Shown: one piece after another, positions 1-64,000 of the stretch | Layout of the letters: every line of letters starts with the position of its first letter | Position numbering within the stretch: position 1 is the stretch's first letter | Notes under the pieces: generated by a model | What the model was told of the DNA's origin: nothing | Seen by the model: the letters and a program-made list of their open reading frames with translations, nothing else | Database searches by the model: none | Made by a program: the position numbers and the translations under genes | Source: an uncultured Micavibrio sp. | Lineage (GTDB): Bacteria; Pseudomonadota; Alphaproteobacteria; Micavibrionales; UBA1664 | Length of the DNA: 64,000 nucleotides | Reading direction: 5' to 3' | Assembly: GCA_964531715.1 (NCBI GenBank) | Contig: CAZHEE010000002.1 | Span: forward strand, 97,676-161,675

Positions 1-50
1 TTTTGAGGTTTAAATCCTATGGTTCTCGCATTAAGTGCGGGGTTGCAATT
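1..50. repeat. Dispersed repeat family E, copy 1 (cut by window edge)
   Basis: GTTTAAATCCTATGGTTCTCGCATTAAGTGCGGGGTTGCAAT aligns by eye with 13090..13130 and 62405..62445. Contains a short CGC...GCG hairpin. Confidence 0.6.
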
Positions 51-60
51 ATAACTAAAG

Positions 61-87
61 CTTAGTGAGCTTAGTGTCCTTAGTGTT
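61..87. repeat. 3 x 9-bp tandem repeat (CTTAGTGAG CTTAGTGTC CTTAGTGTT)
   Basis: Read directly from the sequence. Confidence 0.7.
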
Positions 88-99
88 TCAAAATTAGCT

Positions 100-141
100 G
101 GATTACAGGTATTTTCCTTTCAGTCAAAACCTGTAATGACG
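100..141. repeat. Solo hairpin of palindromic family A (right-end type, GGATT...AATGACG)
   Basis: GGATTACAGGT-loop-ACCTGTAATGACG with a 9-bp stem ATTACAGGT/ACCTGTAAT. Lies 20 nt downstream of the stop of the minus-strand gene at 161. Confidence 0.75.
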
Positions 142-160
142 TTTAATATGATTTTTCGCG

Positions 161-997
161 TTAAACCCCTTCACCCCTCAACGCCAAGGTGCGCTGTCTT
201 AAATCTTTCGTGATGGCATCCGCCGTCATATCTTGATATATGTTCGCGTCAAAAGCTTTGCCAATACGAACAGTAACTTTCGCTTTACGCTTATTCATTA
301 ATTCATGAATAACCAACGACCGTGTAATTGTAAAAAACCCTGATAGTGCGGCTATTCTGAATAAAAGGCTGTTCTCACCCTCAAAATATACAGGCTGAAT
401 CATCAATGGTTTGCCTCGCGTCTTGGCCTTAAGCGCGAAATGCCCGACCAAAGGCTGCCACTCCCAATCCTCGCTCGGTTGACCCCAGGCATGAGGCCGC
501 GCCAATCGCCCCGCAGGAAAAATACCGATAGCCTGACCATCGCGCAACATTTCAAGAGACTCGCGGATTGCGCGATTATTCTTACGTTTCCCCTCTGCCG
601 AGTGGCTGTCATCAACGGCAATAAGCCATGGCAACATCGGTTCAGCTTTAGTCAGAACCTCGTTTGTCAGAATCTTAAAATCTTTTCGTTGTGTATGAAG
701 AACATGATTCATAAGCAAGCCATCCAAAACGCCGAAAGGGTGGTTTCCGACAATTAATAACGGGCCATTATTCGGAATATTGCTGGGCTGCTGATCAGGG
801 TAAGAAATTTCAACATTCAATTTCTCAAGCGCATGGTCAAAAAACGGTATAGCAGGTTGATTGTTAAAGCTTTCAACAACATCACGATAAGCCTTTTCAA
901 GCGCGATGCGCCCGGTCATATATTCCATCAAACTGATGAAAGCACGCCGCGTGACCGAACCTTGATTTGAATATGTGATCGGCTCAATAAGCGACAT
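161..997 (-). CDS. PlsC-like lysophospholipid acyltransferase family protein
   Basis: 278-aa ORF with the acyltransferase HX4D box NHPFGVLDG and a downstream IFPAGR block. Confidence 0.6.
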   Translation of the reverse strand: MSLIEPITYSNQGSVTRRAFISLMEYMTGRIALEKAYRDVVESFNNQPAIPFFDHALEKLNVEISYPDQQPSNIPNNGPLLIVGNHPFGVLDGLLMNHVLHTQRKDFKILTNEVLTKAEPMLPWLIAVDDSHSAEGKRKNNRAIRESLEMLRDGQAIGIFPAGRLARPHAWGQPSEDWEWQPLVGHFALKAKTRGKPLMIQPVYFEGENSLLFRIAALSGFFTITRSLVIHELMNKRKAKVTVRIGKAFDANIYQDMTADAITKDLRQRTLALRGEGV

Positions 998-1143
998 AAA
1001 TGTTAGTTTATAGGCAGTTTGCCGCGCATTGCAATCGTAAAAATCACATGTTTGACAGGCAATGGTTTCAGGGTGTAATGTGGCATTCTTATGACTGCGG
1101 CCATATCAAAAACAATAATGAAAAACGGGACTGCAAAACACAC

Positions 1144-2091
1144 ATGAAAATATGGATTTTATACGGGGATGATATTGATTCCACCGCTGACTTAGCGTTT
1201 GAAATGCGGCGATTCCTCTCTGAAGGGGAGAAAATGGGCGTTGAGGTAAAGGCCTACAAACCCAATCAATTCGACCTTTTGGTGACGGAGGAAAAACGCA
1301 ATCAAATTATTATTGACGGGAAATGGACGGATTTGCCTGACTTTATTTTCCCCTATTTTAACCATAGCGACCACAGCTATTTCTCACTTGCCATTGTGCG
1401 GCAGTTTGAGCGAATGGGCGTGAATGTCTTCAATAATGCCGATACGCTGGAGCGTGTTCGGGATAAGCTTCACGCGCATCAGATTCTGGCGGAAAGCGGG
1501 CTGCCGACCCCTGATACAATGCTTGCGAAATTTCCAGTCAATATTGACTTGGTTGAGGAAACATTGGGCTTTCCGGTAATTGTTAAAACGCTTCACGGTG
1601 CACTCGGTTCGGGCGTTTTTCTGATTGAAAATGCCAAATCTTTTGAGGATCTCATGACGCTTGTACATGAAACTCAACCGAATATTCTGATGATATTTCA
1701 GAAGTTTGTGGCAAGTTCCAAAGGTCGTGATTTAAGAATAATTGTGATTAATGGTAAGGCGATTGCCGCCATGCAACGCACCGCCAAAGAAGGGGATTTT
1801 AAGGCAAATTTCTCACAAGGTGGACAGGTTGAAAAATTTGAGATCGATAAAAAGGCGGAAGATATCGCTATTAAAACGGCGGATGCTCTCGGCATTCAGG
1901 TGGCCGGGATTGATTTACTCTTCACGCAAGACGGCTATACAATTTGTGAGGCGAATACTTTCCCGGGCTTTAAAGGCTTGGAGAAAGCAACTGGCGCGAA
2001 TGTGCCCGAGGCAATCTTCACCGCCATGCAAAAGTATATGGATAAGAAGAATCAAAAAACCGGCTTCGTCAGGAGAATGTTGAAGGGGTAG
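1144..2091 (+). CDS. RimK-family ATP-grasp ligase
   Basis: ATP-grasp pattern (FPVIVKTLHGALGSGVFLIEN, RIIVINGKAIAAMQR, GIDLLF..ICEANTFPGF). Start moved to the ATG at 1144 (MKIWILYGDD) because the upstream 48 codons look non-coding. Confidence 0.7.
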   Translation: MKIWILYGDDIDSTADLAFEMRRFLSEGEKMGVEVKAYKPNQFDLLVTEEKRNQIIIDGKWTDLPDFIFPYFNHSDHSYFSLAIVRQFERMGVNVFNNADTLERVRDKLHAHQILAESGLPTPDTMLAKFPVNIDLVEETLGFPVIVKTLHGALGSGVFLIENAKSFEDLMTLVHETQPNILMIFQKFVASSKGRDLRIIVINGKAIAAMQRTAKEGDFKANFSQGGQVEKFEIDKKAEDIAIKTADALGIQVAGIDLLFTQDGYTICEANTFPGFKGLEKATGANVPEAIFTAMQKYMDKKNQKTGFVRRMLKG

Positions 2092-2095
2092 GTTA

Positions 2096-3841
2096 TTGGC
2101 CTATATCAATCTTTTTAAAGAGCTTTGGAAATATGCGGATGGCTTTCGGTGGAAGGTTGTAACATTCCTTATTCTGCACATGATTGCGCACCTTTCAACG
2201 ATTGCTCAACCTCTTGTATTTGCGCAAATTTTGAATGCATTGCAAAACCAAAATGATGAAATTATTGAAATTGTGCTCGGTTGGCTTGCAGTATGGGTCG
2301 GGCTTTTTGTATGGTTTAACATATTTCATAGACTTGCAAATTACTTTTGCTATGATGTCAGCTATTGTGTAAAGCAAGCTTATTTTAATGATTATTATGG
2401 CATACTAACTAAGCTACCTTTGGCTTGGCATTCAAATTACCATTCGGGAAGTACAATTAACCGTGTAAACACAGCCGCCGATGCACTGTTTAACTTCACT
2501 ATTAATCATTATCAATATGTAACTTTTTTCATGCTGTTTTGGGGACCATTGATTGCCTTGTTATTTTTGTCTTGGCAGGTCTCTTTAATTACTTTTGTTA
2601 TTGCCATTCTAAGCATATTTGCGATGAGAGTATTTGATAAAAAACTCGTTGTTTTATACAGAAATATGAATGATATACAGCATAAAGTATCCTCTGTATT
2701 TTATGATTATGTTTCAAATATTAAAACGATTATTACGCTGCGCCTTGGTCGCCATACGTTAAAAGATTTTAACCAACAAATTGAGAAAGGCTATGCGCCC
2801 TATATGCAAGCCGAAAGTAGAGTTAATCAATGGAAGTGGCTAACAGTAACATTTGGTGTTCTTGTCATGGAAGCTGGCGTTATTCTCTATTATATATGGG
2901 AGCAATTGAGCCGTGGGGGCACAGTTATGGTTGGTAATGTCGCTGCTGTCTTTCAATATGTTCAACAAGTGAGTAAAACTTATATGGATATAGCCGGAAA
3001 CTACCAACAAATAATTGCATGGCGTACAGATTTTGAAACAGCGAAGCCTATTAAAGACAGCCTTGTTGTAAGTCATTATACGGGTCATGCCGTAACTGAT
3101 TGGCAGGCAATCAAAATAGACAGCTTGAATTTTTCCTATGATGCAGGGAAGAAAACTTTGCGGGACTTTCACCTTTTATTTTCAAAAGGTGAGCGTATCG
3201 CACTTATCGGTGAAAGTGGATCAGGGAAGTCCTCCGTTATGGCAATTTTGCGAGGTCTTTATGAGCCTGAGACTGTTCATTTAACACTTGATGGCGAGAA
3301 CCATGAAAGCTTGTCGCCGCTTTTTGAAACAACCACTCTCATTCCGCAAGAGCCCGAAATTTTTGAAAATACTATTCTTTATAATATCACTTTCGGGGTC
3401 GATTATTCCGAGGTCGATGTCGACAATGCGATAAAACTTGCTTGTTTTGACCGCGTTCTGGCGAGGCTTCCGAATGGGTTACAAACGGATGTCCGCGAAA
3501 AGGGGGTGAGTTTATCAGGCGGTGAACGGCAAAGGCTGGCATTGGCGCGAGGAATTCTGGCCGCTAAAAACAGTTCCATTATTCTGATGGACGAGCCGAC
3601 CTCATCCGTGGATGCGCATAACGAGCTGGTGATTTACGAGAACATCTTTGAGCATTTCAAAGACCGTACTGTGATCTCCTCAATCCATCGGCTGCATTTG
3701 CTCGGCAAATTCGACTTGGTTATCGTGATGGATCAAGGAAAGATAGTGCAAAGCGGGACGTTTAAAGACCTTAAATCGCAAGAGGGTCTTTTCCAAAAGC
3801 TCTGGGATAAGTATCAAGAAAGCGCGAAGGAAGATAGTTAA
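2096..3841 (+). CDS. ABC transporter, fused permease/ATP-binding protein
   Basis: 581 aa with a hydrophobic N-terminal half. Walker A GESGSGKSS, signature LSGGERQRLALAR, Walker B IILMDEPTS. TTG start 5 nt after the rimK-like stop. Confidence 0.85.
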   Translation: MAYINLFKELWKYADGFRWKVVTFLILHMIAHLSTIAQPLVFAQILNALQNQNDEIIEIVLGWLAVWVGLFVWFNIFHRLANYFCYDVSYCVKQAYFNDYYGILTKLPLAWHSNYHSGSTINRVNTAADALFNFTINHYQYVTFFMLFWGPLIALLFLSWQVSLITFVIAILSIFAMRVFDKKLVVLYRNMNDIQHKVSSVFYDYVSNIKTIITLRLGRHTLKDFNQQIEKGYAPYMQAESRVNQWKWLTVTFGVLVMEAGVILYYIWEQLSRGGTVMVGNVAAVFQYVQQVSKTYMDIAGNYQQIIAWRTDFETAKPIKDSLVVSHYTGHAVTDWQAIKIDSLNFSYDAGKKTLRDFHLLFSKGERIALIGESGSGKSSVMAILRGLYEPETVHLTLDGENHESLSPLFETTTLIPQEPEIFENTILYNITFGVDYSEVDVDNAIKLACFDRVLARLPNGLQTDVREKGVSLSGGERQRLALARGILAAKNSSIILMDEPTSSVDAHNELVIYENIFEHFKDRTVISSIHRLHLLGKFDLVIVMDQGKIVQSGTFKDLKSQEGLFQKLWDKYQESAKEDS

Positions 3842-3844
3842 AAC

Positions 3845-3896
3845 TGGTGCTGCCGAGGAGAATTGAACTCCCGGCCTCACCCTTACCAAGGGTGAG
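3845..3896 (-). pseudogene. Orphan 3' half of tRNA-Thr(GGU): anticodon arm, T arm, acceptor 3' strand and CCA
   Basis: The reverse complement reads CTCACCCTTGGTAAGGGTGAGGCCGGGAGTTCAATTCTCCTCGGCAGCACCA. The anticodon loop is TTGGTAA. The sequence 5' of it (3897..3920) cannot form a D arm or pair with the acceptor 3' strand. Confidence 0.7.
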
Positions 3897-4065
3897 ATTA
3901 TATGCATATTGCTATAATCAACGTTGTTCAAAATAAAATTAGGGTGTAAAATTTTATAATTTCGCCGCAACAGTTTGAAGCAATTATAATATCAACAATT
4001 ATAGCAGTATTTAATAGCTAATCAGATATAATTAGCTATATATGTAAATATAAACAATCCAAAAA

Positions 4066-4142
<77 letters not shown>

Positions 4143-4148
4143 TTTCGA

Positions 4149-5264
4149 TTAATCATCGAATGAGACTGGTTTATAATCCATCTTTAAGGCATCCGCAACC
4201 GCTTTATGCGTGATTTCGCCATTTTTTACATTCAACCCTGCGGCGAAGCCATCATCATTACGCAAAGCCTGTTTCCATCCTTTATTGGCAAGTTCCAATA
4301 TATAAGGGAAGGTTGCTTGATTGAGCGCCTCTGTCGCCGTTAAAGGATATGCACCCGGCATGTTGGCCACACAATAATGCATGATCCCCTCCTCCATATA
4401 AACAGGATTTTCGTGCGTTGTCGGGCGTGATGTCTCAAAACATCCGCCTTGGTCAATCGCAATATCAACCATCAATGCGCTTGGTTTCATAATTTTCAGA
4501 TGCTTACGCTTTACAAGTTTGGGGGCTGAGGCTCCCGGAATAAGAACCGCCCCTATCACCATATCGGCATTCGGCAAAAGGCTTTTAATGGTCGCTTCTG
4601 TCGATTTTATAATTAAAGCCTTATTGCCGAAATAGCCTTGAAGCTCTGCTATACGCTCATCACTGATTTCCAAAATAGTCACTTTGCCCATCATACCAAC
4701 GGCGATTTGTGCCGCGTTGAACCCTGCCGTACCACCGCCTAAGATAAGAACCTCTTGCGATGGTGTGCCTTTCACTCCGCTAATCAAATGTCCGCGCCCG
4801 CCGAAATGTTTTGCACTGTACACCGCACCCATCAATGGAGCCATGCGCCCCGCCACTTCCGACATGGGTTGAAGTAGCGGCAAGCCTTTACCATCTTCAC
4901 CAGTGATTGTCTCATAAGCAATGGCGATACAGCCCGAGTCTATTAATCCTCTCGCCTGAACAGGGTCGGGAGCGAGGTGCAAATAGGTAAAAATAATCTG
5001 GTTTTTGCTGAGCATCGCACATTCGGATGGCTGAGGCTCCTTTATCTTCACAATCATCTCGGCCTGATCAAAGACAGTTTTCGCGTCAGGGAGAATTTTT
5101 GCACCAACCACTTGATAATCTTCATTCGATGCAAAAATACCAAGCCCGGCATTTGACTGCACAAGAACCTCATGCCCTGCCTTAACTAACTCACCGACAT
5201 AGCGGGGCGTTAAACCGACACGGTTTTCATTATTTTTAATTTCAGTCGGGATACCAATAATCAT
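4149..5264 (-). CDS. ald: Alanine dehydrogenase
   Basis: 371 aa. N-terminus MIIGIPTEIKNNENRVGLTP and the Rossmann motif ILGGGTAGFNAA are typical of Ald. Confidence 0.85.
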   Translation of the reverse strand: MIIGIPTEIKNNENRVGLTPRYVGELVKAGHEVLVQSNAGLGIFASNEDYQVVGAKILPDAKTVFDQAEMIVKIKEPQPSECAMLSKNQIIFTYLHLAPDPVQARGLIDSGCIAIAYETITGEDGKGLPLLQPMSEVAGRMAPLMGAVYSAKHFGGRGHLISGVKGTPSQEVLILGGGTAGFNAAQIAVGMMGKVTILEISDERIAELQGYFGNKALIIKSTEATIKSLLPNADMVIGAVLIPGASAPKLVKRKHLKIMKPSALMVDIAIDQGGCFETSRPTTHENPVYMEEGIMHYCVANMPGAYPLTATEALNQATFPYILELANKGWKQALRNDDGFAAGLNVKNGEITHKAVADALKMDYKPVSFDD

Positions 5265-5268
5265 GATT

Positions 5269-6225
5269 TTATAAATCCCTTATCATTCTGTCCCAAACAT
5301 CACCTAAACGTCTCATATTGCGAGGGGAATAATATTGCGCATTCGGCTCACGATTGATAATAAATTGAAAAACATAATTTTCCGGTTCAAGCCCCATACG
5401 TAAATCTCTGATAATGATATCATTTTCAATTTGAACAACGTCATAGAAGCCTTTGGTAAACCATTGCAAGCGTTGCACGGCAAAAGTATTTTCAAGTCCG
5501 GAAAGAAGCGTTTTATCAAGAGGATAAACCTTATAGTCAATCTGCTTCGTATCATCAAACAGGGAATAATAGCCAATACGGTAGCTTTCATCCTCCATGA
5601 TAACCACCCGCCATAAAATTGTATTAAAAGGCGTTGGTTGAACCAGTATCTTTGCACTATCCGTCATTTGCGGATTGCCCACAACAATGGAACGGACATA
5701 GGCTTGCGCCCCGACACTCCATGCCAAATACAGCGTTGAAATAGCAAGCCCTATATGAATGAGCCTCCTGCTTTTTAAAAATAAATAAGCAATGACAAAC
5801 CCTAAAAAAGGCAATGTATATAAAGGGTCTATGATGAAAATTGAGCCAACGCCTACTGGAGGCACACTTAAAGGCCAGAAAAGCTGCGTTCCATAGATGG
5901 TCATGGCATCGAGCAAAATATGCGTGACGATAATGGCAAAAAACGCCAGATGCGTTTTAAAATCTTTGAAATTGAGATTAAACCATTTTATTTTTGAGGC
6001 TAACCAAACAAGTATCGGCGTCATAAACAGGCAAAAAATATAGGAATGTGTTGCGCCGCGGTGATAGGTGAAGTCGGATACGGGATCCCCCATCGGGACG
6101 AAGACATCAAGGTCAGGGACTGTGCCTATAATCGCGCCAAGAACCGCTGATTTTCGCCCTATCTTTGAGCCTAAAAAAGCGGCCCCGATGGCCGCTCCTA
6201 AAGTTGCTTGTGTGAGTGAGTCCAC
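5269..6225 (-). CDS. Membrane-bound metal-dependent hydrolase (YdjM/DUF457-like)
   Basis: 318 aa, polytopic. N-terminus MDSLTQATLGAAIG and a His-rich pattern (YHRGATHS, THILLD) resemble this family. Confidence 0.5.
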   Translation of the reverse strand: MDSLTQATLGAAIGAAFLGSKIGRKSAVLGAIIGTVPDLDVFVPMGDPVSDFTYHRGATHSYIFCLFMTPILVWLASKIKWFNLNFKDFKTHLAFFAIIVTHILLDAMTIYGTQLFWPLSVPPVGVGSIFIIDPLYTLPFLGFVIAYLFLKSRRLIHIGLAISTLYLAWSVGAQAYVRSIVVGNPQMTDSAKILVQPTPFNTILWRVVIMEDESYRIGYYSLFDDTKQIDYKVYPLDKTLLSGLENTFAVQRLQWFTKGFYDVVQIENDIIIRDLRMGLEPENYVFQFIINREPNAQYYSPRNMRRLGDVWDRMIRDL

Positions 6226-6230
6226 TTATG

Positions 6231-8159
6231 TCAGCTCCCATCCCCAAAATATCGAAGCTGTGGTCCCGCGCCAGTTTTAAGTCTTAAACCATTATTTTTT
6301 GTGTTACCGCGGCTGTCTTCCTCTAACTGCCTTGCATCCTGCGCATTATACTGAAAGTCATCAGGGCTTCGTATTTGGTCAATTCTCTTCTGCCTTGCAC
6401 GCTCATCTTGCTCATTATATTGAAAATCATCGGGGCTTCGAGCGGCATTCCTAGTAGCCTGCCGTTGCTGTTCATCTTGTGCATTATATTGAAAATCATC
6501 GGGACTACGTGCTTGCTGACCTGATTGTCCCTCTAAAGTTTCGTATGTAGCTTGTACATCTGCGAGCTCAGCTTCTGCCTGTTCTAAATTTTCGCGCGCT
6601 TGCGCTACAGCTTGTATATAAGGCCTTTTACCCTTTCCCTTATTTCTGTTTGCTTCCAAAGCTTCTTCAGCATCGGCCAGTTCTTGCCTTGCGTCTGCTA
6701 CCGCCTCTTCAGCTTGATTTAAAGCAACCGGTGATAATTGACGATTAGAGGTGTTGTTATTCGAACCTGATACTCCATCAGCCGCTGTATTACTATTATT
6801 ACCTGCTGTTCTTGCGTATAGTTCTTCAGCTCTTTGCCTTGAAATTTCGCGCTCTTCTGGTGTCATTGGCACAAATCTGCCGGCTTCTCCTGAGGTAACT
6901 GTATCAAGCGCTCTGCTTAATTCATCGCCACGTATAACAGCCTCAATATATGCGGCCTGATCACCTTGCTTTTTCGCTTTCATTGCATCATCAGTTGCTT
7001 TATCAATATGTCTCGCTAATACCATTGCTTTGGTAGTATCTGCAATTTCAGTATCTTTTAATATGTCTTCCATAGTTCTGGAACCTTCTACACCTGCGCC
7101 TGAAGGTGTCACTGATTGACCTTCATTAGAACCTGTAGAGGTGTTGTTATTCGAACCTGATACTCCGTCAGCTGCTGCATTACTATTATTACCTGCTGTT
7201 CTTGCGTATAGTTCTTCAGCTCTTTGCCTTGAAATTTCGCGCTCTTCTGGTGTCATTGGCACAAATCTGCCGGCTTCTCCTGAGGTAACTGTATCAAGCG
7301 CTCTGCTTAATTCATCGCCACGTATAACAGCCTCAATATATGCGGCCTGATCACCTTGCTTTTTCGCTTTCATTGCATCATCAGTTGCTTTATCAATATG
7401 TCTCGCTAATACCATTGCTTTGGTAGTATCTGCAATTTCAGTATCTTTTAATATGTCTTCCATAGTTCTGGAACTTTCTGCACCTGCGCTTGAAGGTGTC
7501 ACTGATTGACCTCCATTAGATTCCATAGAGATGTTGTTATTCGAACCTGATACTCCATCAGCTGCTTTTGCGATGTCATTCACGTTTTTACCAATTTCGT
7601 CAATTTGCTTGACGACTTCTGGACTTACGCGGCTCGCTCCTGTGTTTTCATTCAGATTGCCTCCATTGCTAGATGGCGGATTGCTAGGATTCGAAGAAAC
7701 TGGCTTTAGCATAGCATTTGCAGCTTTTTGCAGGTCTGACATACCTTTATCAACACGTTTGAGACCTTCCATGGCCGCTTCCTGCTGAGTTGTATCTACA
7801 TTTCCCTGACCGCCATTTAAAGGTTCCTGTGAAGCTGAAACTTCCGGAAGAGGCACAGAATATTGTGCTAATACAGAAGTTTCGATCCTATCATATATTG
7901 CTTGCTTTTCTTCAAACCTTGCTTCCGCGGCTTCCAAAATGTTTTCCGCCCCCCTTTTATTGCGACCAGATGCGCTTTGATATCTTTGTTGAGCTTCCTG
8001 CAACTCCTGATAAGCCTGCCCCATTTCTATCTCTGCAGCATTTAATTCATAATAAAGATCGGAATCATCGACTGTTTGAGCATATAAAGGCAGAGCTGTA
8101 AAAGCCAAAACTGACAAAGCAACCCCAAAAAGATATGATTTAAATTTTGTATTCGGCAT
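6231..8159 (-). CDS. Secreted repeat protein (coiled-coil-like, Ser/Asn/Gly-rich linkers)
   Basis: 642 aa. Signal-peptide-like N-terminus MPNTKFKSYLFGVALSVLAFTALPLYAQ. Contains 130-aa tandem repeats and three C-terminal SPDDFQYN motifs. Confidence 0.6.
   Translation of the reverse strand: MPNTKFKSYLFGVALSVLAFTALPLYAQTVDDSDLYYELNAAEIEMGQAYQELQEAQQRYQSASGRNKRGAENILEAAEARFEEKQAIYDRIETSVLAQYSVPLPEVSASQEPLNGGQGNVDTTQQEAAMEGLKRVDKGMSDLQKAANAMLKPVSSNPSNPPSSNGGNLNENTGASRVSPEVVKQIDEIGKNVNDIAKAADGVSGSNNNISMESNGGQSVTPSSAGAESSRTMEDILKDTEIADTTKAMVLARHIDKATDDAMKAKKQGDQAAYIEAVIRGDELSRALDTVTSGEAGRFVPMTPEEREISRQRAEELYARTAGNNSNAAADGVSGSNNNTSTGSNEGQSVTPSGAGVEGSRTMEDILKDTEIADTTKAMVLARHIDKATDDAMKAKKQGDQAAYIEAVIRGDELSRALDTVTSGEAGRFVPMTPEEREISRQRAEELYARTAGNNSNTAADGVSGSNNNTSNRQLSPVALNQAEEAVADARQELADAEEALEANRNKGKGKRPYIQAVAQARENLEQAEAELADVQATYETLEGQSGQQARSPDDFQYNAQDEQQRQATRNAARSPDDFQYNEQDERARQKRIDQIRSPDDFQYNAQDARQLEEDSRGNTKNNGLRLKTGAGPQLRYFGDGS
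6335..6515 (-). repeat. Three spaced copies of a ~30-nt motif encoding RSPDDFQYN(A/E)QD
   Basis: TTATA(C/T)TGAAA(G/A)TCATC(A/G)GG... recurs at about 6345, 6415 and 6485. Confidence 0.7.
6751..7565 (-). repeat. 390-bp tandem repeat, about 2.1 copies, inside the secreted-protein gene
   Basis: Antisense shadow ORFs all begin MLLFEPDTPSAA at 6751, 7141 and 7531, exactly 390 bp apart. A 98-aa block (SRTMEDILKD...RTAGNNSN) is identical in two copies. Confidence 0.9.
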
Positions 8160-8234
8160 GACGTAAAACCTTTCAAAAAATTACGATAACAATTAATTAT
8201 ATTAATAGAAAGTTAATAAAATGTAAAATTGTAT

Positions 8235-9542
8235 TCATAATTCTTTATAAATTTCATGAGCAAGCTCGCGAAGGGCGTTATCCCGCGCACCCATAACACA
8301 AATAATATCGCTTTTTTGGACCTTATTCAAAACATCATTCTTAATTTCGCTTAGGGTTGGATAGTATAGAGCGTTTAAATTCTCTTTTTGAAGTTGGGCG
8401 ATAAAACTTTCAGCCGTTATTGTTTTTTTAATTCTACCGCCAAAATAGACAATATCCGGCATGTAAAATATATCGCCATCCGCCAGATTTTTTTTTAAGA
8501 CCTGCTTTAATGCCTCGGCATGCATCGCCATCGGTTTATAACCATGCGATTGGTAAATGAGAAGAAGCCTGCGCCACTCCTCTTTCAATGTTTTAATCCC
8601 TGCCGCGATTTTATCAGGGTTATGCCCGAAATCATCAATGACAGTAATGCCTTTTTTCTCGCCTATAAATTCAAGCCGACTTCCGACGCCTTTAAAAATA
8701 TGCAGGACTTCAAAAGCCTTCGGCTTGTCGAAATTACTATACAAAGCCTCCAAGCATGCCAAAGCCGCCAATGCATTGGATCGGTTATGTTTGCCGGGCA
8801 CTTTTAAATTTAAGTCATCTCCATCATTTTGAAGGGAATAATGAATGGCGTTCGGATAATCACCTGCCAATGCCGTAACATGCGGGCAATCCATGTTCAA
8901 AACCTGAATATCTGATTGGTTTAAAAACTGCCTGAAAAGCGGGAGCAATTCATCCATTCCCTTATGATCTTCTGAAATATTGGTGAGTACCGCAATTTTC
9001 GGATGATAAAGCGCTATAGAGCCGTCACTCTCATCCGTTTCGGCAATGATCATATTGTCACAACCTAGCCGCAAATTCTCGCGATTATAATTCAGCATAT
9101 CGCCGCCATTAATAATCGTGGGGTTTAAGCCAAGCTGATCGGTAAGCCAGCCAACCATAGCCGTCACTGTGCTTTTACCATTTGTACCGGCAATACAAAC
9201 AGAAGTTTCAGCGCCATTAACAATATCGGCGAGCAATTCGGCACGTTTCATAATAGGAATATTAAGGGTGAGTGCCGCCTTCACATCGGGAATGGTGGGC
9301 TCAACCGCGCTTGAGACAATCACCGCATGAATATTTCCCGATAATCCGCTGCCATCCTGAGGCCTTAAAATAATACCTGCATCCTCAAGCTTTTGAAACT
9401 GTTCGGGAAATCGCCCTGCATCATAATGCCTGTCAGAGCCATAGACGGTCGCTCCTCTCGCTATCATCAGCTTTGCAAGGGCGCTCATGCCACTGCCGCC
9501 GACACCGCAAAAGAAAAGGCGTTTACCTTTATACTCAGTCAT
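8235..9542 (-). CDS. Mur ligase family protein (MurC/Mpl-like)
   Basis: 435 aa. N-terminal Rossmann motif FFCGVGGSGMSALAKL and ATP-binding P-loop IAGTNGKSTVTAM. Not located in a dcw-type cluster. Confidence 0.6.
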   Translation of the reverse strand: MTEYKGKRLFFCGVGGSGMSALAKLMIARGATVYGSDRHYDAGRFPEQFQKLEDAGIILRPQDGSGLSGNIHAVIVSSAVEPTIPDVKAALTLNIPIMKRAELLADIVNGAETSVCIAGTNGKSTVTAMVGWLTDQLGLNPTIINGGDMLNYNRENLRLGCDNMIIAETDESDGSIALYHPKIAVLTNISEDHKGMDELLPLFRQFLNQSDIQVLNMDCPHVTALAGDYPNAIHYSLQNDGDDLNLKVPGKHNRSNALAALACLEALYSNFDKPKAFEVLHIFKGVGSRLEFIGEKKGITVIDDFGHNPDKIAAGIKTLKEEWRRLLLIYQSHGYKPMAMHAEALKQVLKKNLADGDIFYMPDIVYFGGRIKKTITAESFIAQLQKENLNALYYPTLSEIKNDVLNKVQKSDIICVMGARDNALRELAHEIYKEL

Positions 9543-10052
9543 TTATTGCATGACAGGGTAAGACCGCCGCCCGATTACATAATCCTTTTTTACAGGGTAA
9601 TTTTGCGTGGTCGGGATAGGCGCGCTGTAAGATTCCTCGGTCAATATCTCTGAAATCACGGCAGGGACATTATTCGCATCATTGGCAATAAGAGCTATCG
9701 GTTGAGATTCTGCGCGGAAGCCATTAAAACGATTGCCGTTTTCAAGATTTGTAAAATCAATCACAACCTTATCCGGATAATTCCAATAGCCAAAGCCGAA
9801 GGACGGCTCTATCACAACTGTGCGCCTGCGATCCGTAAAATTATCATCACAATCAATTTTAAGGTCGGCAGGGTCACGCTCAATGAAGGCCGTTCCGGGC
9901 GCATCCAGCGCATAACGGTTTGTATCGGTTGATAAGCGGCAATAGGCGGCATCGGTGCCAAGCAAGGCCACTTCAATATCCTGCCCCGTATTGATAGATG
10001 GCGCGGCGCACGCGGTCACAAATAAACAAAAAGATAATAAAACATATTTCAT
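9543..10052 (-). CDS. Putative lipoprotein
   Basis: 169 aa. Signal peptide with lipobox-like FVTAC. Its stop abuts the Mur-ligase start codon (9542/9543). Confidence 0.5.
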   Translation of the reverse strand: MKYVLLSFCLFVTACAAPSINTGQDIEVALLGTDAAYCRLSTDTNRYALDAPGTAFIERDPADLKIDCDDNFTDRRRTVVIEPSFGFGYWNYPDKVVIDFTNLENGNRFNGFRAESQPIALIANDANNVPAVISEILTEESYSAPIPTTQNYPVKKDYVIGRRSYPVMQ

Positions 10053-10145
10053 GAAAATAAGAATATCAGATTTATATCAGCACACATCCTGTTTTTTCAA
10101 CTTTTCAACGGGTAATTTATTCGTTAAATAGTTATCTAAAACTGG

Positions 10146-10222
10146 TTGTCATCCCGAGCGCAGCCGAGGGATCTAATTACTAAATAGATCTCTCCACGCG
10201 CTGCGCTTGGTCGAGATGACAA
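10146..10222. repeat. Palindromic element family C, copy 1 (77 bp)
   Basis: TTGTCATCCCGAG...GGGATCT...AGATCTC...CTCGAGATGACAA-type nested palindrome. It is the reverse-complement relative of 13173..13260 and lies just downstream of the clpB stop. Confidence 0.8.
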
Positions 10223-10240
10223 TTTATGAAATTTTCAGCA

Positions 10241-12838
10241 TTATGCCGCTTGGCTGTTCACCTTTTCGCCTTTGAAGGATAAATCGTTGCCGTCGTAAGC
10301 GACATGCACAATCATATTATCCGTAATCTCCCCTTTAAGCAGAGCCTCGGCCAGCGGATTTTGAAGCTCGCTTTGAATGACCCGTTTTAAAGGTCGCGCA
10401 CCATAAGCAGGGTCGTATCCTTTATCTGCAAGAAACGCCAAAGCCTTCTCATCCAGCTCAATTTCGATTTGGCGATCTTCAAGGAGCTTCCTCAAACGCT
10501 TGAGCTGTATCTCGACAATTTGCGCCATCATTGCGCGTTCCAACCTACGGAACAACAATATATCATCCAGACGATTGAGAAATTCCGGTCTGAAATAGCC
10601 GCGAACTGCCTCCATCACGCCCTCGCGGACATCCTCAACATCTTCGCCCTCTTTCTGATTGACCAGCAAATCCGCACCGATATTCGATGTCATAATCAAA
10701 AGCGTATTGGTGAAATCAACCGTCCGGCCTTGCCCATCGGTCAGCCGCCCGTCATCCAAAACCTGAAGCAGGACATTAAATACATCCAAATGCGCTTTTT
10801 CAATTTCATCGAACAATATGACTTGATAAGGCCTGCGCCGCACCGCCTCGGTTAACACGCCGCCTTCCTCATACCCGACATAGCCGGGCGGTGCACCAAT
10901 CAAGCGCGATACGGAATGCTTCTCCATAAACTCACTCATATCAATGCGCACCATCGCGGTATCATCATCGAATAAAAATTCCGCTAAAGCCTTTGTAAGC
11001 TCGGTTTTCCCGACACCGGTCGGCCCCAAAAACATGAAGGAGCCAATCGGACGATTCGGGTCTTGCAAGCCTGCGCGAGCGCGGCGGATCGCATTTGATA
11101 CGGACATAATTGCCTGATCCTGCCCCACCACGCGTTTTGCCAAGGCCGCCTCGAGGTTGAGCAGTTTTTCTTTTTCACCCTCAAGCATTTTGGACACGGG
11201 AATCCCCGTCCATTTTGCAATGACTTCGGCAATATCCTCATCTGTCACTTCCTCATTAATCATCGCGGATGTTGACAAATGGCTCGCCTCCTCGACCTTG
11301 GCTTCCAGTTCAGGAATTTTACCGTAAGATAACTCCCCGGCCTTTGCCCAATCATTATCACGCTCGGCACGTTCAAGCTCGGCACGGGCTTTATCCAGCT
11401 CCTCTGCCCATTGCTGCGCCTTGTTCAGCTTTTCTTTCTCCGCCTGCCATTGCGAAGTGAGGTCTGCCGATTCTGATTCTAGGGCGCTCAAATCTTCTTC
11501 CAGCTTTTTCAAGCGGTCTTTTGACCCTTGATCTGTTTCTTTTTTCAGGGCTTCACGTTCAATTTTGAGCTGAATAATCTGCCGATCAAGCGCGTCCAAA
11601 GCTTCTGGCTTAGAGTCAACCTGCATCCGCAAGCGTGCCGAGGCTTCATCAATTAAATCAATCGCCTTGTCGGGTAAAAAACGATCCGTGATGTAGCGAT
11701 TGGAGAATGTCGCCGCGGAGACAATCGCCGCATCCGTCACGCGCACACCATGGTGAAGCTCGTATTTCTCTTTCAAGCCACGCAGGATTGAGATCGTATC
11801 TTCAACCGTCGGTTCGCTGATAAAGACAGGTTGAAAACGCCGTGCCAGTGCCGCATCTTTTTCAATATATTTGCGATATTCATCCAAAGTCGTTGCACCG
11901 ACCATGTGTAGTTCACCCCGTGCCAATGCAGGCTTCAACATGTTTCCTGCATCCATCGCGCCATCGGTTTTCCCTGCGCCGACAAGCGTATGAAGCTCAT
12001 CCAGAAACAGAACGACTTCGCCCGCGGCTTCTTTAACCTCATCAAGCACACCTTTCAAGCGTTCCTCGAATTCCCCGCGGAACTTCGCCCCTGCAATCAG
12101 TGAGCCCAAATCAAGAGCCATTAATCGCTTGTTTTTCAGGCTTTCAGGCACATCACCATTGATAATACGAAGCGCGAGCCCTTCCGCAATTGCGGTTTTT
12201 CCCACACCCGGGTCGCCAATGAGTACAGGGTTATTTTTGGTTCGGCGCGATAGCACCTGAATAGTGCGGCGAATTTCCTCATCACGCCCGATGACTGGGT
12301 CGAGCTTCCCACTTCGCGCCACTTCTGTTAAGTCACGCGCATATTTCTTAAGCGCATCAAATTGATCCTCGGCACTTGCGGAATCAGCCGTACGACCTTT
12401 ACGGCGGTTATTGATGGCTTGGTTCAAATGCTGATCATTCACGCCGCTATCTTTTAACGCGGCGGAGACTTCCGTTTTCTTCGCCATAATCATGGCCTGC
12501 AACAAACGTTCGGTTGTGATAAAGCTGTCGCCTGCTTTTTCCGACAATACGCGTGCCTCGTCTAAAATCTTGGCAAGGTCATTGGACATACGCAATCCTT
12601 GTGCGCCTGCGCCTGTCACCTGAGGGAGTTTCGCGAGATTTTTATCAAGGATGGCTCGCAATTTTTGTAAATCACCACCAGCGGCGGTTACGAGGGAGTC
12701 CGTTACATTCTGATCATCATCTAGCATCACGCGGAGCAAATGTTCAGGCTCTAGCGATTGGTTGTCTTTCCTGAGCGCGAGTGTTTGCGCCGCCTGAACA
12801 AAGCTTCTCAGCTTTTCCGTCATTTTTTCGAAGTCCAT
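10241..12838 (-). CDS. clpB: ATP-dependent chaperone ClpB
   Basis: Two AAA+ modules ([15 protein letters not shown] and [15 protein letters not shown]) with a long coiled-coil middle domain. Start set at [10 protein letters not shown] (12838). Confidence 0.95.
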
Positions 12839-12869
12839 TATTAGGCCCCTCTCTTTATTATTTTCCAAT

Positions 12870-12894
12870 CGTCATTCCGGCGCAGGCCGGAATC
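12870..12894. repeat. Solo hairpin, family D (CGTCATTCCGGC-GCA-GCCGGAATC)
   Basis: 9-bp perfect stem ATTCCGGC(N)GCCGGAAT with the same CGTCATT...AATC frame as family A/B arms. Confidence 0.7.
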
Positions 12895-13060
12895 TATTTA
12901 TTGTTTTATCACTATAATATTAATCTTCTTCCGAAGCGCATCAAGTTTATAAAAGAGCCTCTCATGAGCAATCTCCATAAATTATAATATAGGAATAAAG
13001 TCCTTAATGTCAAATGATTTTTCATCGTAGAGTTATAGAGAAGGGGCGTTGTTTTTAAAA

Positions 13061-13130
13061 CCTCTATATATCTCTGTTTACCTCTGTAGTTCAACTCTAC
13101 AGACTCCGCGTCAAGTGCGGGGATGCGATA
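13061..13130. repeat. Dispersed repeat family E, copy 2
   Basis: CCTCTGTAGTTCAACTCTACAGACTCCGCGTCAAGTGCGGGGATGCGAT aligns with 1..50 and 62384..62445. Confidence 0.6.
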
Positions 13131-13172
13131 GTACGAAAAACTTTTTGCCTTTGCGTCTTATTGTAAGAAATC

Positions 13173-13260
13173 TTGTCATCTCGACCGAATATAATGAGCG
13201 GAGAGATCTGATGCAAAAAGCAGATCCCTCGATTACGCTTTGCTTCACTCGGGATGACAA
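13173..13260. repeat. Palindromic element family C, copy 2 (88 bp, opposite orientation to copy 1)
   Basis: TTGTCATCTCGACC...GGAGAGATCT...AGATCCCTCG...CTCGGGATGACAA. Confidence 0.8.
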
Positions 13261-13327
13261 TTTATTCTTAGAATGAATTACGCCTATTTTCTTAATCATT
13301 AAAAGATGCAATAACAAACGAAGAAAA

Positions 13328-13678
13328 TTAAGCCATTGCCAGTTCGGCTTCTTTCACATTCTGCATTTGTGGAACATTTGTCGCATTGTCATTTTCTTGC
13401 GCATCATCATTTGATTGCTGCTCTCTTTGCTGAGTATTTTCTAAATCGAAGCTGTTAATCAAACGTTGATAATGCTCGGCATGTTGGCGGTAATTTTCCG
13501 CCAGAACATAATTGCCCGATGTTTCCGCATCCATTGCCAGTGTTTCATATTTCTCGGTCACTTGCCACGCCGTTCCGCGAATTCGTGCATCTGGGCCGTT
13601 ACTGTCGAAAACCCGCATTTTGTTATTCTTGCCGCCCTGAGGCTTTCTTCTGGTTTGGCGTTTGGCATTATGTCTCAT
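13328..13678 (-). CDS. DUF4167-like small basic protein
   Basis: 116 aa. The basic N-terminus followed by RIRGTAWQVTEKYETLA...YRQHAEHY resembles the alphaproteobacterial DUF4167 family, which often neighbours prmC. Confidence 0.55.
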   Translation of the reverse strand: MRHNAKRQTRRKPQGGKNNKMRVFDSNGPDARIRGTAWQVTEKYETLAMDAETSGNYVLAENYRQHAEHYQRLINSFDLENTQQREQQSNDDAQENDNATNVPQMQNVKEAELAMA

Positions 13679-13878
13679 TTAATATGTCCTTCTTTATAAA
13701 CGTTTAATAAAAGTATCCACACATTTATTAACATTTTTATCCAACCATATTAAAAGCGTACCCTATTCGCATCGCTTTTCAAATTATGGTGCTTCATGGG
13801 CTTCATGCGCATGTTGTGATTTTAGATTCCAGCATTCGCGGCATGCTCACAACCCCTATTTTCAAACTTTATTCATAT

Positions 13879-15111
13879 TTATCTGTGGATTGCGGTAAAT
13901 ACGCGGTCATGCCCCCCAAGGTCACGGATAACGCGATAGTCGGTAAAGCCAGCACCCCTCGCAATTTCTGCGATTCGTCCACACTGCCCTGCCCCATGCT
14001 CAAGGGCAAGCAAACCACCTTTTTTTAAGTAGTTTCGAATCTGTGGAAGAATCAAGCGATAAGGTCCCAGTCCATCTGCACCACCATCCAAAGCACTATG
14101 CGGATCATAGTTTTTCACTTCCGCTTGAAGCGTTGGGATATCACAACTTTCAATATAAGGCGGGTTTGAGATGATAATATCAAACTGCCCCTCAACCGAG
14201 TCGAACCAATCAGATAGAATAAAAGTAACGCGACTTGAAAGATTTTGTTTTTCGGCATTGAGCCGCGCCACTGTCAGAGCCTCTTTAGAAATATCAGTCG
14301 CGATACCGATTGCATTTGGTAGCTCATTCAAAAGTGTGAGAATCAAACATCCTGAGCCTGTACCTAAATCTAGTATTTTTAAAATTTCGTCATTACACGT
14401 TTTATCTTGAGATAAATACGTGTAATCCATTTTAGTATTTTCCGATGGATTGCACGTATTTTGCTGACGCAAAAAAGTGCAATGACGTAAGACTTCCTCA
14501 ATTAAAGTTTCACTATCAGGGCGCGGGTCAAGGACATGCTCATTCACGTGAAAATCCAGCCCGTAAAACTCTTTCACGCCGATAATTTTTGAGAGAGGCT
14601 TACCTTTTAACCGTTCAGCAAGCATTGATTCAAGTTTTTGATGTTGTTCGGCTGTAAGATTTAAAGAATCATTCGAAATTAGATCTGCATCGCGCATGCC
14701 CGTGATATGCTTAAGCATCATCCGCGCCTCTAATGATGACCCGAGTTGTTTTGAGATATATCTTAAAAAAAACTCGTCATTACACGTTTTACCTTTAGGT
14801 AAATACGTGTAATCCACCTCACCTGTAATCTCGCCATATAAATCAAGCCACTCAGGATTATCTTCTTGGATAAGGTTTATTTTCCATTCTCTGGAATATC
14901 GCCTTAGTCGCTTTTCCCACTGAACAGCATCTTCCCAATTACCGCATTGCCGGTACCAGACAAGTTTTTTTACATTATATTTTGTTGTAAATTTGCTCCC
15001 TATATTATTTTTATGTTGCCAAGTCCGACCAATTAAATTGGATGAAATACCCTTATAAATTGTGCCATTTTTTTGCTTTGCTAGCATGTAGACGTAAAAA
15101 TCTTTTTTCAT
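13879..15111 (-). CDS. prmC: Release-factor glutamine N5-methyltransferase PrmC, read as one ORF with an N-terminal GIY-YIG domain and carrying an in-frame palindromic insert
   Basis: 410-aa ORF. Residues 1-98 align with the stand-alone GIY-YIG ORF at 16315..16611. The rest has PrmC hallmarks ILDLGTGSGCL (motif I) and IISNPPYI (motif IV) and sits directly downstream of prfA. The true prmC initiation codon is uncertain; an in-frame GTG lies inside the hairpin at about 14818. Confidence 0.75.
   Translation of the reverse strand: MKKDFYVYMLAKQKNGTIYKGISSNLIGRTWQHKNNIGSKFTTKYNVKKLVWYRQCGNWEDAVQWEKRLRRYSREWKINLIQEDNPEWLDLYGEITGEVDYTYLPKGKTCNDEFFLRYISKQLGSSLEARMMLKHITGMRDADLISNDSLNLTAEQHQKLESMLAERLKGKPLSKIIGVKEFYGLDFHVNEHVLDPRPDSETLIEEVLRHCTFLRQQNTCNPSENTKMDYTYLSQDKTCNDEILKILDLGTGSGCLILTLLNELPNAIGIATDISKEALTVARLNAEKQNLSSRVTFILSDWFDSVEGQFDIIISNPPYIESCDIPTLQAEVKNYDPHSALDGGADGLGPYRLILPQIRNYLKKGGLLALEHGAGQCGRIAEIARGAGFTDYRVIRDLGGHDRVFTAIHR
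14388..14487. mobile_element. ORF-less 100-bp palindromic mini-element (family A left hairpin + 18-nt spacer + right hairpin) inside prmC
   Basis: Left hairpin CGTCATTACACGT..ACGTGTAATCC (14388..14428) and right hairpin GGATTGCACGT..GTGCAATGACG (14447..14487). Translated in frame as HCTFLRQQNTCNPSENTKMDYTYLSQDKTCNDE just before PrmC motif I. Confidence 0.8.
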
Positions 15112-15167
15112 TGATTATCTCTGAGATGGATTACACGTATTTATCTTCGATAAAACGTGTAATGACG
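14775..15167 (-). mobile_element. GIY-YIG element copy 1: left hairpin, GIY-YIG ORF, right hairpin
   Basis: Left hairpin at 14775..14815 and right hairpin at 15128..15167 are 40-bp inverted repeats of each other. The GIY-YIG coding part (about 14816..15111) begins MKKDFYVYMLAKQKNGTIYKG. The element fills the prfA-prmC junction. Confidence 0.75.
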
Positions 15168-15172
15168 ATACT

Positions 15173-16234
15173 CTATTCAAACTCTGCCAGGCGGCTGGCA
15201 TTATCTTCTTGTATTAATGCATCTGTAATCTCGCCCAAACCACTCCCCGCCAAGACGCCCGAAAGATTATGCACGGTCAGCCCAATACGATGATCCGTCA
15301 CGCGCCCTTGCGGAAAATTATAGGTGCGAATACGTTGCGAGCGATCACCGCTCCCTACTTGCAATTTACGGTCATCCGCGCGTTCATTCGCCGCCTTTTC
15401 CATTTCGGCCTCCAAAATACGGGAGCGCAGAACACTCATCGCCTTTTCCTTGTTTTTATGTTGGGAGCGGCCATCTTGCGATTCCGCAACTACGCCTGTC
15501 GGAATATGTGTCACACGCACAGCGGAATCAGTGGTGTTGACATGCTGCCCCCCAGCGCCTTGTGACCTGAAAGTATCAATGCGCAAATCCTCGGTTTTGA
15601 TTTCGACATCAACCTCCTCGGCCTCGGGGAGAACGGCGACAGTCGCGGCAGAGGTATGGATACGCCCGCCGCTTTCGGTTTCGGGTACACGCTGAACACG
15701 GTGACCGCCGCTTTCATATTTCATCTTTGAAAACACATTATTGCCGGAGATTGTGCAGACAATTTCCTTATACCCACCCAAGTCATTTTCGGATGTTGAA
15801 TCAACCTCTACGCGCCAGCCATTTGCAGCGGCAAAGCCCTTATACATGGTGAACAGGTCGGAGGCGAAGAGCGCCGCCTCATCCCCGCCCGTGCCTGCGC
15901 GGATTTCCAAAATCGCATTGCGGCTATCGGTTTTTTCCTTTGGAATAAGCGCGATTTTCACGGCATGTTCAAGCGCGGGCAGTTGAGGCTCCAGCGTTTT
16001 GAGATCCTCTTTCGCCATCGCCGCCATTTCAGGGTCGGATAACATCTCTTTAAGGTCGGCAATCTCGCTTTTCGTGTTTTGATAGGCAAGTATCGCCTGA
16101 ACAACAGGCTCTAAATCACTATATTCTTTTGATATTTTGACGAATTGGTCGCCTTCCAACTCCCCCGAAGACATCAGGGAGGTCAGCTCCGCATGACGGT
16201 CAGTAATGGCTTGTAATCGCGCTTCAATGGACAT
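15173..16234 (-). CDS. prfA: Peptide chain release factor 1
   Basis: 353 aa. GGQ motif ([17 protein letters not shown]) and the RF1 tripeptide region (PxT-type IHTSAATV). Confidence 0.95.
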
Positions 16235-16269
16235 GGTAGAGGTTTACATGAAAGTTTTTAAATAAGCAA

Positions 16270-16676
16270 CGTCATTGCACGTTTGCTAAAAGCTATACGT
16301 GCAATCCATAAACGTCAAAGCCCGCATATATTATCATATAAATCTAACCATTCGGGGCTATTTTCCTCAATCAAATTAATCTTCCACTGACGAGAATATC
16401 GCCGCAAGCACTTTTCCCAATTTACAGCCTCTTCCCAAGTGCCGCAGTGATGGTACCAAACCAGTTTCTTTATATCATATCGAGATGTGAATTTACTACC
16501 GATATTATTTTTATGTTGCCAAGTGCGACCAATTAAATTTGATGACATGCCTTTATAGATTGTACCATGCTTTTGTTTGGCTAGCATGTAAACATAAAAA
16601 TCTTTTTCCATTTTATCATCTTACTTTTGCGATTATGGATTGCACGTATTTTTCTTCGAAAAAACGTGCAATGACG
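16270..16676 (-). mobile_element. GIY-YIG element copy 2: left hairpin, GIY-YIG ORF, right hairpin (407 bp)
   Basis: Left hairpin CGTCATTGCACGT..ACGTGCAATCC at 16270..16307, ORF at 16315..16611, right hairpin GGATTGCACGT..ACGTGCAATGACG at 16637..16676. Lies between the prfA start and the ispG stop. Confidence 0.8.
16315..16611 (-). CDS. GIY-YIG (URI-domain) nuclease, catalytic core only
   Basis: 98 aa: FYVYML...GTIYKG...NLIGRTWQH...WEK pattern. 77 of 98 residues are identical to the N-terminus of the 13879..15111 ORF by manual alignment. Confidence 0.8.
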   Translation of the reverse strand: MEKDFYVYMLAKQKHGTIYKGMSSNLIGRTWQHKNNIGSKFTSRYDIKKLVWYHHCGTWEEAVNWEKCLRRYSRQWKINLIEENSPEWLDLYDNICGL

Positions 16677-16701
16677 GTCATTTTTTAATTGTCCTTATAA
16701 A

Positions 16702-17838
16702 TTAGGCTACTTTAACTTTCTTCCCTACCTCAATCTCTTGCGCTTTTTCCTCCACCATCTCCGCGATATGGTCAACGATAGACTTATCACCGCTATTAAA
16801 CCGATGCGCCTTTTCCCCGCCGATATAAATTTGATGATTATCCGCGCCGCCGCCTGTCAGGCCGATATCGGTCATGAGCGCCTCTCCCGGGCCATTGACG
16901 ACACAGCCGATAATTGAAACCGTCATGGGTGTTGTGATATGGGCGAGGCGTTCTTCAAGTGCCACAACCGTATCAATCACTTGAAATTGCTGGCGGGCGC
17001 AGGATGGGCAGGAGATGATATTCACCCCGCGATGGCGCAAACCCAGCGATTTCAGGATATCAAACCCAACCTTAATTTCCTCGACCGGGTCGGCAGACAG
17101 CGAAACGCGGATCGTATCCCCTATCCCGCTCCATAACAAATTACCAAGCCCTATCGCCGATTTCACCGTTCCGGTTCTTAAGCCCCCAGCCTCGGTTATA
17201 CCTAAATGAAGTGGATAGTCGCACGCCTCGGCCAGTTGTTGATAGGCGGCGCATGCCATAAACACATCCGAGGCCTTACAGGAGATTTTGAAATTAAAAA
17301 AATCATGATCTTCCAAAATCTGAATATGGCGCATAGCGGATTCAACCATCGCATCGGGGCAAGGCTCCCCATATTTCTCCAGTAAATCGCGTTCAAGGCT
17401 GCCGGCATTCACGCCAATCCGAATGGCGCAATTATTGTCTTTGGCGGCGTTAATGACCTCACGTACACGTAACTCATCCCCAATATTACCCGGATTAATC
17501 CGCAAGCAAGCCGCGCCGTTTTTCGCGGCCTCAACCCCTCTTTTATAATGAAAATGAATGTCGGCGACAATCGGCACTGTGACCTCGGGGATAATGTCTC
17601 TAAGCGCGGCGGAGGATTCTTCATCCGGGCAGGAGACACGAACAATATCCGCGCCTGCAATTTCCAAATCGCGAATTTGCTTGATTGTGGCAGGCACATC
17701 ATGGGTGAGCGTGTTGGTCATAGACTGCACGGTGATAGGCGCATCACCACCGACAGGGACGTTGCCGACCATAATCTGGCGACTTTTCCGCCGCTCAACC
17801 ATCCGCCACGGGCGATGCATCATATGTGCTTCAGTCAT
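16702..17838 (-). CDS. ispG: 4-hydroxy-3-methylbut-2-en-1-yl diphosphate synthase
   Basis: 378 aa. TIM-barrel N-terminal part and the C-terminal Cys cluster SCPSCARQ...GCVVNGPGE. Confidence 0.9.
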
Positions 17839-17918
17839 TTTATATTAATGTCTTATTTTTTTAGGGCTTGCAATTAATTTCTATTTTCTATATGGAAATA
17901 GAAAAAGGATGATTTAAT

Positions 17919-18254
17919 ATGGTTTTATATTTAGCAGAAAGAGAAACTAAGACAGAAAAAAAAGCAAAGAGACCTGATCAATATCAGGTTGAGCTTTCGT
18001 TTAATATCAGTTCAGGATTTTTAGTGCTGACTGGATGTCACTTGATAGTGTTAATGAAAGTTTTTAAAAAAACTCAAGAAGAAGCTGAACGACATTATGA
18101 GGAAACAATTTTAAAGGGTCAATCTGCCGTACTTGTAACAACAGAGGAAGTTGCACAAGAAAAGTGCACCCAAGCATTGGATGAAGTTTGCGCTCATGCT
18201 GACCATAATCCCTTTATAATTTCTACTCTATTTAGAGTTAGAAGAGCACCTTAA
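17919..18254 (+). CDS. Divergent ClpS-like adaptor protein
   Basis: 111 aa. Aligns by eye to ClpS blocks (QYQVEL ~ MYKVIL; VLMKVF ~ VLQKFF; EEAERH..KGQSAVLVTTEEVAQEK ~ ERATQL..QGKAICGVFTAEVAETK) but lacks the DDYTPMEFV N-degron pocket motif. Confidence 0.45.
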   Translation: MVLYLAERETKTEKKAKRPDQYQVELSFNISSGFLVLTGCHLIVLMKVFKKTQEEAERHYEETILKGQSAVLVTTEEVAQEKCTQALDEVCAHADHNPFIISTLFRVRRAP

Positions 18255-18261
18255 ACAAAGC

Positions 18262-19185
18262 CTAACCGCCATTCCTCAACCTTAATGCCTGAACTGATAG
18301 TGGGCGGTTGCGAAGAACCTGCGCAGGTTCGCCCATGACACCGAGGCTTTCCCCATCGAGGAAAATTTCGATACCGCCGGCATTGCCTGTGGTGAAGAGG
18401 ACATCCTGCCCCTCCGCTATATAAAACACATCACCTTGGCGCAGGGTTCGGGTGAAAATCTCTAGCCGCCTGTCCAGCGGTTGAATTTGAACCCAGCTCT
18501 CTGAAATTGCTTTAATGGCAAGTGGCGCCTCAAGCGCATCCGCACCATAGGCCACCCTGCCTTCATCCGGCATCACGGCCGGCATTATCGGTTCAGGGCT
18601 ATCTGCCTCACTATCGGCCACGATCACTTCATCGGCGGCAGGGCTTTCAAATTCTTCTTTATTTATAATATGCTCCTCAAGCATTTCAGGCGGCACTTCA
18701 GGAACGCTGATTTGGTTTGTCCTGTTCGATGGTGTAAATAGCCATATAACAAGCACGACAAACATCACTAACGCCAGTATCGCGGCAACCAATGCCGAAA
18801 TTATCGCAGGGATAACCTGATATTTCTGTAACATCGCCTCATAAAGGGATAAAGTCTTGCCCTCCGCATAGACAAAAGATTTATGTTGCTCAACCTGACC
18901 TTTGCCGTAAAACTGAACTTTGAAAAGATAAGCCATTTTTTCGGAATCAAGCTCCAATATATCGGCATAAGCACGGACAAAGCCGACAGCATAGACTTTC
19001 GGCGGCAAGGCATTCACATCATCCGCCTCTATTGCCTCCAAATGGGTTGAACCGATATTCAGATGCGTTGCAATGTCGTGAAGCGCGAAACCTTTGGCTT
19101 TGCGCGCCTTTTGAAATATCTGCCCCACACTCATGCCCGAGTATGTATCCAGAGTTTGCCTGTCATTAGGTGAAAGGTTATTCAT
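18262..19185 (-). CDS. rodZ: RodZ-like HTH / transmembrane cytoskeleton protein
   Basis: 307 aa. N-terminal XRE-type HTH (IFQKARKAKGFALHDIATHLNI), a single TM segment, and a C-terminal beta-rich domain. Adjacent to ispG as in many proteobacteria. Confidence 0.6.
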   Translation of the reverse strand: MNNLSPNDRQTLDTYSGMSVGQIFQKARKAKGFALHDIATHLNIGSTHLEAIEADDVNALPPKVYAVGFVRAYADILELDSEKMAYLFKVQFYGKGQVEQHKSFVYAEGKTLSLYEAMLQKYQVIPAIISALVAAILALVMFVVLVIWLFTPSNRTNQISVPEVPPEMLEEHIINKEEFESPAADEVIVADSEADSPEPIMPAVMPDEGRVAYGADALEAPLAIKAISESWVQIQPLDRRLEIFTRTLRQGDVFYIAEGQDVLFTTGNAGGIEIFLDGESLGVMGEPAQVLRNRPLSVQALRLRNGG

Positions 19186-19250
19186 CGCGGTTTCAAGGTT
19201 ATATGATTTTTTTCATTTCATAAAGGTGGCTTCATCGGCTATAAAAAACT

Positions 19251-19979
19251 ATGAATCATGTAAATACAGATGAAATTAGTAAGTTCGAAAATATGGCCGA
19301 ACAATGGTGGGATGAAAGTGGCCCATTAAAACCTTTGCATAAGCTGAACCCGACTCGGATTCACTATATCCGCCATCAGATTTATGAACATTTTGATCGA
19401 GATACGATAGATGGGCTGAACATTCTTGATGTCGGGTGCGGAGGGGGTTTGGCTTGCGAGCCTTTATGTCGCCTCGGCGCAAAAGTCACAGGCATTGATG
19501 CCGGCGAAAAAGCGATTGCGGTTGCAAAAGCTCACGCGGATGAAAGCGGGCTTGAGATTGATTATCACTGTCAAACCTCGCATGAGCATAAAGGGCAATA
19601 TGATGTTATCCTCGCACTTGAAATTATCGAACATCTGGATGATATACCCGCCTTTATTGCAAGTTTGACAAAGCTCCTCAAAAAAGATGGACTTATTATA
19701 TTCTCAACCCTAAATCGGACGGCGAAATCATTCGTACTCGGGATTATCGGCGCGGAATATATCATGCGCTGGCTGCCGAAAGGCACACATAATTGGAAAA
19801 AATTTGTGAAACCATCGGAGTTGGCTGGTTATGCCGAAGATTACAGTCTGAAAGTGAAAGATATTACAGGCCTTGTCTATAACCCACTCATAGATGTATT
19901 TTCACTGTCTGACAGTGATATTGATGTGAATTATTTTATGAGTGCAACACGAAATCTTGAAAAACAAGCCTCAAAGTGA
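19251..19979 (+). CDS. ubiG: Ubiquinone biosynthesis O-methyltransferase
   Basis: 242 aa: WWDESGPLKPLHKLNPTR, SAM motif ILDVGCGGGL, and the WLPKGTHNWKKF block. Confidence 0.85.
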   Translation: MNHVNTDEISKFENMAEQWWDESGPLKPLHKLNPTRIHYIRHQIYEHFDRDTIDGLNILDVGCGGGLACEPLCRLGAKVTGIDAGEKAIAVAKAHADESGLEIDYHCQTSHEHKGQYDVILALEIIEHLDDIPAFIASLTKLLKKDGLIIFSTLNRTAKSFVLGIIGAEYIMRWLPKGTHNWKKFVKPSELAGYAEDYSLKVKDITGLVYNPLIDVFSLSDSDIDVNYFMSATRNLEKQASK

Positions 19980-20006
19980 TATCATACTATAAAGGAGTGA
20001 TATCAC
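19976..20006 (+). promoter_or_regulatory. Putative VapB operator: two GTGATATCA copies 21 bp apart
   Basis: GTGATATCA at 19976..19984 and 19997..20005, each containing the palindrome TGATATCA. The second overlaps the vapB RBS AAGGAG. Confidence 0.45.
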
Positions 20007-20007
20007 A

Positions 20008-20253
20008 ATGGATCGCATTATAATTAGTATGGAAAAGGATCAAATTCAAGCCATTGATGCTATGGCATCGGCAGAAAATATCTCGCGGGCTGAATTTATT
20101 CGCCGTAAATTGCAAATTGAATGCGAGAATACTTCTGAAAGCGACCTCAAAGGCTCTGAGTTTTTTGGCATTGCTAAAGAAAAAAACTGGTGGAATGGGG
20201 ATAATGCCATTGATTATCAACATCATATTCGGTCTGAATGGAATGATGAATGA
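20008..20253 (+). CDS. vapB: Ribbon-helix-helix antitoxin (VapB-like)
   Basis: 81 aa. RHH-like N-terminus (RIIISMEKDQIQAIDAMASAENISRAEFIRRKL). Has a 4-nt ATGA overlap with the PIN gene. Confidence 0.65.
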   Translation: MDRIIISMEKDQIQAIDAMASAENISRAEFIRRKLQIECENTSESDLKGSEFFGIAKEKNWWNGDNAIDYQHHIRSEWNDE

Positions 20254-20621
20254 AGAATAATAGCCTCTATTTGTTCGATACAAATATACTCATTTCTTAT
20301 GCCAATGGTGATGAACAAGCCAAAAATATTCTTGAAAACACTCAAAATAAGTCAATCAGTGTAATTAGCATAACAGAATTTCTTTCAGGAATTCCAAAAT
20401 GTGAGCACTCGAATGCATGTAAATTTTTAAAGATAAATTTCACAATTTTAGATGTTACTTTTAATTGCGCAAAACATGCCGCTAAACTTCGCCAGACGCT
20501 TCGGCTTAAAACTCCAGATGCGCTCATCTATGCAACGGCTTTAGAGAATAATGCAATTTTGGTTACAAAGGATAAAAAAGATTTTGATATAAATTGGCAA
20601 AATGTTTTTATTCTGAGCTGA
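20250..20621 (+). CDS. vapC: PIN-domain toxin (VapC-like)
   Basis: 123 aa with the conserved acidic positions LFDTN, ITEFL, TPDALI and VTKDKKDF. Confidence 0.75.
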   Translation: MKNNSLYLFDTNILISYANGDEQAKNILENTQNKSISVISITEFLSGIPKCEHSNACKFLKINFTILDVTFNCAKHAAKLRQTLRLKTPDALIYATALENNAILVTKDKKDFDINWQNVFILS

Positions 20622-20673
20622 TAAATCAAAATAATCCCTGTTCAAATCCTATGACTCACTTATCTTATTAGAT

Positions 20674-20868
20674 ATGAGTGGAATATTTTTTATTTTAATG
20701 CTGGTTGCCATGGGGTTAACGCTCATCGCGCTTGCGGTTGGTATAATCATGATGGGTAAGGGCGGCGAAGCCAATATCAAAAACGGCAACAAATTTATGA
20801 AGGCACGTGTTGTATTGCAAGGCGTTGCACTCGCCTTTTTCGCGCTGACTATTTTAACTTCTGTTTAA
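20674..20868 (+). CDS. Twin-transmembrane HIG1-domain small protein
   Basis: 64 aa with two hydrophobic helices separated by GKGGEANIKNGNKFMKARV. Confidence 0.55.
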   Translation: MSGIFFILMLVAMGLTLIALAVGIIMMGKGGEANIKNGNKFMKARVVLQGVALAFFALTILTSV

Positions 20869-20894
20869 CCTCCTCCCGATAATATGAGAAAACC

Positions 20895-21644
20895 ATGAAA
20901 ATACTTGTCCCTGTCAAAAGAGTGATTGATTACAACGTTAAAGTCCGTGTGAAAGTGGATGGGAGCGGTGTAGAGACCGCCAACGTCAAAATGTCAATGA
21001 ACCCGTTTGACGAAATCGCGATTGAAGAGGCCGTCCGCTTAAAAGAATCGGGCAAAGCCGACCAAGTGGTTGTTATCTCTATCGGGCCTTCCCAAGCGCA
21101 GGAGACCTTACGTACAGCGATGGCGATTGGTGCGGATGAAGGCATTCTTATCCAAACAAATGATGAGGTTGAGCCGCTCAATGTAGCGAAGCTCCTCAAA
21201 GCCGTGATAGAAGAGCAATCCCCCGACCTCGTGATTATGGGGAAACAAGCGATTGACGATGATTCGAACCAGACAGGGCAAATGCTCGCCGCTCTCCTTG
21301 GGTGGGGGCAGGCAACGTTTGCTTCCAAAATTGAAATTGATAGTGATACGGCCAATGTGACACGTGAAATTGATGGCGGGTTGCAAACCTTGGCCGTCAA
21401 AACACCTTGCATTATTACAACCGATTTAAGGTTGAACGAGCCGCGTTATGCTTCCCTGCCCAATATTATGAAGGCAAAGAAAAAGCCGCTTGAGACAAAA
21501 TCGCCTGATGATTATGGCGTCGCAATTGAAAGCCGTGTTCAAGTTCTAAAAGTTGAAGAACCGCCTGTACGCAGTGGCGGCGTTAGGGTTGCAAGTGTAG
21601 ATGAGCTCATAGACAAACTCAAAAACGAAGCAAAGGTGTTGTAG
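20895..21644 (+). CDS. etfB: Electron transfer flavoprotein beta subunit
   Basis: 249 aa: [46 protein letters not shown]. Confidence 0.95.
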
Positions 21645-22580
21645 ATGTCAATTTTAGTTATAGCCGGGCATGATAATACTCACATCTCCGATGCAACTCT
21701 CTCAACGATTGCGGCGGCAAAAGAGATTGGCGGTGAGATAACGCTTCTGGTTTTAGGTCATGATTGTTACGATGCCGCAAATGATGCCAAATCAATAGAT
21801 GGCGTGGCTAAGGTCCTCAAATCAGACAGCGATATTTATAAATATAATCGCGCTGAAGTGATTGCCGATGCGGTTGTAAGCCTTGCTAAAGATAGCAGCT
21901 ATACCCATATTCTCGCGCCAGGTACAACGTTCGGGAAAAACATCCTACCGCGCATTGCGGCCTTGCTCGACACGCAACAGATCACGGATATTATCGCGGT
22001 TGAAAGTGCAGATACTTTTCAACGTCCAATTTATGGCGGGCAAGCCATCGCAACCGTTCAAATGAAAGACGAACTAAAGCTTATGACCGTTCGTGCAACC
22101 GCTTTCAACAAGGCCGAAAAAGGCAATGGTTCTGCCGCAATAGAAGATGTTCCTGCCGTTAGTGACAACGACCTGTCCCAATTTATCGGCGAAGAACTTT
22201 CGCAATCAGAGCGTCCTGACTTGACCTCGGCCTCAATTGTCATTTCTGGCGGGCGGGGTGTCGGTTCAAAAGAAAACTTCGATATTGTTGAGCAATTAGC
22301 CGATAAACTCGGTGCGGCGGTGGGCGCGTCTCGCGCGGCCGTTGATGCAGGCTATATCTCAAACGATTATCAGGTTGGGCAAACAGGGAAAGCCGTTGCA
22401 CCTGATCTCTATATCGCAATCGGCATTTCTGGCGCGATTCAACATATGGCGGGGATGAAAGACTCAAAAATCATCGTTGCAATTAATAAAGATGAGGATG
22501 CCCCGATTTTTCAAGCCGCGGACTACGGCCTCGTCGCCGATTTATTTGAGGCTGTGCCTGAGTTAATTGAAAAATTATAA
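21645..22580 (+). CDS. etfA: Electron transfer flavoprotein alpha subunit
   Basis: 311 aa. C-terminal FAD motif VGQTGKAVAPDLYIAIGISGAIQHMAGM. Start abuts the etfB stop. Confidence 0.95.
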   Translation: MSILVIAGHDNTHISDATLSTIAAAKEIGGEITLLVLGHDCYDAANDAKSIDGVAKVLKSDSDIYKYNRAEVIADAVVSLAKDSSYTHILAPGTTFGKNILPRIAALLDTQQITDIIAVESADTFQRPIYGGQAIATVQMKDELKLMTVRATAFNKAEKGNGSAAIEDVPAVSDNDLSQFIGEELSQSERPDLTSASIVISGGRGVGSKENFDIVEQLADKLGAAVGASRAAVDAGYISNDYQVGQTGKAVAPDLYIAIGISGAIQHMAGMKDSKIIVAINKDEDAPIFQAADYGLVADLFEAVPELIEKL

Positions 22581-22597
22581 TCTGTAAGGCTATAGTT

Positions 22598-23239
22598 TTA
22601 ATATTTAGGATTGGAAACATCCGCATCACGAATATAGAATGCTTCCGCTTTATGAAATTCTATCGTTTCATTTTGAATTGATTTAATCAGAGCCTTTAAA
22701 TTAATTGAGTCTTGTTGAAAGTTATTAAGAGAAATATGTTTTGCTTCATTCAAAAACCGCTCAACCGCATCTCCTGTTATACTATCAATCTGATTATTCT
22801 CAATAAGTGCATCAATAGCCGTTAAAGAGAAACAATGCGCTTCATTGGTAGCCTGACTATCTTTATCAAAAATCTGGCAGTAATAATCCTGCCGTTTGGT
22901 TTCAATGAGTACAAGTTTTTTTCCCTTGCTCTCACATCCAAATGCAAAAGCCTGCAATGTGGTCACGCCATGGACAGGCACCTGTAGGCTATAGCCGATA
23001 AACCGCGCAACGGTCAGACCAACACGCAACCCGGTGAAAGATCCTGGACCTATCGTTGTATAAACCGCCCTGATCTGTTGCGGTTTAATAGCATTTGCCT
23101 TTGCCATATCCTCATAAAGAGGTAGCAATTGCTCGGCATGGCCGCGCGCTATATCAACCTGTCGCATATCAATAACTTTTTTATCATTAAAAAAGGCAAT
23201 ACCGCAGCCATGGACAGCCGTATCTATCAAAATATGCAT
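22598..23239 (-). CDS. tsaB: tRNA t6A37 biosynthesis protein TsaB
   Basis: 213 aa: ILIDTAVHGCGIAF...TIGPGSFTGLRVGLTVA. Confidence 0.7.
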   Translation of the reverse strand: MHILIDTAVHGCGIAFFNDKKVIDMRQVDIARGHAEQLLPLYEDMAKANAIKPQQIRAVYTTIGPGSFTGLRVGLTVARFIGYSLQVPVHGVTTLQAFAFGCESKGKKLVLIETKRQDYYCQIFDKDSQATNEAHCFSLTAIDALIENNQIDSITGDAVERFLNEAKHISLNNFQQDSINLKALIKSIQNETIEFHKAEAFYIRDADVSNPKY

Positions 23240-23241
23240 TA

Positions 23242-23796
23242 TTACAACACTTGGCGGACTTCGGTAACTTCCGGAACGAAATGCCGCATCATATTCTCAA
23301 TCCCTTGTTTAAGAGTCATTGTCGCGGACGGGCATCCCGCGCATGCGCCGCGCATATGCAGGTATAAAACGCCATCTTCAAAACGGTCAAAAACAATGTC
23401 ACCGCCGTCATTGGCAACGGCGGGGCGTACCCGCTCATCCAGAATTGCGTTAATTTGGACGATAATCGGGTCGCTATAATCCACATCTTGCAAATCCTTT
23501 ACGGCCTCGGCATCAACGGCAGGAAGGCCGCTCAAAGCGTGATCCATGATTGTCGCCAGAACGCGAGGCTTTATTGTGTCCCAATCGGCATCATCCTGCT
23601 TCGTCACGCTGACAAAATCTTTGCCGAGATAAACGCCCTCAACCCCGTCAATTTCGAACAGCATCTTACCCAGCGGTGAGATTTTCATCGCTTCCTCAAC
23701 CGCGCGGAAATCAAATGTTCCTTGGGGTGAGACATCCGTTCCGGGTATGAATTTCACGGCGTTGGGGTTTGGTGTAGATTCGGTTTGTATGAACAT
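23242..23796 (-). CDS. NifU-family Fe-S cluster protein (Nfu N-terminal + NifU C-terminal domains)
   Basis: 184 aa: MFIQTESTPNPNAVKFIPG and the CxxC motif GACAGCPSATMTLKQGIE. Confidence 0.8.
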   Translation of the reverse strand: MFIQTESTPNPNAVKFIPGTDVSPQGTFDFRAVEEAMKISPLGKMLFEIDGVEGVYLGKDFVSVTKQDDADWDTIKPRVLATIMDHALSGLPAVDAEAVKDLQDVDYSDPIIVQINAILDERVRPAVANDGGDIVFDRFEDGVLYLHMRGACAGCPSATMTLKQGIENMMRHFVPEVTEVRQVL

Positions 23797-23909
23797 GGCT
23801 CTTAGTCTTTGGCTGTTGGTTATTGGTTATTTATAGAATAATAAAAGCATAAAAGTAATTACTTTTATAAGTATCATTTTATCTTAACACGAAGTTCGCG
23901 AAGTTTTTT

Positions 23910-23950
23910 GAAGTTGTCGCGAAGATTTATTTCTGCTTCGCGTCGACTTC
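23910..23950. repeat. Imperfect 15-bp-stem hairpin built from GAAGT..CGCGAAG units
   Basis: GAAGTTGTCGCGAAG-(11 nt)-CTTCGCGTCGACTTC, with further half-copies at 23891 and 23961. Confidence 0.5.
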
Positions 23951-23977
23951 TTTTTCTTTCCTTCTTCGCGTTAGAAT

Positions 23978-25150
23978 TTAACCCTCAAAATTCAGTGCGG
24001 CGATGGCAGGCAATTCCTTACCCTCCAGCCATTCAAGGAAAGCCCCCCCGGCGGTTGAGACATAGGTCATATCATCAATCACGCCTGCCTTTGCAAGAGC
24101 GGCAACCGTATCCCCTCCCCCTGCAATCACTTTCAGGTCACCTGATCGCACACGTGCCGCCGCATGTTGCGCAACATTGTTCGTTCCTTCGTCAAAGGGC
24201 TCAATCTCAAATGCGCCGAGAGGGCCATTCCAAACAAGCGTTTTACAATTATTAAGAAGCGCATTCATCGCCTCAATCGAGCCATTTCCGATATCCAGAA
24301 CCATACGGTCATGAGGCACAGCCGTCATCGCAACCTCGTCATAAGTGCTTCCTACCTTGAACTCGACCGCGGCCTTACCATCAATCGGCAGGTAGAGGCT
24401 ACACCCCGTTTCCTGCGCTTTTTCAATAATGACGAGGGCCTGGTCTTTCATGTCTTTTTCACAAAGAGACTTGCCCAATTCTGCCCCCATCGCATAGAGA
24501 AAAGTGTTTGCCATACCGCCGCCGAGAATAAGCATATCGACCTTCTCAACCATATTGTGAAGCACATCAAGCTTGGTTGAGATTTTCGCACCACCAACAA
24601 TCGCGGCGACAGGTTTATCAGGATTGCCAAGCGCTTGATTAAGTGCATTCAATTCCTTCTCAAGTGATAACCCTGCATAGGCGGGTAGTGCGTGGGCGAG
24701 GCCTTCCGTTGAACCATGGGCACGGTGAGAGGCAGAAAAAGCATCATTGACAAAAATATCGCCCTCGCCATTGGCAATTTTGGTAACGAAATCAGGGTCA
24801 TTGGCTTCCTCCCCTTCATAAAAACGCACATTTTCCAGGAGGGTTAAATCGCTTGAAGGAGTGGACAAACAATCATCCGTAAAATTAACCTCTACACCCC
24901 ATCTTTTGCTCAATATTTCAGGCAGGAAAGAGAGAGAATAATCCATATTCTTTCGCCCTTTGGGTCGCCCGAAATGGGAAAGAATGGCAATGCGCGCGCC
25001 TTTATCTTTTAGGGTAAGAACAGTCTCTTTAACACGATCTATCCGTGTAAAATCAGTGACTTGCATGTCTTTATTTACGGGAACGTTGAGGTCAAGACGG
25101 AGTAAAACTAACTTTCTCGAAATATCACTTAAATCTTTTAACGTTTTCAT
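23978..25150 (-). CDS. pgk: Phosphoglycerate kinase
   Basis: 390 aa: RLDLNVP, ILSHFGRPKG, FVNDAFSASHRAH, STAGGAFLEWLEGK. Confidence 0.95.
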   Translation of the reverse strand: MKTLKDLSDISRKLVLLRLDLNVPVNKDMQVTDFTRIDRVKETVLTLKDKGARIAILSHFGRPKGRKNMDYSLSFLPEILSKRWGVEVNFTDDCLSTPSSDLTLLENVRFYEGEEANDPDFVTKIANGEGDIFVNDAFSASHRAHGSTEGLAHALPAYAGLSLEKELNALNQALGNPDKPVAAIVGGAKISTKLDVLHNMVEKVDMLILGGGMANTFLYAMGAELGKSLCEKDMKDQALVIIEKAQETGCSLYLPIDGKAAVEFKVGSTYDEVAMTAVPHDRMVLDIGNGSIEAMNALLNNCKTLVWNGPLGAFEIEPFDEGTNNVAQHAAARVRSGDLKVIAGGGDTVAALAKAGVIDDMTYVSTAGGAFLEWLEGKELPAIAALNFEG

Positions 25151-25222
25151 GTTTTATCTTTCTTTCTACAAGTTTGCCCGCCCTCAGAGAGGGGATTAAG
25201 GGGAGGGTGTAAATACCATCGC

Positions 25223-26158
25223 TTACCGTATTGACCGAGCATTATCCGTTGCCATTAAAATACGGTCTTGAATAGCTGGGTCAAGGGCGGAGTGCCCACC
25301 ATCAGGCACAATAATCAAGTCAGACTCAGGCCAAGCCTTATGCAATTTATAGGCATTTTCGAGCGGCGTTATCATGTCATATCGCCCGTGGATAAGAACA
25401 CCCGGAACAGTCCGAAATTTATCAATTAAGTCAGTTATATATTTATCATTTTTAAACAAATGATTTTTAAAATAGTGCGCCTCAATCAATGCCATGACCC
25501 AAACGGCTTGTTTTTCGCTATCCGCCGTGACCGTTCGAAATTGCGGATAAAGTGTTGAGCATGAGCCCTCATAATCGACCCATTGTTCCCCTGCTTGTAA
25601 GCGTCGAGTATCGTTTTGCAACGCTTCATAATAGGATGATAAGATATCCGCCTCATTATGATCACGCGCAAAACGCGCCCAGACTTCAGGAAATATTTTT
25701 CGCATACCGTAGAGAAACCAATCACAATCAGCTTTTGTAAACATTGAAATTGACCGTATCATAAGACTGATACAAATTTGAGGCTCACGTGCGGCGTAAA
25801 GCAAAGCAAGAACAGCCCCCCAAGACCCACCGAAAACATGCCATTTTGATATTTTCAGATGGTTGCGGAGCGCAACTATATCACTCACCAAATGGTCAGG
25901 CGTATTATTTTCAAGCTCAGCCAAAGGTTCGGACCGACCACATCCTCGCTGGTCAAACAAAATGATACGGTAAAAATCAGGGTCGAAAAACCGCCTCAGC
26001 ATGGGGTTTGCCCCCTGCCCCGGCCCACCGTGAAGCACAATGACCGGCACACCGTCCGGATTGCCGCATTGCTCCCAATAAAGCGTATGGATATCGTCAA
26101 CCTTCAAATAACCTGTTGAGAATGGTCGAATATCGAGATAGAGCTTGCGAAAGGCCAT
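25223..26158 (-). CDS. pip: Proline iminopeptidase
   Basis: 311 aa: VLHGGPG, GGSWG nucleophile elbow, C-terminal GGHSA. Confidence 0.8.
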   Translation of the reverse strand: MAFRKLYLDIRPFSTGYLKVDDIHTLYWEQCGNPDGVPVIVLHGGPGQGANPMLRRFFDPDFYRIILFDQRGCGRSEPLAELENNTPDHLVSDIVALRNHLKISKWHVFGGSWGAVLALLYAAREPQICISLMIRSISMFTKADCDWFLYGMRKIFPEVWARFARDHNEADILSSYYEALQNDTRRLQAGEQWVDYEGSCSTLYPQFRTVTADSEKQAVWVMALIEAHYFKNHLFKNDKYITDLIDKFRTVPGVLIHGRYDMITPLENAYKLHKAWPESDLIIVPDGGHSALDPAIQDRILMATDNARSIR

Positions 26159-27124
26159 TTAGTTACCCTCTGTTTCACTCACATCATCTATTGTTAAATT
26201 CGGAAACATTGGAGAATTCGGTAAAACCCGATCCTTAATTGAATCTTCTATAGCACTGTTTTTATTAATTATTTCGTCTTCGTTTGCAATAGTCAGCTCA
26301 TCCAGTAACTGAAGTTGAGAAGGGTCAAAAATCTCAATGTAAGGCCCGTTATACTCCCGCATCCATCCGCGAACACGCACCGCTTGCCCATCCATTTGCA
26401 TGAGGTTATAGCCTGCCTTTGAAAAGTCACGGCGAAGGCCACTGTTTACCGCGATGGTAAAGTCTTTTTTCCAATCTTTATCAAAGTTCAAATATATCAC
26501 GTTATTTCTGGCGGCAACGCGTTCGACAACACCTTCAACGATTGCAAAGCCATCATCTTTATCATCCAAACCCTGATTGTCAAAGATATTGTGAGCATTG
26601 AGAATCTGAAAATTTTTATCAGCCCATAATCCTAGGCCAGCTTCTCGTGCACGATCTTCAGCTTCATAAAGTTTGGCGGCTACAACATTATGGCTTTGGC
26701 TCGGATAGGCGAAGGCAAGCCCTTTTTGAAGCATGTCTTCTTGCAAAAAAACATTATCCTCGCGTAAAATATAGCCCTCAATATGACCAAGGGCATTCGT
26801 TGTTCCGCGACTATTCCCGCGCATCTGAAAAATTGAGACTGTTTCCCCTTTCCAGTTTTCGTCAAGATAGGTTTTGGCTTGGCTCATCGCTTCACTCACA
26901 ACACCACCCATTTCCATCGGGATATAAATGGCAGGCAGGTGAACAGTCTCCGTATTATTAATGACCAGCGTATCGCCGCTAATCACATTTGTGATGACTG
27001 CTTTTGGCTTCGTCATGCTGAAAACTTGCCTAAGCTCATCCCTGACAGAGGCAAGCCCCTCACTTGACATGAAAAAGCCATAGAGTAAAAGAATAACAAG
27101 GAACGGAACATTAATCTTGGGCAT
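26159..27124 (-). CDS. Secreted thermonuclease (SNase)-like protein
   Basis: 321 aa. Signal peptide plus SNase-like blocks VISGDTLVI and AEDRAREAGLGLW. Catalytic residues were not verified. Confidence 0.45.
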   Translation of the reverse strand: MPKINVPFLVILLLYGFFMSSEGLASVRDELRQVFSMTKPKAVITNVISGDTLVINNTETVHLPAIYIPMEMGGVVSEAMSQAKTYLDENWKGETVSIFQMRGNSRGTTNALGHIEGYILREDNVFLQEDMLQKGLAFAYPSQSHNVVAAKLYEAEDRAREAGLGLWADKNFQILNAHNIFDNQGLDDKDDGFAIVEGVVERVAARNNVIYLNFDKDWKKDFTIAVNSGLRRDFSKAGYNLMQMDGQAVRVRGWMREYNGPYIEIFDPSQLQLLDELTIANEDEIINKNSAIEDSIKDRVLPNSPMFPNLTIDDVSETEGN

Positions 27125-27133
27125 TATACAGAC

Positions 27134-28600
27134 ATGACAAATATTCGCGATTACTTCAAGCTTATAATCATTTTACCGCTTTTGACCCTTGCCGCTTGTT
27201 CGACCAATCCGGCAACTGGACGTAGCCAATTTACAGCCCTCTTACCGGCCTCACAGGAAGCGAGCATCGGTGCGCAGGAGCATGAAAAAATCCTTAAGCA
27301 ATATGGCGGCGCGATTAAAAACAGAAAAATTACGGATTATGTGACACGCATCGGCAATAAAATTGTCCCGTTTACGGAGCGCGATGATGTTACCTACACT
27401 TTCACGGTTCTGGACAGCCCGATTGTCAACGCCTTTGCCCTGCCGGGCGGATATGTTTATGTGACGAGGGGTTTGATGACCCTTGCCAATAACGAGGCCG
27501 AACTTGCCGCAGTCATCGCACATGAAATCGGCCATGTGACTGCAAGGCATTCGGCGGAACGCTATAGCCGCTCTATTTTGACTGGACTTGGTGCAAATGT
27601 CCTCGCCGCGACAATTGATGTGAGTGGTGCGTCTCAAGCCCTCGGCGTTGGCGCCAATCTTTATTTAAGTTCTTACTCCCGCTCACAAGAACATGAGGCG
27701 GATGATCTGGGCGTGCGTTATTTGGCGCGCGCGGGCTATAACCCTGATGCGATGAGTGACTTTTTACGATCGCTAGAGGCTTCATCAGAGCTTGAGGCGC
27801 GACGTCTCGGGGTTCAAAGCTCTGCGATTGACAGTTATTTCTCAACCCACCCCGTGACTGCGGAACGCGTGCAACGCGCGGCACAGGCCGCCAATCAATA
27901 TCCCGAGAATGCGAATGAGACAAATCGCCTTGATTATCTTCGCATGATTAATGGCATGGAGGTCGGTGACGGTTCCGCCCAAGGGTTTGAGGATAAAGGC
28001 TATTTCGTTCACCCTGAACTCGGCTTTATTTATAAAATCCCGCAAGGCTTTAAGACAGATAACCGCCCTAATGCCGTTATCTCCCAAGGTCGTGACGGTG
28101 CGCTTGTCTTTACCGCAGCAGCAAAAAAGCCAAATCAATCGATTGAAAATTATTTGCGGATGGGCGTGATGAAGGGTGACATGTCCAATGCCCGCGATTT
28201 CGGCACAAACCTTATTAACGGCTTTAATACGGCCAGTGTAGAAGTATCGGGAACGGTGAATAACAAGCCCGGGAACATGCGCCTTGTCGCGATTGAATGG
28301 GATGCGGATACGGTCTATCAATTTGCAATTGCCATACCGCGGGGAACATCCAATGCGGAAATTGAAGCCATGCAGGCCAGTGTTTTTTCCTTCAATCGTT
28401 TAACAAACGCACAAAGAAACCGTTTTACACCTAAAACACTCGCACTGAAAGTCGCAAAAGCGGGCGACACGCCCCAAACTATGGCGCGAGGCTTCCCCTA
28501 CGATGATAATTTCAATGTCGAACGTTTTCGCGTGCTCAATGGCCTTGAGCACGGTGAGGGGCTGCAGGTTCAAAATGTTTACAAAATCATTACGCAATAA
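27134..28600 (+). CDS. M48-family zinc metalloprotease (lipoprotein-type signal)
   Basis: 488 aa. LTLAAC lipobox, HEIGH zinc motif (AHEIGHVTARH) and a downstream E (SQEHEAD). Confidence 0.8.
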   Translation: MTNIRDYFKLIIILPLLTLAACSTNPATGRSQFTALLPASQEASIGAQEHEKILKQYGGAIKNRKITDYVTRIGNKIVPFTERDDVTYTFTVLDSPIVNAFALPGGYVYVTRGLMTLANNEAELAAVIAHEIGHVTARHSAERYSRSILTGLGANVLAATIDVSGASQALGVGANLYLSSYSRSQEHEADDLGVRYLARAGYNPDAMSDFLRSLEASSELEARRLGVQSSAIDSYFSTHPVTAERVQRAAQAANQYPENANETNRLDYLRMINGMEVGDGSAQGFEDKGYFVHPELGFIYKIPQGFKTDNRPNAVISQGRDGALVFTAAAKKPNQSIENYLRMGVMKGDMSNARDFGTNLINGFNTASVEVSGTVNNKPGNMRLVAIEWDADTVYQFAIAIPRGTSNAEIEAMQASVFSFNRLTNAQRNRFTPKTLALKVAKAGDTPQTMARGFPYDDNFNVERFRVLNGLEHGEGLQVQNVYKIITQ

Positions 28601-29755
28601 TTATCGACTGCGCAATTTGCCATTCAATATTGATTCGGCTTTATCTTTCGGTAGATTTTGATAGTAATCTAAGGCCTCCTGAAGCTTTTGAATATCTATT
28701 TTCGCGTTAGGATTAAGAATTTTATTCAGCATAAGATAAAGGCTTGTAAAACCTTGCTTGCTAAAATTATACGTCTTGCAAAATATTGCCAAACCCTCGC
28801 CATTTGTACTTTTAAACAGATGATGCATTGTTTCATGCTTAACCCTTGCCAGTTTTGAGAAGAGCGCGAGGAAAAACCCATATTCGTGACGGCGTAAAAC
28901 CTCCTGCAAAAACGGTTCATTAATGCGCCCTGCCACTTTAAATTGTTCTGCAGTTTGCAACATATCTTTTGTCGGCATGCTGACATTTCTATTGTGGATT
29001 GTGGATCTGAAATCACTTCTGATTTGCCCTAAGACTTTTTTGGCTGCTTCTGAAGATTGGACGTGTGCCGGTAGAAAATTATAGTCTGTTTTTTTCATCA
29101 GCTCGTCACTGACATGGTCATGAACAATATTTACCACTTTTCTAGATAAATTATCCGAAGTCTCATCATGGAGTGAGCCATAAAGATGCCTAATTTTTTG
29201 AACAAGCTCTTGACCTAAAGATAATGTATCATTCATGAGCACATTTCTAATTGTTCCCTCATCTTGCTTGCGCACGAGTGCCGATACAACTGTTTCATTC
29301 AGTTTCGGACGGCGAGCAATTACACGCCAATGCTCTTTACCTTTTGACTGGATAATATAGATCATATCCTGATCGGTCAGTTGCGGCGAATTAAGCAAAA
29401 ACGGCTCGGCAATATTAATTTTTTCATAAGCCATATAATGTAGCAGTGTAGGGTCAAGGTCATCTCTCAATGAAAGGCGTTCAACTAAGCTCCGCTGAAT
29501 ATCCGCGCGAACATGTTTAACAATCCCGATTATAATACGTGTAATCGCAGGACGATCGCTTTCTTTAATTTTAACATTAAGAAGACTGATGACTGATTCC
29601 TCTATAGTTTTTAACTTCTCAGCAGAAAAATCATTATCATACTGGTAGGCCGCGAGACCATCATGAAGCGTTACTAATATAGAGTCGTAATGCACATTTT
29701 GTGGTGTTGTTGAATTATTGTTTAAATACACTTTTTTTATCCCTTTTACCTTCAA
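28601..29755 (-). CDS. DUF2336-like helical-repeat protein
   Basis: 384 aa. Pattern PFLLNSPQLTDQDMIYIIQSKGKEHWRVIARRPKLNETVVSALV resembles the alphaproteobacterial DUF2336 family. Confidence 0.5.
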   Translation of the reverse strand: MKVKGIKKVYLNNNSTTPQNVHYDSILVTLHDGLAAYQYDNDFSAEKLKTIEESVISLLNVKIKESDRPAITRIIIGIVKHVRADIQRSLVERLSLRDDLDPTLLHYMAYEKINIAEPFLLNSPQLTDQDMIYIIQSKGKEHWRVIARRPKLNETVVSALVRKQDEGTIRNVLMNDTLSLGQELVQKIRHLYGSLHDETSDNLSRKVVNIVHDHVSDELMKKTDYNFLPAHVQSSEAAKKVLGQIRSDFRSTIHNRNVSMPTKDMLQTAEQFKVAGRINEPFLQEVLRRHEYGFFLALFSKLARVKHETMHHLFKSTNGEGLAIFCKTYNFSKQGFTSLYLMLNKILNPNAKIDIQKLQEALDYYQNLPKDKAESILNGKLRSR

Positions 29756-29916
29756 CCATTATCATAATGTTAAACCCTTACAATTTGGTTAAAATTTAAA
29801 TTAATTTCTTTCAAACATTTCTGTTTATAAATTTAGGGATAGCTTTACTTTTTATTTACCTGCATCCACTATTCTGGGATACAATTATAAAAAAAGTATT
29901 TAGGGACTATTGAACC

Positions 29917-30162
29917 ATGCAAATTAATCCGTTTATCCAGCCATTGCCAGCCCGCGTGCAGGAAAATGTTCAGCAAAATGCGGATCAGAATTTGCGCAAC
30001 AGCTCTTCCGGTAAACAAAGAACTGAATTATCAGAAACTAGCCAAAACGAAACGGCGAATTTTCAAAAGCTAGCCCAAAATATACTTGAACAACGCGCAT
30101 CGGGTGAGGTCACACAAAAACCGGCTATCGAACGCGGGCAAGTACTCAACATTCTTGTTTGA
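29917..30162 (+). CDS. Hypothetical small Gln/Asn-rich protein
   Basis: 81-aa ORF in a long intergenic gap. Weak RBS and no recognisable motif. Confidence 0.3.
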   Translation: MQINPFIQPLPARVQENVQQNADQNLRNSSSGKQRTELSETSQNETANFQKLAQNILEQRASGEVTQKPAIERGQVLNILV

Positions 30163-30182
30163 TTTATAAATAAAAAACATAT

Positions 30183-31625
30183 GTGACACATACTAAAGTT
30201 TTGTATAAAACTTTAAATGTGAATGAAGAATCTTTAACTGCCGAATTGAATAAGTCATCCAATCCGCAAATGGCGGATAGTTTTACCGATGATGATATTC
30301 GCGTCATTACCGACGCTCTCCATGATGAGCGGGCATCAGAGGTTCAATCGCTTGTCGATGATTTGTCCGTCACGCAATCGGCGGAATTGCTCGAAAAAAT
30401 TATCCCTGATGATAGGGCAACTTTAATAGAGAATTATCTCGCACATTTTGATGCCGAGACTTTTGTCGAGCTGGATAACGATGTACGCCGTTCCATTTTG
30501 GAGGCGATGGAGCCGATAACGGTCGCGACAATCATTTCGGAACTTGATTCCGATGATGCGGTTGAGATGATTGAGAAGCTCGACCCGATTTTCCAAAAGC
30601 AGATTATTAAAAAGCTTTCGGCAAAAAACAGGGCAACGATTGAAGAAGGCCTGACCTATCCCGAAGAATCTGCCGGCCGCTTGATGCAGCGTGAATTTGT
30701 TGCCATTCCGCAATTTTGGACGGTCGGAAAAACCATTGATTACCTTCGTGCCGCCGCCGAAGAACTCCCTTACGAGTTTTTCGATATTTTTGTTATAGAC
30801 CCGCTTTATCACGTTGTCGGGGAACTGCCGCTTAATCAGATTATCCGCTCAAAACGCTCTGTTAAAATTTCGGATTTGCTGGAAGGGCGCGAAATTCACT
30901 ATATTGATGCGACAATGGATCAGGAAGATGTCGCGCGTATCTTTCAGGATAAAAACATGACATCTGCGCCTGTGGTGGATAATAACCATCGCCTGATCGG
31001 TGTCATAACGTTTGATGATATTCATGATGTTATCGACCGCGAGGCTCAGGAAGATATCTTGCGTTTGGCAGGGGTTTCGACCAGCGGGTCGGACATGTAT
31101 CGCGATATTCTGAACACAACAAAATCACGCTTTACATGGCTCTCGGTTAATTTGTTGACAGCTATTTTAGCCTCGCTCGTCATAGGCTTATTCGATGCAA
31201 CGATTGAGCAGATTGTCGCCCTTGCCGTTCTGATGCCGATTGTCGCCTCAATGGGAGGGAACGCAGGGACTCAAACGCTGACCATTACTGTGCGCGCGCT
31301 TGCAACCAAGGCTCTTTCCCGCACCAATATGATGCGAATGATCGGTAAGGAAACTTTTGTCGGCTTTTTAAACGGTTTAGCTTTCGCGTTTATTATCGGC
31401 GCTGTCACTTATTTCTGGTTTGACAGTAGCCTGCTTTCGGTTGTGATAGCCGTTGCCATGGTAATTAATCTCATCATTGCAGGGTTATTCGGTATCGTCA
31501 TTCCGATTATTCTTGATAGGATCGGGATTGATCCCGCCCTCGCCTCATCAGTTTTTCTTACAACTGTGACAGATGTTGTCGGCTTTTTTGCTTTTCTAGG
31601 TTTAGCGGCAATAGTTTTGATTTAA
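30183..31625 (+). CDS. mgtE: Magnesium transporter MgtE
   Basis: 480 aa. N-domain, tandem CBS (EIHYIDATMDQEDVARIF, NHRLIGVITFDDI) and a C-terminal 5-TM domain with MPIVASMGGNAGTQ. GTG start; an alternative start is possible. Confidence 0.9.
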   Translation: MTHTKVLYKTLNVNEESLTAELNKSSNPQMADSFTDDDIRVITDALHDERASEVQSLVDDLSVTQSAELLEKIIPDDRATLIENYLAHFDAETFVELDNDVRRSILEAMEPITVATIISELDSDDAVEMIEKLDPIFQKQIIKKLSAKNRATIEEGLTYPEESAGRLMQREFVAIPQFWTVGKTIDYLRAAAEELPYEFFDIFVIDPLYHVVGELPLNQIIRSKRSVKISDLLEGREIHYIDATMDQEDVARIFQDKNMTSAPVVDNNHRLIGVITFDDIHDVIDREAQEDILRLAGVSTSGSDMYRDILNTTKSRFTWLSVNLLTAILASLVIGLFDATIEQIVALAVLMPIVASMGGNAGTQTLTITVRALATKALSRTNMMRMIGKETFVGFLNGLAFAFIIGAVTYFWFDSSLLSVVIAVAMVINLIIAGLFGIVIPIILDRIGIDPALASSVFLTTVTDVVGFFAFLGLAAIVLI

Positions 31626-31637
31626 ATTTATTCCCAC

Positions 31638-31728
31638 CGTCATTGCGAGAAGCGGAGCGACGAAGCAATCCATACAGTCTCTAACATCTTATGGATTGCC
31701 GCGGTCGCGTTGCTCCCTCGCAATGACA
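31638..31728. repeat. Palindromic element family B, copy 1 (91 bp) between convergent mgtE and pcm
   Basis: CGTCATTGCGAG..GCAATCCATA-(centre)-TATGGATTGC..CTCGCAATGACA. Each arm is itself an ATTGC...GCAAT hairpin. Confidence 0.8.
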
Positions 31729-31738
31729 ACCTTAAAAA

Positions 31739-32449
31739 CTACGCAAAAGCATTCATTTGATTGAATTCTGGGTCAATATCTTTTGTTTCCTCTGCAATTT
31801 CAGGCAGCAATGGAACAAAGCGCACTGAAAATAAGGCTTCACGCTCAAACTTATCCTCGCTTATACGCGTGATTTTAATCAGCGTTTGGTCAATATCATC
31901 CTTGCCGATCGGCGCAATCATAACGCCCCCGACCCTTAATTGATGAAGCAAACCGTCGGGAATATCACCATGCGCGGCGGCCGTCACAATAATGCGGTCA
32001 AAGGGGGCCTGATGTTCCCACCCTTTCATACCGTCACCATTCACGGCCGTAATGTTACGCAAACGCATTTCGGCAAAACGCCCTTCCGCTTGGTTTAAAA
32101 GCGGTTTATGCCGTTCAATCGTATAAAGCCTGCGGCAGAGTTTTGAGAGGATTGCCGCCTGATAACCTGAGCCTGTTCCAACCTCCAATATTTTACAGCG
32201 GTCATTAATCCCTAGCGATTGCGTCATGGTCGCAACGACCAGAGGCTGTGAAATTGTTTGCCCCAAACCAATCGGTAAAGCCATATCTTCATAGGCTTGC
32301 GAATGAAAAGCGGCCGGAATAAAAACTTCCCGTGGTATCGTCTCAATCGCCTCTAAAGTCCGCGCACATATAATGCCGCGACGACGCAAATGCATCAGCA
32401 AGCGAATTTTCTGCGCCTGCAACCCTGTCAAATTATCACTGAAGCTCAT
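31739..32449 (-). CDS. pcm: Protein-L-isoaspartate O-methyltransferase
   Basis: 236 aa: QTISQPLVVA and the SAM motif ILEVGTGSGYQAA. Confidence 0.85.
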   Translation of the reverse strand: MSFSDNLTGLQAQKIRLLMHLRRRGIICARTLEAIETIPREVFIPAAFHSQAYEDMALPIGLGQTISQPLVVATMTQSLGINDRCKILEVGTGSGYQAAILSKLCRRLYTIERHKPLLNQAEGRFAEMRLRNITAVNGDGMKGWEHQAPFDRIIVTAAAHGDIPDGLLHQLRVGGVMIAPIGKDDIDQTLIKITRISEDKFEREALFSVRFVPLLPEIAEETKDIDPEFNQMNAFA

Positions 32450-32567
32450 AGGATATAGTATGTGTGCTTCGTAATGCTATCGCAAGATAGCTTCATTGCT
32501 TTATTTACCGCTTGCATTTCACGGCTCCATCCGATAAAAAGCTTCAATTATCTTTTTCGATGATTTT

Positions 32568-32644
32568 GCGCCCGTAGCTCAACTGGATAGAGCGTCTGAC
32601 TACGGATCAGGAGGTTGAGGGTTCGAATCCTTCCGGGCGCGCCA
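32568..32644 (+). tRNA. tRNA-Arg (anticodon ACG)
   Basis: 77 nt. Acceptor GCGCCCG/CGGGCGC, anticodon stem TCTGA/TCAGG, loop CTACGGA, T loop TTCGAAT, encoded CCA. Confidence 0.9.
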
Positions 32645-32928
32645 GTATTTATAATAGTTTTCATTGTTTTTCTTTTCATTTTTTATCCTTATAGTTTTCC
32701 AATAACAATCTGTGCTTTAAGATCAAGGTTTAATGCATCGAAAAACAAGAAGATTATTATATGTCCAGCATTACCGATAATATTGAATAGGTTAATTTAA
32801 GACTAGTTTGAAAATCCTAAATCTTATTGTTTAATTAGAGTAAAAATTTTTGAACATTAGCAAACTAAAAGATGCTTTGAATGCTTTTATTTTTTGCAAA
32901 AGTAAAAGAAGCCCTTTAGGCTTTACTG

Positions 32929-34002
32929 ATGGCTGATGACAGTACAGACGACTCCCAGAAGACCGAGGAACCAACGGCAAAAAAATTGGAGGAATCGCGC
33001 AAGAAAGGTGACGTTCCCCTTAGCCGTGAGATGAATCACTGGGTCATGCTTCTTGCCGGCACCATTCTTATTATCGCGCTTGCCGGCCCGATGATGAGCG
33101 CGATGAGCGAGACGATGAAGCTCCTCATTAAAAATTCGTGGCAACTTCATGGCGCGAGTGGCGGAATAGGTCGTGTTCTCTCCGCGCTTTTTACCGATGT
33201 GATGATAGCTTTACTGTTGCCGGTTTTATTTTTGATTATTGCCGCTATCTTAGGACCTTTTATTCAGGTCGGACCATTATTCGCGCCTGAAAGTATCCAA
33301 CCCAAACTTAGCAAGATTTCAGTAATTAAAGGCTTCGGGCGATTATTCTCGCTCCGCTCAATCTTTGAATTTCTCAAAGGGATTTTGAAAATTTGCCTGA
33401 TTGGCGCGATCAGTTTTATTTTGCTCTATCCGTTTTTTGATACGATTGACCATCTGGTCGGACTGCCGATTCCTTATATGATGGAGGAAATGCGGGTGAT
33501 GTTTTTCCGCATGATGGCGGGTGTTCTGGTCGTTCTGTTTATTCTGGCGGTGATGGATGTTGTTTATCAACGCATGGAACATATGAAAAAGATGCGGATG
33601 TCGCGGCAGGAAATCAAGGATGAACATAAACAAACCGAGGGTGATCCTCAGGTTCGCGCAAGGCTCAGGCAACTGCGCATGCAAAGGGCGCAACAACGGA
33701 TGATTCAAAATGTGCCGAACGCGGATGTTGTCATTACCAACCCGACCCACTTCGCGATTGCCTTGCAATATGACCCTGAAACCATGGATGCGCCGGTCTG
33801 TATTGCTAAGGGTGTCGATGAAGTCGCCGCGCGTATTCGCGAGGTTGCAAAAGATAATGATATTCAGCTTGTCGAGAATAAACTGCTCGCCCGTGCACTC
33901 TTTGACACGGTTGAGATTGATGACGTTATCCCGATTGAACATTATCAGGCCGTCGCCGAGATTATTTCCTATGTGTTTAATTTGAGAAAAGGGAAACAAT
34001 AA
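32929..34002 (+). CDS. flhB: Flagellar export apparatus protein FlhB
   Basis: 357 aa. N-terminus KTEEPTAKKLEESRKKGDVPLSRE, four TM segments, autocleavage motif NPTH (VVITNPTHFAIAL). Confidence 0.9.
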   Translation: MADDSTDDSQKTEEPTAKKLEESRKKGDVPLSREMNHWVMLLAGTILIIALAGPMMSAMSETMKLLIKNSWQLHGASGGIGRVLSALFTDVMIALLLPVLFLIIAAILGPFIQVGPLFAPESIQPKLSKISVIKGFGRLFSLRSIFEFLKGILKICLIGAISFILLYPFFDTIDHLVGLPIPYMMEEMRVMFFRMMAGVLVVLFILAVMDVVYQRMEHMKKMRMSRQEIKDEHKQTEGDPQVRARLRQLRMQRAQQRMIQNVPNADVVITNPTHFAIALQYDPETMDAPVCIAKGVDEVAARIREVAKDNDIQLVENKLLARALFDTVEIDDVIPIEHYQAVAEIISYVFNLRKGKQ

Positions 34003-34077
34003 GGCGTGTCATAACGATTTAGCCTGGTTCACAAATTAACACTATGGCTTTGAAGCGGTTTTGCTATCATAGAGGCC

Positions 34078-36465
34078 ATGAGCGATAGCGACACTTTATT
34101 CACTTTTATATTCGGGAATGGGATGAGCTTGCTTATCATACTTATAAGTGTTGCTATTATAAGCTTACTCGCGCTTGGGTATTTCTCCCTCCTGTTTAAA
34201 AAACATCTGCGTGACCGCGATATTTTAAAGGAAGTTTTTGAGGGCTCGGCCTCCGCGCGGCTTGTCACCGATATTCAGGATAAACCACTCTTTTACAATC
34301 TTGCCTTTGAAGATCTCTGCGGCAAAGATATTAGGCCGAATTTAAACTGTATTCGCGCCATTTTCTCACAAGGACAGGATGAAGATACTATCGGGCGGCT
34401 TGAGGCTCTCATCCAAAATGCCATGCGCGGACATGAAGATGCGATGGAGGCGGCAACCACGAATGAGAGTGGCGAAGTAAAATGGTACCGCCTGTCCGCA
34501 CAACCTGTGGCAGGATGGCTTGGCACTATTCATTGGCGGCTGGATGATATTACGGATCGCCGTTCGGTTGATACGGTCATTCGGGAGGAGCGTGAAAAGC
34601 TTATTGATTTTACCGATCATGCACCTGTCGGTTTTTATGCCATGAATGAACATGGGCGGTTTACTTTCATAAATGCAACGCTTGCGCGGTGGTTAGGGAG
34701 TGATATTGACGGCTTATTAAATGGTGGAAACCTGCATGCCTATCTGGTCGAACCGCCGAAAAATGCCGCGCCTTATGATATTAAGCCTGAAGGTGGCGCA
34801 CGGCAAGTTTGCGAACTGGATATTAAAGGCCCTGCAGGTCGCATTTTTACGGCCTCAATCAATCAGTCGGTTGTAATGGAATCAGATGGCGCGGTGCGCG
34901 TCCGTGGCGTCGTCCATGATTTAACGGCAGAACGCGAAATGACTAAAGCTCTCCGCGCATCCGAAGACCGCTTCCGAAGATTTTTTGAGGAAGCCCCGCT
35001 CGGCATTGCCCTGGTTGATGAAAACAGCCTGATCACGGATGCTAACTCTGTTCTCTATACAATGCTGAAGGCCGAAGAGGGTACGATTGAAGGTCGATCA
35101 TTCCCTGATTATGTTATCCAACAGGAACAGGAAAAAATCAAAACCCTGTTAAGTGATGTAAAGCACAAGCGCATTACATCCGAACCTGTGGATGTTGATT
35201 TGCTCACTGCCGATGGTTCGGAAGACAAACAGTCGGTCAAGCTTTATGCCTCCCCCCTTCGCGGTAATAATGTTGCCATACGCCTGTTTGACCGATCGGA
35301 GCAAAAAACGCTTGAGGCTCAGGTTAATCAATCCCAAAAGATGCAGGCGGTCGGGCAGCTGGCCGGCGGTATCGCCCATGACTTTAACAATCTCCTCACC
35401 GCGATGATTGGTTTTTGTGATCTCCTCTTGCTCCGTCATAAGGCTGGCGACCCATCATTTAATGATATTATGCAGATTAAGCAGAATTCCAACCGTGCCG
35501 CGAATCTGGTACGGCAGCTCCTCGCTTTTTCAAGGCAACAGCAATTAAACCCGAAAGTGATTGATGTGACTGAAATTCTGACCGAATTATCGCATCTGAT
35601 CCGCCGCCTGATCGGTGTTCAAATCGAGCTTGATTTGGTTTATGCATCTGATTTATTCGACGTGAAAGTCGATGAAGGTCAGTTTGAGCAAGTCCTGATT
35701 AACCTTGCCGTCAATGCCCGTGATGCCATGGACGGGCGCGGTAACCTCGAAATTAAAACAGAAAATCTGAGCCTCGATAAACCGCGGCAAATGATGAATG
35801 ACGTCATGCCGCACGGCGACTGGGTTGCAATTCATGTCAAAGATACTGGTTCAGGCATCGCGCCCGATACATTAGAACGGATTTTTGAGCCTTTCTTTAC
35901 AACCAAAAAAATTGGTGAGGGAACGGGTCTTGGCCTTGCAACCGTCTACGGTATTGTGCGCCAGACCGGCGGCTATATCAATGTGCAGAGTATAGAAGGT
36001 GAAGGCACAATTTTTAGTGTTTACCTCCCACGCCATAGTGAAAATAAACAGCCTGTTGCCGTTACGAAAGACATCAAAACCGAAGCCATCCAACAGGATT
36101 TAACAGGGACGGCGACTATATTATTGGTCGAGGATGAAGATGCGGTGCGCGTGTTTTCCGCCCGCGCCTTATCCAATAAAGGCTATCAGGTTTTGGAGGC
36201 CAATAACGGATTAACTGCCCTGGATGTCATGGCAGAGCGTGGGGACAACATCGACCTTATCGTGACAGATGTTATCATGCCTGAAATGGATGGTCCGACA
36301 TTTGTAAAAGAGGTGGTTAAAACCAGACCCGATTTGCCCGTGATATTTGTTTCAGGCTATACCGAGGACAGATTTAAAGAAGAAATCGGTGACAATGCTT
36401 ATTTCCTACCCAAACCTTTCACGCTCCAACAACTGGCCGTAAAAGTGAAAGACGTTTTGAAGTAA
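34078..36465 (+). CDS. cckA: Hybrid sensor histidine kinase/response regulator, CckA-like
   Basis: 795 aa. N-terminal TM, PAS-like repeats, H-box [22 protein letters not shown] boxes ([18 protein letters not shown]) and a C-terminal receiver ([11 protein letters not shown]...[11 protein letters not shown]). Confidence 0.6.
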
Positions 36466-36516
36466 GCTTGGATTGCAGATATTCTATAGTCATAGGTAAC
36501 TAAAAAATTTTTCAAC

Positions 36517-36630
36517 CGTCATTGCGAGGGAGCCCCTGCCTTCGTAGAGGGCAGGCGTTGCGACCGCGGCAATCCATAGAACATTAAAGACTGTATGGAT
36601 TGCTTCGTCGCTCCGCTTCTCGCAAAGACG
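36517..36630. repeat. Palindromic element family B, copy 2 (114 bp, inverted relative to copy 1, with an extra internal hairpin) between convergent cckA and lpdA
   Basis: CGTCATTGCGAGGGAGC[CCCTGCCttcgtagaGGGCAGG]CGTTGCGACCGCGGCAATCCATA...TATGGATTGCTTCGTCGCTCCGCTTCTCGCAAAGACG. Confidence 0.8.
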
Positions 36631-36658
36631 AATCTTTTAGTCTCTATAAGATGGAAAG

Positions 36659-38053
36659 CTACATATGTATCGGCTTATCAAAGGCTGCGAGTGCGGCTTC
36701 TTTCACCACTTCATTTAAGGTCGGGTGGGCATGGCAAGTTCGCGCCAAATCTTCTGCCGAACCGCCAAATTCAATGACGGTGGCAATTTCATGAATGAGC
36801 GTTCCGGCCTCTGCCCCAATTATATGCGCACCTAAAATTTTATCAGTCTTCGCGTCGGTCAAAATCTTAACAAAGCCTTCCGTTGCATTCATCGCACGGG
36901 CGCGACCATTGGCGGAATAAGGAAATTTTCCGATTTTATATTTTACGCCTTTATCTTTCAAATCCTCTTCCAAATGTCCGATAGCGGCAACCTCGGGATG
37001 AGTGTAAACTACGCCTGGGATAAGGTTGTAATCGATATGCCCTGATTGCCCTGCCAACATTTCGGCGAGGACGACTCCCTCCTCCTCGGCCTTGTGCGCC
37101 AGCATCGGGCCTGCAATCACATCACCAATGGCATAGATTCCATCAATATTCGTGCCAAAAAATTCATCCGTGATGATGCGCCCGCGCTCATCTGTATCTA
37201 CGCCGACATCTTCTAACCCGAGATCATCAGTATGTGGCTTCCGCCCGACTGCAACCAGCACAATTTCAGATTTAAGTGATTCCGCCTTACCACCTTTAGC
37301 AGGCTCAATTTTGAGCGTCACACTGTCTTTGCCCGCTTTCGCCTCGACCACTTTTGAGGAGAGCTTAAAGGTCACGCCTTCTTTCTCCATAATAGTTTTC
37401 ATCTCTTTCGCGCAATCCAGATCCATGCCCGGGAGCAAGCGATCCATATACTCAACAATCGTCACTTTCGTGCCGAGGCGGCTCCACACCGTGCCAAGCT
37501 CTAACCCGATGACACCGCCACCGATAACAGTCATTGTTTTCGGCACTTTAGCAAGCTTCAACGCCCCTTCGGAGCTAACGATTCGTTTTTCATCAATCGC
37601 GATATTCGGCAGTTGAACCACGGATGACCCTGTCGCGATAATAATATTCTCCGCCTGATAGGCTTTACCATTAACCGTGACAGTGTCGCTATCGGTTATT
37701 GTGCCGAAGCCTTTGAGCCAGTCGATTTTGTTTTTCTTGAATAAAAATTCGATGCCTTTTGTATTGGCGTCAATCACGGAAACCTTATGCTTCATCATAT
37801 TTTTGAGGTTTACTTTTGGTGAAGACACATCAATGCCAAGCCCTTTAAAATCATGCACCGATTCGCGGTAGCGTTCAGAGGTATGAAGCAACGCTTTCGA
37901 AGGAATACACCCGATATTGAGGCAGGTTCCGCCCAGCGTCTCGCGAGCCTCAACACAGGCCGTTTTCATGCCCAGCTGTGCGCATTTAATGGCGCATACA
38001 TAACCGCCCGGGCCGCTTCCGATGATGATAACGTCGTAGTGAGTGTCTGCCAT
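36659..38053 (-). CDS. lpdA: Dihydrolipoyl dehydrogenase (E3)
   Basis: 464 aa: GSGPGGYVCA, redox-active GGTCLNIGCIPSK, C-terminal HAHPTLNE. Confidence 0.95.
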   Translation of the reverse strand: MADTHYDVIIIGSGPGGYVCAIKCAQLGMKTACVEARETLGGTCLNIGCIPSKALLHTSERYRESVHDFKGLGIDVSSPKVNLKNMMKHKVSVIDANTKGIEFLFKKNKIDWLKGFGTITDSDTVTVNGKAYQAENIIIATGSSVVQLPNIAIDEKRIVSSEGALKLAKVPKTMTVIGGGVIGLELGTVWSRLGTKVTIVEYMDRLLPGMDLDCAKEMKTIMEKEGVTFKLSSKVVEAKAGKDSVTLKIEPAKGGKAESLKSEIVLVAVGRKPHTDDLGLEDVGVDTDERGRIITDEFFGTNIDGIYAIGDVIAGPMLAHKAEEEGVVLAEMLAGQSGHIDYNLIPGVVYTHPEVAAIGHLEEDLKDKGVKYKIGKFPYSANGRARAMNATEGFVKILTDAKTDKILGAHIIGAEAGTLIHEIATVIEFGGSAEDLARTCHAHPTLNEVVKEAALAAFDKPIHM

Positions 38054-38365
38054 GATAAATTTCTGTCCGTAAGTTTTAATAATTTGAAATTAGGGTCTTG
38101 TTTTTTACAAGCCTGATTATTATACACGAGGATAGTTTTATTTCGAGACTGGACTTTGATTATTTTTCATTCAGACTTAATAAAATATAAATGCGAAACT
38201 TTTATTTGACTTTTCATAAAGCTTTAATATAAAGTGCCGCACAAATAATAATAACGTACACAAGGGCACAGAAATGAAAACCACCGATGTACGAGAAAGC
38301 GGACACAGAAACCGCCAACTCGATAAAAATATTCTTTTTGATAAAATGTCGCAGGATTTGATGCG

Positions 38366-39502
38366 ATGAGAGTGGAATTAGACGAGAAAGCCCGCGGTCT
38401 TCCTTCAACTATTGAAAATTATCTAGCTTATCAGCCAAGAGAGTTGCCTGTTTGTTCAGAGCGGCCTATTGAGCCCGAGATAAAACTTCTTATACCCAAA
38501 ACCTATGATGTTTTTAACGTATACAGAGATATTTATCGCCTGCATAAAACCACCAGCGGTATTGCACTTGCCGATAATCGAGTTCTTGCAAGAGAGCCAC
38601 TTATATCTTATGTGCTTGATACGCCTGACTTCGATATCATGCGTAGAACTGGTGAACAATTAAGAGTTCGCGGACCAATTAATGTCTGTAATTTTGACCA
38701 TGAAGACCCTACAGAAATTATTTGGCGTGGTCAATGCACGGTTAAAACACTCGCAAGTTCATTAAAAGATACTTTTGCAGATCGTGTTGAAATAGAAGCG
38801 GCAATTCCGTCGCGTGATATTCGGTTTGCTGTTCAACATTTTTTGCAAGAGGACGCCCCATCACTTCATCAAGTTTATTATGACTTAAATCCTGACGATT
38901 TAAGGGTTGCGGCAATTTGCGTCACAGCCCGTGCAAGTTTTAACAGCGTTTTTTATGTTCCTGAATATGATGCTTATGTTGAGTTCGAAAATACATGCGA
39001 CCCTAACTATTTTTTCAATCCTATCGGTGATGTTAGTACAGGCAAAGATATGGAGTTTGAAGCCGAGTTAAAGAAACTTTATGTTCGCCCTGAATTGGGT
39101 TTAACAGATGTAAACCTCCTTGATATTTATGAGCTTGCCAAAAAAGCTTATATTGATTTAATGTTACGAAAATTTCCTGGCTTTCAACTCTCCAAATATA
39201 GTAAAGCCGAAAGAGCGATGATTAAAACAGGCGAGTTCTATCACGCAAACAGGCAAGGCGATGGTCCGACTTCTGCCTTTGAGGAAACATCACAAGTAAT
39301 TGCCGAACTCCCCTATGGTGCTCAAATATCGGCAGGCATGCGGCACGCCATAAAAACTGATGTTACAATTTGGGACGCACTTAATAACATTGGCTTAATT
39401 GCAGAGCGTGTAAAAAAAATGGCACAACCAAGTCAGATTTTACCCGCTAATAATGCGCCTTGTGCAGCTGATAAACGTGAACATGTGCGCTTAAGAGCGT
39501 AG
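38366..39502 (+). CDS. Hypothetical protein, possibly CYTH-like (triphosphate tunnel) fold
   Basis: 378 aa. N-terminal EPEIKLLIP fits the ExExK signature, and further acidic beta-strand motifs VEIEAAI and MEFEAEL are present. Assignment is tentative. Confidence 0.35.
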   Translation: MRVELDEKARGLPSTIENYLAYQPRELPVCSERPIEPEIKLLIPKTYDVFNVYRDIYRLHKTTSGIALADNRVLAREPLISYVLDTPDFDIMRRTGEQLRVRGPINVCNFDHEDPTEIIWRGQCTVKTLASSLKDTFADRVEIEAAIPSRDIRFAVQHFLQEDAPSLHQVYYDLNPDDLRVAAICVTARASFNSVFYVPEYDAYVEFENTCDPNYFFNPIGDVSTGKDMEFEAELKKLYVRPELGLTDVNLLDIYELAKKAYIDLMLRKFPGFQLSKYSKAERAMIKTGEFYHANRQGDGPTSAFEETSQVIAELPYGAQISAGMRHAIKTDVTIWDALNNIGLIAERVKKMAQPSQILPANNAPCAADKREHVRLRA

Positions 39503-39534
39503 ACGCTCTAATAGCTTTAAGCTATAAATCTCTC

Positions 39535-40533
39535 ATGACTAAAAATCTGATCGGGATTGGAAATGCGGCTGTGGATGCCGTCGTGCATGTCCCTGATGAC
39601 GCCGCCTTAGATAATCTTAACCTTGAAAAAGGCGGATGCGTTTTTGCCAATGACGGTGATGCCATCATGGCGCGCGCTTTAACGCAATATCCTGACAGGC
39701 TGGAAACCCCCGGCGGTGCGGCGGCCAATGCGCTTGCATCCTATGCCGCACTGGGTGGACGCGCACGATTTATCGGCAAGGCGGGGCAGGATGCGCATGG
39801 CGAATTTTTCAAACAATCCATGCAGGACTTCAATATTGCCTATGACACCGCGCCGACTTTGGAAACCCAATCGACCTTCCTTTTTGCCTTTGTCACCCCT
39901 GATAAAGAGCGGACATTTCTCTCCAACCATGGGGCAAGCCATAAAATTGAGACTACAGATGTGAATGAGGCATGGTTTTCACCTGATACAAGCCTGATTA
40001 TGGATGGCTATATGCTCATGTCAGGCGGCGGCCCTGCCGCGATGTTTCAGGCCATGGACTATGCCAAAAAGCATGATAGCGAGATTATTTTCATGCCGTG
40101 CAGCCTATCCGTTATTGACCATAACCGCGCGATGATTGACGAGATTATTGACCGTTCCCACGCCATCATCTGTAACGAAGATGAGGCGAAAGCCATTGCC
40201 TGCACAGTCGATTTGGATCAGGCCTGTCAAAGGCTTTATCATGGCGGTGACTATGATTGGGGGGTTGTGACCATAGGTGCACTGGGCGCATTTTACTTTA
40301 AAGGTAATCAATCTGGCCACGTGAATATACCCTATCGCCCTGACTTTATTAACAACACAAATGGGGCTGGTGATGCGTTTTCAGGGGGGCTCATTTATGG
40401 GCTTCATCATGATATGGATATAGAGGATGCGACCACGCTCGGTCACCATTGCGCCATCCATGTGATACAGCAGGATGGCCCTCGCCCTGCAGGCTGGCTC
40501 AATCATCTTTTAACCTGCCAAAAGACGGCTTAA
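39535..40533 (+). CDS. PfkB-family sugar/nucleoside kinase
   Basis: 332 aa: GGAAANALAS, and the C-terminal ATP/anion-hole motif TNGAGDAFSGGLIYGL. Confidence 0.8.
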   Translation: MTKNLIGIGNAAVDAVVHVPDDAALDNLNLEKGGCVFANDGDAIMARALTQYPDRLETPGGAAANALASYAALGGRARFIGKAGQDAHGEFFKQSMQDFNIAYDTAPTLETQSTFLFAFVTPDKERTFLSNHGASHKIETTDVNEAWFSPDTSLIMDGYMLMSGGGPAAMFQAMDYAKKHDSEIIFMPCSLSVIDHNRAMIDEIIDRSHAIICNEDEAKAIACTVDLDQACQRLYHGGDYDWGVVTIGALGAFYFKGNQSGHVNIPYRPDFINNTNGAGDAFSGGLIYGLHHDMDIEDATTLGHHCAIHVIQQDGPRPAGWLNHLLTCQKTA

Positions 40534-40536
40534 ATT

Positions 40537-41508
40537 ATGCTTAATCCGTTTCAGGCCATGCAAAAGGCAGTGGACATCGTTAATGACAGTGAGCATATCA
40601 AAAATAAAATTGCCGCCTGTTTGTTTCAAACATCACCGTCATCCTCCGACTTGATCGGGGGATCTTCTTCCGAGGGGAATCCTTTGGTCAAGCCAAAGGA
40701 CGACGTTTACATAGCGCGATATAATCATCGCCCTGACAGACTAAAAAACAAGCTCTCACCCGATAAGCGTATAGGTGACAGCAGCCAGTTCCTCCATGCC
40801 GAGGTCGCCTGCATCTTCGCCGCTGACTTTCCGACTGAAGGCGCAAGCCTATGCATCACTGACCCGTTTTGCCCGAATTGCGCGAAAGCCATCAGCGAGG
40901 CGGGGATAGCCCATGTTTATATTGACCATAAAGGTATTGAGAAAGATTTTTTTGTCCGCAGAAGAGATGTGTTTGAGGCCTTGTCACTCAATATTTTGAG
41001 GCAAGAAGGCATTGGTGTTGCCATTCTTAATCGTAAAAAAAGAACATATCAAATAGTGCTTGAACCACAAAAAATTTCTAAAAAAGAAACAGATTTAATT
41101 ATTTTAAAACAATCAGATAATTCAATTTCATTATCTGATTTATTAAAGAAAAATAAAGCGTTTTATCCTGATAAAAATTTCGCGATTGCTTTCATCAAAG
41201 ATAGAGAAGATCAAATTTGCGCTTTTACTATATTTGAAAAATCTTATGATAGCCTTCACGATGTTAATCCATCCGACAAATACAGTGTGATGATTGACCC
41301 CGTCAACCGCCTCCTCTATCACTGCGCGCGCCATGGCTATCAAATTTTGAATCAAGAGATAGCAACAAATATCACCCCCTCGAACCGCGCAATCGTGAAT
41401 GCAATCGGTTATAATATTCACAAGATTATAAGCACTTGGCATGATACAGAGGGCAGTAACCGCAATATTTTAAACGATTTGGATATAATCTCTGTTAAAT
41501 CTTGCTAA
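40537..41508 (+). CDS. Cytidine/deoxycytidylate deaminase-like zinc-binding protein with a C-terminal extension
   Basis: 323 aa. HAEVACI ... DPFCPNCAKAI (H-A-E / PCxxC zinc motif). Residues 34-56 are encoded by a palindromic insert. Confidence 0.6.
   Translation: MLNPFQAMQKAVDIVNDSEHIKNKIAACLFQTSPSSSDLIGGSSSEGNPLVKPKDDVYIARYNHRPDRLKNKLSPDKRIGDSSQFLHAEVACIFAADFPTEGASLCITDPFCPNCAKAISEAGIAHVYIDHKGIEKDFFVRRRDVFEALSLNILRQEGIGVAILNRKKRTYQIVLEPQKISKKETDLIILKQSDNSISLSDLLKKNKAFYPDKNFAIAFIKDREDQICAFTIFEKSYDSLHDVNPSDKYSVMIDPVNRLLYHCARHGYQILNQEIATNITPSNRAIVNAIGYNIHKIISTWHDTEGSNRNILNDLDIISVKSC
40637..40705. repeat. 69-bp (23-codon) palindromic insert, family C-like, in frame in the deaminase-like gene
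   Basis: Left arm CGTCATCCTCCGACTTGATCGGGGGATC. The right arm contains a perfect 8-bp hairpin TCCTTTGG-tcaag-CCAAAGGA followed by CGACG. Encodes PSSSDLIGGSSSEGNPLVKPKDD. Confidence 0.55.
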
Positions 41509-41609
41509 ATCCCAAAGAAACCAAATTAAGCTTTTATTAACCATTTATACTGGACAGGTGATTCACGAATAATCATACTTATCCATGTGATTTACTATAT
41601 AGTTAAACA

Positions 41610-42725
41610 ATGCGGCTTAAAACATTCTACGCAAAAACCATGACAGAAGCGATGCGCCAAGTTCGTGACACTTTGGGGGAGGATGCCATCATCATTGCAA
41701 CCCGTGATGAGAATGGCGGTCGTTCTGTGCGCGTAACGGCGGCGATTGAGCAAGCCGACGATCATGATTTCGATGATCCGCATTATGATCCCCTGTTTGA
41801 GGATTTTGATGTGCCGCCACCGCAAAACATGCAATTTTCCAATGACTTGAGAGGCGCACAAGCCACACAGTCATTCAAAAATCAGGATGGCAAAACAGGT
41901 CGCACGAATGAGCAGTTAACCGATGTCATGCTCCGCCATGTTGTGCCGAATGATGTGATGGATAACATTCTGGCAACCGCCACGATGAGCGGTCTGGTAC
42001 AGCAAGAAGCCGCCCTTGCCGCCGCGCTTGACCATCTTTATGGCTTTACCCCGCTCCCCCTTAAAACGCGGAAGGCTCTTATGATTGTCGGACCGCCTGG
42101 CGCAGGGAAAACCTTGATGGTGGCGAAGCTTGCAACCAAAGCTGTAATGGATGGGCTGTCCGTTGCCGTGATTACGACCGATACGGTTCGCGCGGGCGGG
42201 GTTGAGCAACTGCACGCGTTTACAAAAATTTTAAAGACAAAGCTTTATAAGGCCAAAACCCGCGATGATTTGAACAGTCATTTGCGCGATGCGAAGGGGC
42301 ATGACCTCATTTTAATTGATACGGCCGGCACTAACCCACATGACCCTGATGACATGGCGCGCATTGCACGATTGGCAGATGCAGGCAGTATTGAGCCTAT
42401 TTTGGCAATGACGGCGGGCATTGATGCCGAGGAAGCGTCAGAAATTTCAAGGTCTTTTGCGCTTTTAGGGGTGCAACGGATGGTGTCAACACGGCTGGAT
42501 GTGGCGCGGCGCCTTGGTGGCTTGCTCGCCGCCGCACAAAAAGGCGGCATGCAATTTTGTCAGATGAGTTTCAGCCCGCGTGTCACGGATGGGCTTGATA
42601 TAATGGATGCAAATGGGCTTGCGGCTTTCTTGATTAATGCGGATAAAAAGTTAAGAAAATACTCCAATAAAGAAACCCAACCCACTGAAACAAAAACAAA
42701 AATTAATGCGGGACGTGCGAGATGA
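41610..42725 (+). CDS. flhF: Flagellar biosynthesis GTPase FlhF
   Basis: 371 aa. N-terminus MRLKTFYAKTMTEAMRQVRDTLGEDAIIIATRD, SRP-type GTPase boxes GPPGAGKT and DTAG. Confidence 0.85.
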   Translation: MRLKTFYAKTMTEAMRQVRDTLGEDAIIIATRDENGGRSVRVTAAIEQADDHDFDDPHYDPLFEDFDVPPPQNMQFSNDLRGAQATQSFKNQDGKTGRTNEQLTDVMLRHVVPNDVMDNILATATMSGLVQQEAALAAALDHLYGFTPLPLKTRKALMIVGPPGAGKTLMVAKLATKAVMDGLSVAVITTDTVRAGGVEQLHAFTKILKTKLYKAKTRDDLNSHLRDAKGHDLILIDTAGTNPHDPDDMARIARLADAGSIEPILAMTAGIDAEEASEISRSFALLGVQRMVSTRLDVARRLGGLLAAAQKGGMQFCQMSFSPRVTDGLDIMDANGLAAFLINADKKLRKYSNKETQPTETKTKINAGRAR

Positions 42726-43546
42726 ATGACCACATAAGATCAACAGCGGCGCAATCAAAAGAGCCTTTAGGCGGCTTCCCTCAAGGCAGTAATGTCATTG
42801 CGGTTGCAAGCGGCAAGGGCGGTGTCGGAAAAACATGGTTCTCTGTAACCTTGACCCACGCCCTCGCACGGCAAGGCAAGCGTGTCCTTCTTTTTGATGG
42901 TGATTTGGGGCTTGCCAATGTCGATGTTCAGCTCGGTCTGATGCCGAAACGTGATTTAAATGATGTTATCCGCGGTCGTCTAAGCCTTGATAAAGTCGTG
43001 CAACATTACGCCGATGGGGGGTTTGACATTATTGCGGGTCGCTCAGGACAGGCATCACTTTCCGCGCTCCCAAGTCAGCGGCTCGCCCTCCTCCGTGATC
43101 AGCTCCTCGATCTGGCAAAGAGTTATGATATTGTTGTGATTGATTTGGGTGCAGGCGTGGACAGAACGGTGCGCATGCTATCCGCCTCGGCAGTACGGAC
43201 ATTGCTTGTCACCACGGATGAACCGACATCCCTCACCGATGCCTATGCTTTTATCAAGCTCGGCGCGGCGGCAGGCATGTCGAAACGTGTAAGCATCGTT
43301 GCCAACCAGGCACCGAATGTTATTGAAGGCGAGAAAACCTATAAAACCCTACTAAAGGCTTGCGAAAATTTTCTGCGGCTCAACCCTGCGATGGCCGGAA
43401 TCGTTCGCCTTGACCCGCGCGTAAAAGACTCCATTCGGTCGCAAACGCCTATCCTCACCCGATCTCCCAATAGTGAGGCTTCACAGGATGTTGAGAAAAT
43501 TGCGCTTTATGTTGAAAACATCATTAAAAAGGCGGCAACGGGTTAA
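42722..43546 (+). CDS. flhG: MinD/ParA-type ATPase FlhG (FleN)
   Basis: 274 aa. Deviant Walker A SGKGGVGKT. Has a 4-nt overlap with flhF. Confidence 0.75.
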   Translation: MNDHIRSTAAQSKEPLGGFPQGSNVIAVASGKGGVGKTWFSVTLTHALARQGKRVLLFDGDLGLANVDVQLGLMPKRDLNDVIRGRLSLDKVVQHYADGGFDIIAGRSGQASLSALPSQRLALLRDQLLDLAKSYDIVVIDLGAGVDRTVRMLSASAVRTLLVTTDEPTSLTDAYAFIKLGAAAGMSKRVSIVANQAPNVIEGEKTYKTLLKACENFLRLNPAMAGIVRLDPRVKDSIRSQTPILTRSPNSEASQDVEKIALYVENIIKKAATG

Positions 43547-43570
43547 CCCTCTGTATGATAGACTTGCCAG

Positions 43571-45316
43571 ATGAGTTGGATTAATCCGTTTTCAAAATTA
43601 TCAGGCCTGTTATCCACGCCTTTATTACCTCAAAACACGTCAGCCCTCAACAATATACAAGCGATTGCAGAAAGCCTTCCCGGTAGCCTTCAAACAGATA
43701 ATAACAGGTTTCGGATTGAAGGACAGATTGCAACCATCCTTAAAAGCGGGCAAGCAATTTTCCAGACAAAACAGGGAGATATACAATTCCGCTTTGACGG
43801 TAAATTACCACAAAATATTCAAATAGGCGCAAAAGCAATTGCAAGTAATTTATCAACATCTTCTGCTAACTTATTTAGTTTAAATGTTATTTCTCAAAAT
43901 AAGAGCGTTCATCCTGCACCATCTCTTCCGCCTGCGACTGTAACAAATCTCAATACAGGTTTATCAAGCCAAAATGATGTGCAGGCCTTACAAACAGTCG
44001 GGAAACAGGCTAGCCAAGCAAATCAGACTATTCTTCATGCATCAGGTTCGCTCAAAACAGGACAGGCCTTAACGCTTACCCCCCTGCCGCAAACTCTAAA
44101 CTCGATAGGTGCGATTGCATCCCAATTTACTAAAAGCAATGCTGATACTGTTATGAACACCAAACTTAATACAGTCCCTCAAAATATACCTTCAAATTCG
44201 TTATCAGGACTCATGCCCACCATCCGTTTTTCAAATCCCGATACTGTTTCTTTTTTAGTAAGTGGTGACAGAACCATAAGGCCGATTATTCAAAATTTAG
44301 CGGTTCACAATGTTGCCCCGTCATCTACGCTTGTTTCAACTGATCGCACGATAGCGACCGCAAATACTGCCGATGCGCGTATTGCGCTGATTATTGAACC
44401 GCTTTATATCAGCCCGCCTATCAGCGCAAATGCGACAATCTCCGCCACATTAAATAAACCATCCATGCCATTATCATTGATGGATATAAAAGCGGGTCAA
44501 TTAATGACCGTTTCTACCGGCTATCAAACCGCTGACAATCAACCCATCGTTCAAATTATGAATGGTCATGGCGCGGCACAACACTTTGCGACACTCAATT
44601 ACCCAACAAAGGCTTTACCGCAAGGTACAATAATCAGTTTCACGCCGATTAGCTCAAAAAATTCAACGCCATTTTCAATGTCTGCGCCGTCATCTATACC
44701 AAGTCAATGGGATGATTTGCATGGCTTGCTTCCGCCCGCCCTCATGCAGGCTGTCTCAAATACCATGCCCGCAATTGGCGGTAATACGGCGCAATTTCCC
44801 GCTGCGGCGTTGTTGTTTTTGGCGGCGGCCAATGCAGGTGATATATCGGCATGGCTGGGTCCAAAATCATCGCAAGCTCTGCGCGATACTCATCAAGGCA
44901 AAAGCCAGCCAAACATGCAAAAACTGCTGTCCGATTTACTTGGCAATGCCAAAGGGCGCACACCTGACAGGCTCGACCCGCCTCAAGTGCAAGGACAAGA
45001 TTGGCGAGGATATCAGCTCCCGCATCTACACGGTCAGGATTTGCACCTCGCAACCTTATGGGTACAACGGGAACATATAGACCATAATTCAGCTTCTGAA
45101 ACTCACAAAACACAACGATTTTTTGTTGATTTGCATTTAACCCGTATGGGGCAGGTTCAGTTAGATGGCATGATAAATGTTGAGAAACAATCATTCAATC
45201 TGGCTATTCAAACCGATAAGCCTTTAAGTGACGAACTAATCTCAAAATTACAGGCACATTATGCAAGGCTTCTTGAAGGTCTTGGATATCATGGAAATTT
45301 GCGTTTTAAGCAGTGA
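43571..45316 (+). CDS. Ser/Thr/Gln/Pro-rich protein, possibly a FliK-like hook-length control protein
   Basis: 581 aa, low complexity. The C-terminal block RFFVDLHLTRMGQVQLDGMINVEKQSFNLAIQ resembles the FliK C-domain pattern. Located after flhF-flhG. Confidence 0.35.
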   Translation: MSWINPFSKLSGLLSTPLLPQNTSALNNIQAIAESLPGSLQTDNNRFRIEGQIATILKSGQAIFQTKQGDIQFRFDGKLPQNIQIGAKAIASNLSTSSANLFSLNVISQNKSVHPAPSLPPATVTNLNTGLSSQNDVQALQTVGKQASQANQTILHASGSLKTGQALTLTPLPQTLNSIGAIASQFTKSNADTVMNTKLNTVPQNIPSNSLSGLMPTIRFSNPDTVSFLVSGDRTIRPIIQNLAVHNVAPSSTLVSTDRTIATANTADARIALIIEPLYISPPISANATISATLNKPSMPLSLMDIKAGQLMTVSTGYQTADNQPIVQIMNGHGAAQHFATLNYPTKALPQGTIISFTPISSKNSTPFSMSAPSSIPSQWDDLHGLLPPALMQAVSNTMPAIGGNTAQFPAAALLFLAAANAGDISAWLGPKSSQALRDTHQGKSQPNMQKLLSDLLGNAKGRTPDRLDPPQVQGQDWRGYQLPHLHGQDLHLATLWVQREHIDHNSASETHKTQRFFVDLHLTRMGQVQLDGMINVEKQSFNLAIQTDKPLSDELISKLQAHYARLLEGLGYHGNLRFKQ

Positions 45317-45369
45317 AATTTAAGCCTTGCATTCATCACCTTAAAGCATTAAATATTTGGTTGAATTAA

Positions 45370-45444
45370 GGGTTGTTAGCTCAGGGGTAGAGCACTTGCT
45401 CGACACGCAAGGGGTCACTGGTTCAATCCCAGTACAACCCACCA
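45370..45444 (+). tRNA. tRNA-Val (anticodon GAC); position 33 reads C
   Basis: 75 nt. Acceptor GGGTTGT/ACAACCC, anticodon stem CTTGC/GCAAG, loop TCGACAC, T loop TTCAATC, encoded CCA. Confidence 0.85.
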
Positions 45445-45448
45445 TTTT
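45430..45448 (+). repeat. attL: 19-bp direct repeat CAGTACAACCCACCATTTT (3' end of tRNA-Val)
   Basis: Identical 19-mer recurs at 55129..55147. Confidence 0.85.
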
Positions 45449-45612
45449 CACTTTTCACACCATCTCACAAAGCCCTATATTTAGCCTAAAAACCTTGATT
45501 TTATTATATTCTTATTATATCATAATTTCATAACGTTTCGCGATGCGTCACTACAACACGCCCATTTTAAGGGTATAGTTTAGGGGCATCCTGAAAACAT
45601 TGGGGGTATCGT

Positions 45613-46848
45613 ATGAAATTAACGAACATAGAGTGTAAGAATGCGCCGCTTAAAAACAAGCCTTATAAGCTTGCTGATGGTGGTGGACTGTATCTTTTAA
45701 TCAATCCAAACGGATCAAAACTATGGCGTTTGAAGTATTATTTTCTTCAAAAAGAGAAAACTTTCGCCATAGGGCAATACCCCATTATAACCTTGAAAGA
45801 AGCTAGAGAAGCCCGTGAAGATGCGAAAAGGCTTATTACCAAGGGCACTGATCCCTCAAAGAATAAACAGGAAAACAAAACAGCCGCAATCAGAAACGTT
45901 GAAAATACATTTAAGGCCGTTGCATTAGAATGGCACGAAACCAAGAAAAGCGGCTGGTCGGATAATTATGCCCGTAAAATGATGCAGGGATTGGAAAAGA
46001 ACCTGTTCCCCTTCATTGGCAATCGCCCTATCAAAGACATTACACCGCCTGAATTACTAGACGTACTGCGAAAGATTGAAGGGCGCGGATCGTTGGACAT
46101 TGCGGGACGCACAAAGCAGATATGCGGACAGGTATTCCGTTATGGCATCCAAACGGGCAAATGTGAATGGGATATTGCCTTAAACCTAACAGGAGCATTA
46201 AAGACGCATAAGAAAGAGCATTTCCGTACATTAGAGACTAATCAACTGCCGGACTTCCTGCGTGCCTTGGAACGGAATGAAGCGCGGATATTTGAACGCA
46301 CACGCCGCGCCGTTTATTTATCCCTCTATACATTTTGCCGCCCAAAAGAAATTCGCATGGCACGATGGCAAGATATCGACTTTGATAACGCTCAATGGTC
46401 AATCCCTGCGGAGATCATGAAGATGAAAAAACCGCACCTTGTGCCACTATCTAAACAGGCATTGGATGTTTTACACGCCCAACGTGAAGAATTAGAGGGC
46501 GTTAAGACAGAATGGGTATTTCCTTCACAGGTGCGATTGCGTAACCCTATGAGTGATGGCACGGTCAATAAAGCGATTAAACGCCTTGGATTCGGTCAAG
46601 ATATGGTTGCCCATGGTTTTAGAGCCTTGGCACGCACTGTGATTGCAGAAAAAATAAAATACTCTGCCGAAGTTATTGAAAAACAGCTTGCCCATAAAAC
46701 AAATAATCCTCTTGGCGAAGCGTATGACAGAACACAGTTTATCGAAGAGCGTACAAAGATGATACAACATTGGGCAGATTATGTCGATGCTGTAGCACAA
46801 GAAAATAAAGTTATTCCTGTCAATTTTGGAAAATTGCTTAATGAATAA
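45613..46848 (+). CDS. int: Tyrosine integrase, P4-like (N-terminal DUF4102-type arm-binding domain)
   Basis: 411 aa: KLADGGGLYLLINPNGSKLWRLKY, and catalytic region HGFRALARTV...LAHKTNNPLGEAYDR. Confidence 0.9.
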   Translation: MKLTNIECKNAPLKNKPYKLADGGGLYLLINPNGSKLWRLKYYFLQKEKTFAIGQYPIITLKEAREAREDAKRLITKGTDPSKNKQENKTAAIRNVENTFKAVALEWHETKKSGWSDNYARKMMQGLEKNLFPFIGNRPIKDITPPELLDVLRKIEGRGSLDIAGRTKQICGQVFRYGIQTGKCEWDIALNLTGALKTHKKEHFRTLETNQLPDFLRALERNEARIFERTRRAVYLSLYTFCRPKEIRMARWQDIDFDNAQWSIPAEIMKMKKPHLVPLSKQALDVLHAQREELEGVKTEWVFPSQVRLRNPMSDGTVNKAIKRLGFGQDMVAHGFRALARTVIAEKIKYSAEVIEKQLAHKTNNPLGEAYDRTQFIEERTKMIQHWADYVDAVAQENKVIPVNFGKLLNE

Positions 46849-47473
46849 AGATTACCTAGACGCAAGAAATATTGAAGACATTATCGCCGAGAGAGATTTC
46901 CTAGAAGAACAGCATAAGCTTTGTAAAAATTCTGAAAAATTCAAATTACATTTTGTTTTTGAAGCCTTGCGGATAGTTTTAAGTGAAGCGGAAGAATCGA
47001 GTTTTCCTAATGTGGATCTCGATTGGATTTGGGAAAGTTTATATACACAGCTTTTTAAAAAGGCTAACAAGTCGCAAGAAAATTATATTTTAGGCATGTT
47101 TATTTTTGCACTTACGAAAAATGGAAGCCCCGCATTACCAGCTATTCAGGCTGTTGCGGATTGGACACATAAAGCTGAAACAACTTGCAGAAGTTCGTTT
47201 TATGAAATAAAGAAACTGTCGAATATTGAAGAAGTAGGCTTCTGGTTTACTACAAAAACGCTATGCAAAACTGATTTTTGTATTTTGTTTGAAAACCAAA
47301 CAAGAATATTTTCATCCAAGAATAAAAAAACACAGCAAGCCTTCGAAAAACTTAAACAATTATCCCAATCTAAAGATAGTCAAAATCTCTTATCTACTGG
47401 CATAAACACAACAAAATCACAATTTTTATCAAACGAGAAGATACGAGAACATATCAAAAATCGGTCAAAATAA
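46841..47473 (+). CDS. Hypothetical island protein
   Basis: ATG at 46841 overlaps the int stop by 8 nt. About 210 aa with no recognisable motif. Confidence 0.4.
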   Translation: MNKDYLDARNIEDIIAERDFLEEQHKLCKNSEKFKLHFVFEALRIVLSEAEESSFPNVDLDWIWESLYTQLFKKANKSQENYILGMFIFALTKNGSPALPAIQAVADWTHKAETTCRSSFYEIKKLSNIEEVGFWFTTKTLCKTDFCILFENQTRIFSSKNKKTQQAFEKLKQLSQSKDSQNLLSTGINTTKSQFLSNEKIREHIKNRSK

Positions 47474-47562
47474 ACCTGACTAGTCAAAAAATTTTTGCGT
47501 AGTTTTCAGTTTTTCGCGCACATGTTCTTATGATTTCAGACAATCTAAGAAAGGAACATACC

Positions 47563-47793
47563 ATGTCTGAATTTAACACCACACAACTGCCAGAAACAGG
47601 CTATTTACGGCAATCACAACTCATACCGCATATTATACCATTCTCAGCAGCAACGCTATGGCGCGAGGTTAAGGCTGGACGTTTTCCTGCCCCGGTAAAG
47701 CTATCTTCACGCATTACCGCTTGGCGTGTTGAAGGCATTCGCGAATGGATGGGAAACCCGTTAAAATTTTGGGATCTTCAAAGTGCCTATTGA
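47563..47793 (+). CDS. alpA: AlpA-family (MerR-like HTH) phage/island regulatory protein
   Basis: 76 aa: GYLRQSQLIPHIIPFSAATLWREVKAGRFPAPVKLSSRITAWRVEGIREW. RBS AAGGAA upstream of the ATG at 47563. Confidence 0.75.
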   Translation: MSEFNTTQLPETGYLRQSQLIPHIIPFSAATLWREVKAGRFPAPVKLSSRITAWRVEGIREWMGNPLKFWDLQSAY

Positions 47794-48448
47794 AATCAAA
47801 AAACCGATTATACCAAACACTATTTATGGTCATCTTGCCATCTTAAAACTGTGTCAGATTGCAGGATATGATTATTATCTAGGAGATGCCGCAAAAAGAA
47901 CATTAATTGTCTTAGCGGGCTTTAGCGGCACTGATGGTATGTGCTATCCCTCTATATCTCAAATTGCAAAAAATTTAGGTGTTTCTCGTGCAGCAGTGCA
48001 TAGACAAATCAATATTCTAGTGAAACAAAACTATTTGAAAGCAGAAGGACGCTATTGTCCAAAAACAAAAAGAAGAAAAACCAATATATTTATCTTTAAC
48101 ACTGATTTGGCGAGACAGTATTCTTCATATCCTGAAATATTTTGTGAGAGTAATGTAACCTCTGTGGTTACATTCCTTGTAGCCGTATTATATTACATGG
48201 ATTGTTACCCCGATATGTTACAGGGGCATGAAACCTCAAAGAGTTACACAAATAAAACAGATAAAATAAAACAAAATAAAGAAACCAACTTGAATAAAAC
48301 AGATGATTTGCTTGTCGGGAGGAAAAAGTTGCACGCATACGCATGGGAAAAACAAAAATCTCGTCAAGAGGAGAGTAATGTAAGCGATGAAATGAAAAAT
48401 AGCTTTAAAGATTTAGACTATGAATTATCCAGTCATTTTAAATTCTAA
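47783..48448 (+). CDS. Winged-helix DNA-binding protein (possible island replication/regulation protein)
   Basis: 221 aa. HTH-like SISQIAKNLGVSRAAVHRQINILVKQNYLK. GTG start overlapping alpA. Confidence 0.45.
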   Translation: MPIEIKKPIIPNTIYGHLAILKLCQIAGYDYYLGDAAKRTLIVLAGFSGTDGMCYPSISQIAKNLGVSRAAVHRQINILVKQNYLKAEGRYCPKTKRRKTNIFIFNTDLARQYSSYPEIFCESNVTSVVTFLVAVLYYMDCYPDMLQGHETSKSYTNKTDKIKQNKETNLNKTDDLLVGRKKLHAYAWEKQKSRQEESNVSDEMKNSFKDLDYELSSHFKF

Positions 48449-48567
48449 ACAACTTGTAGAATTCTCGTTATCGATGAGGCGTGACACTAAAACTATGAAT
48501 GAAAAAGATGCAATTGAATATTGCGTACAAAAATATCAGGAAAAATTAGAACAAGAAATTAAGAAAC

Positions 48568-49176
48568 GTGTGGATACATGAACTTTTTTATTCAGAATTA
48601 CCACATTATTTCGGTAAAAAAATGCAGTTAGTGACACACAGCAGTAAATATGGATATCGCCGTATGACGGTTGAGGATCTGGATTGTATCACTGTCGCAG
48701 ACTGCAAAAAAGGTTACTGTAATATTTTGTCCGGCCATCAGCGCATTTTAATATCAAAACCATCGTTATTTTCAGATGCACTGTTTATAACATTACAAAC
48801 ACAGAATTTCGACTATTTGCAGTCGATTTACCTTGAAGAGACAAAACAGCCTTTTGGTGGATCACGGCTATGGCTAAAATGCCCTGATTGCGACAGACGA
48901 TGTAACAAGCTTTATTGGCATCAATCACTATTCAGTTGCCGTGTTTGTCTTGGTTTATCTTACCGAAGCCGCCAGAGTTCATTTTTGAATTATCAGGAAC
49001 ACAAAGCTTTGAAAATTGAGCATTGGCTCGGTGAATTTTGCCACTACATGACACGCCCATTATCGGAACAAATACCATCACGGCCTAAATATATGCGTAA
49101 AAATACATATCAGAGATTGATTGTCGAACTGAATGATTGCAAATCTGGGATACAGAGCAGAAATGCCCTAATCTAG
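48568..49176 (+). CDS. Hypothetical zinc-ribbon protein
   Basis: 202 aa. CPDCDRRCNKLYWHQSLFSCRVCLGLSYRS (CxxC-N17-CxxC). Start codon uncertain. Confidence 0.45.
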   Translation: MWIHELFYSELPHYFGKKMQLVTHSSKYGYRRMTVEDLDCITVADCKKGYCNILSGHQRILISKPSLFSDALFITLQTQNFDYLQSIYLEETKQPFGGSRLWLKCPDCDRRCNKLYWHQSLFSCRVCLGLSYRSRQSSFLNYQEHKALKIEHWLGEFCHYMTRPLSEQIPSRPKYMRKNTYQRLIVELNDCKSGIQSRNALI

Positions 49177-49575
49177 TTTTGGTAAATCATCAATTCCACG
49201 ATTGCGTAAATATTTATTCATCATCAATTCAGTATCATTTGTTTCATCACTGCCATAATCTAGATCCGGAAAACGGCACATAGCCATTCGCTGGTATTTA
49301 GAACAATTTGTTTCAATAGATATGTCTGTAACATCATTTTCTTTGCAATAAACAGGCTCTATACATCTGATATCTATTCCTTCTAGTGCAAGATTTTCCC
49401 TAAAATATTTCTCAAATGTTTTAATATCCAAAGTGTTTTGAGGCTCGATGCTTTGTTTCTCTTTAAAAACAAGGAAATAATAATCGACAATAAACTGGGG
49501 ATTAAAACTGTAACGCTTAGCTAATTTTCGTGATCTTACTTGCCCTACAAATATATTATAAATTAATCTAATCAT
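49168..49575 (-). CDS. Hypothetical soluble protein (downstream gene of the two-gene cassette)
   Basis: 135 aa. The ATG overlaps the upstream gene's stop (ATGATTAG). RBS AAAGG. Confidence 0.5.
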   Translation of the reverse strand: MIRLIYNIFVGQVRSRKLAKRYSFNPQFIVDYYFLVFKEKQSIEPQNTLDIKTFEKYFRENLALEGIDIRCIEPVYCKENDVTDISIETNCSKYQRMAMCRFPDLDYGSDETNDTELMMNKYLRNRGIDDLPKLD

Positions 49576-49963
49576 GATTACCTTTCTTAAATATTAGAAT
49601 TTCTTTTTTGATGCTAAAAACAATGTGACTGACTATGACAACAGAAAAAATGCGATAAATATACACCCATGCTGGAACATTTTGACCAGATACTTCTAGT
49701 TGCCATGGATTTATTAGAGTATAAGTCAAAATGACGGTCACCAAAGATGCCACTGGATACGTTATTTTAGAAAAGTGTTTATATGTTTTTCCCAATATCC
49801 CAAGCAGTAAGCCTGTTATAAATATAGAAGGATCTAAGATAAAAGCAAAAATGCTGCCCATCATTACAGCTGCCGCATGCTTATCAACAAAAAATATTAC
49901 AAATGAAAATATAACAATTAATGGAAAAAATAGCAAATGAGGTCTCTTAAAATTCTTTAGCAT
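49568..49963 (-). CDS. Hypothetical small polytopic membrane protein (upstream gene of the cassette)
   Basis: 132 aa from the ATG at 49963 (MLKNFKRPHLLFFPLIVIF...), preceded by the RBS TAAGGAG. Several hydrophobic segments. Confidence 0.55.
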   Translation of the reverse strand: MLKNFKRPHLLFFPLIVIFSFVIFFVDKHAAAVMMGSIFAFILDPSIFITGLLLGILGKTYKHFSKITYPVASLVTVILTYTLINPWQLEVSGQNVPAWVYIYRIFSVVIVSHIVFSIKKEILIFKKGNHD

Positions 49964-49990
49964 GGTCTTTTTTCTCCTTATAATTAATAC

Positions 49991-50160
49991 GGCTACCAGA
50001 TAACTCTGGCAGCCGGGGAGTTTAGAACCATCACGTGAATGGCGTGACGTATTGACGCCATGCGCTTTTATATTTCGCCACCTCCCCGACCATAAGTCGA
50101 GAGGCAACACAGATAACGGCAGTGTCTAGAATGCCGCACGTGAAGGGTTCTAATGCCCTA
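49991..50160 (-). other. G+C-richer structured non-coding region (candidate leader RNA or recombination/binding site)
   Basis: 10-bp hairpin at 49991..50014. Hairpin ATGGCGT/ACGCCAT at 50039..50061. Long-range TAGAACC..CACGTG / CACGTG..GGTTCTA pairing. GGGGAG/CTCCCC pairing. Direct repeats CAGATAAC(N)GGCAG. Confidence 0.4.
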
Positions 50161-50263
50161 GATACGAAATCACCGCATCTATTCAGATAATCGCTTTGTG
50201 AAATCTTTAAGTCAACCTAAATTAAGCATATTAAATTAATTTGGTTTAAAACAATATACGTAA

Positions 50264-50404
50264 CATCAACCGCCTGAATTTCTAAATGCCGTTCGTCAAA
50301 ATTTAGGACATTCATCTATTGATACGACGCTATCCAGTTATGGGCGATTATCTTCGTATGACCAGCGCAGGATTATCGCCGAAAACAAAGGGCAATTCGC
50401 TTGA
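50264..50404 (+). pseudogene. C-terminal remnant of a second tyrosine recombinase
   Basis: Translates to ...NAVRQNLGHSSIDTTLSSYGRLSSYDQRRIIAENKGQFA*. LGHSSIDTT..Y is the box II / catalytic Tyr region. No upstream catalytic domain is present. Confidence 0.65.
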
Positions 50405-50653
50405 TCGCATGGGAGGGGCAATTTAACCGATGCCCCTATTCCACAAAAAATACAAACATGTCACCATAACATCATCAAATATCAAAATAATAGAATCCTA
50501 TGACCGAAGAACAAAAACAACGCCTTGACCGCAATATAAATTTGTAAGTTTTATCTATGAAAACATTACTGCTTAAAAATCGGAAAGCATGCTGTAAAAT
50601 AAAAGCCGCATCATTAACTATTTCTTTAATGTTTACATATTATATTACTTTTT

Positions 50654-51229
50654 ATGGAGGAATATTACACACAAAAAGACATTGCGGATCAGTGGCAAAA
50701 AATATCGGATGAAGCGATAAAGAAAGCCGGTGAAAGCAAAAGCGATTTTCGTGCCGATGCAGTTTATATAGGAGGTATGACGGTCATTGGGGGCGGGTTG
50801 ATTGCCACCTTAAATGGTGGTCAATTATCATCTCTGTTTCTTGCGGCGGCGGCATTGACTGGTGTTTTATATTCTCATGTAAAACATACATATAAGAAAA
50901 AATATTATGAGGCATTTGCCTCTCATGCATTGGATCAAAAAGATAATAGCATTATTTTGCAATCAGATAATCCATTGACACTTCCAAGATTTGATAAGGA
51001 AAACAAAGAATTTGGAATAAACTATAAACATCTTACAAGCGGTTTAAAAAGTATTTTCAGCCTTAGAACAGTAATTGTCGCGGCAGTGGTTGGCACATCG
51101 GTTATGGCATATATGCATCCAGATAAAGAGCAACCAGATATATTACGACCAGAAGAAAAGGAAACCAATGCTACCCAAGGATCCTTTTCGGCACCGAAGA
51201 CATCTCTGCGTCCTGTCCCTCATCCATAG
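50654..51229 (+). CDS. Hypothetical membrane protein
   Basis: 191 aa. Two central hydrophobic helices (GGMTVIGGGLIATL..LFLAAAALTGVLY) and a third near residue 145. Confidence 0.4.
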   Translation: MEEYYTQKDIADQWQKISDEAIKKAGESKSDFRADAVYIGGMTVIGGGLIATLNGGQLSSLFLAAAALTGVLYSHVKHTYKKKYYEAFASHALDQKDNSIILQSDNPLTLPRFDKENKEFGINYKHLTSGLKSIFSLRTVIVAAVVGTSVMAYMHPDKEQPDILRPEEKETNATQGSFSAPKTSLRPVPHP

Positions 51230-51413
51230 AAACAGTATTTTCAAACCAATCGATAATGGATGGAATATTTTTACCGACATAAGCACATCCGCCAACAAAG
51301 ACTGCCGCTATTGCAATAATAGCCAGAAATTCTTTGACCTGCATATGGGGCACACCATCATCTTTGAGACGGTCATTAAAAGCATCTTTTGCCTTATTGA
51401 TAAAACTTTGCAT
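51171..51413 (-). CDS. Hypothetical single-pass membrane protein
   Basis: 80 aa with one TM (FLAIIAIAAVFVGGCAYV). Convergent with, and overlapping, the 3' end of 50654..51229. Confidence 0.3.
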   Translation of the reverse strand: MQSFINKAKDAFNDRLKDDGVPHMQVKEFLAIIAIAAVFVGGCAYVGKNIPSIIDWFENTVSMDEGQDAEMSSVPKRILG

Positions 51414-51549
51414 GATGTTTTATCCTATATAATATGAAAAAAGTCAACCTTTTCTAATAGAGTGTCAGTAAAAATTGAGTGCATAAAACATAATTAATTC
51501 TTATAAGTAAAAGTAGTTTGCATTATCTATCATAAAAAGGATTTATAAA

Positions 51550-51819
51550 ATGAATGAAATACCAGAAATGATTAGCCGCAATGGCGACCCTATTGAAATA
51601 GCTGAAATGAAAAATTTCTTTAACTACGCAATAAAAGAAAGGGTAAACCAATATATCACGGAAATATTTTACGATTCAAAAAGCAATCTTTGTGAAGTAA
51701 AACTTTCTGAATTGGTTGTTTATGGCGACCCTATCTATCAAAAAATTCATAGTCTTGCAAAAGTTACGATCAAACAATTCAGTATTTTAGACCAAATTGA
51801 CCATTCTGTATTTTCTTGA
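51550..51819 (+). CDS. Hypothetical protein
   Basis: 89-aa ORF with RBS AAAGGA upstream. No motif recognised. Confidence 0.35.
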   Translation: MNEIPEMISRNGDPIEIAEMKNFFNYAIKERVNQYITEIFYDSKSNLCEVKLSELVVYGDPIYQKIHSLAKVTIKQFSILDQIDHSVFS

Positions 51820-51829
51820 TACGTCAATA

Positions 51830-54800
51830 TCACTTTGGTAAAAAGTCTATTTTGTCTATCTCTTGCATTACGCTTGCGGTGTCGCGGAGGGCGATTACTA
51901 TGCGTTGGTAGTGCATAATGTCATCAACCGATAGATTGCGCCCTTTGCGGTCTTTGAGCCATTTTTGCGCGGGTTGGTATCCACCGATATAAAAGTCCCA
52001 TGCACCTTGTGGCACTTCGCCGAAATATTGGGTTTCGTTGATATAGACTTTGCCGTCTTCATATCGTGGCTTGACAACCTCGTGATCGCCATCAATGGGA
52101 TAGGTTGTGATGGGTATATCTAGCGCGGATGATTCCATCAAATGCAGGGCACGAAGTTTTGCCCCTTGCTCAACCAGCGCATTATAACTTTTAACATCAT
52201 TAGGAAACGGAATACGCGGAAAGTCCGATTTTAAAAATTCGGCATAGCGTGCGCGGTATGCAGACGCATGAAGCACAGCATAAATATAATCAAACAGGCT
52301 TTCCGGCGTCACATCGGGTATGGCCATTTTAATCTTGGCGTATATTTTTGGATCGAAATTCGGAACTTTCTGCTCTACCCCATCCATGAGTAATTCATAG
52401 CGATAGAGGGGGAAAGTACAACTAATTTCAGATGTTCTGTTTGAAACAAGTGAACTTTCAACAATTCCCTTATGAATAAAAACATGGTGAAAATCCGATG
52501 ATTTTTGCTGTTTGGAGACGTTCAATCCGATATTGCCCTTATTTAGCATATGCTTCATTACTTCGCCTCTAGGCATACAATGAAACCCTTTTGATTTGCC
52601 TGTGAAATAAGTCCACTTATTATCAAATGGTCTATATGCAATTTTTTGAATATTTTCTGGATCAAGATTTGTATCTTTTAGTTCTTTTTGTGCTAAATCT
52701 ACTTTCCAATCACGGGCATCTTTACCCAAACTATATTTGGCTCTTGCATCCTCAACAGGCAAAGAAGAAAAATCATGAATAGTATTTAATAAACTTTCTT
52801 TTGTTTCGTAAATTGTAAATTTGTCACGCGCGGTTACAATGCCGACAGAATTACACGGGAACATTTTATCGAGAGAAAAACCTTTCTCATATTCGGCCAG
52901 AGTTTTAAAATCCTTGGGAACCATAAAATATTGAGGGTTTGCGGGGTTTAATACGTTCCATTTTATGTTTTGGATATTTGTTTTTTCCAATTCGTTATAT
53001 TTAGATTGACGATGACCCCACACATCAACATGGTGAATGATTGCCAAATCCTTACTTTTTTTATCGCTTTTGACCGCAATCATAATTGCAACACCAGCTT
53101 GAATATCAAAAATATTTTGATCAATGTCGCCCGATGGCGTAGTCTCTTTCTTTTTAGAATTACCATGAAGGTCGATGATATAAATATCATCAAAAGTATT
53201 CATTAAATGCCAACGCATCCCACGGAATGTTGGATTATCTAAATATGAATGGCTTGTAATATAAGCCAAAACGCCTTCGCCATTTTTTTCGACGTAATGC
53301 TCGCCCATGCGAATAAATTTGGCGTAATCATCATTAAGCCATTTGGAATTTTTCTCCTGTAACTTAATTTTTCCACCAGGCTCTTTCTTATAATCATCCA
53401 TAAGGGACATAATCCAATCACCCTTGTTTGAGCTTTCACCACTATAAGGCGGATTCCCAAATGCTACCATGATCGGCATATCGCGTTTGATACGGCTGGC
53501 CTCGTTTGCTTCCCTTGATAACCATGATGCGAATAATGTATCGGCATCGGGGTGGTGTTCCTCCAGCGCGTTTGTCAGATACACGCCAACCCTTGGTGGA
53601 TTGTTCGGGTTGGATGGTTTATATCCTGTTTCCTGTAGCAATAAATCCAATTTCATGTGGCACATGGCGTAGGAGGCCATGAGTAATTCAAAACCGTGCA
53701 GACGTGGCAACAAGTCGTTTTCGACGTAACTGCTCCATATACCTTGTTGTCCTTGATATTTTTGCCAGATTTGTTTCACGGCCTCCGCCATGAATGTGCC
53801 TGTCCCCGTTGCAACGTCCAGTAATTGCACCTTGTGGACTTCTATTTCATCCTTAATCTTTCCCTTTTTACCAACGCGGTCAGATTCGACCTTGATTTTG
53901 ATTTTGGATTTATCGGCAATGCCGTTTGGTAAATCGAAATGGATTTTTAAAACATCATCAATGGCGCGAACAATGAAATTAACGACTGGTTCGGGCGTGT
54001 ACCAAACCCGCGTGCCTTACGCAAGGATTTATCGTATTCGGCCAAGAATGTTTCATAGAAATGCAGGATAGGGTCATTCTGCCCCGTTGCCGTTCCAAAA
54101 TCCTTTAATACCGCATCCAAATCGGAAAATAAGAAGACTTCGCATAGTGCATCAACAATCCAAACGACTCGTTCATCCAATTCCGACCCTGCCACGTATA
54201 AAAATAGCTGGCGTAAGAATGGGTTTGATTTTGGGATGAGTAGTAACGCTTCGCTTCGTGAGAAATTATCGGGCGTTGTATCGTGCAGGCGTGCCGTGAA
54301 CAAGCCATAGGCGATTGTTTGGGCATAGACATCGGCAAATTGCTCTTCGTCCATGTCATGCACAAGGATATTTTGAAATGCCTTTAATTGATCTTTTAAT
54401 GAACTATCCGCTTCATCCGTTAAAACCAGCATAAAGACATGTTTCATCAATTTGGCCTTTTGCGCCATCATGGATGCCAGTTTCTTTGCCGATTTAATTG
54501 TTTGCCCTTGGAATGATGCAAAATCGATTAAGAGTGTTTTAAGGCGGTCATAGTTTTCAGGGATGGGTTGGATGGTATCGCCAACAATTTCGGCAATTTG
54601 AACCACCTCAACTTTTTTCACCATGAAGGTAAAAGCGAAATTCTAAATAATCGGTCAGGACAAGGTTATCGAGTGACTCAAGGTATCGTTTTAATTGATC
54701 CGTTTTTTCAGTTTTGGATAGGTCAATGCCAACATCCTTGGCCTCCAAATACCCAACATCAATTTTACGCCTGTGCAGGATAAAATCAGGCGCACCACAT

Positions 54801-54946
54801 TTTATATGCGCTGGATCATTAATTGCCGTTACATCGTCCAATAATTCCTCTAATAGGGTTTTTAACGCAGGCCGATAGGCGTGTTCACGCGCTATGCCGG
54901 TTTTGAATTGTTTTTGAACATCCTCAATGTATCTTTGTATCGGCAT
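51830..54946 (-). pseudogene. Single-chain Type IIG-like restriction-modification enzyme (PD-ExK nuclease + N6-adenine methyltransferase + C-terminal specificity domain), disrupted by two frameshifts
   Basis: Three consecutive ORFs: 54946..54608, 54624..53947 and 53830..51830. N-terminal nuclease motif APDF...YLEAKD. MTase motif I LLDVATGTGTF and motif IV FGNPPYSGES. C-terminal GGYQPAQKWLKDRKGR block. Frame breaks at the T6 run 54613..54618 and the C3 run 54007..54009. Confidence 0.75.
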
Positions 54947-55128
54947 ATAATCTTGTCTTTATAACTGTCGTTGGATATATTCACCTTATATCGGACAATC
55001 AGATATGTCGATTCTGATGCTCGTTTTACTCATAAAAATATCAAATAGGGGCACAATTGGGGGTATAAAAATAAAAGAACCGATAGTAAATGTAATAATA
55101 TCAGCATGATACTTCAATTAACCAGTAG

Positions 55129-55147
55129 CAGTACAACCCACCATTTT
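55129..55147 (+). repeat. attR: 19-bp direct repeat CAGTACAACCCACCATTTT
   Basis: Identical to 45430..45448. It is preceded by a degenerate T-arm-like stretch (CTTCAATTAACCAGTAG). Confidence 0.85.
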
Positions 55148-55158
55148 TAATTAACACG

Positions 55159-55896
55159 ATGACAATTTCTCATATTCAAGGACCGAACGGAACGCTAGCC
55201 TATAGCTACAGTGAAGGGGATAAACGCCTTCCGTCTATCATTTTTTTATGCGGTTTTAAGTCTGATATGATGGGTAGCAAGGCGCAATGGCTCCATGAAT
55301 ATTGCGCTAATAATAACCGAACATATCTGAGATTTGACTATTTCGCTCATGGGCAATCAGAAGGAAATTTTAAAGATTTTACGATCGGTAAAGGTTTGGC
55401 AGATACTTTATTTATGATTGAAAATTTTATCGATCAGCCCGCTATCCTTATCGGCTCCTCCATGGGCGGTTGGATTGGGCTTCGTGCCGTCCAACTCATA
55501 CCGCATCTCATTCACGGTTTTATCGGTATAGCGGCGGCGCCTGATTTTACCCGAAAAATCTATAACTCTCTTGATGATGGGCATTTAGCTCAACTGGCTG
55601 AGCATGGTTATATTAAGGAAGATAGTGGCTATGATGAGCCTTATATCTTCACTCGCGCTTTATTTGAAGATGGTGAAAATCATTGTTTGCTTGATAAGAA
55701 GATTGAGTATGATGGATATGTACATTTGCTTCAGGGAAAGCAAGATAGCTCCGTTCACTATGATACTCCAGGTTTAATTAATCATTGCTTTGATGGACGT
55801 GCGAAAATCACACTTATACATGACGGTGACCATAGTTTATCCAGGCCGCAAGATCTGGACGTTCTAAAACAAGCGATTGAAGAAATGACGTCTTGA
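55159..55896 (+). CDS. Alpha/beta-fold hydrolase
   Basis: 245 aa. Nucleophile elbow GSSMGGW and C-terminal DGDHS. Confidence 0.7.
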   Translation: MTISHIQGPNGTLAYSYSEGDKRLPSIIFLCGFKSDMMGSKAQWLHEYCANNNRTYLRFDYFAHGQSEGNFKDFTIGKGLADTLFMIENFIDQPAILIGSSMGGWIGLRAVQLIPHLIHGFIGIAAAPDFTRKIYNSLDDGHLAQLAEHGYIKEDSGYDEPYIFTRALFEDGENHCLLDKKIEYDGYVHLLQGKQDSSVHYDTPGLINHCFDGRAKITLIHDGDHSLSRPQDLDVLKQAIEEMTS

Positions 55897-55936
55897 CTTC
55901 ATATAGGTAATTCACGATAACTTGTGATGTTTTTGA

Positions 55937-56026
55937 GGAGGGGTGGCCGAGTGGCTTAAGGCGCACGCTTGGAAAGCGTGTTTAGGGTCAAACCTAACGT
56001 GGGTTCGAATCCCATCCCCTCCGCCA
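55937..56026 (+). tRNA. tRNA-Ser (anticodon GGA)
   Basis: 90 nt. Acceptor GGAGGGG/CCCCTCC, anticodon stem CACGC/GCGTG, loop TTGGAAA, long variable arm, encoded CCA. Confidence 0.9.
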
Positions 56027-56043
56027 TATTCTAACTTTAAAGT

Positions 56044-56961
56044 TTAGCCAAAATCGTCATAAATAGCCTTAATGCCGGATTTGTAATCGGGATATTTGAG
56101 TGTAATGCCTAGCTTATCCTTGATTTTTGTATTATCGACACGTTTGTTATCTTTATAAAAGCTTGCCGCCATAGGGGACATGTCCGCCTCCTCATAATCA
56201 ATCATTGGCGGGACAGGCTTTCCCAATAGTTTACATGCATAATCAATCAGCTCATGACTCTGCGCCGGATTATCATCCGCCAGATTATAGATATCGCCCG
56301 GTTTCGGTTGTTTCATTGAGGCAATCAAAACCTGTACAATGTCATCGACATGAATGCGGTTAAAAGCATGCCCATCCTTTTTTATCCGTCTGGTCACACC
56401 TGCGCGAACCGTATCAAGGGCGGATCGACCCGGGCCGTATATCCCTGAAAGCCTGAAAATATTAATCGGAATTTGGGCTATGCGGCGCATCTTCAGCCAC
56501 TGAACCTCGGCACGCGCACGCTTGCTTCCGCGTTCTGATGTCGGGCGGCGTTCGCTTTCCTCATCGACCGTTCTGCCATCCTGATTACCGTAGACGGATG
56601 TTGAGGAAAGCAAGCCAATCCATTCAATTGAAGTAACCTGCAAGATATCTCTGGCATGGGTTTGAAATATGATATCCCCGCCTTTATTGGGTGGAACGGA
56701 AATCAGAATATGAGTGACGCCTTCAAAAGCCATAACAGGGTCAGTAAATGGTATTTTATCGGAAAAAAGAAACGCCTTTACCCCTTTTTTACGCATTTCT
56801 TTCAGCTTATCTTTATCGGTTGTAGTGCCGATAATGTCCCAATCCTCAGTATCTTCCTGTAATTTTGTAGCGAGAGCCTCGGCAACATAGCCGTAACCGA
56901 AACAAAAAAGTTTCTTTTTTTGATTATGTGCATCTTCGATTATGTCCATTTCTTTTTCCAT
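56044..56961 (-). CDS. NAD-dependent epimerase/dehydratase (SDR) family protein
   Basis: 305 aa. Rossmann-like FCFGYGYVAEALA and the extended-SDR pattern SSTSVYG. Confidence 0.6.
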   Translation of the reverse strand: MEKEMDIIEDAHNQKKKLFCFGYGYVAEALATKLQEDTEDWDIIGTTTDKDKLKEMRKKGVKAFLFSDKIPFTDPVMAFEGVTHILISVPPNKGGDIIFQTHARDILQVTSIEWIGLLSSTSVYGNQDGRTVDEESERRPTSERGSKRARAEVQWLKMRRIAQIPINIFRLSGIYGPGRSALDTVRAGVTRRIKKDGHAFNRIHVDDIVQVLIASMKQPKPGDIYNLADDNPAQSHELIDYACKLLGKPVPPMIDYEEADMSPMAASFYKDNKRVDNTKIKDKLGITLKYPDYKSGIKAIYDDFG

Positions 56962-56993
56962 GGCCTCTTATTAATCATATAAGTTTTACTTTG

Positions 56994-57662
56994 TCAAAAA
57001 TCAATTTGTGTATAATGAACTGATGGCGCAAATCCTGGAACTCTGTCCTCCAGCAAGGCCTTAAATGATGGGCGCGATTTCAGGCGCGAATACCATTCTT
57101 TTGCGACAGGGTGTGACTCCCACGGAACATCGCCCATATAATCGATTGCGGACAAATGTGCCGCCGCCGCCAGATCGGCGTAGCTTACTGAATCCCCTGC
57201 AAGCCAACGCCGCCGCTCGATAAGGAAAGCCAGATAATCGAGGTGATAATGAATATTGGCATGGCCGGCACGGACTGACGGGCCATGAGGCTCCCCCGAT
57301 TTTAAAAAGCGTTTCATCATCTTCTCGCCAATCAGATATTCAGTGACTTCGCGGTTGAATTTGACATCAAACCACCCGACAATACGTCGTACTTCAGCGC
57401 GGGAAACCGAGTCATCGCCCAACAGTGAAATTTCAGGATAGACCTCATCCAGATACTCGCAAATAACGGTCGAATTTGACAGGATTGTCCCATCCTCCTC
57501 AATCATCAAAGGCACATCGCCTGCCGGATTCATCGCCATATATTCCGTGCGCCGTTCCCATGTTTTTTCAATCACGGTTTCAAAGCGCAGGTTCTTCTCG
57601 GCAAGTGAAAGGCGCACTTTTCGTGAGAATGGATGAAGCCAAAGGTGAAACAGAGTTCTCAT
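56994..57662 (-). CDS. Glutathione S-transferase family protein
   Basis: 222 aa. Thioredoxin-like N-domain (FSRKVRLSLAEKNL, VPLMIEEDGTILSNSTVICEYL) and a helical C-domain. Confidence 0.75.
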   Translation of the reverse strand: MRTLFHLWLHPFSRKVRLSLAEKNLRFETVIEKTWERRTEYMAMNPAGDVPLMIEEDGTILSNSTVICEYLDEVYPEISLLGDDSVSRAEVRRIVGWFDVKFNREVTEYLIGEKMMKRFLKSGEPHGPSVRAGHANIHYHLDYLAFLIERRRWLAGDSVSYADLAAAAHLSAIDYMGDVPWESHPVAKEWYSRLKSRPSFKALLEDRVPGFAPSVHYTQIDF

Positions 57663-57746
57663 AACGCTTTAGATTATATGAAACATCCTTGAAAATATAG
57701 GGGGAAGATGAGAAGTCATGCTATCTTACGATTTTGCCTTTAGAGC

Positions 57747-58142
57747 TTAAATCTCTAAAGCTTTTTGAATATCCGCTTCTTGCGCTTTGCGCATTGAAAC
57801 CGTAACAATTTCCACTCCGATGACAGAAGCCGCGGCAATTATCTCCCGCCCGATACCGATTTCGATCGTGTCCATCATGCCATAGCCAAGAACAGGTTTT
57901 ATAATTGCTTCGCCTTTAACAAAGCTATCTTTCGCCGCCAGATATTTCGATAAAACAGTATCACTCATCTCGCCTTCCTCTTTGACATGACCTTGCCTAT
58001 CGAGCAATTCATGCGCGAATAATGATAATCTCCAAGCCTTCAAAATGACAGCAGGCGATAAACTCAGCTCGCCATATTTCTCGGGCGCGCTTCTCACAAC
58101 CTCATGGTCGATAAATGCCGGCGATTTGGTTTTAAGCAGCAT
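57747..58142 (-). CDS. Hypothetical protein
   Basis: 131-aa ORF with coding-like composition. No motif recognised. Confidence 0.4.
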   Translation of the reverse strand: MLLKTKSPAFIDHEVVRSAPEKYGELSLSPAVILKAWRLSLFAHELLDRQGHVKEEGEMSDTVLSKYLAAKDSFVKGEAIIKPVLGYGMMDTIEIGIGREIIAAASVIGVEIVTVSMRKAQEADIQKALEI

Positions 58143-58226
58143 AAGTGGTTATCTTTCGATTGATATTAAACTGACATTTCCATGATAATATTATATAGTT
58201 TTACAAAAGATTAAAGATGAAGGTGT

Positions 58227-58445
58227 ATGATTACAGCCATGGCCAAAAAACTTTCGATTAAAACCGCACAAAAACCTGCCCTTAATCCCGAGATAATTAA
58301 AGTCCCGAAAATGACTGATCAGGTCGCCTGCGATGGCGGGCATCCTGCCCTTGGTCATCCGCTCACCTATTATACATTTGATGGCGATCAGGATTATATT
58401 GAGTGCGGCTATTGCGATCGCAGATTTATCCGTGCATCAAAATAA
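58227..58445 (+). CDS. Zinc-finger (zf-CHCC, NDUFS6-like) domain protein
   Basis: 72 aa: VACDGGHPALGHPLTYYTF...IECGYCDRRFI. Confidence 0.6.
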   Translation: MITAMAKKLSIKTAQKPALNPEIIKVPKMTDQVACDGGHPALGHPLTYYTFDGDQDYIECGYCDRRFIRASK

Positions 58446-58472
58446 TTGATTTTTGCAAGCAATATCCTATAT
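58446..58472 (+). promoter_or_regulatory. Putative RpoH (sigma-32)-type heat-shock promoter of the hsp20 operon
   Basis: TTGA-N16-CCTATAT, compared with the alphaproteobacterial consensus CTTG-N17-CYTATNT. Confidence 0.4.
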
Positions 58473-58525
58473 ACTATTTGTAGATGAGGCGCCGCTTATA
58501 AGGGCTTCATTTTAAAACCATTAAC

Positions 58526-58546
58526 TTGCTCTAACAAAAAGAGGAG
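58526..58546 (+). promoter_or_regulatory. ROSE-like RNA-thermometer hairpin masking the hsp20 Shine-Dalgarno
   Basis: TTGCTCT-aacaaaa-AGAGGAG. The U(U/C)GCU motif pairs with the SD, leaving one unpaired G, 9 nt upstream of the ATG at 58555. Confidence 0.4.
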
Positions 58547-58554
58547 ATAATATT

Positions 58555-59037
58555 ATGAGTGCAAGATTGTCTTTATTTGATAGCCCGATGTTTCTGGGCT
58601 TTGACCATTTTGAGCGGACGATTGACCGTTTAAAGAAAACATCCGATGGGTACCCCCCGTATAATATCGAACAGATCAGTGAGAATCAGCTGCGCATCAC
58701 TTTAGCGGTGGCCGGTTTTACGATGGATGATTTGGATGTTGAGCTGGAACATAATCAGCTCACCGTTCGTGGTAAACAAACGGATGATGAAGTGGATGAG
58801 CGTATTTTCATTCATCGCGGCATTGCGGCACGGCAATTTCAGCGCAGTTTCGTTCTCGCCGACGGGATTGAGGTGACAGGCGCATCACTTGACAACGGGT
58901 TGTTGCATATTGATATGACACGGATTATCCCCGAACCTGAGGTTAAAAAAATTCAAATCTCGGGGAAGAAAAAGCCGAATGGTAAGGCACCGCCAGCAGA
59001 AGTGATAGACATGGCGGAGGATGGGAAGCATGAATAA
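58555..59037 (+). CDS. Small heat-shock protein (Hsp20/IbpA family)
   Basis: 160 aa. Alpha-crystallin domain: YPPYNIEQISENQLRITLAVAGF...LLHIDM. Confidence 0.9.
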   Translation: MSARLSLFDSPMFLGFDHFERTIDRLKKTSDGYPPYNIEQISENQLRITLAVAGFTMDDLDVELEHNQLTVRGKQTDDEVDERIFIHRGIAARQFQRSFVLADGIEVTGASLDNGLLHIDMTRIIPEPEVKKIQISGKKKPNGKAPPAEVIDMAEDGKHE

Positions 59038-59278
59038 TCCTGCCTCAAACCCTCTTGACCACATTAAAATGCGGCTAGAGAGCCTGAATAATACTGAGTT
59101 TATGGCTTTCGGTCTCGATGGATTAAGCTATATTAAGCCAATTAATGACCCTGATGATTTGGGGTCTTCCTACGCGCTATACAGTGCAAATGGAAGGCAA
59201 ATTGCTGTCGGACATGATGTTAATGTGCTGAAAGCCACCGCGTTACAGCAGGCTCTCATCCCGATGGTTGTTCATTAG
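59021..59278 (+). CDS. DUF1150-like protein
   Basis: 85 aa. Overlaps the hsp20 3' end. GLSYIKPI...YALYSANGRQIAV pattern and the usual position after alphaproteobacterial hsp20. Confidence 0.5.
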   Translation: MGSMNNPASNPLDHIKMRLESLNNTEFMAFGLDGLSYIKPINDPDDLGSSYALYSANGRQIAVGHDVNVLKATALQQALIPMVVH

Positions 59279-60120
59279 GCTTTTTGCAAATACCTCAAAG
59301 ACAACAAATCAGTGTACTTAACATGATTGATAAGTCTCTTAGTCAAAAGTGGTTTGGGGTGATACCCTATCCCAAACCCTGCCGCCTCTAACATAGGCAA
59401 ATCATTTGCGCCATCGCCCACCGCCATAATCTGATGCGGCTTCAAGTTCATTGTGCTTTGAAGCTCTTTCAATTTCTCTTCCTTAAAACTCTTGTCTAAA
59501 ATTGGTAAGCCGACTTCTCCATTAAGAGTTTGAGTATTCTCATCCGCCAGTAATCTATTCCCGAAATGGGCATCAAACCCTAAATCTTTCGCGACTTGAG
59601 CCGTAAATTGCGTAAATCCTCCTGATATCAAAACACAATAAACATTGTGGCTTTTGAGATAATTTAGAAGTTCCCGTGCACCTTGATTATAAGCCATTTC
59701 ATTCATAACTTCTTCAATCAAGGTGGCAGGCTGCCCTTTTAAAAGCGCGACCCGCTTGCGCAAGGCGGACTCGAAATCCAATTCACCGCGCATCGCTTTT
59801 TCCGTGATAGTGGCGACCTGCGCGCCTATGCCTGCCGCCTCTGCCATATCATCCAATGTTTCGCCTTGAACAATCGTTGAGTCCATATCGGCAAGAAACA
59901 AACGGATATCGGGCTTATGCTCATAGTAAAACACATCAAAACGAAATGTCCGCCTGATCACATCCAACGTTTTTTTTGAGATTGCTTCACTGATATTCCA
60001 ACGCACGGCGCGGTCGTCCAAAACTTCGCGGTTAATAATTCCAATATCGGGAAAAGCCTGCTTCACCGGAATATCAAAATCAGGGACAGGTTGCGGCGTG
60101 ACAAAAATGAGATAAGGCAT
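59275..60120 (-). CDS. serB: Phosphoserine phosphatase
   Basis: HAD motifs [10 protein letters not shown] (DxDST), [15 protein letters not shown]. Start set at [10 protein letters not shown] (60120). Confidence 0.75.
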
Positions 60121-60151
60121 TACCCTCCTATTGCACAGGAAAGGACGCGCC

Positions 60152-61288
60152 ATGACAATCACAAAACCCACTATAAAGCCTAATAATCCGAATTTTTCTT
60201 CAGGTCCATGCGCCAAAAGACCGGGATGGAGCCTTAAAGCCCTGGATGATGCCTGCTTGGGGCGATCTCACCGTTCGAAAGAAGGTAAGGCCAAGCTGAA
60301 ACAAGTGATTGAGAAACATCGCGCACTCCTCAAAATTCCTGATGATTATAAAATTGCGATTGTTCCCGCCTCTGATACCGGCGCGGTTGAAATGGCCATG
60401 TGGAGCATGCTAGGTGCAAGAGGCGTTGATGTTTTTGCTTGGGAGAGCTTCTCCAGTGATTGGCTTAAAGATGTTCAGAACCATTTAAAACTTAACGATT
60501 TCAATGCTTATCAGGCTGATTATGGGCATCTGCCTGATATGGGTCAGTATGACGGCAACCGCGATTGTGTCTTTGTCTGGAACGGCACAACATCGGGCGT
60601 GCGTATACCCAATGCCGATTGGATTTCGGATAATCGCGAGGGGCTGACCATTTGCGATGCGACCTCCGCTGTGTTTGCCTATGATATGCCTTGGTCAAAG
60701 CTCGATGTGACCACATGGTCATGGCAAAAAGTGCTGGGTGGTGAGGCCGCGCATGGCATGATTGTCCTGTCCCCTCGCGCGGTTGAACGGCTTGAGAATT
60801 ATACGCCTGACCGCCCTCTCCCAAAGATCTTCCGTATGACGAAAGGCGGCAAGCTCAACGAAGCCCTGTTTGAAGGCGCGACGATCAATACGCCATCCAT
60901 GTTGGCGGTTGAGGATTGTCTGGACGCACTAAATTGGGTCGAGAGCATTGACGGCTTAGATGCGACAATCAAACGCTCTCAAGCGAATTTTGAAGCGATC
61001 AGGACATGGGTTGAGGCAACGGAATGGGTTGATTTTTTAAGCAAAAAAGCGGAAACGCGTTCCATAACCTCTATTTGCCTCACGCTTCAAATACCTCCAA
61101 AGCAGGATGAGAAGGCGTTTATTAAGCAGCTTGTAACTTTATTAGATGATGAAGGTGTGGCGAAGGATATCGCATCCTATCGTGATGCCCCTGCGGGTTT
61201 GCGCATTTGGGGCGGTGCAACCGTTGAGACATCGGATATTCAGGCTCTCTTCCCATGGATTGAATGGGGATATGAGCGTCTTCAATAG
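60152..61288 (+). CDS. serC: Phosphoserine aminotransferase
   Basis: N-terminus [17 protein letters not shown]-lysine region [13 protein letters not shown]. Start set at the ATG at 60152. Divergent from serB. Confidence 0.8.
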
Positions 61289-61295
61289 ACTTTTC

Positions 61296-61327
61296 GGCGA
61301 CACCCTCATGAGGGTGTCGCCTTTGTT
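61296..61327 (+). terminator. Rho-independent terminator of serC
   Basis: Perfect 11-bp stem GGCGACACCCT-catg-AGGGTGTCGCC followed by TTTGTT. Confidence 0.7.
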
Positions 61328-61561
61328 CTCAAAAAAACTTAAAAAATATGTTGCATAGGCCTATCAAATTATGTTTTCATTATTTTATGGTTAAACAAAT
61401 GGCAACAATTATTGTGCTTCTTCTCAACCTCCTCGTGGTGATTCCTCAGGAGGCCGAGCGCGTTTAACCAGATTTTTAAAATAAAACGTAATTCAGGCGC
61501 CTCTCTTAAAAAGACAGGCGCTTTTTTAATGATTAAAAACAAATGAAAGGAAAAGAAAAAA

Positions 61562-61819
61562 ATGGAAGCTTTTCAACTATCAGATGGTAAAATAACAACA
61601 AGACCTCTTCGGTCCACACCAGGTTTTGGCATTATAACAAGCGTGACGCCATTTGCAGATTTTGCAGGAGCTTGTCATCCTTCATTTCGCCAGACTGTTA
61701 TCGAACTAAAAAAAGCAGGTACTGATTTTTTTATGGCGGCAGGTACAAGGTGTATGGAAGGGCAACCTATGGGTATTCCCATTCCTGTAGAAGAGGCACC
61801 AATCGCAAGACCTATCTGA
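61562..61819 (+). CDS. Hypothetical protein
   Basis: 85-aa ORF with RBS AAAGGA upstream. Confidence 0.35.
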   Translation: MEAFQLSDGKITTRPLRSTPGFGIITSVTPFADFAGACHPSFRQTVIELKKAGTDFFMAAGTRCMEGQPMGIPIPVEEAPIARPI

Positions 61820-61829
61820 AAGATGAATT

Positions 61830-62297
61830 ATGAAACCAGATACACCTGAAATTCAAAACGCTTTTGAAGTTGAAACAGAAAAGCCTAGCGCGGAAAGTTT
61901 TATTCGCGCGGCAAAGAATCCCGTCATTATTATCACCGAGTCTGTTGCGGCATCTTGGGGATCAATGGCAAAATATCTCCTCGACACTTTTGAAGGTGTT
62001 TCCATTGTTTTTGAAAGCGATAAGGCTGAAAGAGATTTCAGGCAAACTGTCGGCGCAGAAAGACAACGTTTTGCAAATGTCTATAAAGGTATTTGCGATA
62101 CTAATATTACACCAGGTCAAGCGTCTGACCCTCTGTTCACTGCTTCTGATTGTCTAATCATTTTCGGTGAGCCTCAATTCTTGTGCCGTGCTTTACAAGA
62201 TTTGGAAACACCATTGCGCCCTATTTTCTATAATAAGGAAAAAGGTCAAAGACCATCATTGAGCGTGGCGAAACTTGCACTAAATTATAGGCAATGA
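61830..62297 (+). CDS. Hypothetical protein
   Basis: 155-aa ORF starting 10 nt after the previous ORF. Confidence 0.4.
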   Translation: MKPDTPEIQNAFEVETEKPSAESFIRAAKNPVIIITESVAASWGSMAKYLLDTFEGVSIVFESDKAERDFRQTVGAERQRFANVYKGICDTNITPGQASDPLFTASDCLIIFGEPQFLCRALQDLETPLRPIFYNKEKGQRPSLSVAKLALNYRQ

Positions 62298-62325
62298 TTA
62301 AAACACGAAGGTAATTCTTAGTAGT

Positions 62326-62363
62326 GGATTACAGGTATTTGCTTCGCAAAACCTGCAATGACG
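62326..62363. repeat. Solo hairpin of palindromic family A (right-end type)
   Basis: GGATTACAGGT-loop-ACCTGCAATGACG. Same stem variant as 100..141, with one mismatch. Confidence 0.75.
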
Positions 62364-62383
62364 ATTTAAGAAAGCTACTTCTT

Positions 62384-62445
62384 TACCTCTATTTTCCTCT
62401 GTAGTTCAAACCCTAAAGACCCCGCATTAAATGCGGGTTACATTG
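62384..62445. repeat. Dispersed repeat family E, copy 3
   Basis: TACCTCTATTTTCCTCTGTAGTTCAAACCCTAAAGACCCCGCATTAAATGCGGGTTACATT aligns with 13061..13130 and 1..50. Confidence 0.6.
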
Positions 62446-62605
62446 ATTATATCTATTTTGACCTATGTCGTGACAAATTGCTGTTACTCGTGGATAAAAT
62501 ATATGATTTTCCTTTGATTGTGTAGGCAATTTAGCCCTCACACTTTCGAAAGGGGTTCGTTTTTAAATTTATATTAAGCTAATATTGAAATCGCAAGAAG
62601 AAACC

Positions 62606-63202
62606 CTACTGTCCCAAGGCCTTCAAAACCACCTCAGGGTCTACACCTGTATCTGTATTCCCGATAATTTTGGTTTGTGAAACAACCTCAGCTTCTTCTT
62701 CTGTCGGGATAACAGCAATATCATTATCCATTGTTTCAATAATAAAAGTTTCACCACCAGCGGCAGGTTGCACGGCGTTGAGTGCCGCAGGGTCGGCAGT
62801 CATATTATTCCATGTGACTGTATCGTCAGCCGGCGCGGTCATAGTATCAGTCACACCATTTTCATTGATTGTGATGTTAATCGGTGCAGTTGCCGTTTGG
62901 GGTTCGGTCAAATTCGCCTGTGGCACTGCCACTTCGGGCGCTGTCGGTGCGGTTGGCGTAACGGGAGCCAATACGGTTGTCACTGGCGCAATTTCTGCCT
63001 CATTAGCAATATCACCGACTTGGGTAACGTTGTTCGTAATATCGGCAGAGCGATTATTATCCAGTTCAAGCGCGATAAAACCCGTATGATTTTGTAAGTT
63101 CTCAACATTCAGAACATCATAATTCTGCTCTGACATTTGGGCGATAGCCGGTGCAATATTTATGAGCGCTATTGCCGCGGCAGATAATAGTAACTTATTC
63201 AT
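62606..63202 (-). CDS. Secreted acidic Thr/Ala/Pro-rich protein
   Basis: Start set at MNKLLLSAAAIALINIAPAIAQ (63202), preceded by the RBS AAGGAG. Signal-peptide-like N-terminus. Confidence 0.45.
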   Translation of the reverse strand: MNKLLLSAAAIALINIAPAIAQMSEQNYDVLNVENLQNHTGFIALELDNNRSADITNNVTQVGDIANEAEIAPVTTVLAPVTPTAPTAPEVAVPQANLTEPQTATAPINITINENGVTDTMTAPADDTVTWNNMTADPAALNAVQPAAGGETFIIETMDNDIAVIPTEEEAEVVSQTKIIGNTDTGVDPEVVLKALGQ

Positions 63203-63254
63203 TTTATTCTCCTTTTCCTTATTTCTGTTTAACCAACAACATACATTTATGCAA

Positions 63255-64000
63255 TTAGAAAAGTTCCTGAAGCATGCAACGCGCTGCACCGCCGCCGTAA
63301 AATTGTATTGTTCGCAAGTCAGGTGTTATAAAGCCATCAACATGCTTCAAATAATGGCTTTTCTGGCTATCATGCAATGAGTCAAATCCGGATTGCGACA
63401 TAATTACCATTTTCCTGTTTCCCTGCCCTGTCACCTCCAGCGCATTCCCCGCAAACGCCTGTATTTGAGCCATGTTTAACGTAATCACATCATGCGTTTC
63501 ATTCAGGCTGTCCATGACTTTATCACGATACTCATCTTTGATAGACTCAGCACAAATGGCGGCAAAATCTGTCCCGATATGCATCATAACGTCACTGTGA
63601 TAAATCGGGTCACCTGTGTGGCTTGCCGTTTCAAATAAATAAGGTTTATAGCCCATCATTTCGCACCATTGTGAGGCAAGGTCAGGGTCAGTCCGCGCAG
63701 AAAATGTCCCGTAAGCCCGCCTATTGACCCTATCCAGAATAAGGGAAGACAGGCCTTCAAGGCATTTATTATGAGCTTCATAATGGGACCAATCATGGGC
63801 AATATCATAATGCCGTGAGAGAGTTTCAATCATGGCGGGCGTTTTTTCCGCCGCGCGGTTTTCGGTCAACATCGGATAGAGTATCATCTGTCGTCCCTCA
63901 TGGGTTGAAAACCAATTCGGGAAAATATGATCGGGGCAGCCCTCAATCCCTTTTGCAACCGTCACGTGAACGCCTTCTTCAATTAATAAATTGACAAAGG
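63255..64000 (-). CDS. Amidinotransferase/arginine-deiminase-superfamily hydrolase (5' end outside the window)
   Basis: The frame stays open to the window edge. The C-terminus ...FYGGGAARCMLQELF carries the catalytic-Cys motif typical of this superfamily. Confidence 0.5.
   Translation of the reverse strand, partial: FVNLLIEEGVHVTVAKGIEGCPDHIFPNWFSTHEGRQMILYPMLTENRAAEKTPAMIETLSRHYDIAHDWSHYEAHNKCLEGLSSLILDRVNRRAYGTFSARTDPDLASQWCEMMGYKPYLFETASHTGDPIYHSDVMMHIGTDFAAICAESIKDEYRDKVMDSLNETHDVITLNMAQIQAFAGNALEVTGQGNRKMVIMSQSGFDSLHDSQKSHYLKHVDGFITPDLRTIQFYGGGAARCMLQELF

Follow-up and report, generated by a model that had tools for sequence, protein, structure and literature searches.

A 9.7-kb integrative island in a tRNA-Val gene of a Micavibrio-like bacterium, with a satellite-like gene order and a structured leader before a membrane-protein cassette

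What kind of element occupies the valine tRNA gene at this locus, and how might it move? The sequence-only reading had proposed a 9.7-kb integrative island with exact 19-bp att repeats, and the boundaries bear this out: the direct repeat CAGTACAACCCACCATTTT occurs exactly twice in the window (the whole 64-kb stretch of DNA analysed), at 45430-45448 and 55129-55147, both on the + strand, a count that stays at two even with two mismatches permitted, and there were no matches to it in 100 dinucleotide-preserving shuffles of the window. The left copy comprises the last 15 nt of tRNA-Val(GAC), as delimited by ARAGORN and Rfam, plus 4 nt beyond, and the G+C content of the island is 38.0%, 6.6 points below the 44.6% of the rest of the window. 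The block is a real island of 9.7 kb, probably mobile, that sits in the tRNA-Val gene of a Micavibrio-like bacterium.

45370-45444, + strand: tRNA-Val(GAC), the integration target (ARAGORN; Rfam tRNA, 64 bits), its 3' end inside attL
45430-45448, + strand: attL core, 19-bp repeat at the tRNA end (exact)
55129-55147, + strand: attR core, 19-bp repeat at the far end (exact)

An excised circle is predicted to carry the attP junction ..ACCAGTAG-core-CACTTTTCAC.., and the empty attB is predicted to read ..TCAATCC-core-TAATTAAC... An identical 75-nt tRNA-Val is present in four MAGs labelled Micavibrio or Alphaproteobacteria (L009, L012, L011 and L010), and the content after it differs in each. In the closest of these, L009, which retains the left synteny (FleN 88.6% identical), the tRNA is followed by a different integrase and a BpuJI-like/Dcm restriction-modification system; in L012 it is followed by another integrase, and in L011 by two-component genes with no integrase. 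The attR flank TTTTTAAT resembles TTTTTATC, the sequence after the unoccupied tRNA-Val of L011. The comparison with relatives that had been suggested from the sequence finds the site either free of an island or taken by something else, a different integrase island in one MAG and another integrase in a second, and this variable occupancy of one tRNA-Val supports insertion. At the right boundary, a 60%-identical hydrolase in L006 is still followed by tRNA-Ser, but the upstream gene differs, and tRNA-Val is absent from the 431 bases upstream of the hydrolase on that contig; a metagenome search with the flanking hydrolase returned distant relatives only. Neither an excised circle nor a same-species empty attB was found, all five contigs, from three samples, being the integrated form. 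The island is 100% identical among independent assemblies, with all 8 SNPs in the flanking gene, and in L002 there are 0 SNPs across 5.4 kb of island as against 7 across 1.4 kb of flank, which suggests a recent arrival or sweep and not an old resident.

The left half of the island carries five genes, all intact ORFs with tight operon spacing, together with short motifs that recur at the far end.

45568-45609, + strand: candidate arm-type sites AAGGGTAT, TAGGGGCA and ATTGGGGGTAT, just 5' of int (motif recurrence)
45613-46848, + strand: intact P4-family tyrosine integrase, 411 aa (Arm-DNA-bind_3, Phage_int_M and Phage_integrase domains)
46841-47473, + strand: integrase-overlapping gene, 210 aa, all-helical, with an 8-nt overlap with int (ATGAATAA)
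47530-47793, + strand: AlpA-family small HTH protein, putative excisionase or activator (Pfam Phage_AlpA, PHROGs)
47783-48448, + strand: HTH_36 winged-helix protein resembling phage replication initiators (Pfam, PHROGs)
48622-49176, + strand: zinc-ribbon protein, CPxC...CRxC (homologue alignment)
55046-55066, + strand: candidate arm-type sites of the right end, TAGGGGCA-N2-ATTGGGGGTAT (motif recurrence)

The integrase gene lies 165 nt from attL, at the tRNA-proximal end, and its product matches the Pfam domains Arm-DNA-bind_3 (E 3.9e-25), Phage_int_M (1.7e-33) and Phage_integrase (4.6e-21) as well as NCBIfam PRK09692, the latter at 282.9 bits, under that family's curated 434-bit cut-off. ATTGGGGGTAT has exactly two copies in the window, one within each island end and in the same orientation, and TAGGGGCA adjoins both; AAGGGTAT, TAGGGGCA and ATTGGGGGTAT are candidate arm sites that the integrase may bind. 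The overlapping gene belongs to a small family with five homologues (P0007, P0009, P0010, P0025 and P0057; HMMER search), of which those in L024 and L025 likewise follow a tyrosine integrase, one from another family, either directly or by overlap, with the same 8-nt overlap in L025, and the cargo of these sister islands matches PADLOC RmrA, dCTPase and PDC-M60A. Its AF2 model has a pLDDT of 81.6, yet no significant PDB match. AlpA scores 29.8 bits against Pfam Phage_AlpA (gathering score 21) and matches the PHROG excisionase/regulator families 2790 and 66. Apart from the integrase gene itself, the integrase-side genes, four out of five, are near-orphans, three of which retrieved themselves alone in a word-indexed homologue search, and we infer the roles of these four from position.

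The HTH_36 protein has an N-terminal winged helix (Pfam HTH_36, 6.4e-14), and 16 of its 20 PHROG matches fall in the category of DNA, RNA and nucleotide metabolism, most of them with replication-initiation or O-like families (best phrog_270, 3.2e-11); a close homologue is absent from a set of 5.8 billion proteins. It is probably a Rep protein, an assignment for which the N-terminal winged helix is the one basis, the iteron-like repeats within its gene (48250-48304) being weak. Judged by its homologues, the zinc-ribbon protein falls in a large family that has no name: at E <= 1e-3 the whole concatenated-cargo query matches about 2,700 representative proteins, most of the matches listed falling in this gene, and C87, C90, C106 and C109 are invariant in the alignment (A1). 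It has no Pfam family at the threshold applied, and its AF2 model reaches a pLDDT of 84.6 but has no fold match in PDB or BFVD. In a tblastn search of a phage collection all 101 matches lie in Streptococcus satellites; small plasmids were matched too, and in both settings the family forms the last gene of replication operons.

This arrangement resembles that of PICMIs (phage-inducible chromosomal minimalist islands of Vibrionaceae), which have the layout int, iolg, alpA, up1, prim, up2 and require iolg and alpA for excision (PMC10803314). Both are small islands between short direct repeats (17 bp in PICMI, 19 bp here), both are free of capsid and packaging genes, and both share the order int, int-overlapping gene, alpA, replication gene and one or two uncharacterised genes; PICMI cargo can be anti-phage. 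By position, the putative counterpart of iolg is the 46841-47473 gene with its 8-nt overlap with int. In the PICMI authors' model int, alpA and a primase (DUF3987/DUF5906) are co-localised and all three mandatory (PMC10803314), whereas Pfam, PHROGs and NCBIfam find no primase family in the island, where winged-helix initiator-like and zinc-ribbon proteins take the place of the primase. The island differs further in target (tRNA-Val, against a site downstream of fis in PICMI), in size (9.7 kb against about 6 kb) and in its Micavibrio-like host. Gram-negative PICIs and P4-like satellites likewise have a P4-family integrase beside a tRNA-type target, a co-oriented alpA downstream and a replication module after it, but by Pfam, PHROGs and NCBIfam the island shares only int and alpA with P4-like satellites, without psu, delta, sid or alpha (primase-helicase), and has none of the pri-rep, terS or capsid-remodelling genes of PICIs. 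The cryptic element CP4-57 of E. coli has the same arrangement of integrase, tRNA-type target, alpA and replication genes. To our knowledge, a primase or helicase is mandatory in every described satellite family, and the island has neither. In Streptococcus 'Javan' satellites and in small Psychrobacter and Rhodobacterales plasmids the zinc-ribbon gene (about 28-35% identity) is also last in the replication region, preceded by a small HTH gene and a replication gene. The replication protein itself differs: that of the island is of HTH_36 type, those of the Javan elements are primase or DnaB_2-like, and the plasmids have YagK_YfjJ/REP_ORF2-G2P.

On balance we consider it probable that this is an integrative, probably replicative, helper-dependent and satellite-like island, the excision, replication and helper dependence of which we infer. 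The P4-family integrase would recombine the 19-bp cores, placed by the candidate arm sites TAGGGGCA and ATTGGGGGTAT inside both ends, and AlpA, perhaps with the int-overlapping gene, would give excision its direction, by analogy with PICMI satellites. The excised circle would then be copied via the operon of AlpA, winged-helix initiator and zinc-ribbon, a layout of three parts with which the replication regions of small plasmids and Streptococcus satellites also end. In line with the claim from the sequence that capsid, terminase, conjugation and primase genes are absent, Pfam, PHROGs, NCBIfam and PADLOC give no match to a capsid, terminase, relaxase or primase family; with none of these genes and no packaging gene of its own, the island would need a helper, most likely a phage, to pass from cell to cell. 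The earlier label, a small satellite-like or defence-type island, is thus the reading favoured here, on the variable tRNA occupancy, the PICMI-like order, the distribution of the zinc-ribbon family and the defence matches of the sister islands. Every gene that had been listed (integrase, AlpA, winged-helix, zinc-ribbon, cassette, integrase remnant, membrane proteins and RM gene) could be located by profile and ORF evidence.

The right half would be accessory cargo, namely a Type IIG RM enzyme that may once have shielded the host and is now inactivated by two single-base slips, two small membrane-protein modules and the membrane/soluble gene pair with its leader.

50264-50404, + strand: C-terminal remnant of a second tyrosine recombinase (..LGHSSIDTTLSSYGRL..; PHROG)
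50654-51229, + strand: 191-aa membrane protein (family P0005, 55%, P0011, P0014 and others)
51171-51413, - strand: 80-aa membrane protein (P0013, 70% identical), in convergent overlap with the 191-aa gene
51550-51819, + strand: 89-aa protein (phrog_29216, unknown function, E 5.3e-5)
51830-54946, - strand: Type IIG/IIL (MmeI/DrdV-like) restriction-modification pseudogene (three ORFs, PADLOC PDLC03610)

The three ORFs of the RM pseudogene match successive parts of PDLC03610 in order, in frames 0, then +1, then 0: the A-run 54613-54618 has gained an A and the G-run 54007-54009 has lost a G, so that the gene cannot make the full enzyme. With one A removed and one G added it encodes a single chain of 1038 aa that unites nuclease, methylase and target-recognition parts, matches PDLC03610 end to end (1119.8 bits; positions 2 to about 1075) and has Eco57I-type methylase and Type_ISP_C domains; its PDB relatives are DrdV (7lo5, best), LlaGI and LlaBIII. 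It thus has the single-chain architecture of MmeI/DrdV-type (Type IIG/IIL) enzymes and differs by the two interrupting frameshifts. By profile matching it is the sole recognisable phage-defence gene on the island, none of the uncharacterised cargo genes matching known defence families. In L029 homologues of the 191-aa and 80-aa genes show the same convergent overlap, the 191-aa homologue adjoining a serine recombinase. The remnant at 50264-50404, which we assign to a second integrase with weak to moderate confidence, matches only integrase families among PHROGs (phrog_216, E 0.0023; phrog_1, E 0.056) and nothing in Pfam or PDB. Its position mid-island suggests that the block may have arisen by fusion of two tandem insertions at this tRNA.

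The broken RM gene and the integrase remnant show decay, and one explanation takes this further, with the block a fixed remnant of one or two old tRNA-Val islands that has lost its function and mobility, att and int being simply not yet degraded. Both frameshifts are identical in the independent assembly L005, the second integrase is reduced to a fragment, all contigs from the three samples are integrated with no empty site found, and transfer genes are absent, all of which such a remnant would account for. We nevertheless hold it possible and not probable, given that the 19-bp cores are still identical, matching arm-type motifs persist at both ends, the five genes from int to zinc-ribbon remain intact and tightly spaced, and the L002 island is free of SNPs beside a variable flank. 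That the island is instead an integrative mobilisable element, excised and then moved not by a phage but by another element's conjugation machinery via an unrecognised oriT, would suit the presence of an excision module without packaging genes and a zinc-ribbon family also common on small plasmids; it is very unlikely, since no relaxase or mobilisation protein is present, the plasmids matched are mostly typed non-mobilizable (18 of 19 with the window's zinc-ribbon and 21 of 24 with P0031, two lists that overlap), the family is confined to satellites in the phage collection, and the int/overlapping gene/alpA layout is that of satellites (PMC10803314). Ancestral core genome with a coincidental repeat is scarcely credible, for although a strict same-species empty-site comparator was not recovered, the exact repeat matches the tRNA 3' end and did not recur in the shuffles, the integrase adjoins the tRNA, the G+C content is lowered and the nearest relatives carry different content 3' of the identical tRNA.

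Taken as a satellite-like island, the element is of an ordinary type, with two leads worth pursuit; the candidate arm sites, the PICMI-like order, the zinc-ribbon family and the sRNA-Xcc1-related leader are new beyond the sequence-only reading. It is unlikely, and we raise it as speculation, that the left half is the first case of a new minimal, primase-less family of satellites or replicative islands and that the leader is a cis-acting gate on a defence or addiction cassette; such a family may be defined by the AlpA/initiator/zinc-ribbon operon common to small plasmids and Streptococcus satellites. Were this true, the leader would silence a potentially toxic membrane-protein cassette until a signal such as phage infection, and mem131/sol135 would be an unrecognised abortive-infection or addiction module.

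49990-50215, - strand: structured 5' leader of the cassette (Rfam, folding)
49568-49963, - strand: 131-aa multi-pass membrane protein (mem131), first cassette gene (start ATG 49963, RBS AAGGAG)
49168-49575, - strand: soluble 135-aa protein (sol135), second cassette gene, with an 8-nt overlap with the upstream mem131

Homologues of mem131 are P0012, P0015, P0017 and one in L018, and Pfam, PHROG and PADLOC are all without a match; the sole homologue of sol135, P0008 (59% identity), likewise lies 3' of the mem131 homologue in L018. The leader consists of a three-helix element (50090-50004) followed by an 11-bp hairpin (50015-49990), with further conserved sequence upstream, and folds with z = -5.1. 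It matches Rfam RF02221 over the full model length (1-87 of 87) at 34.1 bits, short of Rfam's gathering score (53), with E 0.007 when 45000-56200 (11.2 kb) is searched and 0.039 when the window as a whole is, and is on this match a sub-threshold relative of sRNA-Xcc1, an integron, transposon and plasmid sRNA of Xanthomonas. That sRNA is reported to lie 5' of symE in integron cassettes of Xanthomonas (bioRxiv 10.1101/2025.06.18.660453) and 5' of an ORF6N gene in APSE phages (bioRxiv 10.1101/2020.03.17.996009). The leader shares its three-helix fold, its place in a mobile element and its position directly 5' of a cargo gene, but differs in its sub-threshold score, in a host of a different bacterial lineage, in the uncharacterised membrane-protein gene that follows and in the extra hairpin before the ribosome-binding site. 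That hairpin, which in L019 carries a U8 tail, lies between the element and the ribosome-binding site and suggests a cis-acting leader, not a free sRNA; expression of mem131/sol135 would then probably be gated by the element and the terminator-like hairpin, and in the speculative reading above sRNA-Xcc1-like elements would be widespread cis-acting leaders, attenuator-like or riboswitch-like.

The leader is conserved with compensatory changes at four other metagenomic loci, upstream of homologous membrane-protein genes: L021/L022 (26.4 bits) and L023 (34.5 bits, E 0.0016) carry the element 5' of their mem131 homologues, and L018 and L019 carry part of it there. The full RF02221 model is matched in three loci, and the complete sequences (n = 3) each fold alone into the same helices, with P1 position 4 either G-C or C-G, P2 position 2 either U-A or C-G, and P3 stems of GCCAUU/GAUGGU, AAUCGU/GCGAUU and GCCGUUA/UAGCGGU.

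The 9.7-kb block at tRNA-Val is best read as an integrative, probably replicative island that would depend on a helper, its backbone resembling that of a satellite and its accessory half being partly decayed. On either side stands the 19-mer CAGTACAACCCACCATTTT, which occurs exactly twice in the window (45430-45448, attL, and 55129-55147, attR, both on the plus strand), still only twice when two mismatches are permitted, and not once in 100 shuffles. The left copy comprises the final 15 nt of tRNA-Val(GAC) plus 4 nt, and G+C between the repeats is 38.0% versus 44.6% in the remaining window. The predicted attP junction sequence for this island would be ..AACCAGTAG-CAGTACAACCCACCATTTT-CACTTTTCACACC.. 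and that of attB, the empty site, ..GGTTCAATCC-CAGTACAACCCACCATTTT-TAATTAACACGATG.. A lengthening of the repeat to 29 nt (86% identity) was set aside as probably due to chance, and a search inside the island for a degenerate copy of the att core gave none, the closest candidate having 5 mismatches. Elsewhere in the window, a 500-bp patch at 41000-41499 has a G+C of only 34%, against 45-53% in its neighbours, and an Rfam 'Plastid-ycf2 5'UTR' match at 32568-32642 (minus; 34 bits against a gathering score of 65.7) lies precisely antisense to tRNA-Arg and almost certainly arises spuriously from the tRNA-like fold.

Features of the island, in window coordinates:
45370-45444: tRNA-Val(GAC)
45581-45609: left-end motifs, TAGGGGCA-N10-ATTGGGGGTAT, plus a third AAGGGTAT copy upstream
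45613-46848: int, integrase with Arm-DNA-bind_3, Phage_int_M and Phage_integrase domains
46841-47473 (plus): int-overlapping gene
47530-47793: AlpA, after the int-overlapping gene
47783-48448: HTH_36 (winged-helix) protein
48622-49176: zinc-ribbon protein
49575-49168 (minus): sol135, 135-aa soluble protein
49963-49568 (minus): mem131, 131-aa membrane protein
50090-50004: sRNA-Xcc1-like leader element
50264-50404: integrase remnant, 46 codons with an LGHSSIxTT..Y box
50654-51229 (plus): mem191
51413-51171 (minus): p80
51550-51819 (plus): p89
55046-55066: right-end motifs, TAGGGGCA-N2-ATTGGGGGTAT

The island is present in three independently assembled JGI metagenome samples, 3300040801 (on the 71.8-kb contig that holds the window), 3300040788 and 3300040789, and within it the contigs from the latter two show 100% identity to the window. 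The window differs from these two assemblies by 7 + 1 SNPs, all 8 in the flanking 581-aa gene, where they form two tight clusters (window 44023-44263 and 44809), with none in the 5.4 kb of island on the same contig. The exact 75-nt tRNA is found in four MAGs, labelled uncultured Micavibrio or Alphaproteobacteria, and what follows it differs in each. The closest of them (L009, uncultured Micavibrio MAG CAYGLI010000003.1) retains the gene order on the left, namely FleN (88.6% identical), a homologue of the 581-aa gene and tRNA-Val, and then carries another island (L009:3589-8000), made up of an Int_N-type tyrosine integrase, a 221-aa uncharacterised protein, a Dcm C5-methylase and a BpuJI-like (BpuJI_N/NOV_C) endonuclease. 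Yet another integrase follows the tRNA in L012, an unrelated 584-aa gene in L010, and two-component regulator genes without an integrase in L011, where the post-tRNA sequence TTTTTATC is similar to the window's attR flank TTTTTAAT and not to its attL flank. On the right side, a hydrolase 60% identical to that of the window still precedes tRNA-Ser in L006; its upstream gene differs, and the 431 bases available upstream on that contig hold no tRNA-Val. Since post-tRNA content varies in this way, we take the block to have inserted at a hot spot of integration, and the different restriction-modification island at the same tRNA in the closest MAG makes the site appear to be a restriction-modification/defence hot spot in the clade. 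The divergent content of L009, L010, L011 and L012 agrees with the insertion at tRNA-Val proposed in the sequence-only reading, and the pattern that would speak against it, the same block conserved across distant relatives, did not appear. As a separate observation, the stretch from the 581-aa gene to tRNA-Val holds a CheY-like response-regulator gene in relatives (L009:3100-3447, L011:1023-2060), joined in L011 by an OmpA-like gene; the window lacks both (45317-45369).

A metagenome scan with the flanking hydrolase returned relatives only 60%, 39% and 36% identical and no same-species empty site, and neither a same-species excised circle nor a strict empty site was recovered. That the block is by now an immobile remnant strikes us as unlikely, though it is the strongest of the competing accounts; an element mobilised by conjugation is considerably harder to credit. 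The claim that nothing was inserted here at all can be dismissed almost outright, given how post-tRNA content varies among the relatives.

The non-coding stretches just inside both island ends share motifs in the same orientation (TAGGGGCA followed by ATTGGGGGTAT), and the only exact copies of ATTGGGGGTAT in the 64 kb are these two; on their sequence and placement we propose them as candidate arm-type sites. The arm-like 8-mer TAGGGGCA is found once more, in inverted orientation, at window 50431-50438 (minus), 27 nt past the integrase remnant; this third copy may be left over from the attachment region of a second element or may be due to chance, with ~1.3 copies expected per window. The int-overlapping gene encodes a 210-aa all-helical protein and overlaps the 3' end of int by 8 nt. 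It has few homologues, no match among phages by tblastn, and its relatives in two sister islands (L024 and L025) likewise follow integrases, with the same 8-nt overlap in L025. The integrases of these islands belong to another family than the window's, and the adjacent gene is kept despite this. Because the gene is tied in this way to integrases of more than one family, and because the PICMI gene iolg is needed for excision of those Vibrionaceae islands (PMC10803314), the comparison suggests that it encodes a putative integrase accessory factor. The gene after the L009 integrase was considered as a further family member, and comparison showed no relation. As to the sister islands' own cargo, PADLOC identified RmrA and a dCTP deaminase (dCTPase) in L024 and PDC-M60A in L025.

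The HTH_36 protein matched 20 PHROG families, 16 of which belong to DNA, RNA and nucleotide metabolism, mostly replication-initiation or O-like. The linker region of its gene contains the short repeat AAATAAAACA, with three copies of AAATAAAACA(G/A)AT at window 48250-48304 (TRF scores only 32-34); these might tentatively be regarded as putative iterons, in a position that recalls the origin inside the lambda O gene. A 35-codon ORF separates this gene from that of the zinc-ribbon protein. Since word-indexed searches with the zinc-ribbon, sol135 and HTH_36 proteins each retrieved only the query itself, we searched 1.84 billion representatives with HMMER using the concatenated cargo, which gave ~2,700 representative proteins at E <= 1e-3 for the query as a whole, mostly zinc-ribbon matches. 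The zinc-ribbon protein is a member of a very large family of ~200-aa proteins with the consensus FGGxRxWFxCPxCxRR..LY..FxCRxCxxLxYxSQ..RPKGMHxxTYxRL. No Pfam model matched it at the threshold used, and its confident AF2 model (pLDDT 84.6) had no match among PDB and viral folds. In the phage collection the 101 records matched by the window's protein are all Streptococcus satellites, and a second family member matched 20 Streptococcus records, those listed being Javan satellites and one 10.5-kb 'phage' of satellite size; on plasmids the family occurs mainly on small non-mobilizable replicons.

In every context inspected, the zinc-ribbon gene comes last in its unit, after a small HTH gene and a replication protein. 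The preceding genes are HTH_17 and a REP_ORF2-G2P-like protein in Phaeobacter pP18_i, RepM and a YagK_YfjJ/G2P-like protein in Psychrobacter pA19P1, HTH_39, a helicase-like protein and an uncharacterised protein in pDCAR2, and a primase or DnaB_2 protein and FIG01115461 in the Javan satellites. The window's AlpA, winged-helix and zinc-ribbon unit fits this pattern of plasmids and satellites, which is the main reason for calling the island replicative; the zinc-ribbon protein is accordingly placed as a candidate replication accessory factor, and a family that so consistently ends the replication region could be used to recognise small plasmids and phage satellites. Comparison showed that the HTH_36 protein is not homologous to the proteins before the zinc-ribbon gene in Javan54 and pA19P1. 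FIG01115461 (~205-230 aa) and the zinc-ribbon gene, which is often unannotated and always 3' of it, form a conserved pair in Streptococcus satellites downstream of a primase or replication gene (Javan54, L016:9088-10368; Javan620, L028:5752-6868).

By gene order PICMI is the system closest to the island. The island lacks a primase as well as capsid and packaging genes and therefore falls outside PICMI, PICI and P4 by published definitions. The integrase remnant is the one feature to suggest that two tandem insertions may have fused to form the island. As a routine tRNA-borne integrative island with defence cargo, it is a known kind of element; what makes it of interest is the unnamed zinc-ribbon family, together with the sRNA-Xcc1-like leader and its membrane-protein cassette. 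The host belongs to a Micavibrio-like MAG lineage; cultured Micavibrio are predatory bacteria, and to our knowledge little has been published on the mobile elements they carry or on how they resist phages.

ATG 49963 is the true start of the mem131 ORF, originally called as 180 aa, and the ribosome-binding site AAGGAG lies before it. Farther upstream, 50090-50004 covers the whole Rfam sRNA-Xcc1 model at 34.1 bits, under the gathering score of 53 (E = 0.007 in an 11.2-kb search of 45000-56200 and 0.039 in the entire window), and is followed by an 11-bp hairpin; the entire leader folds well beyond shuffles (z = -5.1). The same element lies upstream of mem131 homologues that come from unrelated metagenomes, in L023 (34.5 bits, E 0.0016) and in L021/L022 (26.4 bits, P2 enlarged), with partial copies at contig ends in L018 and L019, the latter with U8 after the hairpin. 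In all, five metagenomic loci have a conserved sRNA-Xcc1-like RNA directly 5' of a gene of this membrane-protein family. Because MAFFT placed the leaders out of register, helices were compared from independent folds; each of the three complete copies folds alone into P1 enclosing P2 and P3, then the hairpin, with two-sided changes at P1 position 4 (G-C or C-G), at P2 position 2 (U-A or C-G) and throughout P3. The P1 3' strand and the hairpin have 4 nt in common and the P1 5' strand can base-pair with a conserved segment farther upstream, making alternative folds possible. Known sRNA-Xcc1 copies precede symE toxin genes in integron cassettes of Xanthomonas (bioRxiv 10.1101/2025.06.18.660453) and an ORF6N gene in APSE phages (bioRxiv 10.1101/2020.03.17.996009); according to the literature they also occur in tandem within a Xylella island. 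We infer that the element here is a leader controlling the membrane-protein gene, its conservation suggesting that a mobile-element RNA can act as a cargo-gene leader, and the leader with its gene offers a concrete system for testing what this RNA family does. The sol135 gene adjoins mem131 in the window and L018 only; searches of IMG/VR with the mem131 alignment and of plasmids by tblastn with mem131 found no match.

Among the remaining cargo, the integrase remnant matched only integrase families in PHROG and nothing in Pfam or PDB, and p89 matched a PHROG of unknown function. The convergent, overlapping mem191/p80 pair recurs beside a serine recombinase in L029, pointing to a portable module that travels near recombinases; mem191 had no tblastn match among phages. 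At L029:686-1448 the pair also has the C-terminus of a DNA methylase next to it, which places it inside another mobile element. Of the cargo singled out earlier for a defence search, PADLOC left the unknown genes without any match and recognised the Type IIG restriction-modification gene. Its frame runs 0 to +1 to 0, the A-run at 54613-54618 being one A too long and the G-run at 54007-54009 one G short. Reversing both lesions in silico yields a 1038-aa protein that the PADLOC Type IIG profile matches end to end (1119.8 bits), with DrdV, LlaGI and LlaBIII as PDB matches. Both lesions are also present in an independent assembly and are thus real mutations rather than assembly errors.

Follow-up and report, generated by a model that had tools for sequence, protein, structure and literature searches.

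In Xanthomonas, Northern blot and RACE revealed sRNA-Xcc1 (RF02221) as a discrete RNA of 88 nt (PMC2996969), and in Xanthomonas cassettes it lies upstream of the type I toxin gene symE (bioRxiv 10.1101/2025.06.18.660453). Its known sites are Xanthomonas integron cassettes, prophages of E. coli and others, and Xylella islands. The RNA consists of an outer stem around two hairpins, the first with an A/U-rich internal loop (AAUAYAAUA), and is found in mobile elements on the same strand as, and directly upstream of, an ORF.

The c4 RNA of P1 and P7 and the CI RNA of P4 recognize a1b1 or seqA boxes, are processed from a leader by RNase P, and repress an antirepressor or replication operon. These RNAs of phages and P4-type islands (c4 and CI, RF01695, clan CL00128; also RF03163 and isrK, RF01394) are structured and reside inside the leader of their own operon, with an outer stem and two inner hairpins. 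Their variable recognition segments are complementary to boxes upstream in the same leader, and specificity differs among related elements. Attenuators and riboswitch expression platforms offer a further comparison, as structured 5' leaders that end in a hairpin and U-rich tail immediately ahead of the ribosome-binding site, so that the genes behind them depend on read-through.

We analyzed a stretch of 64,000 nucleotides from an uncultured Micavibrio sp. (the window), in which a block near position 50,000 had been singled out as G+C-richer than its surroundings and densely self-complementary. Both properties were confirmed. By composition count, G+C content is 0.52 in 50000-50149 compared with 0.27 to 0.37 in the flanks, and the 181-nt segment 49985-50165 folds with z scores of about -5 to -6 (minus-strand RNA, -77 kcal/mol, z -5.2; plus-strand RNA, -68.8 kcal/mol, z -5.7; DNA, -41 kcal/mol, z -5.9), with none of 200 shuffles equaling the native sequence. 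The block is the core of a conserved element of about 200 nt on the minus strand, which runs from about 50180 to about 49980 and exceeds the block first noted (Table 1). This element is single-copy in the window, with no further copy in tandem or dispersed, and similarity searches with the 191-nt block against plasmids, phage records, and E. coli genomes found no match. Nor did the element match an IS or MITE terminus, the outcome that the original prediction had named as evidence against itself. The setting is a tRNA-Val island, and an integrase remnant lies about 100 bp from the element.

Table 1. Features of the minus-strand element and its cargo genes, listed 5' to 3' along the RNA (window coordinates)
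Feature	Coordinates	Strand	Description
Predicted sigma70-like promoter	50187-50215	minus	TTGACT (50215-50210), 17-nt spacer, GATTAT (50192-50187); 9/12 matches in promoter scan
S0 hairpin	50160-50180	minus	AGAUGC (50180-50175) : GUAUCU (50165-50160), read from sequence
S1 hairpin	50144-50159	minus	AGGG / CCCU; 92-99% paired in family
Box U (UCACGUG)	50137-50143	minus	5' half of long-range PK2; hypervariable across family
PK1 local pseudoknot	50106-50137	minus	helix a crosses helix b
Segment A (GCCUCUCGAC)	50096-50105	minus	possible alternative partner of A'; in minimum-energy fold
Core matched by sRNA-Xcc1 model	50011-50091	minus	Rfam match spans 50004-50090
Terminator-like hairpin T	49991-50014	minus	GGCUGCCAGA-GUUA-UCUGGUAGCC (50014-49991), 11 pairs, terminator scan
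First cargo gene	49568-49979	minus	RBS AAGGAG (49979-49974), ATG 49963-49961, 131-aa multi-pass membrane protein (ORF list)
Second cassette gene	49168-49575	minus	135 aa; overlaps end of first (ORF list)

We assign the block to a divergent branch of the sRNA-Xcc1 family, one left unannotated by Rfam. The Rfam check proposed earlier did return a family: in an 801-nt search RF02221 matched with 34.1 bits (E 4.9e-4) over model positions 1-87, a score below the gathering score of 53, and a whole-window Rfam scan at the gathering cut-off reported no sRNA-Xcc1. The window internal loop AAAUAUAAAA matches AAUACAAUA only partly. Among relatives, the model scored 45 bits on locus L005 and 37 to 49 bits on eight further type-A relatives, always over the same core, and it barely detects type-B relatives.

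We collected 57 distinct homologues, mostly from Alphaproteobacteria, with one viral contig and metagenome contigs, using one protein-neighbor look-up and three pattern scans; two further viral pattern scans gave no new homologue. Since A' and B of the outer stem were part of the pattern used in the genome scan, their invariance in its matches is partly built in. Alignments were made with MAFFT, which is blind to structure, and were compared with slid partners and 500 shuffles. In these alignments 93-96% of the proposed pairs hold, compared with 31-61% when partners are slid, and 20-28 pairs changed on both sides, compared with 4-12 in the slid controls. None of the 500 shuffles reached the observed pairing values, for all measures but one. 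Three long-range pairings show the covariation that the original prediction had proposed to look for in homologous regions.

Every homologue lies directly upstream of an ORF, which in most of the 57 begins 48-67 nt after the anchor. Many G-U pairs, invariant or common in the family, are valid on the minus strand only, and the loops of homologues include UNCG, GNRA, and CUUG tetraloops. With promoter- and terminator-like sites on the same strand, these observations support the minus-strand structured 5' leader first proposed.

The RNA would begin at a predicted transcription start near 50180, and a promoter-like pair at the same distance from S1 is found in 14 of 19 type-A homologues. In type-B homologues, the equivalent of S0 is 89% paired, and four of its five pairs changed on both sides. 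PK3, a long-range pairing, has its 5' half in S1, in the loop and 3' arm UUAGAACC (50153-50146). In PK1, helix a pairs GCGGCA (50137-50132) with UGCCGU (50121-50116) and helix b pairs GACAC (50126-50122) with GUGUU (50110-50106). Helix a is 100% paired in A2, where three of its six pairs changed on both sides. For helix b, pairing is 89-96% and two to four pairs changed in this way; the helix b of the window, one register off in the MAFFT alignment, was read by eye.

The outer stem of the core pairs A' GGUCGGGGAG (50091-50082) with B CUCCCCGGCU (50020-50011) and encloses hairpin H1 (50081-50044), hairpin H2 (50043-50027), and linker J (50027-50021), which is the 3' half of PK3. Family pairing is 100% for A':B, 98% for H1, and 92% for H2, with compensatory changes; those in A':B are two positions in L018 and L023. 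The H1 internal loop is entirely different between subtypes A and B. A GGGGAG/CTCCCC pairing had been predicted as an alternative to a long-range pairing of CACGTG with CACGTG and of TTAGAACC with GGTTCTAA. All three pairings are real: the former is the outer stem, and the latter two are PK2 and PK3, which have the strongest covariation in the family. The idea of alternative folds did not survive, since the outer stem and the long-range pairings cross and are both conserved, making a pseudoknot. PK3 is 98.3% paired in A3, with three of six pairs changed on both sides, and in A2 five of six changed. PK2 is 95-98% paired, and all five of its pairs change on both sides.

Two smaller self-matches had also been pointed out. 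An ATGGCGT/ACGCCAT inverted repeat exists in the window, but it is not conserved and clashes with the conserved H1 and H2. An 8-nt direct repeat is likewise present, but the loops that contain it are variable among homologues, and chance is its most likely origin. The A:A' hairpin was tried as a conserved alternative to A':B and rejected: pairing is 90.5% in the family without compensatory change, and A' changes in L018 and L023 break it. It points weakly to a possible transient fold at most.

The hairpin next to the ribosome-binding site, hairpin T, had been noted in the original prediction; it is present, terminator-like in the scan, and kept in the family through compensatory changes. It is located 27 nt before the start codon of the 131-aa membrane protein and is followed by a U-rich tail, GUAUUAAUUAU (49990-49980), which in the window is a weak, interrupted U-tract with five T in the 9 nt after the hairpin (terminator scan entry, 50015-49990, tail TATTAATTAT). 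At least five T in 9 nt follow hairpin T in 34 of 43 distinct homologues. The promoter and terminator of the window are predicted from consensus matches.

The H2 loop, UCACGUG (50038-50032), is the 3' half of PK2. A de novo search found a 7-mer complementary to the H2 loop at the box U position in most homologues. PK2, which in the window joins CACGTG with CACGTG, is hypervariable in the family yet still complementary: its column entropy is 1.5 bits compared with 0.35-0.5 elsewhere, and homologues L030 and L026, 98.7% identical outside PK2, differ at 6 of 10 PK2 positions. L005, for example, has the code UCCGAGA. Because the box and loop evolve much faster than the remaining RNA but stay complementary, we read their pairing as an element-specific address. 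Alternatively, PK2 could be a tertiary contact made solely within the molecule and drifting rapidly. A second target of the H2 loop was not enriched: the loci contain 35 extra copies where chance would give about 28, and a downstream copy of the box is absent in the window and occurs in 2 of 55 scanned homologues, the level expected by chance.

True sRNA-Xcc1 members show a comparable pairing of box and loop. In phage contigs, 10 of 11 distinct sRNA-Xcc1 loci have an H2-loop 7-mer exactly complementary to two boxes, one upstream and one overlapping the ribosome-binding site. Eight different 7-mers occur among these loci; a ninth is seen in L007, a prophage locus of E. coli. As in the window, the H2 loop of L006, L007, and the phage contigs pairs with a box behind a 5' hairpin, and the loop of that hairpin pairs with the linker after H2. 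These box and S1-loop pairings were found in this analysis and lie outside the Rfam model. The window family, which shares the core architecture and the same-strand site before an ORF, is distinguished by PK1, in the place where canonical leaders carry a hairpin and U-run, and by a strong terminator hairpin that separates the core from the ORF. It has neither the second box over the ribosome-binding site nor the S1-loop repeat after the core, and its cargo consists of envelope proteins instead of ORF6N, BRO-N, or SymE proteins.

The likeness to c4 and CI RNAs extends to the position inside the leader of the element's own operon, the outer stem with two inner hairpins, the variable segments complementary to boxes upstream in that leader, and specificities that differ among related elements. 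The layout of P4 is that of true sRNA-Xcc1 loci: Rfam annotates isrK/c4-a1b1 immediately before C4 (the CI RNA). In 49700-50500, no match to the covariance models for C4, c4-a1b1, and isrK had an E value of 10 or less, whereas P4 and L006, used as positive controls, match the C4 and c4-a1b1 models. Unlike c4 and CI, the window has an upstream bipartite target (PK2 and PK3) without a downstream a2b2 or seqC target, and its genes encode a membrane protein and a 135-aa protein rather than an antirepressor or replication operon. Like attenuators and riboswitch expression platforms, the leader ends in a hairpin and U-rich tail immediately ahead of the ribosome-binding site, and the G+C-rich hairpin and U-tract (interrupted in the window) stand between the predicted promoter and the ORF, as in an intrinsic terminator or attenuator. 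Unlike attenuators, it has no convincing antiterminator, as A':B overlaps T by only 3-5 nt and A:A' lacks covariation; a coherent regulon, as expected of attenuators and riboswitches, is also missing.

The 131-aa cargo protein has a hydrophobic segment score of 3.05 and only two known homologues, one of which (63% identical) has the same RNA element upstream. The overlap of the second gene with the end of the first suggests that the two cassette genes are probably cotranscribed. Locus L004 has a 126-aa ORF behind the homologous gene, in the same position as the 135-aa gene, a likeness by position alone. Neither cargo protein matched Pfam, PHROG, or PADLOC, and exact-protein look-ups with the cargo protein and its identical NCBI copy returned nothing. 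The downstream proteins of the homologues form 34 clusters, of which 32 hold one protein each, and are almost all mutually unrelated. They are mostly envelope proteins, including lipoproteins and secreted proteins: 21 of 26 have a signal peptide or transmembrane segment, compared with 31% of control ORFs.

The best explanation, which we consider somewhat probable, is a structured minus-strand leader RNA of about 200 nt that combines a terminator gate on cargo with a self-recognition code. An RNA started near 50180 by its own sigma70-type promoter would form two hairpins at the 5' side, the local pseudoknot, and a core made up of the outer stem around two hairpins. Two long-range pairings, one between the S1 loop and the linker after H2 and one between the UCACGUG box and the H2 loop, would lock the core onto the 5' part. 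Most transcripts would stop at the intrinsic-terminator-like hairpin T, so the two cargo genes would be expressed by read-through only and the RNA would act as a gate on them. From the comparison with c4 and CI RNAs and their boxes, we infer that the RNA, or its processed core acting in trans, may recognize the leader of its own element only.

A different reading takes the RNA as an independent trans-acting small RNA gene that ends at T and has its targets elsewhere in the genome, with the ORF as a mere neighbor. The element does have its own promoter-like site and terminator-like end, and sRNA-Xcc1 was seen as a discrete 88-nt species (PMC2996969). We regard this reading as unlikely: spacing to the ORF is kept at 48-67 nt in most homologues though the ORFs are mostly unrelated, the variable loop matches a box in its own leader rather than a conserved external target, and no second target is enriched within the loci examined. 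The complex fold with three long-range pairings, conserved unpaired stretches such as GAAUAUAAUAGCG, and a terminator directly before the ORF would also suit a riboswitch or other ligand- or protein-sensing leader, whose pseudoknotted 5' domain would be the sensor and T the expression platform. AlpA of Pseudomonas is an antiterminator; AlpA-family regulators are encoded in the window island and AlpA homologues near the element in L058 and L073, so that AlpA could supply read-through. Such a sensor is nonetheless quite improbable. The regulated genes share no pathway across their almost entirely unrelated 34 clusters, and the H1 internal loop, the expected place of a binding pocket, has nothing in common between subtypes A and B. 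Variation is highest at paired positions, which suits a recognition code more than a ligand pocket. The riboswitch-like RNA of the original prediction thus found no support in the sense of a metabolite riboswitch.

ToxIN-type loci have the order promoter, RNA, terminator, and ORF. The element resembles them in this order, and its cargo is a small multi-pass membrane protein, as might be expected if the RNA were an antitoxin or repressor in a type I or III toxin-antitoxin-like system, with a leaky terminator before a toxic membrane protein. The position of sRNA-Xcc1 upstream of symE in Xanthomonas (bioRxiv 10.1101/2025.06.18.660453) points the same way. This is very unlikely, given that the element lacks the tandem RNA repeats of ToxI, its complementarity to the ORF or its ribosome-binding site does not exceed chance, and cargo that includes lipoproteins and secreted proteins is far too diverse to be neutralized by one fold. 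We give almost no credence to an element acting as DNA, such as a recombination or attachment site, an attC-like site, a single-strand origin, or a MITE derived from the degraded integrase. Its distance of about 100 bp from the integrase remnant in the tRNA-Val island, the z score of -5.9 for the DNA fold, and the first discovery of sRNA-Xcc1 in integron cassettes speak for it. However, many conserved G-U pairs become A-C mismatches on the other strand, the UNCG, GNRA, and CUUG loops favor RNA, and the element is single-copy in the window and unmatched in plasmids, phages, and E. coli. Most homologues have no adjacent integrase remnant, and the earlier suggestion of a site left by the second integrase found no support. 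An integron attC was rejected specifically, as there are no R'/R'' GTTRRRY cores, the outer inverted repeat is GGTTCTAA/TTAGAACC, and the copy is single.

If the leader reading is right, then it is possible, and we propose it tentatively, that the 87-nt sRNA-Xcc1 of Rfam is a mere core of a larger, widespread class of leaders of about 200 nt with a programmable address. Its members would be found in phages, satellites, and integrative islands of Alpha- and Gammaproteobacteria, and an RNA that pipelines label a trans-acting virulence sRNA would be a cis-encoded gatekeeper of mobile-element cargo. The full size of about 200 nt and a fold with three pseudoknot-type contacts would be missing from the reference model, which would explain why the 18 loci checked at the Rfam cut-off, in Alphaproteobacteria and other MAGs, have no sRNA-Xcc1 annotation. 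A fast-diversifying 7-nt address would let each element run its own cargo independently of co-resident relatives, and may explain separate control of accessory genes among related islands or prophages in one cell. The immunity principle of c4 and CI would then reach beyond the control of antirepressors and replication and take in accessory genes, and the window branch would have swapped an antisense block on the ribosome-binding site for a terminator gate. As a hypervariable, always complementary 7-nt pair, PK2 offers a testable case of orthogonal RNA addresses evolving naturally. The element also flags uncharacterized envelope proteins as putative regulated cargo, which are candidates for superinfection exclusion or lysogenic conversion.

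A translational switch in which B pairs with the ribosome-binding site was rejected as a general mechanism, since across the family it does not exceed the pairing in control genes (p = 0.09); this pairing is weak in the window, at -5.8 kcal/mol, and L018, with a divergent B, shows no compensating change at the ribosome-binding site. Conspicuous GGGGAGU sites do occur in eight homologues. A plus-strand tRNA-like structure or tRNA-Pro fragment was rejected as well: ARAGORN and Rfam find no tRNA, and the family orientation disagrees. A' is complementary to the 3' end of tRNA-Pro, and two scan matches are antisense tRNA-Pro genes; we treat this likeness as a coincidence.

The element lies on the minus strand of a tRNA-Val island and immediately precedes two minus-strand ORFs that overlap each other. 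The 3' end of tRNA-Val(GAC) occurs as a 19-nt direct repeat (CAGTACAACCCACCATTTT) at 45430-45448 and 55129-55147, delimiting an island of ~9.7 kb. The sequence is metagenomic, and the same locus also appears on JGI contigs. The block was originally predicted to stand out in G+C and pairing potential, and it does: G+C is 0.52 at 50000-50149 versus 0.27-0.37 over the adjoining few hundred bases, and 49985-50165 folds with a z-score of -5.2 as minus-strand RNA (-77 kcal/mol), -5.7 as plus-strand RNA, and -5.9 as DNA, with none of 200 dinucleotide-preserving shuffles folding as well.

Features of the element and of the surrounding island, in window coordinates
Feature	Position	Strand	Remark
tRNA-Val(GAC) gene	45370-45444		
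P4-type integrase	45613-46848		after tRNA-Val(GAC)
AlpA-family gene and replication-initiator-like gene			following the P4-type integrase
135-aa protein ORF	49575-49168	minus	overlaps the 131-aa ORF
131-aa membrane protein ORF	49963-49568	minus	directly downstream of the element
ATG	49963-49961	minus	
Ribosome-binding site	49979-49974	minus	AAGGAG
Hairpin T	50014-49991	minus	followed by U-rich tail
Core	50091-50011	minus	outer stem A':B enclosing H1 and H2, then linker J
Segment A	50105-50096	minus	possible alternative partner of A'
Pseudoknot PK1	50137-50106	minus	helix a crossing helix b
Box U	50143-50137	minus	5' half of PK2
S1 hairpin	50159-50144	minus	
S0 hairpin	50180-50160	minus	
Predicted sigma70-like promoter	50215-50187	minus	TTGACT-17-GATTAT
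Second-integrase remnant	50268-50403	plus	~100 nt from the element

Every pairing listed in the original prediction is present in the sequence, and several belong to the conserved structure. The hairpin at 49991..50014 is hairpin T, GGGGAG/CTCCCC is the outer stem A':B, and the long-range TAGAACC+CACGTG pairing comprises two contacts, PK2 and PK3, that tie the core to the 5' part. In the window, PK2 joins CACGUG at 50142-50137 (box U) to CACGUG at 50037-50032 (H2 loop), and PK3 joins UUAGAACC at 50153-50146 (S1 loop) to GGUUCUAA at 50029-50022 (J). The long-range pairing and the outer stem had been proposed as alternative folds; instead, they cross each other and are both conserved, forming a pseudoknot. 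The ATGGCGT/ACGCCAT pairing is incompatible with H1 and H2 and lacks conservation, and the direct repeats fall in variable loops.

In Rfam, no match for the element was returned at curated thresholds, and a permissive scan gave a single meaningful match, to sRNA-Xcc1 (RF02221) at 50004-50090 on the minus strand, with 34.1 bits (E 4.9e-4) against a cut-off of 53 bits. Only two relatives of the 131-aa cargo protein were found, one of which (63% identical) has the same non-coding sequence upstream, with altered hairpin loops. Pattern scans built on the conserved stems recovered a viral contig (L005), in which the element precedes an unrelated lipoprotein-like ORF, five metagenome contigs (one duplicating L005), and 50 genomes, nearly all Alphaproteobacteria (e.g., Rhodobacteraceae, Hyphomicrobiales, and Micavibrio) with a few other MAGs, one labelled Gammaproteobacteria. 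Two further genome matches (L062 and L064) were antisense tRNA-Pro genes, each preceded by GGCAGC, and were discarded. The minus-strand sequence UGGUCGGGGAG at 50082-50092 of the window is the exact complement of a tRNA-Pro 3' end including CCA, a resemblance that we treated as coincidence.

In total, we collected 57 distinct sequences in two subtypes: type A, which includes the window, and type B, mainly from Rhodobacteraceae. Eight further type-A members were tested, and all of them matched RF02221 at 37-49 bits with alignments to the same core; L005 scored 45 bits, and type B ~28 bits or nothing. From these scores we conclude that the family is a divergent branch of sRNA-Xcc1, missed by the reference model. 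We are highly confident that the minus strand encodes a structured RNA of an sRNA-Xcc1-related family.

The covariation suggested as a check was found in the homologues. MAFFT alignments of 20 type-A and 30 type-B sequences were built without a structural reference, and the structure was named by hand. Cells were paired at 93-95% in type A and 96% in type B, versus 31-61% and 31-49% with the 3' partners slid; both sides had changed in 20-25 and 25-28 pairs, respectively, versus 4-11 and 7-12 in the slid controls (20-28 versus 4-12 overall). For all measures but one, none of 500 shuffles reached the observed pairing values. In type A, helix a of PK1 is 100% paired (3/6 pairs compensatory). PK2 is 95-98% paired with all five pairs compensatory and as many as five or six kinds of pair at a position, and PK3 is 98% paired in type B, with 3/6 pairs compensatory there and 5/6 in type A. 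H1, H2, and T each contain compensatory pairs. Stem A':B is 100% paired and two of its pairs are fully compensated in loci L018/L023; because the genome scan required A' and B as sequence, part of their invariance among its matches is imposed by the search. The minimum-energy fold prefers the alternative hairpin A:A', in which compensatory changes are absent and which the L018/L023 substitutions disrupt. On the minus strand many conserved pairs are G-U wobbles whose plus-strand equivalents would be A-C mismatches, and homologues use UNCG, GNRA, or CUUG loops as hairpin caps. These features identify the structure as a minus-strand RNA, the reading favoured in the original prediction. At one locus (L034, ~195-215), the 15 nt directly after the terminator hairpin (CCGGGGAGTTAGTAA) are perfectly complementary to J plus B, as if the A' side had been duplicated at this locus alone.

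Within this conserved pseudoknotted RNA, an internal recognition pair diversifies quickly. Column entropy is 1.5 bits in PK2 versus 0.35-0.5 in other core columns, and 14-15 different box sequences occur among 20-30 members. Loci L030 and L026 are 98.7% identical elsewhere and differ at 6/10 PK2 positions with complementarity kept, and two element copies in one MAG (JBCCRB01; L041 and L071) carry different box/loop codes. Change so concentrated and coordinated is more suggestive of selection for different specificities than of drift.

The element has its own predicted promoter, and it finishes in a terminator-like signal shortly before a cargo ORF that varies between loci. The sigma70-like promoter places the predicted start at the base of S0, and a comparable promoter stands at equal distance from S1 in 14/19 type-A loci. 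Hairpin T was classed as terminator-like by scan and is followed by at least five T within nine bases in 34 of 43 distinct family members; the window tail has five T, interrupted by A. In most loci the ORF starts 48-67 nt past the anchor. The downstream proteins form 34 BLASTP clusters, 32 of them singletons; a signal peptide, lipobox, or transmembrane segment occurs in 21/26 representatives versus 31% of control ORFs, and none matches a known defence family. A convergent P4-type integrase lies 3-7 kb beyond the element in the window, L027, L035, L058, L061, and L073. In at least six type-B loci (L028, L030, L038, L039, L044, and L045), mostly Rhodobacteraceae, tRNA-Thr(CGU) precedes the element by ~200 nt and is encoded on the same strand; two of these, L030 and L045, carry a P4-type primase-like gene another 1-2.5 kb on, as do type-B loci L026, L037, L046, and L070. 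Together, these surroundings and the downstream proteins place the element at the head of cargo genes carried by integrative islands and phage-like contigs. Downstream of the element in L038, the transmembrane-protein gene seen in relatives is truncated and an IS21-like transposase ORF comes after it, suggesting an insertion into cargo.

The kind of RNA, sRNA-Xcc1, is already known. It occurs upstream of symE in Xanthomonas integron cassettes (bioRxiv 10.1101/2025.06.18.660453), upstream of an ORF6N gene in APSE phage, and in tandem copies in a Xylella island; in Xanthomonas it is a discrete 88-nt RNA by Northern blot and RACE (PMC2996969). True copies in E. coli prophages score 79.6-79.8 bits; a consensus-like promoter precedes them, and ORF6N or BRO-N genes follow after ~40 nt. 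In ten of 11 distinct true loci from phage contigs (L081, L084, L092, L096, L099, L150, L152, L153, L157, and L170), the 7-mer of the H2 loop has two identical boxes as exact complements, and the eleventh pairs via one G-U. Box one follows a 5' hairpin, and box two overlaps the downstream ORF's ribosome-binding site. These loci use eight different 7-mers, and an E. coli prophage locus (L007) has a ninth. The 5' hairpin loop (e.g., CUCAAAA) is complementary to the post-H2 linker (UUUUGAG) and, in enterobacterial-type loci, is repeated in a small hairpin directly after the core.

This box layout follows the same logic as the c4 RNA of P1/P7 (a1b1, a'b', a2b2) and the P4 CI RNA (seqA, seqB, seqC). 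In P4, Rfam places isrK/c4-a1b1 immediately upstream of C4, and in an E. coli O104:H4 prophage (L006, 2963-4782) an isrK-C4 pair and sRNA-Xcc1 head two neighbouring antirepressor-type modules, in the order isrK and C4, Rha gene, promoter, true sRNA-Xcc1, ORF6N gene, and cell-division-inhibitor gene. The literature searched gave no description of two-box matching in canonical loci, and no account of the window branch, of the complete 200-nt fold and its three long-range contacts, of the hypervariable address, or of a link to c4/CI logic.

We propose that the element may act as a gate with an address. Most transcripts would stop at T, with cargo expressed through read-through; PK2 and PK3, whether intramolecular or linking a processed core to the nascent leader of the same element, would set leader folding and hence gate efficiency, and the code would prevent cross-talk between related elements. 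Unlike canonical sRNA-Xcc1, the window family has no H2-loop box over the ribosome-binding site, and the pairing test did not support an anti-ribosome-binding-site role for B, which makes the output step the weakest part of the model. We regard this mechanism as plausible at somewhat under even odds; the combined reading, a minus-strand structured RNA of this family with the gate-with-address mechanism, is modestly favoured.

An independent trans-acting sRNA, for which the discrete Xanthomonas transcript is a precedent, is unlikely; here the H2 loop finds its partner within the element itself. We give little credence to a ligand- or protein-sensing leader, its read-through possibly aided by the island's AlpA, and slightly less to an antitoxin-type RNA. 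A DNA-level site, with which strong folding as DNA would agree, is highly improbable beside pairs that form only in minus-strand RNA.

Elsewhere in the island, the second-integrase remnant is truncated and has also lost internal sequence: a stretch resembling the mid-portion of the intact integrase, with 16 nt matching 46044-46059, is joined to a C-terminal LGHSSIDTT...Y motif. The distal half carries a Type IIG/ISP restriction-methylase split across two minus-strand ORFs, 51830-53830 and 53947-54624 (PADLOC REase_MTase_IIG, E 2.8e-220 and 1.4e-61), apparently a broken gene.

What the first reader, a model, noticed from the sequence alone, without database searches (positions are those of the whole stretch)
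51830..54946. ~1040-codon Type IIG-like RM gene split into three ORFs by frameshifts at homopolymer runs
Joined together, the three ORFs give one protein. It has a PD-ExK nuclease (APDF...YLEAKD), a helical linker, a gamma-class N6-adenine methyltransferase (DVATGTGTF, NPPY) and a specificity domain ending in the QKWLKDRKGR block. Break 1 lies in a T6 run (54613..54618): ...LHGEKS* versus MVKKVEVV, and removing one T restores ...HGEKVEVV. Break 2 lies at CCC (54007..54009): adding one C restores ...LRKARGVWYTPEPVVNFIV..., the canonical (R/K)xxGVxYTP motif. Either the gene is decaying, or the reads contain homopolymer errors, or at least the 6-nt tract acts as a slippage-prone on/off switch, as in phase-variable RM systems. 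If the enzyme is inactive the island has lost its defence function. If it is switchable, methylome heterogeneity is expected.
Basis: partly seen in the sequence, partly recalled or inferred. Interest (0 to 1): 0.55.

Follow-up and report, generated by a model that had tools for sequence, protein, structure and literature searches.

The report
Frameshift-inactivated DrdV-like restriction-modification gene
A single-chain restriction-modification (phage-defence) gene, carried on a 9.7-kb mobile island inserted at a tRNA gene of an uncultured alphaproteobacterium, has been knocked out by two one-base indels; it looks like an ordinary, recently dead gene and not an on/off switch.

Summary
On the minus strand, 54946..51830 holds three consecutive ORFs (112, 225 and 666 aa). 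Removing one A from an A6 run and adding one base at GGG gives a stop-free 1038-aa protein. This protein aligns without gaps to more than 100 intact homologs of about 1040 aa. It is a DrdV-like Type IIL/IIG enzyme: an N-terminal PD-(D/E)xK nuclease, a helical connector, a gamma-class N6-adenine methyltransferase and a Type-ISP-like specificity domain, with no ATPase motor. It is the last gene of a tRNA-Val-integrated island (attL 45430-45448, attR 55129-55147).

Three JGI metagenome assemblies carry the same two indels, and an NCBI record carries an identical C-terminal fragment. No intact allele closer than 78% identity was found among 5.8 billion protein clusters. A random sequencing error is therefore unlikely.

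The tracts (A6, G3) are far below phase-variation lengths and are common: the window holds 131 A/T runs of 6 or more. Intact relatives carry A5 and GGC/GGT at these sites, and both sites would have to revert together to restore the gene.

Apart from the indels the sequence is undecayed, so inactivation is recent. Verdict: an ordinary recent pseudogene of a known enzyme family, of low interest.

The parts
51830..54946 (-). Whole disrupted DrdV-like Type IIL/IIG restriction-modification gene (1038 codons once repaired)
54608..54946 (-). ORF1, 112 aa: N-terminal PD-(D/E)xK nuclease domain, truncated before its last strands. Catalytic D54 at 54787-54785, E68 at 54745-54743, K70 at 54739-54737
   Evidence: D54, E68 and K70 are invariant in 49 homologs. 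AF2 model pLDDT 89.6 with alpha-beta-beta-beta-alpha-beta topology. Best fold match is the DrdV N-terminal region (TMq 0.74, rmsd 3.5 A). The weaker hits are dominated by PD-(D/E)xK nucleases
54613..54618 (-). Break 1: A6 on the coding strand (T6 on +), a one-base insertion. Four intact relatives have GAA AAA GTx (A5) here
53947..54624 (-). ORF2, 225 aa: helical connector between nuclease and methyltransferase (repaired residues 112-313), followed by an out-of-frame tail
   Evidence: PADLOC REase_MTase_IIG profile positions 119-319. All-helical in the AF2 model
54007..54009 (-). Break 2: GGG on the coding strand (CCC on +), a one-base deletion inside codon G313 and directly before motif X (GVWYTP). 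Intact relatives have GGC or GGT followed by GTx
51830..54006 (-). Third frame segment (annotated ORF3 starts at GTG 53830): gamma-class N6-adenine methyltransferase plus specificity domain. Motif I DVATGTGTF at 53818-53792; motif IV NPPY at 53455-53444
   Evidence: Pfam N6_Mtase and Eco57I hits. PDB sequence hits to DrdV, LlaGI and LlaBIII. Motif residues invariant, apart from V378
51863..52864 (-). C-terminal target-recognition domain (Pfam Type_ISP_C, residues 695-1028), including the QKWLKDRKGR block
   Evidence: Pfam E = 6.5e-89
45370..45444 (+). tRNA-Val(gac), the integration target of the island; its 3' end forms attL
45430..45448 (+). attL: 19-nt direct repeat CAGTACAACCCACCATTTT
   Evidence: family D2
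55129..55147 (+). attR: second copy of the 19-nt repeat, 183 nt beyond the RM start codon
   Evidence: family D2
45613..46848 (+). P4-type tyrosine integrase of the island (411 aa, intact)
   Evidence: Pfam Arm-DNA-bind_3 and Phage_integrase. PHROG integrase 2e-63
47530..48448 (+). AlpA-like excisionase/regulator (47530-47793) and HTH_36 replication-initiator-like protein (47783-48448)

Best explanation
This is a recently inactivated gene for a DrdV-like Type IIL/IIG single-chain restriction-modification enzyme. It is carried as cargo at the attR end of a 9.7-kb island integrated at tRNA-Val in an uncultured alphaproteobacterium.

By homology, the intact ancestor would have bound an asymmetric site through its C-terminal Type-ISP-like specificity domain. 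It would have methylated one adenine with its gamma-class methyltransferase. It would have cut unmodified DNA at a fixed distance with its N-terminal PD-(D/E)xK nuclease after oligomerising on several sites, as shown for DrdV.

Two ordinary one-base indels now break the reading frame. The first is +1 A in an A5 run after codon 111. The second is -1 nt in codon 313. The first separates most of the nuclease domain from the rest of the protein. The second cuts methyltransferase motif X (GVWYTP) away from motifs I-VIII and the specificity domain. No product can therefore combine DNA recognition with a complete catalytic domain, and both restriction and methylation are predicted to be lost.

Shown: the gene's identity, both indels, their recurrence in independent assemblies, and the absence of any further decay.

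Inferred: loss of activity, and the recency of the event. Losing nuclease and methylase together in a fused enzyme is non-toxic. This makes such knock-outs easy to fix, possibly soon after the island arrived in this host.
For: Identity:
- Pfam Type_ISP_C 6.5e-89, N6_Mtase and Eco57I.
- PADLOC REase_MTase_IIG 2.8e-220.
- PDB sequence hit to DrdV, 5e-40, and 2.5e-63 with a profile.
- The full-length AF2 model (pLDDT 81) best matches DrdV over its whole length, E = 2e-40. LlaBIII/LlaGI, MmeI and BrxX follow.
- The nuclease-domain model matches the DrdV N-terminus, TMq 0.74.

Indels:
- The repaired protein aligns without gaps to intact homologs.
- Intact relatives carry A5 and GGC/GGT at the two sites.

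Real, not random error:
- The same three ORFs occur in JGI samples 3300040801 (71.8-kb contig, 6 SNPs against the window, all outside the gene), 3300040789 and 3300040788.
- An NCBI record holds a C-terminal fragment 100% identical to the window protein.
- The rest of the window is 91% coding with full-length housekeeping genes: ClpB 1-853/853, lipoamide dehydrogenase 1-461/461, plus CckA and MgtE matched nearly end to end.

Recent:
- The repaired protein deviates at 1 of 184 invariant columns and 2 of 277 columns that are >=95% conserved. Intact homologs average 1.0 and 5.0.
- pN is low while pS is saturated, as in intact-intact pairs.

Not a switch:
- The window has 131 A/T runs >=6 and 977 G/C runs >=3. 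The gene itself has two in-frame A7 runs.
- Published cut-offs are poly-A/T >=10 and poly-G/C >=7 (PMC6321876).
- The phase-variable Type IIG gene cj0031 uses G9/G10 (PMC4889913).

Base rate: 2 of 9 evaluable family loci in reference genomes are also disrupted.
Against: - No reads were available, so minority intact variants in the population cannot be excluded.
- All three JGI samples have neighbouring IDs and are nearly clonal (99.97-100% identical). They may therefore represent one population and one sequencing platform, which I could not identify.
- The complete lack of degenerative substitutions also fits a gene that is still under selection.
- Two indels with no other lesion is a slightly odd pattern for neutral decay. 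However, the expected number of hits at conserved positions for so young a pseudogene is only about two.
Confidence: 0.8

Rival explanations
1. Sequencing or assembly artefact: the true gene is intact, and both indels are systematic homopolymer miscalls reproduced in every assembly.
For: Break 1 lies in a homopolymer. All assemblies come from closely related samples, and the platform is unknown. One other family locus, from a long-read-polished MAG (L014), has multiple frame changes.
Against: Both indels appear in the assemblies of three different JGI samples, and an NCBI record carries an identical C-terminal fragment. The indels have opposite signs, and one sits in a run of only three bases. 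The window has 130 other A/T runs >=6, including A8 and T9 runs, with no other broken genes. The JGI contig numbering, in the millions, suggests short-read assemblies; that is my inference.
Confidence: 0.08
2. Contingency (phase-variation) switch: slippage in the A6 tract, with or without the G3 tract, toggles the enzyme on and off and produces methylome heterogeneity.
For: Phase-variable Type IIG enzymes exist, for example cj0031 with a G9/G10 tract (PMC4889913). The gene is otherwise pristine.
Against: The tracts are far shorter than any accepted phase-variable tract and are not enriched or special. The four closest intact relatives examined at the nucleotide level have A5 and no G-run at these sites, so no hypermutable tract has been selected for. 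Two sites must revert together. All assemblies show the same OFF/OFF state, with no length variants.
Confidence: 0.04
3. Residual activity from fragments: ORF3, or a product re-initiated at the ATG that overlaps break 1, still acts as an orphan methyltransferase while the nuclease is lost.
For: ORF2 starts with an ATG 14 nt upstream of the ORF1 stop, so termination-reinitiation is conceivable. ORF3 retains motifs I-VIII and the whole specificity domain.
Against: Break 2 removes motif X (GVWYTP) and about 60 conserved residues from whatever ORF3 encodes. G313, V314, T317 and P318 are invariant and Y316 is nearly invariant. ORF3's first start codon is a GTG five codons before motif I, with no evident ribosome-binding site. 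No promoter signal exceeds chance.
Confidence: 0.05
4. Programmed recoding: a +1 ribosomal or transcriptional slip at GAA AAA AGU UGA and a -1 slip at GGG UUU produce a little full-length enzyme from a deliberately split gene.
For: A lysine tRNA on AAA can re-pair in the +1 frame within A6, and a stop follows one codon later. The sequence is under apparent constraint.
Against: Neither site is a canonical slippery motif in the correct frame. Break 2 would need first-position mismatches for both tRNAs. Two different recoding events in one gene have no precedent that I know of. More than 100 homologs are encoded as single ORFs without these features.
Confidence: 0.02

Closest known systems
DrdV (Type IIL RM enzyme of Deinococcus wulumuqiensis; PDB 7lo5/7lvv)
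   Same: Same length class (1029 vs 1038 aa) and the same domain order: PD-(D/E)xK nuclease, helical connector, gamma-class N6A methyltransferase and a Type-ISP-like specificity domain. It is the best sequence and fold match in the PDB over the full length. It is also the best match for the nuclease domain alone.
   Different: Only about 20% identical. The specificity domain is divergent, so the recognition sequence is unknown. The window copy is broken by two frameshifts.
Type ISP enzymes LlaGI / LlaBIII
   Same: Homologous methyltransferase and C-terminal specificity domain (Pfam Type_ISP_C 6.5e-89; PDB hits). The DrdV paper reports this common origin (10.1101/2021.01.06.425610).
   Different: There is no RecA-like ATPase motor and no Mrr-type nuclease. 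The protein is 1038 aa against 1406 and 1578 aa for the solved LlaGI and LlaBIII chains. Database names such as 'type ISP restriction/modification enzyme' or 'predicted helicase' for this family are misnomers.
MmeI family (founding Type IIL/IIG family)
   Same: Same overall architecture. By analogy, the same lone-strand methylation logic.
   Different: A much weaker structural match (Foldseek 3e-11 against 2e-40 for DrdV). No MmeI Pfam domain is hit by the window protein.
Cj0031 of Campylobacter jejuni (phase-variable Type IIG enzyme)
   Same: A single-chain RM enzyme that a one-base indel in a homopolymer splits into separate ORFs. Both activities are lost together without toxicity (PMC4889913).
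   Different: Cj0031 has one dedicated G9/G10 tract that demonstrably varies within populations. Here there are two independent lesions, at A6 and G3, with no variation among assemblies.

Membership tests
Type IIL/IIG single-chain RM enzyme, DrdV-like | N-terminal PD-(D/E)xK endonuclease domain with catalytic D...(D/E)xK | tested here: met
   D54, E68 and K70 are invariant in 49 homologs. Topology is alpha-beta-beta-beta-alpha-beta. The fold matches the DrdV N-terminus, TMq 0.74. Most of the weaker hits are PD-(D/E)xK nucleases.
Type IIL/IIG single-chain RM enzyme, DrdV-like | Gamma-class N6-adenine methyltransferase with motif X, then motif I (xxGxGxF), then motif IV (NPPY), in that order | tested here: met
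   GVWYTP at 313-318, DVATGTGTF at 377-385 and NPPY at 498-501. These residues are invariant or nearly so. Pfam N6_Mtase and Eco57I hits.
Type IIL/IIG single-chain RM enzyme, DrdV-like | C-terminal target-recognition domain in the same polypeptide | tested here: met
   Pfam Type_ISP_C covers residues 695-1028, E = 6.5e-89.
Type IIL/IIG single-chain RM enzyme, DrdV-like | All domains encoded in one uninterrupted reading frame of about 1000 codons | tested here: not met
   Two frameshifts split the gene into three ORFs. Homologs are single ORFs of about 1040 aa. The locus is therefore a pseudogene of this family and not a functional member.
Type IIL/IIG single-chain RM enzyme, DrdV-like | Methylates one strand of an asymmetric site and cuts at a fixed distance from it | not testable with these tools
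   Needs biochemistry or methylome data.
Type ISP RM enzyme (LlaGI/LlaBIII) | RecA-like ATPase/translocase motor between nuclease and methyltransferase | tested here: not met
   No helicase or ATPase domain in Pfam or NCBIfam. Residues 129-336 form an all-helical connector. Length is 1038 aa.
Phase-variable (contingency) RM locus | Hypermutable simple-sequence repeat in the reading frame (poly-G/C >=7, poly-A/T >=10, or multi-unit repeats) | tested here: not met
   The tracts are A6 and G3. Cut-offs are from PMC6321876. The window has 131 comparable A/T runs.
Phase-variable (contingency) RM locus | Tract-length heterogeneity within or between closely related populations | tested here: inconclusive
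   The JGI assemblies of three samples and the window all show A6 and GGG. Consensus assemblies cannot reveal minority variants, and reads were not available.
tRNA-integrated genomic island | Tyrosine integrase next to a tRNA gene, with a direct repeat of the tRNA 3' end at the far boundary | tested here: met
   tRNA-Val at 45370-45444 and integrase at 45613-46848. A 19-nt repeat lies at 45430-45448 and 55129-55147. GC dips to 0.34-0.40 inside the island.

The most novel reading that the evidence does not exclude
The split is not decay. Instead it would be a way of keeping a potentially toxic single-chain RM enzyme silent on a mobile island. The pristine coding sequence would then be kept by selection, because rare slippage or recoding at the A6 site and the GGG site (or reversion after transfer to a new host) yields active enzyme. 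This would be a low-frequency two-lock switch that uses tracts much shorter than classical contingency loci.
Probability: 0.03. Interest if true: 0.5.

Novelty: new member of a known kind. Interest (0 to 1): 0.12.

Why it matters
It matters little beyond annotation. The three ORFs should be annotated as one pseudogene of a DrdV-like Type IIL enzyme. They should not be called a 'type ISP enzyme', a 'helicase' or three hypothetical proteins. The host should be predicted to lack the corresponding m6A motif and restriction barrier. The locus is a clean example of how a fused R-M enzyme on a mobile island can be lost through simple indels without post-segregational toxicity.

Tried and rejected
- Tract-length variants of this exact locus: I searched with a variable-gap pattern (TACCTTCATGGTG N{3,9} GTTGAGGTGGTTCAAATT). 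It gave 0 hits in metagenome contigs and 0 in viral contigs, although the pattern does match the window. Those collections simply do not hold this organism.
- Genome-contig scan: the source genome is not a GTDB species representative. The best hit is a 71%-identical alphaproteobacterial MAG.
- Look-up of the NCBI fragment P0036: not on record, so the NCBI accession and organism name could not be obtained.
- dN/dS on the terminal branch: synonymous sites are saturated (pS 0.54-0.82), so no branch-specific estimate is possible. I used a leave-one-out count at conserved columns instead.
- The promoter/terminator scan was no better than shuffled sequence.
- Rfam found only the four tRNAs.
- I checked whether the +1/-1 pair could be compensatory. 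ORF1 and ORF3 share a frame, but 15 stop codons lie between them in that frame.
- PADLOC, Pfam and PHROGs found no other defence gene among the island's cargo ORFs.
Full report
**1. Observation**

The minus strand of 51830-54946 carries three consecutive ORFs:
- ORF1, 112 aa, 54946-54608
- ORF2, 225 aa, 54624-53947
- ORF3, 666 aa, 53830-51830

The + strand shows T6 at 54613-54618 and CCC at 54007-54009. Removing one A from the coding-strand A6 and adding one G after GGG gives a 3117-nt frame. It encodes 1038 residues with no internal stop.

The repaired protein aligns without a gap across both junctions to 35 intact homologs. This restores ...FYLHGEKVEVV... and ...LRKARGVWYTPEPVVNFIV.... ORF2 and ORF3 match successive segments of one PADLOC Type IIG profile, positions 119-319 and 553-1075 of 1096.

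One refinement is needed. The four closest intact genes read GAA AAA GTx at break 1, so the window has a +1 insertion in an A5 run. At break 2 they read CGC GGC/GGT GTx, so one base of the glycine codon was deleted. That base need not have been a G, and a three-base run is hardly a homopolymer.

**2. What the gene is**

Sequence searches:
- Pfam finds Type_ISP_C (residues 695-1028, E = 6.5e-89), N6_Mtase and Eco57I. It finds no helicase or ATPase domain.

Structure prediction:
- An AlphaFold2 model of the repaired protein (mean pLDDT 81) matches DrdV best over its whole length (Foldseek E = 2e-40). LlaBIII/LlaGI, MmeI (3e-11) and BREX BrxX/PglX follow.
- ORF1 modelled alone (pLDDT 89.6) has the alpha-beta-beta-beta-alpha-beta core of PD-(D/E)xK nucleases.
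- Its best structural match is the DrdV N-terminal region (TMq 0.74, rmsd 3.5 A). The weaker hits are dominated by PD-(D/E)xK nucleases: the EcoR124I HsdR nuclease domain, RecU/PrfA, NucS, NucC and EcoRV.

D54, E68 and K70 are invariant in 49 family members, as are the residues of motif X (G313, V314, T317, P318), motif I and NPPY.

The protein is thus a DrdV-like Type IIL/IIG enzyme: nuclease (1-~127), helical connector (~129-336), gamma-class N6A methyltransferase and a Type-ISP-like specificity domain. The DrdV paper itself notes that the DrdV and Type ISP methyltransferase and recognition modules share an origin (10.1101/2021.01.06.425610). Database names for this family, such as 'type ISP restriction/modification enzyme' and 'predicted helicase', are misleading because no motor domain is present.

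**3. Context**

- The host is an alphaproteobacterium. The window encodes the cell-cycle kinase CckA, and full-length ClpB, MgtE and lipoamide dehydrogenase.
- tRNA-Val(gac) lies at 45370-45444. A P4-type integrase follows at 45613-46848. Next come an AlpA-like gene, an HTH_36 replication-initiator-like gene and several ORFs of unknown function.
- A 19-nt repeat, CAGTACAACCCACCATTTT, occurs at the tRNA 3' end (45430-45448) and again at 55129-55147. It delimits a 9.7-kb island whose GC content dips to 0.34-0.40.
- The RM gene is the last island gene. Its start codon lies 183 nt from attR.
- An intact 77%-identical homolog (P0004) sits at the end of a comparable island, whose integrase is 39% identical to the window's.

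**4. Are the frameshifts real?**

Exact-protein look-ups recovered the same three ORFs in three JGI metagenome assemblies:
- Sample 3300040801: a 71.8-kb contig with six SNPs against the window over 18.8 kb, all outside the island, and no indels.
- Sample 3300040789: a 7.6-kb contig, identical to the window.
- Sample 3300040788: a 2.7-kb contig. It has A6 and GGG, and it differs only in its last 65 nt, where the assembly runs into another family member inside the conserved C-terminal block.

An NCBI record also carries a 653-aa C-terminal fragment that is 100% identical to the window protein.

No intact allele closer than 78% identity exists among 5.8 billion protein clusters.

The rest of the window is 91% coding and shows no other broken gene, although it holds 130 further A/T runs of six or more, including A8 and T9 runs.

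Random error is therefore excluded. A systematic platform artefact is unlikely, but it cannot be ruled out without reads.

**5. Switch or decay?**

Accepted thresholds for phase-variable tracts are poly-G/C >=7 and poly-A/T >=10 (PMC6321876). The model phase-variable Type IIG gene cj0031 uses G9/G10 (PMC4889913). Several points count against a switch here:
- The tracts are A6 and G3.
- The gene itself contains five other A/T runs of 6-7 nt that are in frame.
- Intact relatives have no expanded tract at either site.
- Both sites must revert together to restore the protein.
- All assemblies show the same state.

Neither site is a canonical slippery sequence in the required frame, so programmed recoding is improbable.

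The gene is otherwise undecayed. It deviates at 1 of 184 columns that are invariant in the other 48 family members (F921Y). It deviates at 2 of 277 columns that are >=95% conserved. Intact homologs average 1.0 and 5.0. Non-synonymous divergence is low while synonymous sites are saturated, just as in intact-intact pairs.

Disrupted copies of this family are not rare. Of nine evaluable loci in reference genomes, one is multiply frameshifted and one is a deletion remnant.

**6. Conclusion**

The most likely reading (about 0.8) is a young pseudogene.
- Break 1 removes the last strands of the nuclease domain and uncouples the nuclease from the rest of the protein.
- Break 2 severs motif X from the methyltransferase core and the specificity domain.
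- Both restriction and methylation are therefore predicted to be lost.
- Because both activities sit in one chain, this loss is non-toxic. The same point is made for cj0031.

This is an uncharacterised, inactivated member of a known family. Interest is low.

Residual possibilities are a systematic sequencing artefact (0.08), orphan methylase activity from fragments (0.05), a true phase switch (0.04) and recoding (0.02). All can be settled by read pile-ups, methylome data, or expression of the repaired and native genes.

Noticed in passing
L003 13122-13703; L006 5487-6086; L007 9108-9692 (absent from the window): A conserved SLATT_5-domain gene (193-199 aa, 70-93% identical between loci) lies immediately downstream of the intact RM gene in three of the closest relatives. 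In one case it overlaps the RM stop. The window has no trace of it by tblastn. This may be a two-gene module in the family.
   Followed up: partly
window 51830-54946 (-): The identity to relatives is mosaic. The nuclease domain is 96% identical to P0004. The connector is 93% and the methyltransferase 85% identical to P0003. The specificity domain is closest to P0001, at only 72%. This pattern suggests domain shuffling, with the specificity domain diverging fastest.
   Followed up: partly
L018 last 65 nt (window 52005-51941): The 2.7-kb contig from JGI sample 3300040788 switches to a different allele inside the conserved QKWLKDRKG block at its end. A second family member therefore appears to be present in that community, and the assembly breaks at the shared motif.
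   Followed up: partly
window 57099-57108 and 59147-59150: All six differences between the window and the 71.8-kb JGI contig fall in two tight clusters: four within 10 nt in a GST gene, and two within 4 nt in a small ORF. The rest of the 18.8-kb overlap is identical. These may be micro-recombination tracts or local assembly variants.
   Followed up: no
L014 10001-13252; L016 10001-10503: Other disrupted copies of the family exist. A Fodinibius MAG copy has at least four frame changes. The complete genome of Desulfonema magnum 4be13 keeps only a remnant, joining about 60 N-terminal residues to about 130 C-terminal residues.
   Followed up: partly
window 48622-51819: Six island cargo ORFs (184, 135, 180, 191, 80 and 89 aa) have no Pfam match above the curated cut-off and no PADLOC match. 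The only PHROG match is one family of unknown function, for the 89-aa ORF. The 135-aa and 180-aa ORFs overlap by 8 nt on the minus strand. Their function is unknown.
   Followed up: partly
L003 13704-17537: The island that carries the intact homolog P0004 has two tyrosine recombinase genes: a 336-aa Phage_integrase and a 409-aa P4-type integrase that is 39% identical to the window's. It also has an AlpA gene. A relaxase/NikA pair lies just beyond, which suggests a mobilisable element.
   Followed up: no

Follow-up and report, generated by a model that had tools for sequence, protein, structure and literature searches.

The stretch of DNA analysed here (the window, 64 kb in all, with a G+C content of 43.6%) holds exactly eight copies of a hairpin element of 38-44 nt, which we refer to as family A; the inventory was the same by motif scan, by fixed-frame pattern and by covariance model. 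The window comes from a metagenome contig, and its genes are also present in the JGI metagenome samples 3300040788 and 3300040789. Its gene content, with prfA, prmC, ispG, rodZ and DUF4167, and the nearest named homologues of PrmC point to an uncultured alphaproteobacterium as the probable host. As derived from the eight copies, the consensus is CGTC-ATT[A/G]CA[C/G]GT...AC[G/C]TG[T/C]AAT-CCA, and every copy carries the CGTC tag (8/8), an outer stem of 9 bp that starts with ATT, and a tail of the form CCA[T/C/G] (8/8). A pattern that left six stem positions per arm free gave seven matches in the window compared to none in 100 dinucleotide-preserving shuffles. The covariance model scored the eight copies at 55-68 bits, with the next independent match, from another family, at 21 bits, and DNA folding of all eight copies gave z-scores of -2.6 to -5.5. 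The copies include one gene-less dimer and two inverted pairs that each contain a gene, and they are listed here with the genes concerned.

98..141, minus strand: family A hairpin, solo copy, stem ATTACAGGT/ACCTGTAAT, inner helix degenerate (55.3 bits)
13879..14774, minus strand: prmC part (release-factor glutamine methyltransferase) of a fused ORF, host of the intragenic dimer
14388..14430, plus strand: family A hairpin, one half of the gene-less dimer in prmC, stem ATTACACGT/ACGTGTAAT (66.8 bits)
14445..14487, minus strand: family A hairpin, other half of the dimer, stem ATTGCACtT/ACGTGCAAT with a T.C mismatch at position 8 (58.8 bits)
14775..14817, plus strand: family A hairpin downstream of ssn1, stem ATTACACGT/ACGTGTAAT (64.9 bits)
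14821..15111, minus strand: ssn1, GIY-YIG (Ssn-type) nuclease gene of 97 codons without a stop of its own (PF01541)
15126..15167, minus strand: family A hairpin upstream of ssn1, stem ATTACACGT/ACGTGTAAT (67.7 bits)
16270..16309, plus strand: family A hairpin downstream of ssn2, stem ATTGCACGT/ACGTGCAAT, inner helix shortened (57.5 bits)
16315..16611, minus strand: ssn2, single-domain GIY-YIG protein of 98 aa (PF01541, E = 6.5e-10, sole domain)
16635..16676, minus strand: family A hairpin upstream of ssn2, stem ATTGCACGT/ACGTGCAAT (66.4 bits)
62324..62363, minus strand: family A hairpin, solo copy, the one named in the sequence-only reading, stem ATTGCAGGT/ACCTGTAAT (59.6 bits)

The two ssn genes and the prmC gene

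SsnA of N. meningitidis, an Ssn nuclease, is a GIY-YIG protein of ~94 aa (cd10448) whose cutting was abolished by mutation of Y6, Y17 or E64 (Chenal 2025, Nat Commun, PMC11893778). The Pfam matches, the size, the conserved residues and the association with hairpin motifs in homologues strongly indicate that the proteins encoded by ssn1 and ssn2 belong to this family. The conserved residues of the ssn2 product are Y8, Y19, R29, H33 and E66; Y8, Y19 and E66 are conserved in both proteins and were taken as the counterparts of Y6, Y17 and E64, allowing an offset of two residues. The ssn2 product is thus a single-domain protein of the expected size with the catalytic Tyr, Tyr and Glu, while ssn1 encodes the same domain but continues into prmC. 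No NCBIfam model matched either protein, and a sequence search of the PDB returned no Ssn structure, only distant UPF0213 proteins (1zg2, E = 6e-4). Each gene lies between inverted hairpins in the order CGTC-hairpin-CCAT, about 15-25 nt, ATG...gene, ATGG-hairpin-GACG, so that a hairpin-forming inverted repeat within the 20-50 nt range of the published Ssn-related motifs (SRM) is present on both sides of both genes. The hairpin upstream of ssn1 lies 5 nt past the prfA stop codon, the same place that it occupies in a related locus (L206).

The two genes are 1.2 kb apart. Their DNA is 76% identical with a dN of 0.13, and since synonymous sites are saturated (third codon positions are 53% identical), sequence comparison identifies them as old paralogues under purifying selection. 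Their upstream hairpins differ at 4 of 40 nt, and all four differences fall in two compensated pairs. The gene ssn1 appears to be orthologous to the prfA-linked homologues P0004 and P0102 (77% identity). We also observed that the last codons of ssn1 (GEIT, 14821-14835) and the 3' region of prfA (15221-15235) are identical at 13 nucleotides, GGCGAGATTACAG as read on the minus strand, and that the 9-mer ATTACAGGT, which serves as an arm in the third hairpin variant, occurs within these last codons; the resemblance may be coincidental.

Because it has no stop codon, ssn1 reads through its downstream hairpin into prmC, giving an ORF of 410 aa (13879-15111, minus strand) in which the hairpin at 14775..14817 is read in frame as VDYTYLPKGKTCNDE, linking the Ssn part to the PrmC part, and the usual start Met of prmC is missing. 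A fused ssn-prmC frame is also found in two related loci, L209 (10001-11230) and L211 (3447-4583), where the PrmC part is 55-59% identical. The hairpin tail places GTG in frame in the window, ATG in L209 and CTG in L211, and this codon could serve as the start of prmC. For several homologues in which the ORF extends into the hairpin (with the C-terminus ...GLHGQAVQ in P0014 and P0032), back-translation points to the TGA of the AATGACG tag as the apparent stop codon. A literature search found no report of GIY-YIG-PrmC fusions.

The prmC part itself harbours the pair of hairpins at 14388-14487. Their CCAT tails face inward and their CGTC tags outward, the same polarity as in the gene-flanking pairs, and since the spacer is only 14 nt, we regard this pair as a gene-less dimer. 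From CGT to GAC it measures 99 nt, or 33 codons (RHCTFLRQQNTCNPSENTKMDYTYLSQDKTCND), and it lies in frame in the inter-domain linker of PrmC. As a separate observation, the PrmC genes of two other lineages contain in-frame dimers of a different CGTC family, ATTGCGAG... (84 nt at 10634-10717 in L209; 90 nt at 546-635 in L212), and these inserts start at the same alignment column as the window dimer, with the same codons CGT CAT TGC (RHC). The closer PrmC homologues P0066, P0071 and P0102 have no insert. The linker could be a site of recurrent or targeted insertion, or the insert could be old and its repeat family could have changed since.

Paired changes in the outer stem and in the inner helix

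The sequence-only reading had described three stem variants that differ by paired changes, A:T versus G:C at stem position 4 and C:G versus G:C at position 7, within a constant CGTC / CC frame, and had proposed that the folded structure rather than the primary sequence is under selection. All of the sequences that it quoted were found at the quoted positions, and the variants do differ in this manner. The copy at 62324-62363, which sits between convergent ORFs, has a G.T at position 4 and a G:C at position 7. Taken within the window alone, where they amount to about two independent double events, the paired changes are weak evidence; it is the larger sample that makes the covariation solid.

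This sample was collected blind to pairing from 2.08 Mb of fetched DNA and the window, requiring exact matches to the GTC tag and the CC tail and allowing each arm up to two substitutions from a reference, with the arms treated independently (three substitutions per arm were too noisy and were replaced by two together with the exact tag and tail). The search yielded 45 elements compared to 2 decoys on the reversed sequence. The outer stem had 9/9 Watson-Crick pairs in 33 of these elements, 8 pairs in 10 and 7 pairs in 2. Relative to the reference pair, compensated double changes filled 50 cells and non-Watson-Crick combinations 14, of which 8 were G.T; since the copies are related, the 50 cells stand for roughly 8 independent double events. 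The outcome that would have spoken against the proposal, namely unpaired changes as frequent as paired ones, was not found. In the de-duplicated alignment, 97.7% of the cells pair, and two-sided changes are seen in 5 of the 9 pairs. Covariation scored 0.401 compared to 0.126 +/- 0.018 in shuffled alignments, none of which reached it (0/500), and sliding the structure by one to three columns reduced the score to 0.09 or less, which supports the view that complementarity is actively kept.

The frame was likewise constant, with CGTC in all window copies and GTC and CC invariant in the 45-element set. The same set does not bear out the second half of the proposal, that selection acts on structure "rather than" sequence: stem positions 1 and 5 never vary either, and a single variation was seen at each of positions 2 and 8. 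Given that the tag, the tail and several positions of the stem are fixed, selection is on the structure and on part of the sequence. At internal stem positions, read on the CGTC strand, there were 8 G.T and 2 A.C combinations (p about 0.055, with copies that are non-independent), a suggestive but weak hint for the choice of the CGTC strand. When all CGTC hairpins were taken together, families with 8-bp stems or other tail registers confounded the test of G.T against A.C, which was restricted to internal positions for this reason.

The statement that the loops vary freely was mistaken, since the middle segment forms an inner helix that stays complementary and has compensatory changes of its own. 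In the family A fold, the unpaired CGTC is followed by the 9-bp outer helix, which a one-base bulge separates from an inner helix of 3-6 bp; a loop of 3-4 nt closes the inner helix, and the CCA tail completes the element. In an alignment of 16 two-helix copies (the eight of the window and eight metagenome relatives), the consensus structure had 14 pairs, and the two most variable inner pairs changed on both sides in 8 and 7 sequences. Close relatives mostly have a plain loop of 5 nt, CTTGT or TTTAT, which is the form kept in L206 and L209; in L211, one and the same gene has a two-helix copy upstream and a plain copy downstream. Other two-helix CGTC families were seen in the metagenome loci L095-L202 (e.g. 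L112, L146 and L190). Their common plan has 8 bp in the outer stem, one bulged base on the 3' arm and ATTT/AAAT at the start of the inner helix, as in CGTCATTCCGGAATTTGCGAAGCAAATATCCGGAATCCA.

Relatives of the genes and hairpins in other genomes

Homologues of the Ssn proteins are many, and those found by the scan of a genome collection were at most 55% identical. Among 77 usable genome loci with 41-55% identical homologues, a GTC-hairpin-CC element was present within 300 nt in 45 and on both sides in 30. When 38 genome loci were inspected by hand, most were flanked by inverted hairpins in the frame (C)GTCAT...ATCCA, with stems wholly different from those of family A, such as CGTCATGCTGAACTTGTTTCAGCATCCAT in sphingomonads and ACGTCATTCCCGCGAAGGCGGGAATCCAAG in Massilia. 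The core of the Neisseria NTS, ATTCCCGCGAAGGCGGGAAT, flanks homologues in Massilia (L037) and in several contigs of a viral collection. In this viral-contig collection the protein is rare (21 loci), and hairpins were found at 17 of the 21. Around other ssn homologues the usual stem-loop measures 20-25 nt, yet stem-loops of 33-45 nt do occur as a minority.

Close homologues (67-79% identity) were found in six loci, L203-L206, L209 and L211. Their stems, ATTACACGG, ATTGCACGC, ATCACACGG, ATTGCATGG and ATTACACGC, are one or two steps away from family A, and every one of the differences among the first four is compensated. In a metagenome pattern scan, which returned at least 120 loci, relatives of family A were present in four among the matches listed, and other CGTC families or conserved coding matches made up most of the matches listed. 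The ssn gene directly follows prfA in the window, L206, L209 and L211. We also noted that in L203, L204 and L205 a 67-68% identical homologue lies between sufB and sufC of the suf operon (around position 10001), surrounded by several hairpin variants. The conserved positions of ssn, by prfA and in suf, suggest a long vertical residence rather than active hopping, and in the case of ssn1 the place by prfA has apparently been kept since the divergence from L206, L209 and L211.

These loci also bear on the proposal that each GIY-YIG allele is flanked by its own stem variant. It holds in the window, where ssn1 has ATTACACGT and ssn2 has ATTGCACGT on both sides, and in L206. It breaks down in five of the six related loci (L203, L204, L205, L209 and L211), where the two flanks of one gene differ, and the gene-less dimer in prmC mixes an A-type and a G-type copy. 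The stem variants are better seen as co-existing repeat sub-lineages than as private marks of nuclease alleles.

Family A as a probable set of Ssn target hairpins

We consider it probable, at about 0.82, that family A belongs, as a sub-family, to the CGTC-tagged palindromic repeats (REPs), or Ssn-related motifs, that the small GIY-YIG genes encode Ssn-type nucleases, and that the hairpins are the single-stranded DNA (ssDNA) target sites of these nucleases, with pairing kept for the sake of folding. This assignment draws on the comparisons above and on the biochemistry of homologues. SsnA binds the Neisseria sequence CGTCATTCCCGCGMAVGCGGGAATCYRG as ssDNA only, and that strand only; it cuts a few bases upstream of the NTS and has no activity on double-stranded NTS (PMC11893778). 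For binding by SsnA, the C that immediately follows the palindrome matters most, cutting depends on the three bases that precede the palindrome, and changing the palindrome while keeping the hairpin abolished the activity of SsnA (PMC11893778). Related motifs flank ssnA homologues in different phyla, and 42% of the homologues have motifs on both sides; the Wolbachia motif was a substrate of its own Ssn only (PMC11893778). Among the folded forms suggested in the sequence-only reading (cruciform, ssDNA and RNA), ssDNA is accordingly the one with experimental backing, which comes from these homologues.

The likeness to the published Ssn/SRM system (PMC11893778) extends to the single-domain GIY-YIG protein of ~95-100 aa, to the gene placed between inverted hairpins that start with CGTCAT and end with ATCC(A), to the further copies scattered in the genome, and to the conserved tag and first tail base with a variable stem; homologues of the window protein are moreover flanked by the NTS core itself. 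Unlike the published motifs, family A has an AT-rich stem (ATTACACGT) and a bulge with an inner helix, giving a stem-loop of 32-37 nt compared to the usual 20-25. The window also differs in carrying two old paralogues, spaced by 1.2 kb, of which one shares a continuous reading frame with prmC. The published SRM pattern, HGTCWYN(0-2)YYVSBRHN(0-5)WNVSBRGN(0-2)RNCYNB, was built by hand from 29 genomes and is unable to span a stem-loop of 32-37 nt; none of the eight family A copies matches it, and its two matches in the window lie at other sites (12870-12897 and 40637-40667).

CGTC-tagged REPs carry a CGTC (or TGTC) tag, stems of 8-9 bp starting with AT, loops of 4-5 nt and a CCA tail (Di Nocera 2013, PMC3733652). 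They are found mostly in alphaproteobacteria, with frequent inverted dimers and in-frame intragenic copies, and include the Neisseria dRS3 and the Rickettsia RPE-4 and RPE-6 repeats (PMC3733652). Family A agrees with them in the tag, in the 9-bp stem starting with AT, in the CCA tail and in a host that is likely alphaproteobacterial, and also in the repetition within 64 kb, the inverted dimers with short spacers, the presence of several families per genome and the intragenic dimers, which are in frame and code for 20-30 or more residues. It departs from the four described families in that the 4-5 nt loop is replaced by the bulge, the second helix and a loop of 3-4 nt, although some CGTC families with other loop lengths are on record (PMC3733652). 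According to the same study, no dedicated enzyme goes with CGTC REPs; in the window, by contrast, Ssn genes are embedded among the repeats. The REPIN/RAYT system is similar in having a single or low-copy nuclease gene flanked by inverted hairpins, gene-less inverted dimers elsewhere, recognition of an ssDNA hairpin and vertical inheritance. It differs in its GTAG tag and in its enzyme, an HUH/Y1 tyrosine transposase that forms a covalent intermediate as opposed to the hydrolytic GIY-YIG nuclease, and membership of family A in REPIN/RAYT was rejected on account of the CGTC tag and of the flanked gene. The system is hence one already described, of which family A is a new, slightly unusual sub-family, and no new kind of system is revealed.

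By analogy with the homologues, the CGTC strand would fold when ssDNA is exposed by replication, repair or uptake, and Ssn would bind this hairpin along with its tag and the first base of its tail, and would nick a few bases 5' of the tag. If binding needs the stem, a change in one arm would be tolerated only where the other arm follows, and compensated variants would arise as a consequence. The bases that the protein may read directly (GTC, stem positions 1, 2, 5 and 8, and the CC tail) would stay fixed. The gene-less dimers and solo copies may be non-autonomous descendants of the hairpin-gene-hairpin unit, possibly spread or homogenised by repair or recombination after Ssn nicks.

A more far-reaching extension is that the hairpin-ssn-hairpin unit is a present or recent autonomous mobile element with the gene-less dimers as its non-autonomous derivatives, a GIY-YIG counterpart of RAYT and REPINs, which we regard as a rather doubtful possibility. 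Were it true, the CGTC REP superfamily would gain its "missing" enzyme, the two old Ssn paralogues with their own stem variants would be a natural pair of diverging nuclease-hairpin specificities, and the two dimer families in the same PrmC linker column of separate lineages could be read as targeted insertion. The retained position by prfA is more in keeping with a gene that is domesticated and stationary than with an element that is actively mobile.

It is improbable, in our estimation, that complementarity is a by-product of copying, through clones of master copies, fold-back synthesis or mismatch repair within the hairpin, and not of selection. The relatedness of the copies means that few events could explain many compensated cells (about two double events in the window), and all variants seen at least twice are perfectly paired except for one G.T form, which is also compatible with propagation from master copies. 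Such copying would have to account for compensated differences at 5 of 9 outer positions and at variable inner positions, across genomes, and at the apparently orthologous prfA-ssn loci of the window, L206, L209 and L211 as well. Moreover, the hairpins of ssn1 and ssn2 stayed paired while synonymous sites became saturated, which calls for continuous correction or selection; to this extent the explanation by copying overlaps with that of Ssn target hairpins.

We give little credence to the alternative that the hairpins work mainly as RNA, be it as terminators, as mRNA-stabilising 3' hairpins or as translational attenuators, with compensation preserving an RNA stem. Di Nocera et al. argued that many REPs are transcribed, downstream of genes (PMC3733652), the solo copy at 62324-62363 does lie between convergent ORFs, and intermediates compatible with G.U pairing are seen. 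Against these points, the copies lack a T tract after the stem, and for this reason not one of them was scored as an intrinsic terminator. With respect to the direction of transcription, the copies point both ways, in the prmC dimer even within one mRNA, and the asymmetric CGTC and CCA ends are conserved whatever the direction of transcription. SsnA, for its part, did not bind the RNA version of its site (PMC11893778), and Rfam at gathering thresholds returned four tRNAs only and no hairpin family in the window. That the palindrome is the double-stranded operator of a dimeric DNA-binding protein, whose symmetric half-sites would also change in pairs as half-site specificity shifts, is barely credible given that the spacing of the arms ranges from 5 to 18 nt within the family, that a one-base bulge lies on one arm only, that the ends are asymmetric (CGTC versus CCA), that the central segment is complementary with a sequence that is not conserved, and that SsnA is inactive on the double-stranded NTS (PMC11893778).

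As a probable set of Ssn target hairpins, family A offers a clean natural example of the evolution of such sites, with compensated drift, G.T intermediates and a fixed tag, tail and few stem bases, and the pattern of fixed bases indicates which positions are probably read by the nuclease. The published motif pattern misses long, AT-rich versions with two helices, and counts of Ssn motifs are therefore probably too low. The two paralogues with their slightly different flanking stems provide a ready-made test of specificity for the development of Ssn as an ssDNA tool.

Several other repeats were observed in the window. A second CGTC-tagged family (CGTCATTGCGAG...GCAATCCAT) forms inverted dimers at 31638-31728 and 36517-36630, with tails facing inward and 17-nt spacers; no ssn gene adjoins these two dimers in the window. 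The SRM match at 12870-12897 is a canonical short CGTC copy, CGTCATTCCGGCGCAGGCCGGAATCTAT, and the one at 40637-40667 lies inside the ORF 40537-41508. Further elements of the CGTC type, at 12818-12838, 13273-13316, 49705-49736 and 59118-59150, comprise one truncated copy and three decayed candidates. The genome thus holds at least three CGTC repeat families. The solo family A copies at 98-141 and 62324-62363 were considered as the ends of one large element, and this was rejected since their orientation and the order of the neighbouring repeats do not fit. A 50-nt repeat with the palindrome CCCCGCATTAAATGCGGG(G) is present at 8-58 and 62403-62455 in the same orientation, with about 75% identity, and lies about 40 nt from each solo hairpin of the ATTACAGGT type, before one and after the other.
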